From positions 150,001 through 182,000 of the forward strand of contig NZ_CP135009.1 in NCBI RefSeq assembly GCF_039383305.1: 32,000 nt of DNA, in the 5' to 3' direction. A program made the translations under genes and the position numbers. Each line of letters opens with the position of its first letter. The first letter of the stretch is position 1. The stretch comes from Candidatus Saccharimonadota bacterium (GTDB lineage: Bacteria > Pseudomonadota > Gammaproteobacteria > Enterobacterales > Enterobacteriaceae). Under the pieces are notes generated by a model. The model had not been told where the DNA came from. It did not search any database and worked only from the letters and a program-made list of their open reading frames with translations. Of the stretch, positions 1 to 32,000 are shown in pieces.

Positions 1-61
1 AAGTATATCATATTTTTATAGTTTTTAAATGTTGTAAGATTTTATGATTTTAAAATTTTTT

Positions 62-1249
62 TTAATTTTTCCATTTATTTAGAATTTTTTTAAAATGATT
101 ATTTTTTTCAGTTAACATACGTAAATTAAATAATTCTAAAGCATGAACAAAGTTAATATTTTTTTTTTTAGTATAATGTAAATTTTCAATATATTTTTGA
201 TATTTCCAAATTTTTGAAATAGAATGTAAAATATTTTTAGGGATACCCAACATAGTTGACATTTTTTTTAAAATTTTTTTTACTGAAATTAGATATGCAT
301 GAGTATTAGATAACTTATGAATATTTGTATAATTTTGAATTTTTTCTACTAAAAGATACCATAAAAATGCGGAAAATAAGAAAGAAATATTATTTAAAGT
401 TTTATTATTTAAAACATGTAGATCATTTTTTTTGAAAGCTTTTTTAATGATTTTTTTAGAAAAAATTTTATATTTTTTTTTAATATTTAAAAATAAAATA
501 GGTAGTAAATGTTTTATTAAATTATATTTTTTTAATTTTTTGTAAGTTTGATAACCGTTTCCATAACATAATAATTTAATTGATTCATTAAATAACCTTG
601 AAATAGGAATATTTTTTAATAAATAAGATAATTTTTTTAATGGTTGAGCTGTTTTATTAGTAATTTTCATATGAAATTGAACAGAAAATCGTATTACACG
701 TAACATACGAACTGGATCTTCTCTATATCGAGTTTCTGCATGTCCTATTAAACGAATAATTTTTTTTTTTAAATCTTGTAAACCTCCAACATAATCATAA
801 ATACATAAGTTTTTAACATTATAATATAATGCATTAATTGTAATATCTCGTCTATATACATCTTCTTCAATATTTCCATAAAAATTGTCTTTTAATAACA
901 TACCATCAATATTTTTCTTTTGAAAATTTTTATTTTTTTTGATATTTACAGTATATGTGGTACGAAATGTAGAAACTTCAATAATTTCATTTGAAAAGAA
1001 TAAATGAGCTATAATAAATCGACGTCCAATTAGTCTACAATTTTTAAAAATTTTTTGTATTTCATTAGGAGTTGCATTAGTAGAAATATCAAAATCTTTA
1101 GGGCGATTTTTTAACAATAAATCTCTAATACTTCCTCCCACTAAATAAGCTTCATATCCTAATTTATTTAATCGATATAAAACTTTGATAGAATTTTTAC
1201 TAATTTTTTTGAAATTTATGAAGTATTTTTTTTTTATAATCAAAGTCAT
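62..1249 (-). CDS. pcnB: poly(A) polymerase I
   Basis: 395-aa ORF with ATG start. The N-terminal half carries the PcnB-type nucleotidyltransferase blocks (YRLNKLGYEAYLVGGSIRDLLL, KPKDFDISTNATP, NCRLIGRRFIIAH). The RLxGRRF..AH block favours PcnB over CCA-adding enzyme. Comparison is from memory of E. coli PcnB. Confidence 0.88.
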   Translation of the reverse strand: MTLIIKKKYFINFKKISKNSIKVLYRLNKLGYEAYLVGGSIRDLLLKNRPKDFDISTNATPNEIQKIFKNCRLIGRRFIIAHLFFSNEIIEVSTFRTTYTVNIKKNKNFQKKNIDGMLLKDNFYGNIEEDVYRRDITINALYYNVKNLCIYDYVGGLQDLKKKIIRLIGHAETRYREDPVRMLRVIRFSVQFHMKITNKTAQPLKKLSYLLKNIPISRLFNESIKLLCYGNGYQTYKKLKKYNLIKHLLPILFLNIKKKYKIFSKKIIKKAFKKNDLHVLNNKTLNNISFLFSAFLWYLLVEKIQNYTNIHKLSNTHAYLISVKKILKKMSTMLGIPKNILHSISKIWKYQKYIENLHYTKKKNINFVHALELFNLRMLTEKNNHFKKILNKWKN

Positions 1250-1527
1250 TTTGATAGTTTTATAAATAATAATATGAGTATGATTTTTGAAAGATTTTCT
1301 CTTTAATTTATTATTTTTTTTAATAAAATGTTAATAAATTTTTTATATTTTTTAAAATTCTGTAGAAGAATTAAAATTTTTAATAAATTTTATATTTTTT
1401 TTATTTTGTAAAATTTTAAGATGTGATAAAATTTTTATAATATTTTAATATATCTAGAAATATAAAATTTTTAATTTTTAATTTTTTGTTATAAAAAAAA
1501 TTTTTTATTAAATATTTTTTATAATTT

Positions 1528-1980
1528 TTATCGATATATTTGTTTTTTTTTTAATTCTTCTAATGTTTTACAGTCAATACATAAATTTGCAGTAGGTTGA
1601 GCTTCTAATCTTTTAATTCCTATTTCAATATCACAAATTTTACAATATCCAAAAGTAAAATTTTCAATTCTTTTAAGAGTATTATTAATTTTTGTAATAA
1701 TTTTGTATTCTCGGTCTCGATTTTTTAATTCTAAATTTATTTCTTCTTCTTGTGATGCGCGATCGATAGGGTCAGGTAAATTAATTGATTTGTCTTGAAG
1801 ATTAGTAATATTTTTAGATAGTATTTTTAAATTTTTTTTTTTCCAAGTTTCTAAAATAATTTTAAAATGTTTAATTTGTTTTAAATTCATATATTTTTCA
1901 TTTTTTTTTTGTTGATATGGTTTTAAGCCAGCTTGTGATAAAATATTTAAAGAATTTTGATATATATTTTTTTTTTTCAT
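1528..1980 (-). CDS. dksA: RNA polymerase-binding transcription factor DksA
   Basis: 150 aa. Has the coiled-coil tip motif [11 protein letters not shown] and a C-terminal four-Cys zinc finger (CKICDIEIG...ANLCIDC), colinear with E. coli DksA. Confidence 0.93.
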
Positions 1981-2209
1981 TTTTTTAATCTTATATATTA
2001 ATGTTATGAAAAGTTAATTATTAATATTTTAAATTTTTTTTAATAGAATAAGAATACATATTTTTATTATTATGATTTTATAAAAAATATTTATATATTT
2101 TATAAAAATATTAAATTGAGAATATATAATATATTTTTTTAAAATTATATTAAAAAAATATTTTTATAAAAAATATTTTAAAAATTATATCATAAAATTA
2201 GGATTAAAT

Positions 2210-3013
2210 ATGAAATTTGTTTGTGGTGTACAATATAATGGAAGTTTATATAAAGGATGGCAAAAACAACATTCTATACCTACTATTCAGTATTTTTTAG
2301 AAAAAGCTATATCAGAAATCGCTAATCATTCTATTCATGTAATTTGTGCTGGACGCACAGATAGTGGGGTGCATAGTTTTGGGCAAGTAGTACACTTTGA
2401 AACTCTAGCAAAAAGAAGTTTAATTGTATGGTTTCGAGGAATTAATGCTTTATTACCAAAAGATATTACCATATTATGGATTAAAAAAATTTCTAAAAAT
2501 TTTAATGCAAGATTTTCTGCAATAGCACGTTTTTATCGATATATTATATTTAATCATACTTTACGTTCTAGTTTTTTTCTAGAATATTATTATTATGTAT
2601 ATAAATTTTTAAATATCTTTAAGATGAAAAAAGTAAGTCAATATTTATTAGGTGAACATAATTTTTTAAATTTTGAAGGTAGCCAGAAAAATTTTAAAAA
2701 TTGTACATATCGTAAAATTTTTAAAATATGTATATTTCGTATAAAAAAATTTATTATTATTGATATAGTAGCTAATTCTTTTTTGTATCATATGGTGCGA
2801 AATATTGTAGGAGCTTTATTATTAGTTGGATTATCAAAAAAATCTGAATTTTGGTTTAAAAATCTTTTATATTCAAAAGATTCTGAAAAAGTTTATACAA
2901 CAGTTCCTGCATGTGGGTTATATTTAATGGCAGTAATTTATCCGGATTATTTTGGTATCCCAATATATTTTTCAAAAGAAAGATTTAAAGATTTTTTTTC
3001 GTTTTTTTATTAA
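2210..3013 (+). CDS. truA: tRNA pseudouridine(38-40) synthase TruA
   Basis: 267 aa. Contains the catalytic-Asp motif GRTDSGVHS and a later HMVRNIVG block. AGGA-like RBS about 5-10 nt upstream of the ATG. Confidence 0.9.
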   Translation: MKFVCGVQYNGSLYKGWQKQHSIPTIQYFLEKAISEIANHSIHVICAGRTDSGVHSFGQVVHFETLAKRSLIVWFRGINALLPKDITILWIKKISKNFNARFSAIARFYRYIIFNHTLRSSFFLEYYYYVYKFLNIFKMKKVSQYLLGEHNFLNFEGSQKNFKNCTYRKIFKICIFRIKKFIIIDIVANSFLYHMVRNIVGALLLVGLSKKSEFWFKNLLYSKDSEKVYTTVPACGLYLMAVIYPDYFGIPIYFSKERFKDFFSFFY

Positions 3014-3138
3014 AAAAAATAAAAAAATATTTTTAACATTTTTTTTTAAAAAAATATAATATTTTATTATGAATCTTTTTGTAATCTTAAATTATGAAAA
3101 TATTTATATCACATTATTAAAGATATGAGACTTGGTAA

Positions 3139-5736
3139 ATGTTAGGTAAATTTTTTAAAGAATTTTTCATAAGTAGTAATCAAAAAATTTTAAATTCTTT
3201 TCAACCTTTAATTGATAAAATTAATAAATTAGAAGATTTTTTTAGTAAGTTAACTGATCAAGAATTGCATGATAAAACTTTAGAATTTCGTAGACGTTTT
3301 CGAAATTCTGATACTTTAGATATGTTATTACCTGAAGCTTTTGCAACAGTACGTGAAGCTAGTAAACGTGTTTTAGGAATGAGACATTTTGATGTTCAAT
3401 TATTAGGAGGAATTGTTTTACATTATCAAGCAATTGCAGAAATGCGTACCGGGGAAGGAAAAACTTTAACAGCAACTTTACCTTCTTATTTGCATTCTTT
3501 AGCTGGTAAAGGTGTTCATGTAATTACAATGAATGATTATTTAGCTGAACGAGATGCAAAAAAAAATAGTATTTTATTTAATTTTTTAGGTGTTTCAGTT
3601 GGACTTAACATACATGGATTATCTGCTTTAAAAAAGAAAATTGCATATCAAGCGGATATTACATATGGAACAAATCATGAGTATGGTTTTGATTATTTAC
3701 GTGATAATATGATTTTTCAACATTCGGATAAAGTTCAAAGAACATTATATTACGCATTAATAGATGAAGTTGATTCTATTTTAATTGATGAAGCTAGAAC
3801 TCCATTAGTTATTTCAGGTGCAATACAAGATAATACTGAATTATATAAAAGTATTAATACTTTAATTATTTTTTTGATTCCAAAAAATTTTTTAAATAAA
3901 TCTTTAAGTGTTAAAAAAAATAAAAATTTTATAATCGATTATAAAAAACGTCAAGTACATTTAACTGAAGCGGGTATGAAAGAAATTGAAAATTTATTAG
4001 TAGAAAAAAAATTTTTATCCAATATTGATTCTTTATATACTCCTAAAAATATAAATTTATTATATCATATTTTAATTGCTTTACGTGCTCATTTATTATT
4101 TTTTAAAAATATTGATTATTTAGTTATAAATAAAAAAGTAATTATAGTTGATGAACATACAGGTCGTATTGTACCGGAAAGACGTTGGTCTGATGGTTTA
4201 CATCAAGCTATTGAAGCAAAAGAAAATATATTTATACATAATGAAAATAAAACTTTAGCTTCAATTACATTGCAAAATTATTTTAGATTATATGAAAAAT
4301 TATGTGGAATGACGGGTACAGCGATTACCGAAGCATATGAATTTAATTCTATTTATAATTTAAATACTGTTGTTATACCCCCTAATAAACCAATGATTCG
4401 TAATGATTTGTCAGATTTAGTCTACATTACTGAAAAAGAAAAAATAAAAGCAATAATTCAAGATATTTGTCAATGTGTAAAACGTAAACAACCTGTTTTA
4501 GTTGGTACTGTATCAATTGAAAAGTCTGAAATTATTTCTAATTTATTAAAAAAAAAGAAAATTATTCATAATGTCTTAAATGCAAAATTTCATTCTCAAG
4601 AAGCACAAATTATTGCTTATGCAGGTCAATTATCAGCAGTTACAATTGCTACAAATATGGCTGGTCGTGGTACAGATATTGTTTTAGGTGGTTCTTTTTT
4701 ATATGAAATTAAAGATTGTAATTTAATGAATTTAAAGAATTTTCAGATAATACAAAAAAAAAATTGGAAAAAAAAACATAAATTAGTTGTTAAAACGGGG
4801 GGTTTACATATTATCGGGACAGAACGGCATGAATCTCGACGAATTGATAATCAATTATGTGGACGTAGTGGACGACAAGGAGATCCGGGATCATCTAGAT
4901 TTTATCTTTCTTTAGAAGATTCTTTAATGAAATTATTTATTTCTAAAAAAACAATTCAAATGATGTATTCTTTAGGTATTACTGAGGCGCAAGTAATAGA
5001 ACATCCATGGGTTAGTAAAGCTATTGAAAATGCTCAAAAAAGATTAGAAAATCAAAATTTTAATTTACGTAAACAATTATTAGAATATGATGATATTTTA
5101 AATGAACAAAGACAAGTAATATATCATGAACGCAGAAAAATTATGAATAGTAAAAATTTAAAATCATATATTTTAAATTTGATTAAAATTGTTTTAGTTA
5201 ATATGTTAAAGAAATTAATTTATGTTAAAGAGTTTAAATTTTTGAATGTTTCTAAATTATCTTATATTTTAAAAAAAAAATTTTATTACACCCGTACTTT
5301 AGACATTATTATAAAAAATAATAAACTTATTAATTCTAAAATATCAATTTTACAAGATATTTTAATAAAAGAAATTTTAAAACATTATATATATCAAATA
5401 AGATCTATAGAATATAAATATAGTTCTATTATTGAAAAACATATTATTTTGCTAATATTTGATTTTTTTTGGCAAGAACATTTAAATATTACAGAATCTT
5501 TACGACAAAGTATTCATTTAAGAAGTTATGCTCAAAAAAATCCAAAACAAGAATATAGACAGGAATCATTTTTAATTTTTAAAAATATGTTACATAATAT
5601 TAAAGAAGATATTGTTAAAAATATTTTTAAAATTTTTTTTATAGATTTTCCAGAAAAAAAATTTTTATATCAAAATTGTATTTTACATAAGGATTTTGAA
5701 ACTTTAAATTTATTATTAAAAAAAATAAAATTATAA
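3139..5736 (+). CDS. secA: preprotein translocase ATPase SecA
   Basis: 865 aa. Motifs seen: Walker A MRTGEGKTL, LIDEVDSILIDEARTPLVISG, TNMAGRGTDI, GGLHIIGTERHESRRIDNQLCGRSGRQGDPG. N terminus is colinear with E. coli SecA. Confidence 0.97.
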   Translation: MLGKFFKEFFISSNQKILNSFQPLIDKINKLEDFFSKLTDQELHDKTLEFRRRFRNSDTLDMLLPEAFATVREASKRVLGMRHFDVQLLGGIVLHYQAIAEMRTGEGKTLTATLPSYLHSLAGKGVHVITMNDYLAERDAKKNSILFNFLGVSVGLNIHGLSALKKKIAYQADITYGTNHEYGFDYLRDNMIFQHSDKVQRTLYYALIDEVDSILIDEARTPLVISGAIQDNTELYKSINTLIIFLIPKNFLNKSLSVKKNKNFIIDYKKRQVHLTEAGMKEIENLLVEKKFLSNIDSLYTPKNINLLYHILIALRAHLLFFKNIDYLVINKKVIIVDEHTGRIVPERRWSDGLHQAIEAKENIFIHNENKTLASITLQNYFRLYEKLCGMTGTAITEAYEFNSIYNLNTVVIPPNKPMIRNDLSDLVYITEKEKIKAIIQDICQCVKRKQPVLVGTVSIEKSEIISNLLKKKKIIHNVLNAKFHSQEAQIIAYAGQLSAVTIATNMAGRGTDIVLGGSFLYEIKDCNLMNLKNFQIIQKKNWKKKHKLVVKTGGLHIIGTERHESRRIDNQLCGRSGRQGDPGSSRFYLSLEDSLMKLFISKKTIQMMYSLGITEAQVIEHPWVSKAIENAQKRLENQNFNLRKQLLEYDDILNEQRQVIYHERRKIMNSKNLKSYILNLIKIVLVNMLKKLIYVKEFKFLNVSKLSYILKKKFYYTRTLDIIIKNNKLINSKISILQDILIKEILKHYIYQIRSIEYKYSSIIEKHIILLIFDFFWQEHLNITESLRQSIHLRSYAQKNPKQEYRQESFLIFKNMLHNIKEDIVKNIFKIFFIDFPEKKFLYQNCILHKDFETLNLLLKKIKL

Positions 5737-5894
5737 AAATAAAAATTTTAATAATTTTTAAAAAAAATATATGAGTAGTATTTTAAATTTTATATTTTTT
5801 AAAAAATTTATAAAATTTTTTTAATAATGTTTATATATTATATAGAAAATATTATATTTTTAGAAGATAAAGTATTAATATAAGGATTTTATTT

Positions 5895-8567
5895 ATGATA
5901 ACTAATATTTTTCATGATATTGATCCTATAGAAACGGATGAATGGATTAAATCAGTTGAAAATGTTTTATTAAAAGATGGTAAAGAACGTATTATTTTTT
6001 TAATACATAAAATTTTAAATATTTTATTAAAGAAAGGATATAAAAATATTTTAAATTTTGAGGAGTTTAATTTTTTAAATACCATTCATTTAGATGATGA
6101 ACCTAAATATCCCGGAAATTTAGTTTTAGAAAAAAAGATTTGTTCTTTTGTGCGTTGGAATGCAGTGATGTTAGTGTTAAGAGCTTCTAAAAAAAATAAA
6201 GATTTAGGAGGTCATTTATCTTCTTTTCAGTCTTCAGCTCTTATTTATGAAGTTTGTTTTAATCATTTTTTTAGAGCTTCTAATGAATTTGATAGTGGAG
6301 ATTTTATATATTTTCAAGGACATATTTCTCCTGGAATTTATGCTAGAGCGTTTTTAGAAGGACGATTAAAAGCTTCTGAATTAGATTATTTTCGTCAAGA
6401 ATCATATCAAAAAGGTTTATCTTCTTATCCTCATCCTAAATTAATGCCTCATTTTTGGCAATTTCCAACAGTTTCTATGGGTTTAAGTGCTATTTCGTCT
6501 ATTTATCAGGCTCGTTTTTTAAAATATTTATTTAATCGAAATTTAAAAGATACATCTCGTCAAAAAGTGTATGCTTTTTTAGGAGATGGGGAAATGGATG
6601 AACCAGAATCTAAAGGAGCTATATTAATAGCAGCTCGAGAACAATTAGATAATTTAATTTTTGTAATTAATTGTAATTTACAAAGATTAGATGGTCCTGT
6701 ATTTGGAAATGGAAAAATTATTCAAGAATTAGAGAAATTTTTTTTAGGAGCCGGATGGTATGTAATAAAAGTTATTTGGGGAAGTAAATGGGATATTTTA
6801 TTAAAAAAAGATCATTTAAATTTTTTAAAAAAGTTAATGATTGAAACTGTAGATGGAGATTACCAAACATTTCGTTCTAAAACTGGAGAATATATTCGAA
6901 AAAATTTTTTTAATAAATATTTTGAAACTTCTCAATTAGTAAAAAATATGACGAATGAAGAAATTTGGAATTTAAATCATGGCGGTCATGATGCAAAAAA
7001 AATTTATGCTGCTTTTAATTTGGCATTAAAGATACAAAAAAAACCTGTTGTAATTTTAATACATACGATTAAAGGATATGGATTAGGCTCTTTAGTTGAA
7101 GGTAAAAACAATTCACACCAAATTAAAAATATGAATTTTTCTGATTTAAGGAAATTTGCAAAACATTTAAAAATTTCTAATATATCAATAAATTTTGAAG
7201 AACTTCCATATTTACAATTTTCTAGTTCTTCAGATGAATTTAGATATTTACATAATCAACGAAAAAAATTATACGGTTATTTACCTAAGCGTTTAAAAAA
7301 ATTTTCTGAAATTTTGAGTTTACCTACTTTAAATGATTTTTCTTCTTTATTAAAAAATTTTTTAAAACCTTTTTCTACTACTATGGCTTTTGTTAAGATT
7401 TTAAATATTTTATTAAATTTTGATTTTATTAAAGATAGAATTGTACCTATTATTGCTGATGAAGCTCGTACATTTGGGATGGAAAGTTTATTTCGAAAAA
7501 TAGGGATTTATAATTTTCAAGGTCAAAAATATATTCCAGAAGATCAAGGGAAATTATTATGTTATCGAGAATCAAAAAATGGTCAAATTTTACAAGAAGG
7601 TATTAATGAATTAGGGGCTGCTTCTTCGTGGTTAGCTGCAGCTACTTCTTATAGTACGAATGATTTTCCTATGATTCCTTTTTATATTTTTTATTCTATG
7701 TTTGGATTTCAAAGAATTGGAGATTTATTATGGTCTGCTGGAGATCAACAAGCCCGAGGTTTTTTGATTGGAGCAACGTCTGGACGTACTACACTTAATG
7801 GAGAAGGATTACAACATGCAGATGGTCATAGTCATATTTATTCTTTAACGATTCCTAATTGTGTTTCATATGATCCCGCTTATCATTATGAGTTAATAGT
7901 TATTATTTATAATGGTTTATATCGTATGTATGGTGTGAATCAAGAAAATATTTTTTATTATATTACGACTATGAATGAAAATTATTGTATGCCTTTTTTA
8001 AAATTATCTACTCAAATTCAAAAAGGTATTTGTCAAGGAATTTATTTATTAAAATATTTTCCTGGAAAAAATGGTGTAGTACAATTATTAGGATCTGGAG
8101 CTTTGTTAAGAATTGTAAAAAAAGCTGCAAAAATTTTAATGAATCAATATAATATTTCTTCTTATGTGTATAGTGTGACTTCATTTACTGAATTAGCGCG
8201 AAATGGTCAAGATTGTACTCGTTGGAATTTTTTAAATATTAATTTAAAACAAAAAATTCCTTATGTAACTTCTGTTTTAAAAAATTATCCTACAGTTGCA
8301 GTTACAGATTATATGAAAATTTATGCCGAACAAATACGAGCTTATATACCTTCTTCTTTTTTTTATGTATTAGGTACTGATGGTTTTGGACGTTCAGATA
8401 GTCGCAAAAAATTACGTAATTTTTTCGAAATTAATGAAGGTTATATTGTAAGTGTATCTTTATATTTATTGATTCAACAAGGAGTAAAAATAGATTCTCA
8501 AATTTTATTACAAGCATTTAAAAGTTTTGATATTTCTTCAGAAAAAAGTAATCCTAGAGTAATGTAA
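5895..8567 (+). CDS. aceE: pyruvate dehydrogenase E1 component
   Basis: 890 aa. N terminus DIDPIETDEWIKS matches the AceE start. ThDP-binding region GDGEMDEPES...NCNLQRLDGPV is present. AAGGA RBS at 5882-5886. Confidence 0.96.
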   Translation: MITNIFHDIDPIETDEWIKSVENVLLKDGKERIIFLIHKILNILLKKGYKNILNFEEFNFLNTIHLDDEPKYPGNLVLEKKICSFVRWNAVMLVLRASKKNKDLGGHLSSFQSSALIYEVCFNHFFRASNEFDSGDFIYFQGHISPGIYARAFLEGRLKASELDYFRQESYQKGLSSYPHPKLMPHFWQFPTVSMGLSAISSIYQARFLKYLFNRNLKDTSRQKVYAFLGDGEMDEPESKGAILIAAREQLDNLIFVINCNLQRLDGPVFGNGKIIQELEKFFLGAGWYVIKVIWGSKWDILLKKDHLNFLKKLMIETVDGDYQTFRSKTGEYIRKNFFNKYFETSQLVKNMTNEEIWNLNHGGHDAKKIYAAFNLALKIQKKPVVILIHTIKGYGLGSLVEGKNNSHQIKNMNFSDLRKFAKHLKISNISINFEELPYLQFSSSSDEFRYLHNQRKKLYGYLPKRLKKFSEILSLPTLNDFSSLLKNFLKPFSTTMAFVKILNILLNFDFIKDRIVPIIADEARTFGMESLFRKIGIYNFQGQKYIPEDQGKLLCYRESKNGQILQEGINELGAASSWLAAATSYSTNDFPMIPFYIFYSMFGFQRIGDLLWSAGDQQARGFLIGATSGRTTLNGEGLQHADGHSHIYSLTIPNCVSYDPAYHYELIVIIYNGLYRMYGVNQENIFYYITTMNENYCMPFLKLSTQIQKGICQGIYLLKYFPGKNGVVQLLGSGALLRIVKKAAKILMNQYNISSYVYSVTSFTELARNGQDCTRWNFLNINLKQKIPYVTSVLKNYPTVAVTDYMKIYAEQIRAYIPSSFFYVLGTDGFGRSDSRKKLRNFFEINEGYIVSVSLYLLIQQGVKIDSQILLQAFKSFDISSEKSNPRVM

Positions 8568-8580
8568 GAGAGAAATATTT

Positions 8581-9840
8581 ATGAATATAAAAGTTTATGT
8601 CCCTGATATTGGTTTAGAAAATGTAGAAGTTATTGAAATTTTTGTTAAAGAAGGTGAGATTATATCAAAAGAAAAAATTTTATTAATAGTTGAAGGACAA
8701 AAATCTTCTATAGAAATTCCTTCACCTATATCTGGTAAAGTTCAAAAAATTTTAGTAAAAATTGGTGATATTGTTTCTTGTGGAACATTAATAATGTTAT
8801 GTAAAGAAAATAAAAATTCTATTGTAAAAAATTTTTTTTTAAAAAAAAATTCAGAAAAATTTAAAAATTCTGTTAAAATTCATAACAAAAAGGTAAAAGA
8901 TATTTCGAAGAATTTTTTTTTAAATCAAGAATTTTTTTTAAAAAATTTGATTTATGCTTCTCCTTTTATTCGTAGATTAGCATATTTAAAAGATATTGAT
9001 TTATCAAAAATTATAGGTAGTGGACGTAATGGTCGTATTTTAAAAGAAGATTTAATAAAATTTCATAATGTTCAAAATTTTAAAAATCTTAATAAAAAAA
9101 AAATTAAAAATCATAAATCTGATAATAATCATATTTCTAAATTAAAAAATATTTATTTTTTAACTTCTATACAAAAAGCATCTGGTTATAATTTATTAAA
9201 AAATTGGAAAAATATTCCTCATGTTACTCAATTTGATGAAGTAGATATTACAGAATTAGAAAATTTTCGTAATTCTGAGAGTTTAAAAAATTTTAAAAAT
9301 ATTAAAAATTTTAAAGTTACTTTATTATCATTTATAATTAAAGTTATTGGATTTGTTTTAAAGAAATTCCCTTTATTTAATAGTTCATTAGATTTAAGTA
9401 ATCATAGTGTTATATTACATAATAACATAAATATTGGAATTGCAATGGAATCTTCTGAAGGATTATTAGTACCTGTTTTAAAAGATATACCTAATAAAAA
9501 TATTTTTGAAATAGCTAAATTATTAAAAAAATTTTCGAATAAAGTTCAAAAAAAAAAAATTTCTATATTAGATATGAAAGATGGCACTTTTACAATTTCT
9601 AGTTTAGGAAATTTAGGAGGTACTGGATTTACACCAATTATTAAATCTCCTGAAGTAGGTATTTTAGGAATATCTAAGGCTCAAATTAAGCCTATTTGGA
9701 TAACAAGTAAATTTGTTCCGCGTTTAATTTTGCCATTTTCTATGTCGTATGATCATAGAGTTATTGATGGTGCAAATGCAGTACGTTTTATGGTTTTTTT
9801 TAAAAAATGCCTTACTGATATTCGACTTTTATTATTATAA
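8581..9840 (+). CDS. aceF: dihydrolipoamide acetyltransferase (PDH E2), single lipoyl domain
   Basis: 419 aa. One lipoyl domain (VEGQKSSIEIPSP), a peripheral subunit-binding domain (ASPFIRRLA...GSGRNGRILKEDL) and a catalytic core with DHRVIDGA. Starts 13 nt after the aceE stop. Confidence 0.95.
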   Translation: MNIKVYVPDIGLENVEVIEIFVKEGEIISKEKILLIVEGQKSSIEIPSPISGKVQKILVKIGDIVSCGTLIMLCKENKNSIVKNFFLKKNSEKFKNSVKIHNKKVKDISKNFFLNQEFFLKNLIYASPFIRRLAYLKDIDLSKIIGSGRNGRILKEDLIKFHNVQNFKNLNKKKIKNHKSDNNHISKLKNIYFLTSIQKASGYNLLKNWKNIPHVTQFDEVDITELENFRNSESLKNFKNIKNFKVTLLSFIIKVIGFVLKKFPLFNSSLDLSNHSVILHNNINIGIAMESSEGLLVPVLKDIPNKNIFEIAKLLKKFSNKVQKKKISILDMKDGTFTISSLGNLGGTGFTPIIKSPEVGILGISKAQIKPIWITSKFVPRLILPFSMSYDHRVIDGANAVRFMVFFKKCLTDIRLLLL

Positions 9841-9928
9841 TATTTGAGATAGTAGAGATTTTTTTTAAAAAAAATATTTAATTATAAATTGAATTTTTTT
9901 TATTAAAAACTAACAGAGTGTATAAATT

Positions 9929-11347
9929 ATGAAAAAAACTATACATACAAATGTAGTTGTTATAGGTGGAGGAGCTGCTGGATATTCTGCAGCATTTCGT
10001 TGTGCAGATTTAGGGTTATCTGTAGTTTTAATAGAAAAATATGGTGTTTTAGGAGGTACTTGTTTAAATGTAGGATGTATTCCTTCAAAATCATTATTAT
10101 ATTTAACAAAATTAATTAAAGAAATCAAAATTTTAGAAAAAGAAAAAATTTTTTTATCTAAAAAAAAAAATATTAATATAGAATTTATTTTAAAATGGAA
10201 AAATAAAATTATTTCTAATTTATTAAAAGGTTTAGACCATTTATTAAAACAAAGAAAAATTCTTTTAATTAAGGGTTTTGCTAAGTTTTCTGAAAAAAAT
10301 AAAATAGAAATTTTTAATAATTTTGAATATCAATATATTATGTTTGATTATGCTATTATAGCATCAGGATCACATCCTGTAAAAATAAAAAATTTTTTAG
10401 AAGATGATTATCGTATTTGGGATTCTACTGATGCTTTAAAGATTTCTAAAATTCCTAAAAATTTATTAATTGTAGGAGCAGGTATTATTGGATTAGAGAT
10501 GGCTACAATTTATCAAGTTTTTGGAGCAAAAATTCAGATTATTGATACTTCAAAAAAATTTATGTCCTTTTTAGATGTTGATATTTGTGATTTTTTTTTA
10601 AAAAATTTTCAAAAAAAAGTTTCTATATCTTTAGAAACAATAATGCTTAATACGAAATTTAGTGATGAAGGCATTGAAGTTAGTACTCAACATGTAAATG
10701 GTTTTTTAAAAAAAAATATATATGATAATATATTAGTAGCAATAGGTAGACGTCCTAATATTTATAATATGAATTTTGAAATTTTTCCGATTAAACTTAA
10801 TGATTTAGGGTTTATTGAAGTGGATAATCAGTTACGTACTAATATTTCTAATATATTTGCTGTTGGTGATGTAACTGGTCAACCTATGTTGGCTCATAAA
10901 GGAATTTATGAAGCTCATATTGCAGCAGAAGTGATTTCAGGAAAAAAATATTATTTTAATCCTTTAGTAATTCCTAATGTAGCTTATTGTGATCCTGAAA
11001 TATCTTGGGTAGGTATCACTGAAAAAGTAGCTAAAGTGAAAAATTTAGATTATAAAGCAATTTCTATTCCTTGGAAATTTTCAGGAAGAGCTTTATCTTC
11101 AAATTGTGCTCAGAATGGTATTACTAAAATTATTTTTGATAATAAAACTCATAAAATTTTAGGGGCTATTATTGTAGGTCGTAATGCAGGTGAATTAATT
11201 TCACAGATCAGTATTTCTATAGAAATGGGTTGTGTCGCAGAAGATTTATCTTTAATAATTTTTCCTCATCCTACTTTATCAGAAACAATTAGTTTAGCAG
11301 CTCAAAGTTTTTTAGGGTGCGCTACGGATATTTTAAATGTCATATAA
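9929..11347 (+). CDS. lpdA: dihydrolipoamide dehydrogenase (E3)
   Basis: 472 aa. FAD-binding VVIGGGAAGY, redox-active disulfide GGTCLNVGCIPSK, and C-terminal HPTLSE. Confidence 0.96.
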   Translation: MKKTIHTNVVVIGGGAAGYSAAFRCADLGLSVVLIEKYGVLGGTCLNVGCIPSKSLLYLTKLIKEIKILEKEKIFLSKKKNINIEFILKWKNKIISNLLKGLDHLLKQRKILLIKGFAKFSEKNKIEIFNNFEYQYIMFDYAIIASGSHPVKIKNFLEDDYRIWDSTDALKISKIPKNLLIVGAGIIGLEMATIYQVFGAKIQIIDTSKKFMSFLDVDICDFFLKNFQKKVSISLETIMLNTKFSDEGIEVSTQHVNGFLKKNIYDNILVAIGRRPNIYNMNFEIFPIKLNDLGFIEVDNQLRTNISNIFAVGDVTGQPMLAHKGIYEAHIAAEVISGKKYYFNPLVIPNVAYCDPEISWVGITEKVAKVKNLDYKAISIPWKFSGRALSSNCAQNGITKIIFDNKTHKILGAIIVGRNAGELISQISISIEMGCVAEDLSLIIFPHPTLSETISLAAQSFLGCATDILNVI

Positions 11348-11437
11348 ACATATTGGGATTTTATATAAATATTTTTAAAATAATTATTTTTTTTAAAAAA
11401 GTATTTTTAAGAATAATTTTTTGTAAATTATTTATAG

Positions 11438-11460
11438 GGAGCAGGTCAGTTTCCTGCTCT
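11438..11460. terminator. G/C-rich hairpin between convergent lpdA and erpA (candidate bidirectional intrinsic terminator)
   Basis: GGAGCAGG-tcagttt-CCTGCTCT gives 7 Watson-Crick pairs plus one G-U and a 7-nt loop. It is flanked by A/T runs and is the only G/C-rich element in the 154-bp spacer. Confidence 0.5.
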
Positions 11461-11501
11461 AAAAATTTTTATTATTTTTTTTATAAATTTTTTAAAAAAT
11501 T

Positions 11502-11846
11502 TTAAATACTAAAAGAAAGTCCACATCCGCAGGTTGTTTTTGCGTTTGGATTAAAAATAGTAAATTTTGAACCTTCTAAATTTTCTATAAAATCTAAGGT
11601 TCCTCCTGATAAATATTGTAAACTAATAGAATCTATTATAATAGCATTATTTATATTAGTACTAATAATATCATCTTTATTTTTTTTTTTGTCAAGTTTG
11701 AAACCGTATTGAAATCCACTACAACCTCCTCCTGTAATATAAATTCGTAATTTAAATTTAGTATTATTTTTAGTATTTAAAAGTTTTCTAATTTGTTTTT
11801 TAGCAGAATTTGTACATTTTATGAAAGAATTATATTGTTTATTCAT
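11502..11846 (-). CDS. erpA: A-type iron-sulfur cluster insertion protein ErpA
   Basis: 114 aa, the same length as E. coli ErpA. Contains [17 protein letters not shown] and C-terminal [16 protein letters not shown]. Confidence 0.93.
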
Positions 11847-11980
11847 TTTAATTTTCTATTTTTAAGATTATAAGTATTATTTTAAAGATAAAAAATATAT
11901 TTGTAAAATATATATTTGATTTTATTTAAAAACAAAAAATTAATAAAGTTTTGATATAAAAAATTTTATTTTTATTATAT

Positions 11981-12039
11981 CTGGGTTAACTGTTTTAAAA
12001 AGTTTCTTAATTAAAAAATAATTAATACAGATAACCCAG
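11981..12039 (-). other. long-loop inverted repeat downstream of ftsZ (candidate terminator or structured RNA)
   Basis: 13-nt arms CTGGGTTAACTGT (11981-11993) and ACAGATAACCCAG (12027-12039) are complementary with one mismatch and separated by 33 nt. The right arm is 33 nt beyond the ftsZ stop on the minus strand. Confidence 0.35.
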
Positions 12040-12071
12040 TAATATAAATTTTAAAAATTTTTTTTTATATT

Positions 12072-13226
12072 TTATTTTTTTTTTCTTAAAAATGCTGGAA
12101 TATTTAAAAAAGATTTTTCATGTTGATTATTGTATATTGATGTATTTGATTGTTTAAAATTAGAAGCATTTTTTGTGATTTCCAATTCTGAATTTTCTTC
12201 TGAATTTTTATAAATATTCTTTGAATTGGTATGCATATGTGTATTTTGTAATCCTGTAATTTCAGATCCATTTTCCATTCCAATGCCAGTTGCAACAACA
12301 GTTACTCGTAAAGTATTTTCCATTTTAGGATCTAAAGAGGTTCCTATTACTACTGTTGAATTGTCAGATGAAAAAGAACGAATAGTATTTCCAACTATTT
12401 CAAATTCATCTAATCGTAAATCAAATCCTGCGGTAATATTAACTAAAATTCCACGTGCACCAGATAAATCTATATCTTCTAATAAAGGACTTGAAATTGC
12501 TATTTCAGAAGCTTCTTCAGCTCTTTTTTCTCCAGAAGATGTTCCAGTTCCCATCATAGAATATCCCATTTCAGACATTACAGTACGAACATCTGCAAAA
12601 TCAACATTCATTAATCCTGGTCTGGTAATTAATTCAGCTATACTTTGTACTGCTCCTTTTAAGATGTTATTTGCTGCTCCAAAAGCATCAAGTAAAGAAA
12701 TTCCTTGATCTAAAACTTTTAATAATTTGTCATTTGGAATTATAATTAAAGAATCTACATATTTAGAAAGTTCTTTTAATCCATGTTCTGCAAATAACAT
12801 TCTTTTTTTTCCTTCAAAACTAAATGGTTTAGTGACTACAGCTACAGTTAATATTCCTAGTTCTCGAGCTACTTCCGCTATTACGGGTGCAGCTCCTGTA
12901 CCTGTTCCTCCTCCCATTCCGGCTGCAATAAAAATCATATCTGCTCCTTCTAAAGATTTTTTTAATATTTCTTTATCTTCTTCTGCAGATGTACGTCCTA
13001 CTTCGGGATTAGCTCCGGCACCTAAACCTTTAGTAATACTATTTCCTATTTGAATAGTTTGACCTACTTCAATTGTACGTAATGCTTGAGCATCTGTATT
13101 AACAGCAAAAAATTCTACACCTTCAATTTTTTCTCGTACCATATGTTCTACTGCGTTACTACCTCCTCCTCCTATCCCAATAACTTTAATAATAGGTTCA
13201 TGATTAAATTCTACAGGTTCAAACAT
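12072..13226 (-). CDS. ftsZ: cell division GTPase FtsZ
   Basis: 384 aa. N terminus MFEPVEF...IKVIGIGGGGSNAVEHM, tubulin signature GMGGGTGTGAAP, and C-terminal conserved peptide NIPAFLRKKK. AAGGA RBS upstream. Confidence 0.98.
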   Translation of the reverse strand: MFEPVEFNHEPIIKVIGIGGGGSNAVEHMVREKIEGVEFFAVNTDAQALRTIEVGQTIQIGNSITKGLGAGANPEVGRTSAEEDKEILKKSLEGADMIFIAAGMGGGTGTGAAPVIAEVARELGILTVAVVTKPFSFEGKKRMLFAEHGLKELSKYVDSLIIIPNDKLLKVLDQGISLLDAFGAANNILKGAVQSIAELITRPGLMNVDFADVRTVMSEMGYSMMGTGTSSGEKRAEEASEIAISSPLLEDIDLSGARGILVNITAGFDLRLDEFEIVGNTIRSFSSDNSTVVIGTSLDPKMENTLRVTVVATGIGMENGSEITGLQNTHMHTNSKNIYKNSEENSELEITKNASNFKQSNTSIYNNQHEKSFLNIPAFLRKKK

Positions 13227-13274
13227 TTTAAATTCCTTAATATAAGAAGAAAATAAATTTTTAAAAAAATAATT

Positions 13275-14531
13275 TTAAAATTCTTTTTTAAACCAATTAT
13301 TAATTTTTTGTAACCATTTTTTAAAAAATCCATATTTTTGAGAAATAATAGGAGAAAATTTTTGATCATTTTTACTTTGTATAAGTAATCCTATTGTAGT
13401 AGAATATTCAGGAGACATAATTTCTTTTGGTATTTCTAAAATATTTTGTGAATTTCGAATTTGTACTTTATTGTTAAAAATTCTTTCAGAAAAAATATTT
13501 AAATTTGGAATTTTAGCAGCTCCACCAGTAAAAATAATACCTGAATTTAATTTATTGTTTAAAAAATGGTGATTTTGTAAAGATGTTACTTTTAAGATTT
13601 CACAATTTATTAAGTTAAGTAATTCTAAATATCGTGGTTCTATAACTTCTATTAATGAATTTTGATGAAAGCTTTGTTTTTTTTGCTCGTTATATCTTGG
13701 TATTTCAAAAGTTGTTGGTGTATTTAATAAAGAAGATAATAAACTTCCATATTTTATTTTAATTTTTTCTGCTTCAGAAAATGTTAAAGAAAATGCATAT
13801 GCAATATCGTTAGTAACTAAATTTCCAGCATAAGGAATTACAGCGCTATGTCTTAAAATTCCTGAAGTGTAAATATTTATATCAATAATTTCACCTCCAA
13901 TATCTACCATGCATACACCAGAATTTTTTTCTTCAGAAGTTAAAATTGATTGGCTAGAAGCTAGTCCAGAAAAAATTATTTTTTTTACTCGTATTTTACA
14001 TTTTTCTATTGCTTTAATAATATTTTTCTTAATATGACAATCGGTTGTAATTAAATGTACATTAGCTTTCATGCGCATTCCAGATAATCCAATAGGATTA
14101 TGAATACCTTTTTGTTGATCAATTTCATAATCTTGGGGTATAACATGTAAAATATGATGATTATTTTGTATTTTAACAGATTTAGCTGTTTTAATAACAT
14201 TTTTAATATCTTCTTTTGTTACTTCACCGGATAAGATTGGAACAATTCCAATTTCATTTTGACATTTTATTTCTTTATTTGATAAAGCTAAATAAATAGA
14301 TTTAATTTTACAATTTGCCATTTTTTCGGCTTTATATAAAGATTTTTTTATACACTCTACTAATTTTTCTAGGTTATTAATAATTCCTTGATATATTCCT
14401 TGAGTGGGAGAAGTTCCGAAACCAATAATAGTGATACGATTTTTTTCTAAGATTTCTCCAATTAAAATAGAAATTTTTGTTGCGCCAATTTCTAATCCTG
14501 CAATCAACTTTTTTTTTATGGTACTTATCAT
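13275..14531 (-). CDS. ftsA: cell division protein FtsA
   Basis: 418 aa with actin/Hsp70-fold layout (GLEIGATKI, VDIGGE, FTGGAAKIP). C-terminal amphipathic helix KKWLQKINNWFKKEF resembles the FtsA membrane-targeting sequence. Lies immediately upstream of ftsZ. Confidence 0.94.
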   Translation of the reverse strand: MISTIKKKLIAGLEIGATKISILIGEILEKNRITIIGFGTSPTQGIYQGIINNLEKLVECIKKSLYKAEKMANCKIKSIYLALSNKEIKCQNEIGIVPILSGEVTKEDIKNVIKTAKSVKIQNNHHILHVIPQDYEIDQQKGIHNPIGLSGMRMKANVHLITTDCHIKKNIIKAIEKCKIRVKKIIFSGLASSQSILTSEEKNSGVCMVDIGGEIIDINIYTSGILRHSAVIPYAGNLVTNDIAYAFSLTFSEAEKIKIKYGSLLSSLLNTPTTFEIPRYNEQKKQSFHQNSLIEVIEPRYLELLNLINCEILKVTSLQNHHFLNNKLNSGIIFTGGAAKIPNLNIFSERIFNNKVQIRNSQNILEIPKEIMSPEYSTTIGLLIQSKNDQKFSPIISQKYGFFKKWLQKINNWFKKEF

Positions 14532-14945
14532 GTTCTGTAGCCTTAGCTAGAGTATTATAATGTTATATTCTATATATTGTATATTAATATTTTATTTGAT
14601 AGTTTAGGTATTAGATGTTTTGTATTTTTAAAAAAAATAATTATTACATAATTTATATTTTTTATAAAAATTTTATTATAATATTTTTTTTAAAAAAAAT
14701 TTGGCATTTTTTAAATTTCTAAATTTTGATTAATTTTTGAATTATTTAAAATTTTATTTTATTATTTTGATATATTTTTTAAAATTTTATAAAAAAAAAT
14801 TAATATAAAGATTTTATCATATCTAAAAAAATATAAAAAAATATTTTTTTTAGAATTTTTTAATGATATTTAATTTAACTAATAAATATTTTTTAAACAT
14901 TTTTTTTAAGATTTTTTTTTAAAAAATTTAATAATTTATAAAAAA

Positions 14946-15869
14946 TTATAAAATTTCTGCAGTTCTTAAAATTGCGCTTCTAGCGCGTTTATTATTAATT
15001 ATTTCTAATTTTGTAGGTTTAATACGTTGAATATTTTTTATTTTTTTTTTATTTTTTTTTTTTAATTGTAATTCATTAATTGGTAAACCCATTGGAATTT
15101 CAATAGCAGAACTATTTTTTTTAAAAAATTTTTTGACAATTCGGTCTTCTATAGAATGAAAGCTAATAATCGATAATATAGCTCCTGGTTTTAAAATTTT
15201 TAAAGATATTTTTAAGATCTTTTTTAGTTCTTTTATTTCTTGATTTAGAAATATTCTTAATGCTAAGAAGGTTCGAGTAGCAGGATGTTTTAACATATTT
15301 TTGAAGGGTATAGTTTTCTTAATAATTTCAGCTAATTCTAATGTATTTGAAATGGGTTTTTTTTTATGATGTTTAAAGATTTCAAAAGCAATTTTTTTTG
15401 AATATTTTTCATTTCCAAATTTATATAATATTTTTGTAAGTTTTTTTTCTGAAATTTTATTTAATAATTGTAATAAAGATATACCAATTTGAGGATTCAT
15501 TCTCATATCTAAAGGTCCTTTTTTTTGAAAAGAAAATCCTCTTTTGGGATTATCAAGTTGAAAAGATGAAATTCCAAGATCCAAAATTAGTCCATTAATT
15601 TTTTTTTTTAGATTATAGTTTAATATATGTTTTTGAATATTAGAATATTTATCATTAATTAAAATTAATCGAGGATCTAAAATTTTTTTTCCTATTTGAT
15701 ATGCTTGAGGGTCGGTGTCTATACCTAATATCATACCTTTTTTTCCTAAATTTTTTAAAATTTCTTTTGTATGACCTCCATTTCCAAAGGTCCCATCTAT
15801 ATAAATTCCATTTTTTTGAACTTTTAGAGATTGGATAGTTTCTGTTAGTAAAACTGGTATATGTTGCAT
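14946..15869 (-). CDS. rsmH: 16S rRNA m4C1402 methyltransferase RsmH (MraW)
   Basis: 307 aa. Starts HIPVLL, with DGTFGNGGHT SAM-binding motif, LDLGISSFQLD and FHSIEDRIVK blocks. Confidence 0.94.
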   Translation of the reverse strand: MQHIPVLLTETIQSLKVQKNGIYIDGTFGNGGHTKEILKNLGKKGMILGIDTDPQAYQIGKKILDPRLILINDKYSNIQKHILNYNLKKKINGLILDLGISSFQLDNPKRGFSFQKKGPLDMRMNPQIGISLLQLLNKISEKKLTKILYKFGNEKYSKKIAFEIFKHHKKKPISNTLELAEIIKKTIPFKNMLKHPATRTFLALRIFLNQEIKELKKILKISLKILKPGAILSIISFHSIEDRIVKKFFKKNSSAIEIPMGLPINELQLKKKNKKKIKNIQRIKPTKLEIINNKRARSAILRTAEIL

Positions 15870-15935
15870 ATTTTTTCTTTTTTATAAAAATGTTAATTTA
15901 AAAGGATTTTTAAATTTTTAAATATTGTTTAAAAA

Positions 15936-16406
15936 TTAAATTTCAAATATTGCGGAATTTATATATTTTAAAATTTTAATTTTTTTTTTAATCTTATAAA
16001 AAATTTTTTGAATTTTAGATATAGTGTCAGAAAATTTTATTATGTATATATTATTTCTGATATGTATGATTTCTCCATTATATTTATTTAAGATTTTTGT
16101 AATTTTTTTTTTAATAATTTCGTTTTTGATTAAAATTTTTATTAAGAGAATTTCTTGTTTTATATAATCAGAATATTTTATTTGTGTAACTTTAATTACA
16201 TTAATTAATTTTTTTAGTTGTTTTTTAATTTGTTGAATAATATTTAAATTTCCTGACGTATAAATAGTGATATTAGACAATAATTTTGTATGAGTAGGAA
16301 TAACAGTTAATTTTTCAATATTATAACCTCTTTGAGAAAATAATCCAATAACACGTGATAATGCTCCAGCTTCATTTTCTAATATAATTAATAAAACATG
16401 TTGCAT
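15936..16406 (-). CDS. ilvH: acetolactate synthase III small (regulatory) subunit
   Basis: 156 aa. ACT-domain N terminus LIILENEAGALSRVIGLFSQRGYNIE. Lies 13 nt downstream of ilvI with an AGGA RBS. Confidence 0.92.
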   Translation of the reverse strand: MQHVLLIILENEAGALSRVIGLFSQRGYNIEKLTVIPTHTKLLSNITIYTSGNLNIIQQIKKQLKKLINVIKVTQIKYSDYIKQEILLIKILIKNEIIKKKITKILNKYNGEIIHIRNNIYIIKFSDTISKIQKIFYKIKKKIKILKYINSAIFEI

Positions 16407-16419
16407 AATAATATATTCC

Positions 16420-18138
16420 TTATTTACAAAAAATCATATCGTTCATTCCACCATTTTTTATTTGCATAGGATAAATATGTTCTAAAGGATCAATATGCAC
16501 ATCTAAAAATACTAAAGATCCTTTTTTTACTATTTCTAAAGATTTCTTTAATGTATTTTGAATATCTTTTTTTTTTTTTAATAAAATTCCGATATGTCCA
16601 TAAGATTGAGATAATTTAATAAAATTTGGTAATGATTTCATATATGAATGCGAATGTCTTCCATTATATATTAAATCTTGCCATTGTTTTACCATTCCTA
16701 AAGATTGATTGTTTAAATTTATAATTAATATTGGTAAATTATATTGTTTTGCAGTAGAAAGTTCTTGTATGTTCATTTGAATACTTCCATCTCCAGTAAT
16801 ACAGATGACAAGATGTTCTGGAAAGGCTAATTTTATACCTAATGCTGCCGGTAATCCAAAACCCATTGTTCCCAAACCTCCGGAATTAATCCAATGTCTT
16901 GGTTTATGAAATTTATAATATAATGCAGTAAACATTTGATGTTGTCCGACATCGGATGCAATATAAGCTTTTCCTTTTGTTAATAAATATAATTCTTTAA
17001 TAATTTTTTGAGGTTTAATAATATTTTCAGATTTTGATAAAATTATATTTTTTTTATTTTTCCATGTATTAATAGATTTCCACCATTTTTTTATTTTTTT
17101 TTTATCTATATGATATTTTTTTAAGTATATTATTTTTAAAATTTTTTTTAATATTTTTTTAGCATCTCCAATAATATGAATATCAGCGTGTATAGTTTTA
17201 GAAATTGAAGTTGGATCGATATCGATATGAATAATTTTAGCATATGGACAGTATTTTTCTATATTGTTTGTTGTTCGATCATCAAATCGAGTACCAATTG
17301 CTAAAATAACATCTGAATTGTGCATTGCCATATTTGCAGAATAAGTTCCATGCATTCCTATCATAGATAAATTTTGGGGATGATTTCCCGGAAAAGCCCC
17401 TAAAGACATTAAAGTTAAAGTAACGGGAATATTTAAAATAGTAGCTAATTTATATAATTCTTTGTAACTATTAGAATGTATAATGCCTCCTCCCGCATAA
17501 ATAATTGGTTTTTTAGCTTTTATTAAAATTTTTATTATATTTTTAATTTTTGTATAAGAGATTTTTTTTAAATAAAAATATTTTTTAATATCATTTTTTT
17601 TTGAAAAATAATATTTTTTTTTAATTTTTTGATTTAAAATATCTTTTGGTAAATCTATAACAATAGGTCCTGGTCTTCCTGTTGTGGCTAATAATATAGA
17701 TTTTTTCAAGATATTAGGAATATCAATAGTTTTTTTAATTAAAAAACTATGTTTTACAATAGGACGAGAAATACCTATCATATCACATTCTTGAAATGCA
17801 TCTGATCCAATTAAATTAGAAGCTACTTGTCCAGAAATAATTAATAATGGAATAGAATCCATATATGCTGTTGCAATACCTGTAATAGAATTTGTGGCTC
17901 CAGGACCTGAAGTAACCAATACTACCCCTATTTTTCCTGTTGCTCTAGCATATCCATCAGCCATATGAACAGCAGCTTGCTCATGGCGAACTAAAATATG
18001 TTGTATTTTTTTACATTGTAAAGTTTTAAAAGCATCATAAATATCTAAAATTGCTCCTCCAGGATATCCAAAAATTTTTTGAATCTTTAAATCGATTAAA
18101 GATTGAATAACCATTTCTGCGCCAGATAATAAAATCAT
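16420..18138 (-). CDS. ilvI: acetolactate synthase III large subunit
   Basis: The ORF-track start at 18189 is a TTG. The in-frame ATG at 18138 gives [14 protein letters not shown], colinear with the E. coli IlvI N terminus, and has AAGG 9 nt upstream. ThDP motifs [13 protein letters not shown] and [12 protein letters not shown] are present. Product is 572 aa. Confidence 0.93.
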
Positions 18139-18361
18139 TATATAATACCTTAAAGTTAATAAAAAAATATAAAATATTTTTTTATACAAAATATTGATTA
18201 TATAAATAAAATATTTTTAATAAAAAATTCTATTTTTTTTTGAAAAATTTTTATAAAATTTATAATTTATTTCATAAAAATTGTTTTTTTTAATTTTAGA
18301 AAGAAATATTTTTGAAAATTTTTTATTTTTTTTTATAAAACAAAATTTTTATTAGAAAACG

Positions 18362-18382
18362 AATCCGCTTAAAAAGCGGATT
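18362..18382 (-). terminator. intrinsic terminator downstream of dapD
   Basis: AATCCGCT-taaaa-AGCGGATT is a perfect 8-bp stem with a 5-nt loop. On the minus strand it is followed by CGTTTTCT and lies 39 nt after the dapD stop. Confidence 0.7.
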
Positions 18383-18420
18383 ATAGATATATTGTATTTT
18401 TTATTGAAAAATTTTATATT

Positions 18421-19263
18421 TTATGAAACGTTATACAAAATTTGTTTTTCACGTAATAAAGAATTTAGTTCTGTTTTTTGTAATGTTTTTTTGTCTACTT
18501 TTTTTACAATTACAGCGCAATATAATTGTATATTTTTATTTTTTGTAACAATAGATCCTGGTACAACAACAGAATATTTAGGAATTTTTCCATACGAAAT
18601 TAAATTTTTTTCTCTATCATAAATTTTTGTACTTTGTCCAATGTAAACTCCCATTGAAATTACAGATCCTTTTCCGACGATAACTCCTTCAACAATTTCT
18701 GAACGAGCACCAATAAAACAATTATTTTCAATAATAGTAGGATTATTTTGGATAGGTTCTAAGACACCACCAATACCTACACCACCAGATAAATGAACAT
18801 TTTTTCCTATTTGCGCACATGATCCTACAGTAGCCCAGGTATCAATCATAGTATTTTGCCCGATATATGCACCTATATTAATAAAACTAGGCATTATAAT
18901 TACATTTTTTTCAATGAAAGATCCAAATCTTACAGTTGCATTCGGTACAATACGTACCGAGTCTTTTAAAAATTTTAGTTTATTATAATTAGAATATTTT
19001 AAAGGAATTTTATCATAATATGTATCATGTAGTGTTTTAATAACATGATTTTTTTTATTAGATAAATACAATAATACTGCTTTTTTAATCCATTGATTAG
19101 TTTTCCAGGAATTTTGAATTTTTTCTGCAACTCGAATTTTTCCTATATTAAGATAATCAATTACAGATTCAATATTTTTTTTTTCTTTTACTGAAATTAT
19201 GTAATTTTTATTTTTTTTTTTTTCGTAAAAAATTTTTTCAATTTTTTTTTTTAATTTAATCAT
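18421..19263 (-). CDS. dapD: tetrahydrodipicolinate N-succinyltransferase
   Basis: 280 aa. Left-handed beta-helix hexapeptide repeats ([36 protein letters not shown]) with DapD-like N and C termini. Confidence 0.92.
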
Positions 19264-19390
19264 GTTATTATATAATCCTTATATAAAATAATAATATAAA
19301 ATATTTTTAAAAATTTTTTAATAAATATTTCTACATCTTTTAAAATGTAGTAATATATATAAGATATTTTTTTTTAAAATATAAAATATT

Positions 19391-20173
19391 TTAAATATTA
19401 TATAAATGAGAGGTAATTTTTTCATTTTTTTGCCAAGTTAATATTTCACATCCTGTTTTTGTAACTAAAATAGTATGTTCATATTGTGCAGAGCATTTAT
19501 TATTTAAAGTTTTTACGGTCCATCCATCTTTTGAAATTTTTGTTTGAGAAGTACCAATATTTACCATAGGTTCAATTGTAAAAGTCATTCCTTCTTGTAA
19601 AATAATATTATTTTCAAAATTTTTATAATGCAATACTTGCGGTAATTCATGAAAATTTTTTCCAATACCATGTCCGCAATATTCTTTTACAATAAAAAAA
19701 TTTTTTTTTTCTACATAGTTTTGTATTATTGCTCCAATTTCTTTTAAAAAAATTCCAGGTTTAATATGAGACAATGCTAAATATAAACTTTTTTGTGTTA
19801 TTTTACATAATATTTTATTTTTTTCAGAAATTTTTCCTACAAAATACATTTTAGAAGCGTCACTATAATATCCATTTTTTATAACAGCTATATCAATATT
19901 TACAATATCTCCATTTTTTAAAAAAATATTTTTATTAGGGATACCATGACAGACAATTTCATTTTTAGAAATACATATAGATTTTGGAAAACCTTGATAT
20001 CCTAAACATGCTGGTATAGCTTTTTTTTTGATAATATATTGATGACAAATATTATTAATTTCATTTGTACTAATATTTGGTTGTATATATTTTGTAATCA
20101 TTTGTAATGTATCAGCTGTGATTTTTCCAGCTATTTTCATATTTTGAATATCTATTTTATTTTTTATTAACAT
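19391..20173 (-). CDS. map: methionine aminopeptidase
   Basis: 260 aa. The metal-ligand pattern is recognisable (GDIVNIDIAV, CGHGIG, FTIEP, QYEHT). Confidence 0.95.
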   Translation of the reverse strand: MLIKNKIDIQNMKIAGKITADTLQMITKYIQPNISTNEINNICHQYIIKKKAIPACLGYQGFPKSICISKNEIVCHGIPNKNIFLKNGDIVNIDIAVIKNGYYSDASKMYFVGKISEKNKILCKITQKSLYLALSHIKPGIFLKEIGAIIQNYVEKKNFFIVKEYCGHGIGKNFHELPQVLHYKNFENNIILQEGMTFTIEPMVNIGTSQTKISKDGWTVKTLNNKCSAQYEHTILVTKTGCEILTWQKNEKITSHLYNI

Positions 20174-20453
20174 TTTTAAAGTTCTTTATGAGTATAAAAG
20201 TATTTAATATGCATTTTTTTAAAAGATTTATATATTATTTATTAAGAATATATTAACATGTATTTTTAAAAAAAATATTTAATAAATTTTTTAGTTGATC
20301 TTCTTGAGAATAATATTTTAAATAAGAATTTATAATTAAAAGTTTAAAAATTTTAAGATTAAATGTTTTTAAAATATTTTTATAATAATATTTTTTAAAA
20401 AAAATATTTTTTATTTTTCTATAAAAAGATTTATGTATAGTTTATTAATTTAA

Positions 20454-20459
20454 AAGGAG
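20454..20459 (+). promoter_or_regulatory. Shine-Dalgarno sequence of rpsB
   Basis: AAGGAG lies 8 nt upstream of the rpsB ATG at 20468. It is the strongest RBS match I saw in the window. Confidence 0.7.
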
Positions 20460-20467
20460 AAAGTTTA

Positions 20468-21169
20468 ATGGAAAATTTTTCTATGAAAAGTTTTATTAAA
20501 GCGGGCGCTCATTTTGGGCATCAAACTAGATATTGGAATCCAAAAATGAAACCATTTATTTTTGGGATACGTAATAAAGTTCATATTATTAATTTAGAAA
20601 AAACAGTACCTTTATTTAAAAATGCTCTAAAAGAATTAAAAAAAATTTCTTTAAATAAAGGAAAAATTTTATTTGTAGGAACTAAAAAATCTGCTAATAA
20701 AATTGTAAAATCGTCTGCAATTTTTTGCAAACAATTTTATGTTAATCATCGTTGGTTAGGTGGTATGTTAACAAATTGGAAAACAGTCCGTCAATCAATT
20801 AAACGCTTAAAAGATTTAGATATTCAATCAAAAGATGGTACATTTGAAAAACTTACTAAGAAAGAAGTATTATTAAAATTTAGATTAATGAAAAATTTGG
20901 AAAAAAGTTTAGGAGGAATTAAAAATATGGGGGGATTACCAGATGCTATTTTTGTGATTGATGCAACTCATGAGCATATTGCTATTAAAGAAGCTAATAA
21001 TTTAGGAATACCAGTTTTTGCAATTGTAGATACTAATTCTAATCCAGATGGAATAGATTTTATAATTCCAGGTAATGATGATGCTATTCGCGCTATTAAA
21101 TTATATTTAAAAATTGTTTCAGAATTTTTAAAAATTGATCAAATACAACAAACATCATTAATTTTTTAA
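20468..21169 (+). CDS. rpsB: 30S ribosomal protein S2
   Basis: 233 aa. [17 protein letters not shown] near the N terminus is almost identical to E. coli S2. Confidence 0.98.
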
Positions 21170-21197
21170 TTTTTTTTAATTAAAAGAGTATTAATTT

Positions 21198-22004
21198 ATG
21201 AAAAAAATAAATATTACTTTAATCAGGAAGTTAAGAGAGAAAACAGGTTCTGGTTTATTAGATTGTAAAAAAGCTTTAATAAAAGCAAATGGAGATTTTC
21301 AAAAATCTTTAGATTATTTAAGAACTTCAGGGATTTGTGTAGCATTAAAAAAAAGTATTAAAGAACCTAAAATTGGAAAAATTTTTTTATATTGTAATTA
21401 TATGGTATCTATATTAATACAATTAAATGCTGAAACAGATTTTGTTGTAAAAAATAATTTGTTTATAACTTTAGGTAATGAAATAGTAAAATATGCTGGA
21501 GAAAATTTTATTTTTGAATTAAAAGAAATACGAAAGTTTTTTGATAAAAAAATTATTGCTTTAATTAATAAAGTAAAAGAAAATATTACTTTGAAAAAAA
21601 TTTATTTTCTAAAAGGAGAATATGTAAGCGCCTATATTCATAGTGGTCGTATTGGCGTGTTATTAAAATGGAATTCTGTTTTAAATGCAGAAAATTTAGA
21701 ATTAGGAAAAAAAATAGCTATGCATATTGCAGCTTCACATCCTTTATATTTACAAAAGGATTCGATTCCATCTGAAGTTTTTTTAAGAGAATATAATGTA
21801 CAGATGGAGTTAGCAAAAAAAACAGGAAAAAAATCTTTTTTATTAGAAAAGATTGTGAAAGGTCGTATGAAAAAATTTCAAAATGAATATACTTTATTAG
21901 AACAAAATTTTATTTTTAGTAATAAAGAAACTGTAAAAAATTTTTTAAAAAATAAAAATTTTATTATTAAAGAATTTATTTATGTTTCATTAAAAGATAA
22001 ATAA
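21198..22004 (+). CDS. tsf: elongation factor Ts
   Basis: 268 aa. N-terminal LREKTGSGLLDCKKAL block, position directly after rpsB, and AMHIAASHP block. Confidence 0.94.
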   Translation: MKKINITLIRKLREKTGSGLLDCKKALIKANGDFQKSLDYLRTSGICVALKKSIKEPKIGKIFLYCNYMVSILIQLNAETDFVVKNNLFITLGNEIVKYAGENFIFELKEIRKFFDKKIIALINKVKENITLKKIYFLKGEYVSAYIHSGRIGVLLKWNSVLNAENLELGKKIAMHIAASHPLYLQKDSIPSEVFLREYNVQMELAKKTGKKSFLLEKIVKGRMKKFQNEYTLLEQNFIFSNKETVKNFLKNKNFIIKEFIYVSLKDK

Positions 22005-22181
22005 TTTTTATTATTTTTTAAAAAATAAAATATAATAATATTTTAAAAAAATATAAAAAAAAATATTTTTTGGATGATTTTTCGAATGTTATGTTAAATT
22101 TAATTTTATATATATTAAACATGTAAAATTTTTTTTAATATTTTTTTTAAAAATGTATTTAGACAATTAGGAAAATTAATT

Positions 22182-22739
22182 ATGTTAAATAAAATAAAAA
22201 ATTTTTTACATATACGTATGAATAATTGTGTAAATTTATTTCAGAAAGATTTAAAAAAAATAAGAACTAATACAATTTCTCCAGATTTAATAGAAAACAT
22301 TACAATTAATTATTTTGGTACTGTAACTCCTTTAAAAAAATTATCTAATATTGTTGTTCAAGATTCTCAAACTTTAAAAATTACAGTTTTTGATAATTCA
22401 ATAATTCCTATGATTAAAAAATCGATTTTTAGTTCAAATTTAGGAATGAATCCTATTTCTGAAGGTTCTGATATTCGTGTGTATATGCCCCCTTTAACTG
22501 AAGATCGAAGATTAGAGTTAATTAGAATTATAAAAAATGATGCTGAAAATACACGAATTTTTATTCGTAATTTAAGAAGAGAAGGAAAAGAAAAAATAAA
22601 AAAATTATTAAAAAATAAAGAAGTTACAAAAGATTGTTTTTATATTTTTCAAATAGAGATTCAAAAAAAAACAAATTTTTTTATGAAAAAAATTGATTCT
22701 ATTGTGCTCTTAAAAACTAAAGAATTAATGAAAATTTAG
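22182..22739 (+). CDS. frr: ribosome recycling factor
   Basis: 185 aa, a canonical length. Contains MPPLTEDRR and IRNLRREGKEK blocks. Confidence 0.93.
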   Translation: MLNKIKNFLHIRMNNCVNLFQKDLKKIRTNTISPDLIENITINYFGTVTPLKKLSNIVVQDSQTLKITVFDNSIIPMIKKSIFSSNLGMNPISEGSDIRVYMPPLTEDRRLELIRIIKNDAENTRIFIRNLRREGKEKIKKLLKNKEVTKDCFYIFQIEIQKKTNFFMKKIDSIVLLKTKELMKI

Positions 22740-23326
22740 TTTTTTAACTTTAGTTAAAAAATTAATGTATTTTTAAGATTTTTTTTTAAAAAAGTTATAT
22801 ATTTTAAAAAATGTTAAATGATATTTATTTAAAAACATTTTAAGATTTAAAAAATTTTTTTAAAAAAAATATATTTTTTTAAAGTGATTTATATATTTTT
22901 TAAGAAAATAATTTATAAAAAAAATTTTTTATAATATAAATATTCAAAAAACAATATTTTTTAAAATTTTTAAAATCATATAACTAAATTTTATAGTTTT
23001 TAAATTTTTAAAGAATGATGATTTTTGAAGTATTTAAAGAATATTAAGAATATTACATAAATTATTTTTAATGAAATTTTTAGTAATAGAATGTTTATAA
23101 TTTGAGTGTTATTTGTATAATACATCTTGAGTAAAATTTATGACTAGAATAAAATATTATTATTTAAATTAAATAAAAAAATTTAATTTTTTAAATTTTT
23201 TAATATTATATTTTTATATAAAATATAATATTTTTTATGTATGCGATTGATTTTAAAAAAAAATATTTTATTTATAATTGTATTAAATTTCCATTCATTA
23301 GTATAATAAGGATAGATAGTATAAAT

Positions 23327-25843
23327 ATGTTATTTAAAAAATTTAGTTTGGTATGCTTATTATTTTTTTCTTTAGCTGAAGCTTCTCAATTTCAGTCTAA
23401 TATAGATTATAATGTTCCAAATTTTTCAAAAAATTTTCAAATATCTATATCAAAAAAGATGAATGATTATCCAATTTCGTCAAATATTTTAAAAAGAAAA
23501 TTTTTTCCAAATTCAAAAAATATTTTAAATGAGAAAAAAAAAATATTATCAAAAAATTTTCAATCTAAAATAATTTCTAAAAATTTGGATACAAAAATTC
23601 AATTAATTAAAAAAATTACTTTTTTAGGAAATAATTTTTTTTCTAATCAATCTCTTTTAGATATGATGAAAAATTTTGATATTTTAGAAAGTAAAATTTT
23701 TTCTTATTCACAAGTACAAAAATTTATTAAACATATAAAAGATATTTATTATCAAAATGGGTTTTTAAACTGTTGTGTTGAAATTGTAGGTGTCCCAGTT
23801 TCAAGTGATCGAGTACAAGTTAATGTAATGATTAAAGAAGGAAAAATTTCTCGTATTTCTAGTTTAGAGATTTCAGGAAATACTCATTTTTCTACTACGC
23901 AAATTAAAGAAATTTTGTTAAAAAATAAACCATTTTGGTTATTTAATTTTTTTTCTAAATCTATTTACGCGCCTAATAAATTTAAAAAACATTTAGATAA
24001 TTTATTAAAGTTATACCATATGCATGGTTATTTAGATTGCCAAATTTTTCCTGTATATTCAGTGAGCCCTAAAAATTTATTTTTGACTGATATTCAAGTT
24101 AGAATTCAAGAAGGTGCTTTATATGAATATGGTAAAATGGAAATTTTAGGTATAAAAGATCCTTTTTTTTTAAAAAATTTAAAAAAAATTTTAAAAAAAT
24201 TTCAACAAAAGTATAATTCATCATATAATTTAAAAAATATTTGTGTTCTCAAAAAAAAACTTAAAAATCTTTTTTTAAAATTTGGATATGCTAAAGTTTT
24301 TTTAAAAACTAAAATTTTAAAAGACATAAATTATAAAAAAATAAATTTTTATTTTTATTTAAAAAAAGATAAACAATATTTTCTTAATAAAATTTTTTTT
24401 CATGGTGCTACATACTCACAAGAAATTTTTTTACGTAAAATTTTACAAAAATATATAAATCGTTACTATGATTTTAGTCTTTTGAAAAAATGTTGCTTGA
24501 ATTTTTTAAAGACTGGATTTTTTGAAAGTGTTTCTATTAAACATGTTCCTATTTTTAAAAATTCTAATAAAATTAATGTATTTTTTATATTAAAAGAAGA
24601 GAATAGAAGAAATTGTGATTTTTCTTCTGAATATAATTTTCAAGAAGGATTAAAATTACATTTATTAGGATGGAAAAAAAATATTTTTGGTACTGGTTGG
24701 AAATTAAAAGGAAATATTTGGAAAGGTCCAGATTCTATAAAAGGTGATATGAATATTTCTGCTCCTTCAATATTTTTTAAAAATTATTTATTACAATATC
24801 ATATATTTTATCATACTTTAAAAAATCAATATTTTTTATCTTCTAATATTTTACAAAATGATGTAGGTAGTGAAATACAACTTAGAACTAAAAAACGTAA
24901 TCATAAACAAATGTTATTATCTTTAGGATATATTAATACTAAAAATTTTAATTTAAATTTAAATATTCCTACTGTAAAATTACGAGGTTCTTTTTATACT
25001 GATGTTATACAAAAATATTTTAATACACATAATTATGTAAAAAATTTTTTTGTACGTACTGCATTTGATTATAATACATTATTTCCTACAGTGTGTCCTG
25101 AAACTGGTAATCTTTTTAGATTTTTTGGGCAATTTAATTTACCGGCTTCTACAGAGTTATATCATAATTTTGCAATTAATCTTGAAAAATATATTCCTAT
25201 ATTGGATAAAAATAATATTATATTACATGGTTGTGCAAATTTTAAATTTGGAATTAATTTTTTAAAAGATTTATTTAAAGTTGAACCTGAAATTATACCA
25301 GAAGAAGAAAAAGAAGAAATTGTTCAAAATATTGAACCAGAAATTACTACAACAGTAATTCCTGAAGTTACAGAACCAGAAAATGCTGAATTTACTATGA
25401 TAGTAAAAGATTTAACGACTCCATCAATAGATACTACAACTGTTGTTCCTGAAGTCTTAAATTCTGATATTATATCTAGTTCAGAATCTGAAGATAAATC
25501 TTTAGAAGTTCAAAAAAATAAAATTCAACCGGTATTATTTTTGGATTTTTTAACTCAAATTAAAGCAGAAATTTTATTTCCGCATTTAAGATTTCCTATT
25601 CCGTTATTTCGAAATTTTCAATTTTCTATATTTACAGAATGTACTTCAAATTGGAATCTTGAAACTACATATGATATGCAAATTGTAAAAGATGGAACTT
25701 ATCATCAATTGAATCCACATAGTATGACTGTTATGGCTGGTTTTTTTACACGTTGGTTTTCACCTTTAGGTCCTATAAAATTTACTTTTTCTAAATCTGT
25801 GTTTCATTATGTCAATGAAAATTCTATAAATGAAGATATATAG
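23327..25843 (+). CDS. bamA: outer membrane protein assembly factor BamA (atypical)
   Basis: I place the start at the ATG at 23327, which gives a classical signal peptide MLFKKFSLVCLLFFSLAEA. By eye, POTRA2-5 align to E. coli BamA (ITFLGN..., ISGNTHFSTTQ...PFW..., FFHGATYSQE...). C-terminal barrel strands are recognisable (FFTRWFSPLGPIKFTFS). See findings for the divergent N-terminal and L6 segments. Confidence 0.88.
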   Translation: MLFKKFSLVCLLFFSLAEASQFQSNIDYNVPNFSKNFQISISKKMNDYPISSNILKRKFFPNSKNILNEKKKILSKNFQSKIISKNLDTKIQLIKKITFLGNNFFSNQSLLDMMKNFDILESKIFSYSQVQKFIKHIKDIYYQNGFLNCCVEIVGVPVSSDRVQVNVMIKEGKISRISSLEISGNTHFSTTQIKEILLKNKPFWLFNFFSKSIYAPNKFKKHLDNLLKLYHMHGYLDCQIFPVYSVSPKNLFLTDIQVRIQEGALYEYGKMEILGIKDPFFLKNLKKILKKFQQKYNSSYNLKNICVLKKKLKNLFLKFGYAKVFLKTKILKDINYKKINFYFYLKKDKQYFLNKIFFHGATYSQEIFLRKILQKYINRYYDFSLLKKCCLNFLKTGFFESVSIKHVPIFKNSNKINVFFILKEENRRNCDFSSEYNFQEGLKLHLLGWKKNIFGTGWKLKGNIWKGPDSIKGDMNISAPSIFFKNYLLQYHIFYHTLKNQYFLSSNILQNDVGSEIQLRTKKRNHKQMLLSLGYINTKNFNLNLNIPTVKLRGSFYTDVIQKYFNTHNYVKNFFVRTAFDYNTLFPTVCPETGNLFRFFGQFNLPASTELYHNFAINLEKYIPILDKNNIILHGCANFKFGINFLKDLFKVEPEIIPEEEKEEIVQNIEPEITTTVIPEVTEPENAEFTMIVKDLTTPSIDTTTVVPEVLNSDIISSSESEDKSLEVQKNKIQPVLFLDFLTQIKAEILFPHLRFPIPLFRNFQFSIFTECTSNWNLETTYDMQIVKDGTYHQLNPHSMTVMAGFFTRWFSPLGPIKFTFSKSVFHYVNENSINEDI
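25283..25455 (+). repeat. short intragenic direct repeats inside the acidic bamA segment
   Basis: GAACC[T/A]GAAA(T/A) occurs at 25283, 25334 and 25373, each encoding EPE. A 23-mer at 25346-25368 (ACTACAACAGTAATTCCTGAAGT) matches 25433-25455 (ACTACAACTGTTGTTCCTGAAGT) at 20 of 23 positions; both encode TTTV(I/V)PEV. Confidence 0.8.
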
Positions 25844-25895
25844 TTTTGTTATAATGTTTTCAAATAATATATAAATTTATAGAAATAAATAAAAA

Positions 25896-26002
25896 ATTCA
25901 CGAATATTTTTCATATGAATTTATTTTATAAAATTTTTAAGAAAAATAATTCATATACTTTTTAAAAGTTGGATAAAAAAATCATATGAATAATTCGTGA
26001 TT
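25896..26002 (+). repeat. interrupted inverted repeat in the bamA-fabZ spacer (terminator-like)
   Basis: Left arm ATTCACGAA-tatt-TTCATATGA (25896-25918) pairs with right arm TCATATGAA-ta-ATTCGTGA (25982-26000) in perfect blocks of 9 and 8 bp. The arms are 63 nt apart. The right arm is followed directly by TTTTATTTTTTTTT. Confidence 0.6.
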
Positions 26003-26028
26003 TTATTTTTTTTAAAAAGTGATAAAAA

Positions 26029-26463
26029 ATGTATAATTATTTTATTAAAGATATTTTAAAATATTTGCCACATCGGCATCCATTTTTGTTAGTGGATCAA
26101 ATATTAGAATATTCTTCTAATTTTTCTTTAGTAGCTGTTAGTAATATGTCTAAAAATGATTTTTTAGGGCATTTTCCAAAAAAAATAATATATCCTGGTT
26201 TTTTACTTTTGGAGTTAGTAGCTCAGTCCTGTGGATTATTACTATCTATAAGTAATCCTAAAATTTCGAAAGATATTTTTTATTGTTTAGGTAGTGTAAT
26301 TTCAGCAAAATTTAAGCAAATGGTAATACCCGAAGCTCAATTAATTATCAAAATTTTTTTAAAAAATTTTAATTTTACAGCATATAAATTTTATGGATCT
26401 ATTTTTGTAAAGAAAAAATTAGTGTTTACAACTACGTTAATTTTAGTTCAAAAGAAATTTTAA
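26029..26463 (+). CDS. fabZ: 3-hydroxyacyl-ACP dehydratase FabZ
   Basis: 144 aa. Contains LPHRHPFLLVDQILE, GHFP and PGFLLLELVAQ (catalytic His and Glu contexts). Confidence 0.92.
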   Translation: MYNYFIKDILKYLPHRHPFLLVDQILEYSSNFSLVAVSNMSKNDFLGHFPKKIIYPGFLLLELVAQSCGLLLSISNPKISKDIFYCLGSVISAKFKQMVIPEAQLIIKIFLKNFNFTAYKFYGSIFVKKKLVFTTTLILVQKKF

Positions 26464-26591
26464 TTTTTAAAAAAAATATTTTTTGTAAATATATAAATTA
26501 AAAAAATTTTTAATTTCAGAATGTTTAAGTATTTTAATATATAATTTAGGGGAATTTATTTTTTAAATATTAAAGTATTATTAGGAAAATT

Positions 26592-29500
26592 ATGAAAAAA
26601 GTAAATTTCGTACATTTACGTACACATAGTGATTATTCTATGATAGATGGATTATCAAAACCTGAAGTATTAGTACAACGTGCTGTTTCTTTAAAAATGG
26701 TTGCTTTAGGATTAACAGATATTAATAATTTATATGGTGTAATAAAATTTTATCATTTTGCGCGTCTATCAGGTATTAAACCTATTATTGGAGTAGATTT
26801 TACATTTCTTTCTAATATTATAAAAAATTATTTTTTTAGAATGACTTTATTAGCCGCTAATCAAGTTGGTTATCAAAATATTATTATCTTGTTATCAAAA
26901 TCTTATCAAAAAGGATATCAAGAAAATTTGGGTCCTGTTATTACTTTTAAAAATTTAAAAAAATATCGGGAAGGAATTATTATATTATCAGGGGGTATTG
27001 AAGGAGATATAGCTAAATGTATTTTATATAATGATTTAAAATTAATAAAAAAAAATTTTCAATATTTTAAAAAGTATTTTGATAATTCTTATTTTTTAGA
27101 AATTTCTAGAATTAAGAATTTTCGTGAAGAAGAATATTTAGAAAAAATTAAATATATTTCAAAAAAATTTAATATTCCTTTAGTGGTAACGAATCCAGTA
27201 TCTTTTTTAAAAAAAAAAGATTATAAAGTACATAAAATACGTATTGCGATTTATCAACGTAAAATTATTTCTGATTCTAAATTTTCTTATACATATACTA
27301 AAGAACAATTTTTAAAAAGTGAAAAAGAGATATGTGATTTATTTAAAGATTTTCCAGATGCTTTACGAAATAGTGTTGAAATTTCAAAACGTTGTAATGT
27401 GATTATACTTACCGGAAAATATTTTTTACCTGTTTTTGACACTGGTAGTATGAATATATTACAATTTTTTTTACAAAAAATTTCTGAAGGATTAGAAAAA
27501 AGATTACAAGAAATATTTCCTGTTGTATCTGTGCGCCAAAAATTGCGTATCCCATATGATATAAGATTATCATATGAAGTTTCTGTTATTAAAAAAATGG
27601 GATTTATTAGTTATTTTTTAATTGTTATGGAATTTATTCTTTGGGCAAAAAATAATGATATTCCAGTTGGCCCAGGTAGGGGATCTGGATCTGGTTCTTT
27701 AGTTGCTTATGTTTTACAAATTACTGAATTAGATCCTTTAAAATTTGATTTATTATTTGAAAGATTTTTAAATCCTGATCGAGTTTCTTTACCTGATTTT
27801 GATATTGATTTTTGTATGGAAAAAAGAGATTTAGTTATTGAACATGTTTCTGAAAAATATGGTAGAAACTCAGTAGCTCAAATTATTACTTTTGGAACCA
27901 TGGCGGCTAAAGCTGTAATACGTGATGTGGGTCGTGTATTAGGTTATCCTTACGGTTTTATTAATAAGATTTCTAAATTAGTTCCTTTAGATCCAGGTAT
28001 GACTTTAAGAAAAGCGTTCAGAAAACAGAAAGAATTAGAAAGATTATATAAAGAAGATTTAAATGTTAAAACATTAATTGATTTAGCTAAAAAATTAGAA
28101 GGCGTAGTACGGAATGTCGGTAAACATGCAGGAGGAGTAGTTATTTCTCCTACAAAAATTTCTGATTTTGCTCCATTATATTGTGATTCGAATGGAAAAA
28201 ATCAAGTAACGCAATTTGATAAAAATGATATTGAATATGTAGGATTAGTAAAATTTGATTTTTTAGGATTAAAAACTTTAACGATTATTAATTCTTGTAT
28301 TAAGATGGTTAATGAAAAAAATATTCGTTTAAAAAAAAAAACAATTAATATTAATAAAATTAGTTTATCTGATATAAAAAGTTTTAATTTATTAAAAAAA
28401 GCAGATACAATTGCTGTTTTTCAATTAGAATCTAAAGGTATGCAGGATTTAATTAGAAGATTAAAACCTGATTCTTTTGAAGATTTAATTGCTTTGGTAG
28501 CATTGTTTCGGCCGGGTCCGTTACAATCAGGAATGGTAGATAATTTTATAAATCGTAAACAAGGTTGTGAAAAAATAGCATATCCGGATAAAAAATGGCA
28601 ACATATTTTATTAAAACCTATTTTAGAATCTACATATGGCATTATTTTATATCAAGAACAAGTAATGAAAATAGCTCAAATTTTATCTAATTATACTCCG
28701 GGTCAAGCTGATATTTTACGTAGAGCAATGGGGAAAAAAGATCCTAAAGAAATGTCTGCTCAAAGAAATTCCTTTGAAATAGGAGCGAAAAAAAATGGAA
28801 TTTGTACTATTTTAGCTAATAAAATTTTTAATTTATTAGAAAAATTTGCTGCATATGGTTTTAATAAATCTCATTCTGCTACTTATGCTTTTTTATCATA
28901 TCAAACATTATGGTTAAAATCTAATTATCCTGCAGAGTTTTTCGCGTCCGCTTTAAATATGGATTTATCAAATACAATTAAAATTGTAATATTAATAAAG
29001 GATATTCAAAAAAGGAATTTAAAAATTATTCCTCCAGATATTAATATGAGTTGTTGGAATTTTTTTGTAGATAAAAACAATAATATTGTTTATGGTTTAG
29101 GAGCTATTAAAGGTTTAGGGAAATCTTCTATAGACATTATTCAAAAAGAAAGAAAAAATGGAAAAAAACCTTTTAAAAATTTTTTAGATTTATGTATTCG
29201 TACTGTTTCGAAAAATTTTACTCGTCGAGTTTTTGAAAGATTAATAATGTCTGGTGCTTGCGATAGTTTTAAAATTTGTAGATTTGAGTTATTTTATAAA
29301 ATAGAATATTTTATGAAAGTAGCTAAACAATATATTTTATTTCGTACTTCTAAGCAAAGAAATTTATTTGGTTCTCAACATTCTTTAAAAAATATTTTTT
29401 GTTTGCAGGATTCTCAGATTTTTTCAAAAAATAAGATAAAAAATTTGATAAATATGGAATATTATTATTTATGGGAAAAAGAAACTTTAGGATTTTATTT

Positions 29501-30101
29501 AACTGGACATCCTATTTCTATTTTTTTAAAAGAATTAATGATTTATACTAAAAATGTATTTTTAAAAGATTGTATAGAAAAAAAAAATAAAAAATATATT
29601 ACTGTGGCAGGAATTATAGAATCTATTAAAATAAATTATTCTTTAAAAAAAAAAAAAATTTATTCTTTAGTTATTGATGACTCTTTTAATACTTTAGATG
29701 TTGTATTATTTGACATCCCTTTTAATATTTCAAAAAATGTATTAAAAAGAGACGTCATTATTTTAGTAACGGGTATTTTAAATTTTGATATTTTTAAAAA
29801 TTGTTATCGAATTATAGCAAAAAATATAATAGATTTAGAAACTTTTCGTAATCAAAATATAAGAAAAATTTTTATTAGTATAAAATTTAATATTTTAAAT
29901 ATTCAAGATATATTAAATTTTTTATTAAAATTATTTCAAGATAATAATTTAGGTAATATTTCTGTAAATTTTATATTTGTAAAAAATTTTTCATATACAC
30001 ATCCATTATTTTCTACTTCTTGGAAATTATTTTTAACTAATACTTTAATGCGTAATTTATTTGAATTTTCTCGGTTAGGTTATTTAGAAATTCAATATTA
30101 A
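26592..30101 (+). CDS. dnaE: DNA polymerase III alpha subunit
   Basis: 1169 aa. PHP N terminus FVHLRTHSDYSMIDG, then GPGRGSGSGSLVAY, PDFDIDFC, LVKFDFLGLKTLT, NKSHSATYA, and a clamp-binding-like QRNLF. Confidence 0.98.
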   Translation: MKKVNFVHLRTHSDYSMIDGLSKPEVLVQRAVSLKMVALGLTDINNLYGVIKFYHFARLSGIKPIIGVDFTFLSNIIKNYFFRMTLLAANQVGYQNIIILLSKSYQKGYQENLGPVITFKNLKKYREGIIILSGGIEGDIAKCILYNDLKLIKKNFQYFKKYFDNSYFLEISRIKNFREEEYLEKIKYISKKFNIPLVVTNPVSFLKKKDYKVHKIRIAIYQRKIISDSKFSYTYTKEQFLKSEKEICDLFKDFPDALRNSVEISKRCNVIILTGKYFLPVFDTGSMNILQFFLQKISEGLEKRLQEIFPVVSVRQKLRIPYDIRLSYEVSVIKKMGFISYFLIVMEFILWAKNNDIPVGPGRGSGSGSLVAYVLQITELDPLKFDLLFERFLNPDRVSLPDFDIDFCMEKRDLVIEHVSEKYGRNSVAQIITFGTMAAKAVIRDVGRVLGYPYGFINKISKLVPLDPGMTLRKAFRKQKELERLYKEDLNVKTLIDLAKKLEGVVRNVGKHAGGVVISPTKISDFAPLYCDSNGKNQVTQFDKNDIEYVGLVKFDFLGLKTLTIINSCIKMVNEKNIRLKKKTININKISLSDIKSFNLLKKADTIAVFQLESKGMQDLIRRLKPDSFEDLIALVALFRPGPLQSGMVDNFINRKQGCEKIAYPDKKWQHILLKPILESTYGIILYQEQVMKIAQILSNYTPGQADILRRAMGKKDPKEMSAQRNSFEIGAKKNGICTILANKIFNLLEKFAAYGFNKSHSATYAFLSYQTLWLKSNYPAEFFASALNMDLSNTIKIVILIKDIQKRNLKIIPPDINMSCWNFFVDKNNNIVYGLGAIKGLGKSSIDIIQKERKNGKKPFKNFLDLCIRTVSKNFTRRVFERLIMSGACDSFKICRFELFYKIEYFMKVAKQYILFRTSKQRNLFGSQHSLKNIFCLQDSQIFSKNKIKNLINMEYYYLWEKETLGFYLTGHPISIFLKELMIYTKNVFLKDCIEKKNKKYITVAGIIESIKINYSLKKKKIYSLVIDDSFNTLDVVLFDIPFNISKNVLKRDVIILVTGILNFDIFKNCYRIIAKNIIDLETFRNQNIRKIFISIKFNILNIQDILNFLLKLFQDNNLGNISVNFIFVKNFSYTHPLFSTSWKLFLTNTLMRNLFEFSRLGYLEIQY
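29645..29658 (+). repeat. 14-nt poly(A) tract in frame within dnaE
   Basis: Counted directly: A14, read as TTA AAA AAA AAA AAA ATT (LKKKKI). It is the longest homopolymer I found inside a CDS in this window. Confidence 0.95.
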
Positions 30102-30128
30102 TTAATATTTTTTAAAATATTTTTTTGT

Positions 30129-31787
30129 TTATATATTTAATGATTTTTGAGTTTTTTTAAAATTTTTTAAAATATTTTTAATTAATACTAATGTTTTAGT
30201 ATTTTTTTTTCTAGAATAAAATTCTATTTGTTTATTTATAATAGTTTTTTTACTAATAATTAAAATGTTAGGAATACCTAATAATTCTAAATCTTTTAAA
30301 ATAAATCCAATTCTTTCAGGGCGATTATCAAATAAAATTTCAATACCTTGTAAAGATAAATTTTTATATAATAAATTAGCAAGTTTTTTAATTTTAGGGT
30401 TATTGCGCATATTAATTGGTGCAATAGCTACCTGGAAAGGAGAAATTTTTTCAGGCCAAATTATGCCTTTTTTATCATGATTTTGTTCTATAATTGCAGA
30501 AATAATTCTATTTATTCCAATTCCATAGCACCCCATATGTAAAAAATCTTTTTTTTTTTTCGTAATAGAAAAATTTATAATTTTTGAGTATTTCGTACCT
30601 AATTGAAAAATATGTCCAATTTCAATACTTTTTTGTATTTTTACATCTTTAATATTATAAGATATTTCATTTCTTTTATTAGTCTGATTTAATTTTAATA
30701 TTTGATTATATTTTATTTGTGTATTCCAAAAAATATTTGTTTTTTTAATATTTGGTTTTTTTTTAAATAAAATAAAATATTTTAGTTTTTTAACTTTTAT
30801 ATCTCCAATTAAAAATATTTTTAATTTTTTCGTATTTTTTAAAATGAAATTTATATTATATTTTTTTTTTTTTCTTTTAAATAAACAAATAGGTTTTTTT
30901 AATTCTGAAATGTTTTTTAATTTTTCAAAATTTAAAGTATGTTTTTTTTTTAATAATATTATAGAATATAAAAAACAAGAATTTTCATGAGTTTTTAAAT
31001 ATAAAATTTGTATGGATTTATTAAAAATTTTTTTTTTAGATAATATATTAGCAGGAAAAGTTACATTTTGAATTTCTGAAATGTTTTTAAAAATTTTAGC
31101 GTATTGTGATTTTTCTGGATATACTATAGTATCTTCTCCAGTTTTAGAAAAGGCATGAAATTCATGTGATACAAATCCTCCCATAATTTTAGATGTTGTA
31201 GGTACTATTTTAAATTTTAATTTAAATTCTTTAAAAATTTCGATATATATTTTTAATAATTTTTGATATGTTTTTTCCAAAGATTTTAAAGTATTATGAA
31301 AAGAATATGCATCTTTCATTAAAAATTCTATTGTTCGAATAATTCCAAAACGCGGCCTTATTTCATCTCGAAATTTTTTTTGGATTTGATAAACAATTAA
31401 GGGTAATTGTTTAAAAGAATGAATTTCATTTTTTAAGATTTTAGTAACTATTTCTTCATGTGTAGGACTAAGAATAAATTTTTTTCCTCTTCGATTAGAA
31501 AATTTTAATAATTCTTTACCATATAATTTAGTACGTCCACTTGCATCCCATAATTTTTGAGGATTTAAAACCGGTAAACATATTTCTAACGCATTAATTT
31601 TATTCATTTTTTTTGTAATAATATTAATGATATTTTGTATTACACGTTGCCCTGTGGGAAGCCAAGCATAAATTCCTGAAGATAATTTTCTAATCATTCC
31701 TGATCTTAACATTAGTTGATGACTAATAGTATCAGTATGTTTTGTGTAATTATGTAACGTAGAAAGTAAATATTTTTTTGTTTTCAT
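30129..31787 (-). CDS. proS: prolyl-tRNA synthetase
   Basis: The ORF-track start at 31799 is a TTG. The ATG at 31787 gives MKTKKYLLSTL, colinear with the E. coli ProS N terminus. Class II motifs FRDEIRPRFGIIRTIEFLMKDAYSF and MGCYGIGINR are present. The central insertion domain is highly diverged. Confidence 0.93.
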   Translation of the reverse strand: MKTKKYLLSTLHNYTKHTDTISHQLMLRSGMIRKLSSGIYAWLPTGQRVIQNIINIITKKMNKINALEICLPVLNPQKLWDASGRTKLYGKELLKFSNRRGKKFILSPTHEEIVTKILKNEIHSFKQLPLIVYQIQKKFRDEIRPRFGIIRTIEFLMKDAYSFHNTLKSLEKTYQKLLKIYIEIFKEFKLKFKIVPTTSKIMGGFVSHEFHAFSKTGEDTIVYPEKSQYAKIFKNISEIQNVTFPANILSKKKIFNKSIQILYLKTHENSCFLYSIILLKKKHTLNFEKLKNISELKKPICLFKRKKKKYNINFILKNTKKLKIFLIGDIKVKKLKYFILFKKKPNIKKTNIFWNTQIKYNQILKLNQTNKRNEISYNIKDVKIQKSIEIGHIFQLGTKYSKIINFSITKKKKDFLHMGCYGIGINRIISAIIEQNHDKKGIIWPEKISPFQVAIAPINMRNNPKIKKLANLLYKNLSLQGIEILFDNRPERIGFILKDLELLGIPNILIISKKTIINKQIEFYSRKKNTKTLVLIKNILKNFKKTQKSLNI

Positions 31788-31918
31788 TTTTTTTCTCAAT
31801 ATTTTTATATTATAAAAATTTTGTATTTTTTTTTAAAAAAAAAATTTTAAAAAAAGAAATATTTTATATAATATATTATATATTATTTTCAATTTTATTT
31901 AATTATTAGAGAAATTAT

Positions 31919-32000
31919 ATGAATACTGAAAATACAGAAGAAAAAACTGAAAGTCCTACACCACATAAAATTAAAAAAGCAGAAAAATTTGGTAATACAC
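31919..32000 (+). CDS. flhB: flagellar export apparatus protein FlhB (5' fragment, continues beyond the window)
   Basis: MNTENTEEKTESPTPHKIKKAEKFGNT matches the FlhB N-terminal pattern (KTE.PTPH...KA...G). proS-flhB adjacency is as I recall it in Buchnera. Confidence 0.75.
   Translation, partial: MNTENTEEKTESPTPHKIKKAEKFGNT

What the first reader, a model, noticed from the sequence alone, without database searches (positions are those of the whole stretch)
25271..25531. BamA barrel loop L6 replaced by an acidic, repetitive Glu/Pro/Thr/Val-rich segment with no VRGF motif
Aligning by eye to E. coli BamA (from memory), the flanks match well. LHGCANFKFG corresponds to GRTRWGYG, and VLFLDFLTQIKAEILFP corresponds to VGGNAMAVASLEFITP. 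Between these flanks E. coli has roughly 70 aa of loop L6 containing the near-universal (V/I)RG(F/Y) motif. Here there are roughly 90 aa: INFLKDLFKVEPEIIPEEEKEEIVQNIEPEITTTVIPEVTEPENAEFTMIVKDLTTPSIDTTTVVPEVLNSDIISSSESEDKSLEVQKNKIQP. I find no RGF/RGY in this segment. The only RG in the barrel, KLRGSFY, aligns to an earlier loop. The segment is strongly acidic in a protein and proteome that are otherwise Lys/Asn/Ile-rich. It is built from short DNA repeats (EPE units and TTTV(I/V)PEV units). It is also visibly richer in G/C than its surroundings, which argues against simple AT-driven decay. It could be a surface- or lumen-exposed adaptation of the only outer-membrane biogenesis gene left at this locus; a host-interface role is pure speculation.
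Basis: partly seen in the sequence, partly recalled or inferred. Interest (0 to 1): 0.7.

Follow-up and report, generated by a model that had tools for sequence, protein, structure and literature searches.

The report
Decayed loop 6 in Buchnera BamA
The acidic stretch is loop 6 of the outer-membrane assembly protein BamA in the aphid symbiont Buchnera (Nippolachnus piri); it has lost its near-universal RGF anchor and appears to be drifting freely inside a gene that is itself eroding but still kept open by selection.

Summary
Window 25271-25531 encodes aa 649-735 of BamA (CDS 23327-25843, +) of Buchnera aphidicola from Nippolachnus piri. This is loop L6, between strands b11 and b12.

- **Motif:** there is no (V/I)RG(F/Y). 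The RGF columns read P-S-I.
- **Charge and length:** L6 is the most acidic of 226 BamA homologues (net -15; next -9; median +1). It is also among the longest (86 aa against a median of 49.5).

The adaptive reading is not supported.

- **Homology:** the loop is still homologous to L6, because TTTVVPEV aligns with E. coli SNTIGPKAV.
- **Sister genus:** in Tuberolachnus salignus the loop also lacks RGF but is basic (+4).
- **Rate:** L6 holds 27 of the 32 indel columns between the two proteins and has dN/dS of about 1.0. POTRA2-5 and the rest of the barrel have 0.56-0.59, and neighbouring genes 0.12-0.41.
- **GC rise:** it lies only at codon positions 1 and 2. GC3 is lower than in the rest of the gene.
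- **Structure:** AlphaFold gives no confident structure for most of the loop.

Other core features are also gone: POTRA1, the GGN of b12, the D/G of FxDxG, and strand b16 (15 strands predicted).

Verdict: this is an unanchored, small-duplication-expanded, near-neutrally evolving loop in a degenerate BamA that remains under weak selection. It is a new variant of a known kind and of moderate interest.

The parts
23327..25843 (+). bamA coding sequence (838 aa plus stop). The mechanical ORF starts 30 codons upstream at 23237, but homologues and one NCBI annotation start at MLFKKF.
   Evidence: Pfam POTRA 69 bits and Omp85 57.6 bits. TIGR03303 BamA scores 242 bits, below the 297 cut-off. PDB BamA matches at E 2.5e-33. 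Identical to WP_343128848 and, with the upstream start, to P0020 of Buchnera (Nippolachnus piri). Foldseek matches BamA at E 1.8e-47.
23384..23602 (+). aa 20-92: the region where POTRA1 should be, no longer recognisable.
   Evidence: No POTRA hit, whereas the same E. coli stretch hits PF07244. pLDDT is below 50 for aa 20-89. dN/dS is 1.2 (0.68-2.2).
23603..24598 (+). aa 93-424: four POTRA-like beta-alpha-alpha-beta-beta units (POTRA2-5).
   Evidence: AlphaFold secondary structure, with pLDDT mostly above 85. Pfam POTRA. dN/dS is 0.56 (0.41-0.76).
24599..25261 (+). aa 425-645: barrel strands b1-b11.
   Evidence: AlphaFold strands, mostly at high pLDDT. Aligned to E. coli BamA up to RWGYG.
25262..25534 (+). 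aa 646-736: loop L6. It is expanded, acidic and lacks RGF. The finding (25271-25531) lies inside it.
25315..25392 (+). Probable diverged 39-nt tandem duplication (EEIVQNIEPEITT / TVIPEVTEPENAE). T. salignus has one copy (SEILEKIS-EKKN).
   Evidence: 34-nt pair at 71% identity with spacing 39. A 14-aa gap in T. salignus at this point. Inference: not significant on its own.
25345..25368 (+). Upstream copy of the 24-nt repeat (ITTTVIPEV).
   Evidence: 88% identical to 25432-25455. Reached by 8 of 500 codon shuffles.
25415..25429 (+). T-T-P-S-I: the position of the ancestral T-V-R-G-F (R to P699, G to S700, F to I701).
   Evidence: Near-invariant R and G columns map to residues 699 and 700. Alignments.
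25432..25455 (+). Downstream copy of the 24-nt repeat. It encodes TTTVVPEV, the remnant of the conserved SNTIGPKAV after the motif.
   Evidence: The invariant Pro column is P708. Alignments.
25535..25807 (+). aa 737-827: strands b12-b15. The docking residues for RGF are kept (E717 as E748, F738 as F769, G771 as G805) apart from D740, which is now E771. The GGN of b12 and the G of FxDxG are lost.
   Evidence: AlphaFold strands 737-751, 764-778, 800-812 and 815-827.
25808..25843 (+). aa 828-838 plus stop: a short tail where b16 should be.
   Evidence: 24 aa after the GP of b15, against a median of 30. This is the second shortest of 226, and T. salignus is the shortest at 19. pLDDT is below 50 and no strand is predicted in either model. 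No b16-like remnant is seen downstream in any frame.

Best explanation
The segment is extracellular loop L6 (b11-b12) of the BamA orthologue of Buchnera aphidicola from Nippolachnus piri, an aphid symbiont with a 418-kb genome. Lachninae Buchnera are reported to have lost nearly all peptidoglycan-pathway genes.

In ordinary BamA, L6 is tucked into the barrel. Its RGF motif anchors it to E717, F738, D740 and G771. In the common ancestor of the Nippolachnus and Tuberolachnus symbionts that anchor was lost. From then on the loop only had to stay in frame, so that b12-b15 are still made.

The loop then drifted at about the neutral rate and took up nearly all the gene's indels. In N. piri it grew through small in-frame duplications of P/E/T/V-coding seeds. 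That left an 86-93-aa, very acidic tether that is probably disordered.

The rest of BamA (POTRA2-5 and strands b1-b15) is still under weak purifying selection. The protein therefore probably keeps a low-demand role in a much simplified outer membrane. The acidic loop itself most likely has no specific function.

Shown: identity of the loop, loss of the motif, rates, composition, ORF maintenance.
Inferred: disorder, the duplication history, the residual function.
For: - **Orthology:** domains, fold and conserved frr-bamA-fabZ-dnaE synteny.
- **Motif loss is stepwise in Lachninae Buchnera:** Cinara tujafilina has VRGF. C. splendens, C. piceae and C. cedri have [KHR]SGF. T. salignus has HNNI and N. 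piri has TPSI. Nearly all of about 230 other homologues keep RG[FY].
- **Neutral-like evolution of L6:** 29% identity, 27 of 32 gap columns and omega 0.99 (0.49-1.9). POTRA2-5 has 0.56 and the barrel 0.59, both with bootstrap below 1. Neighbouring genes have 0.12-0.41.
- **Acidity is not shared by the sister genus:** +4 against -15.
- **GC excess is compositional:** GC3 is 0.046. No similar DNA exists elsewhere in the window.
- **Local duplications:**
- **Low structural confidence:** AlphaFold pLDDT is below 50 over aa 670-734 in the full model and 677-714 in the barrel-only model.
- **Parallel erosion elsewhere in the protein:** POTRA1, GGN, FxDxG and b16.
- **The gene is kept open by selection:** 0 of 3000 neutral simulations keep the ORF open even at 0.1 substitutions per site.
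- **Context from the literature:** another Buchnera (Baizongia pistaciae) lost BamA, OmpA and OmpF and is reported to have a double-membrane system. C. cedri Buchnera keeps only OmpA and YaeT and lacks SurA, DegP and LspA (PMC3246468). Lachninae Buchnera lack peptidoglycan genes (PMC9116674), which fits the rsmH-ftsA-ftsZ remnant in the window. RGF mutations in E. coli are deleterious but only conditionally lethal (PMC4890855; PMC12712708).
Against: - **Composition is far from AT-mutational equilibrium:** GC1 is 0.48 against 0.28 in the rest of the gene and 8-12% GC in spacers. Glu is 19.5%. Pure drift would be expected to give a Lys/Asn/Ile-rich loop, as in T. salignus. The duplication-of-seed explanation is only weakly supported statistically.
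- **The rate estimate is crude:** omega of about 1 on 70 codons has a wide interval and could hide a mix of constraint and positive selection. NG86 is a rough method in a 21% GC genome.
- **No within-species information:** the two N. piri strains are identical.
- **Missing data:** there are no expression or protein data, and the OMP client list of this genome could not be checked.
Confidence: 0.7

Rival explanations
1. Adaptive acidic surface loop. After the anchor was lost, L6 was recruited as an exposed polyanionic, PEVK-like tether facing the symbiosomal space. It might act as a cation or cationic host-peptide binding surface, or as a charge filter. Its acidity would be maintained by selection in the Nippolachnus lineage.
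For: It is the most acidic L6 of 226 homologues and the most acidic window among the proteins of the 32 kb. GC1 and GC2 are well above the gene and genome background despite strong AT pressure. E. coli L6 is also net acidic at -6.
Against: The acidity is not conserved in the sister genus (+4). Omega is about 1 and the loop holds most of the gene's indels. Most of the loop has low AlphaFold confidence. No repeat or domain family matches. The two available strains are identical, so they carry no information.
Confidence: 0.13
2. Repurposed barrel. With L6 unplugged and b16 gone, the BamA barrel would no longer work mainly as an insertase. It would instead serve as a permanently open diffusion or protein-conducting pore in an outer membrane that has lost OmpF-type porins. 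The acidic L6 would make the vestibule cation-selective.
For: Fifteen strands are predicted with no b16, and the RGF lock, GGN and POTRA1 are all lost, yet POTRA2-5 and the barrel have omega below 1. OmpF is absent in the Lachninae Buchnera studied (C. cedri). BamA/Omp85 proteins form channels in vitro (PMC4890855).
Against: There is no direct evidence. POTRA2-5 are as constrained as the barrel, which fits retained client handling. The OMP inventory of this genome is unknown. AlphaFold strand counts in a divergent protein are not proof. Relaxed selection alone explains every loss.
Confidence: 0.08
3. The whole gene is a non-functional remnant (a pseudogene in all but name), and the loop is simply its most decayed part.
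For: It is the fastest-evolving of eight neighbouring genes (45% identity against 52-87%; omega 0.65). It falls below the TIGR03303 cut-off. Several hallmark motifs are lost. BamA has been lost outright in another Buchnera lineage.
Against: An 838-codon ORF is open in a 21% GC genome in both genera, and all indels are in frame. In neutral simulations the ORF stays open in 0 of 3000 runs. Omega is significantly below 1 for POTRA2-5 and the barrel. Four POTRA units and 15 strands are modelled with high confidence.
Confidence: 0.06
4. Foreign insertion or an assembly or sequencing artefact within bamA.
For: Only the locally raised GC and the unusual composition.
Against: GC3 is 0.046, typical of the host or lower. 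The protein is identical in two independently assembled N. piri genomes. The segment is partly alignable to the T. salignus loop. No similar DNA occurs elsewhere in the window, there is no ORF of 25 aa or more on the opposite strand, and there is no Rfam hit.
Confidence: 0.02

Closest known systems
E. coli BamA (b0177; PDB 5D0O, 5AYW and others)
   Same: Signal peptide, POTRA repeats followed by an Omp85 barrel, the position of L6 between b11 and b12, conserved docking residues E717, F738 and G771, and the chromosomal position next to fabZ.
   Different: No RGF (P-S-I in those columns). L6 is 86-93 aa against 67, and net -15 against -6. GGN of b12 is lost. FxDxG reads FTECT. POTRA1 is unrecognisable. 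b16 and the aromatic C-terminus are missing. Identity is only about 17-18%.
BamA of Buchnera aphidicola (Tuberolachnus salignus), CUR53135 / P0002
   Same: Nearest relative (45% identity). Same synteny. It also lacks RGF, GGN, POTRA1 and b16, and shares part of the L6 insertion.
   Different: Its L6 is 71 aa, net +4 and Lys/Asn/Ile-rich. It lacks the 14-aa EPEITTTVIPEVTE piece and the acidity.
BamA/YaeT of Cinara Buchnera (C. tujafilina, C. splendens, C. piceae, C. cedri BCc_146)
   Same: Same Lachninae Buchnera lineage. They show earlier steps of the same erosion: RGF changes to [KHR]SGF, the G of FxDxG is lost and the terminal GKTW is lost. The BCc protein is annotated at only 571 aa.
   Different: They keep a 61-aa L6 with a PFYEN...SGF...GP core, GGN and a b16-like strand. 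C. tujafilina keeps VRGF.
BamA of Candidatus Westeberhardia cardiocondylae (P0154, P0226)
   Same: An independent tiny-genome symbiont with a degraded L6 motif (IRCL / IRII) and no GGN.
   Different: It keeps the Arg, b16 and the GKTW/GKIW terminus, and has no acidic expansion.
Loop L6 of FhaC/TpsB and organellar Omp85s (Sam50, Toc75)
   Same: A lumen-occluding L6 is the hallmark of the superfamily. Deleting or mutating it impairs function (PMC4890855).
   Different: [quoted passage not shown] Here it is gone.

Membership tests
BamA / Omp85 (PF07244 + PF01103; TIGR03303) | N-terminal POTRA repeats | tested here: met
   PF07244 scores 69.1 bits against a cut-off of 21.3. AlphaFold shows four POTRA-like units at aa 93-424. 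The fifth unit (POTRA1) is not detectable.
BamA / Omp85 (PF07244 + PF01103; TIGR03303) | C-terminal Omp85 beta-barrel domain | tested here: met
   PF01103 scores 57.6 bits against a cut-off of 24, although the best stretch covers only profile positions 1-184 of 325. Foldseek's best hits are BamA chains, at E 1.8e-47 for the full model and 2.1e-15 for the barrel-only model.
BamA / Omp85 (PF07244 + PF01103; TIGR03303) | Score above the curated equivalog cut-off for BamA | tested here: not met
   TIGR03303 scores 242.3 bits against a cut-off of 297.15. PRK11067 scores 145 against 1181.
BamA / Omp85 (PF07244 + PF01103; TIGR03303) | Loop L6 (V/I)RG(F/Y) motif | tested here: not met
   No RG[FY] in the last 260 aa. 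The motif columns read P-S-I.
BamA / Omp85 (PF07244 + PF01103; TIGR03303) | Barrel-wall partners of the motif (E717, F738, D740 of FxDxG, G771) | tested here: inconclusive
   E, F and G are conserved. D740 is now E, and the G of FxDxG is now T (FTECT). The list of partner residues comes from PMC12712708.
BamA / Omp85 (PF07244 + PF01103; TIGR03303) | 16-stranded barrel closed by b1-b16, with an aromatic C-terminal residue | tested here: not met
   Both AlphaFold models have 15 strands, and the tail has pLDDT below 50. The tail after the GP of b15 is 24 aa against a median of 30. The last residue is Ile, whereas 188 of 226 homologues end in F, W or Y. This rests on prediction and alignment only.
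BamA / Omp85 (PF07244 + PF01103; TIGR03303) | Orthologous chromosomal position (frr ... bamA ... fabZ ... dnaE) | tested here: met
   The window order is tsf-frr-bamA-fabZ-dnaE-proS. The T. salignus locus has the same order. In E. coli bamA lies between rseP and skp.
BamA / Omp85 (PF07244 + PF01103; TIGR03303) | OMP insertase activity with BamD and client OMPs | not testable with these tools
   The rest of the genome (CP135009 / CP135006) could not be scanned, because both genome-contig scans returned nothing. There are no functional data.

The most novel reading that the evidence does not exclude
A BamA orthologue that selection keeps open although it has lost the RGF lock, GGN, POTRA1 and strand b16. 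On this reading it works as a 15-stranded, permanently unplugged pore with an acidic, cation-selective L6 vestibule, in a porin-poor symbiont outer membrane without a cell wall. That would be an insertase turning into a channel, loosely parallel to the Omp85-to-Toc75 transition in plastids.
Probability: 0.08. Interest if true: 0.75.

Novelty: new variant of a known kind. Interest (0 to 1): 0.4.

Why it matters
The L6 RGF motif is described as conserved in all Omp85/TpsB proteins and as important for BamA folding and function. Here is a natural BamA, still under purifying selection in two aphid-symbiont genera, that lacks it. It also lacks b16, GGN and POTRA1. Graded intermediates exist in Cinara Buchnera, and there is an independent parallel in Westeberhardia.

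This gives a ready-made series for asking what a minimal BamA needs when clients are few, peptidoglycan genes are gone, and LPS genes are missing at this locus. It also shows the order in which an essential machine comes apart before it is lost, as it already has been in Baizongia pistaciae Buchnera.

The acidic segment itself is most probably of no functional consequence.

Tried and rejected
- **Closer relatives in GTDB genomes.** With the 2-sequence alignment it chose N-terminal patterns and confirmed nothing. My own degenerate pattern for WFSP[LF]GPIKF found 0 matches.
- **The look-up of encoding contigs for the 838-aa protein.** Not on record. The T. salignus locus was retrieved instead.
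- **Word-indexed protein searches with the query or the Lachninae alignment.** These returned few Buchnera sequences. The full HMMER scan and a search seeded with a more typical symbiont BamA gave the comparison panel.
- **Tandem-repeat origin.** TRF found only a 2-copy 12-mer, an AGA run and a 2-copy 9-mer. Rejected as an array.
- **Foreign origin or a donor elsewhere in the window.** blastn-short and tblastn found nothing beyond chance AT-rich words.
- **Antisense gene or RNA element.** There is no ORF of 25 aa or more on the opposite strand and no Rfam match at E up to 1 in 22500-26700.
- **A b16 strand hidden by a frameshift.** None is visible in the three downstream frames.
- **The FtsZ C-terminal linker as a similar acidic segment.** It reaches only -10 and is unrelated in sequence.
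- **Literature.** The titles and abstracts listed by the Buchnera+BamA search (27 hits, 15 listed) and the VRGF search showed no report of RGF loss in Buchnera BamA. I read only parts of a few of these papers.
Full report
**What the region is**

The window has about 21% GC. Its ORF at 23237-25843 (+) carries Pfam POTRA (69 bits) and Omp85 (57.6 bits) domains. It matches NCBIfam BamA TIGR03303 at 242 bits, which is below the curated cut-off of 297. It also matches solved BamA chains at E 2.5e-33.

The 838-aa form starting at 23327 (MLFKKFSLVCLLFFSLAEA...) is identical to WP_343128848. The 868-aa form is identical to a protein of Buchnera aphidicola (Nippolachnus piri). The two deposited genomes are 417,660 and 417,640 bp, CP135009 and CP135006.

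The gene order is tsf-frr-bamA-fabZ-dnaE-proS. The nearest relative, Buchnera of Tuberolachnus salignus, has the same order. The finding's coordinates, 25271-25531, are in frame and encode aa 649-735.

**Checking the observation**

*Flanks.* phmmer aligns the query to E. coli and Salmonella BamA up to ...HGCANFKFG / ...GRTRWGYG. It resumes only at aa 797. MAFFT places VLFLDFLTQIKAEILFP on VGGNAMAVASLEFITP. The segment is therefore L6, the b11-b12 loop.

*Motif.*
- No RG[FY] exists in the last 260 residues.
- In a 74-sequence alignment the near-invariant R, G and P columns of L6 fall on P699, S700 and P708. T-V-R-G-F has become T-T-P-S-I (25415-25429).
- The conserved SNTIGPKAV that follows has become TTTVVPEV.
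- KLRGSFY lies in the b7-b8 loop.

*Size and charge.*
- L6 is 86-93 aa, depending on where the boundaries are set, against 67 in E. coli.
- Net charge is -15 and Glu is 19.5%. The rest of the protein is +55 with 3.3% Glu.
- It is the most acidic 87-aa window of any ORF in the 32 kb.
- It is the most acidic L6 among 226 BamA homologues. The next is -9, E. coli is -6 and the median is +1.

*GC content.*
- GC is 0.276 against 0.202 for the rest of the gene.
- All the excess is at codon positions 1 and 2 (0.48/0.30 against 0.28/0.24).
- GC3 is lower than in the rest of the gene (0.046 against 0.080).
- The GC expected from the loop's amino acids, using the gene's own codon usage, is 0.293.
- The GC rise is therefore a consequence of the amino-acid composition. 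It is not independent evidence about origin or selection.

*Repeats.*
- TRF finds nothing substantial.
- One 24-nt pair at 88% identity (ITTTVIPEV and DTTTVVPEV codons) is reached by only 8 of 500 codon shuffles.
- Overall repeat content is ordinary (104/500).

**How unusual the motif loss is**

Two panels were examined: 86 homologues from word-indexed searches, and the best 150 representatives from a full HMMER scan of 1.84 billion proteins. Nearly all enterobacterial-type symbiont BamAs keep RG[FY]. These include Arsenophonus, Sodalis, Serratia symbiotica, Baumannia, Blochmannia and Buchnera of Aphidinae.

Exceptions form a graded series inside Lachninae Buchnera:

| Host | L6 motif |
|---|---|
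| Cinara tujafilina | VRGF |
| C. splendens, C. piceae, C. cedri | [K/H/R]SGF |
| T. salignus | HNNI |
| N. piri | TPSI |

Two further points:
- Westeberhardia shows an independent partial loss (IRCL / IRII).
- Some non-enterobacterial representatives carry PG[FY], HGY or AGY. The Arg is therefore not strictly universal.
- Complete loss of the motif was seen only in the two Tuberolachnini symbionts.

**The loop is not the only thing that has gone**

- **Docking residues.** The residues that receive the motif are listed in PMC12712708. E717, F738 and G771 are retained. D740 is now Glu, and the Gly of FxDxG is Thr (FTECT).
- **GGN.** The nearly universal GGN at the start of b12 is lost in both Tuberolachnini proteins.
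- **b16.** After the conserved GP of b15 the protein has 24 residues, and T. salignus has 19. The median is 30, and these are the two shortest of 226. The chain ends in Ile rather than the usual aromatic residue. No b16-like remnant is visible in any downstream frame.
- **Strand count.** Both AlphaFold models show 15 confident strands and an unstructured tail. Mean pLDDT is 75 for the full-length model. The barrel-only model has pTM 0.74.
- **POTRA1.** Residues 20-92 give no POTRA hit, unlike the same stretch of E. coli. They have pLDDT below 50.

**Evolutionary rates against T. salignus**

- BamA is 45% identical. Seven neighbouring proteins are 52-87% identical.
- Nei-Gojobori dN/dS is 0.65 for bamA and 0.12-0.41 for the neighbours.

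| Region of BamA | Omega (bootstrap 2.5-97.5%) |
|---|---|
| POTRA2-5 | 0.56 (0.41-0.76) |
| Barrel without L6 | 0.59 (0.45-0.79) |
| L6 | 0.99 (0.49-1.9) |
| N-terminal region (aa 20-92) | 1.21 (0.68-2.2) |

- L6 is 29% identical and holds 27 of the 32 gap columns. The C-terminal tail holds the other five.
- All indels are in frame.
- In neutral simulations the 838-codon ORF never stayed open, in 0 of 3000 runs, even at 0.1 substitutions per site.
- The gene is therefore maintained by selection, but only weakly. L6 behaves as unconstrained apart from having to keep the frame.
- NG86 is crude at this base composition, so the relative ranking is more trustworthy than the absolute values.

**History of the loop (inferred)**

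Part of the insertion upstream of the former motif is shared. N. piri PEEEKEEIVQNIEP corresponds to T. salignus SEKNNKSEILEKIS. That part therefore predates the split.

N. piri has an extra 14 aa (EPEITTTVIPEVTE). It coincides with a diverged 39-nt tandem pair (25315-25348 and 25354-25387, 71% identity). It also coincides with the 24-nt copy of the TTTVVPEV remnant.

Amplification of P/E/T/V-coding seeds gives a neutral route to the odd composition. The statistics are weak, and the composition remains the one feature that drift does not fully explain.

**Context**

- Lachninae Buchnera have lost nearly all peptidoglycan genes (PMC9116674).
- The window agrees. rsmH, ftsA and ftsZ are adjacent, with none of the intervening fts/mur genes of the E. 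coli dcw cluster (the E. coli gene order is from my own knowledge).
- Buchnera of Baizongia pistaciae has lost BamA, OmpA and OmpF and is reported to have a double-membrane system. C. cedri Buchnera keeps OmpA and YaeT but lacks SurA, DegP and LspA (PMC3246468).
- RGF mutations in E. coli impair OMP and BamA assembly, but the phenotype is only conditionally lethal.
- A slow-growing symbiont with very few clients could plausibly tolerate such defects.

**Conclusion**

The best-supported reading has four parts:
- L6 of a degenerating BamA orthologue lost its RGF anchor in the Tuberolachnini ancestor.
- It has since evolved at about the neutral rate.
- It expanded by small in-frame duplications.
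- It happens to be strongly acidic in N. piri.

Rivals and their status:
- **Adaptive acidic surface loop:** not excluded, mainly because the composition is far from AT equilibrium. It lacks positive support.
- **Barrel-turned-pore:** the most novel reading that the data leave open.
- **Whole-gene pseudogene:** contradicted by ORF maintenance and by omega below 1 for POTRA2-5 and the barrel.
- **Foreign insertion or artefact:** contradicted by GC3, by the two identical assemblies and by partial alignability to the sister loop.

No antisense ORF or known RNA family overlaps the segment.

The genome is published and the gene is annotated generically. The titles and abstracts listed by my searches, and the passages I read, show no description of this BamA variant. 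I rate it a new variant of a known kind, of moderate interest.

Noticed in passing
window 25808-25843 (BamA aa 828-838); L002 8401-8457: The C-terminal strand b16 of BamA appears to be missing in both N. piri and T. salignus Buchnera. Their tails after the GP of b15 are the shortest of 226 homologues. AlphaFold predicts 15 strands, and no remnant is seen downstream.
   Followed up: partly
window 23384-23602 (BamA aa 20-92): POTRA1 is unrecognisable. There is no Pfam hit, pLDDT is below 50 and dN/dS is about 1.2. Four POTRA-like units remain. C. cedri Buchnera is reported to lack SurA.
   Followed up: partly
window 12072-15869 (- strand): The dcw cluster is reduced to rsmH, ftsA and ftsZ, with only a 414-nt gap where ftsL-ftsI-mur-ddl-ftsQ lie in E. 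coli. This agrees with the published loss of peptidoglycan genes in Lachninae Buchnera.
   Followed up: partly
window 22740-23326 and 25844-26028: There are non-coding spacers at 9% and 12% GC. E. coli has dxr-uppS-cdsA-rseP in place of the first and skp-lpxD in place of the second. lpxA-lpxB-rnhB are also absent between fabZ and dnaE. T. salignus has equivalent spacers.
   Followed up: partly
window 26029-26463: FabZ is also fast-evolving. It is 52% identical to T. salignus FabZ and scores 101 bits against the TIGR01750 cut-off of 155.
   Followed up: no
P0003, P0004, P0089, P0095 (Cinara Buchnera BamA): The L6 motif reads [H/K/R]SGF instead of RGF, with a basic residue shifted one position. 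The C. cedri protein is annotated at only 571 aa. These look like intermediate stages of the same erosion.
   Followed up: partly
P0154, P0226 (Candidatus Westeberhardia cardiocondylae BamA): An independent tiny-genome symbiont with a degraded L6 motif (IRCL / IRII) and no GGN, but with b16 intact.
   Followed up: no
P0136, P0185, P0210, P0212, P0225, P0231 and others (unnamed representatives): A set of non-enterobacterial BamA homologues carries PG[FY], HGY or AGY in place of RG[FY]. The motif's Arg is therefore not strictly universal. Their taxonomy was not determined.
   Followed up: no
window 23237-23326: The mechanical ORF and one NCBI annotation (868 aa) start 30 codons upstream of the signal peptide. 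Homologues support the start at 23327.
   Followed up: yes
window 12283-12708 (+): A 141-aa Pro-rich ORF lies antisense to ftsZ. It is almost certainly spurious.
   Followed up: no
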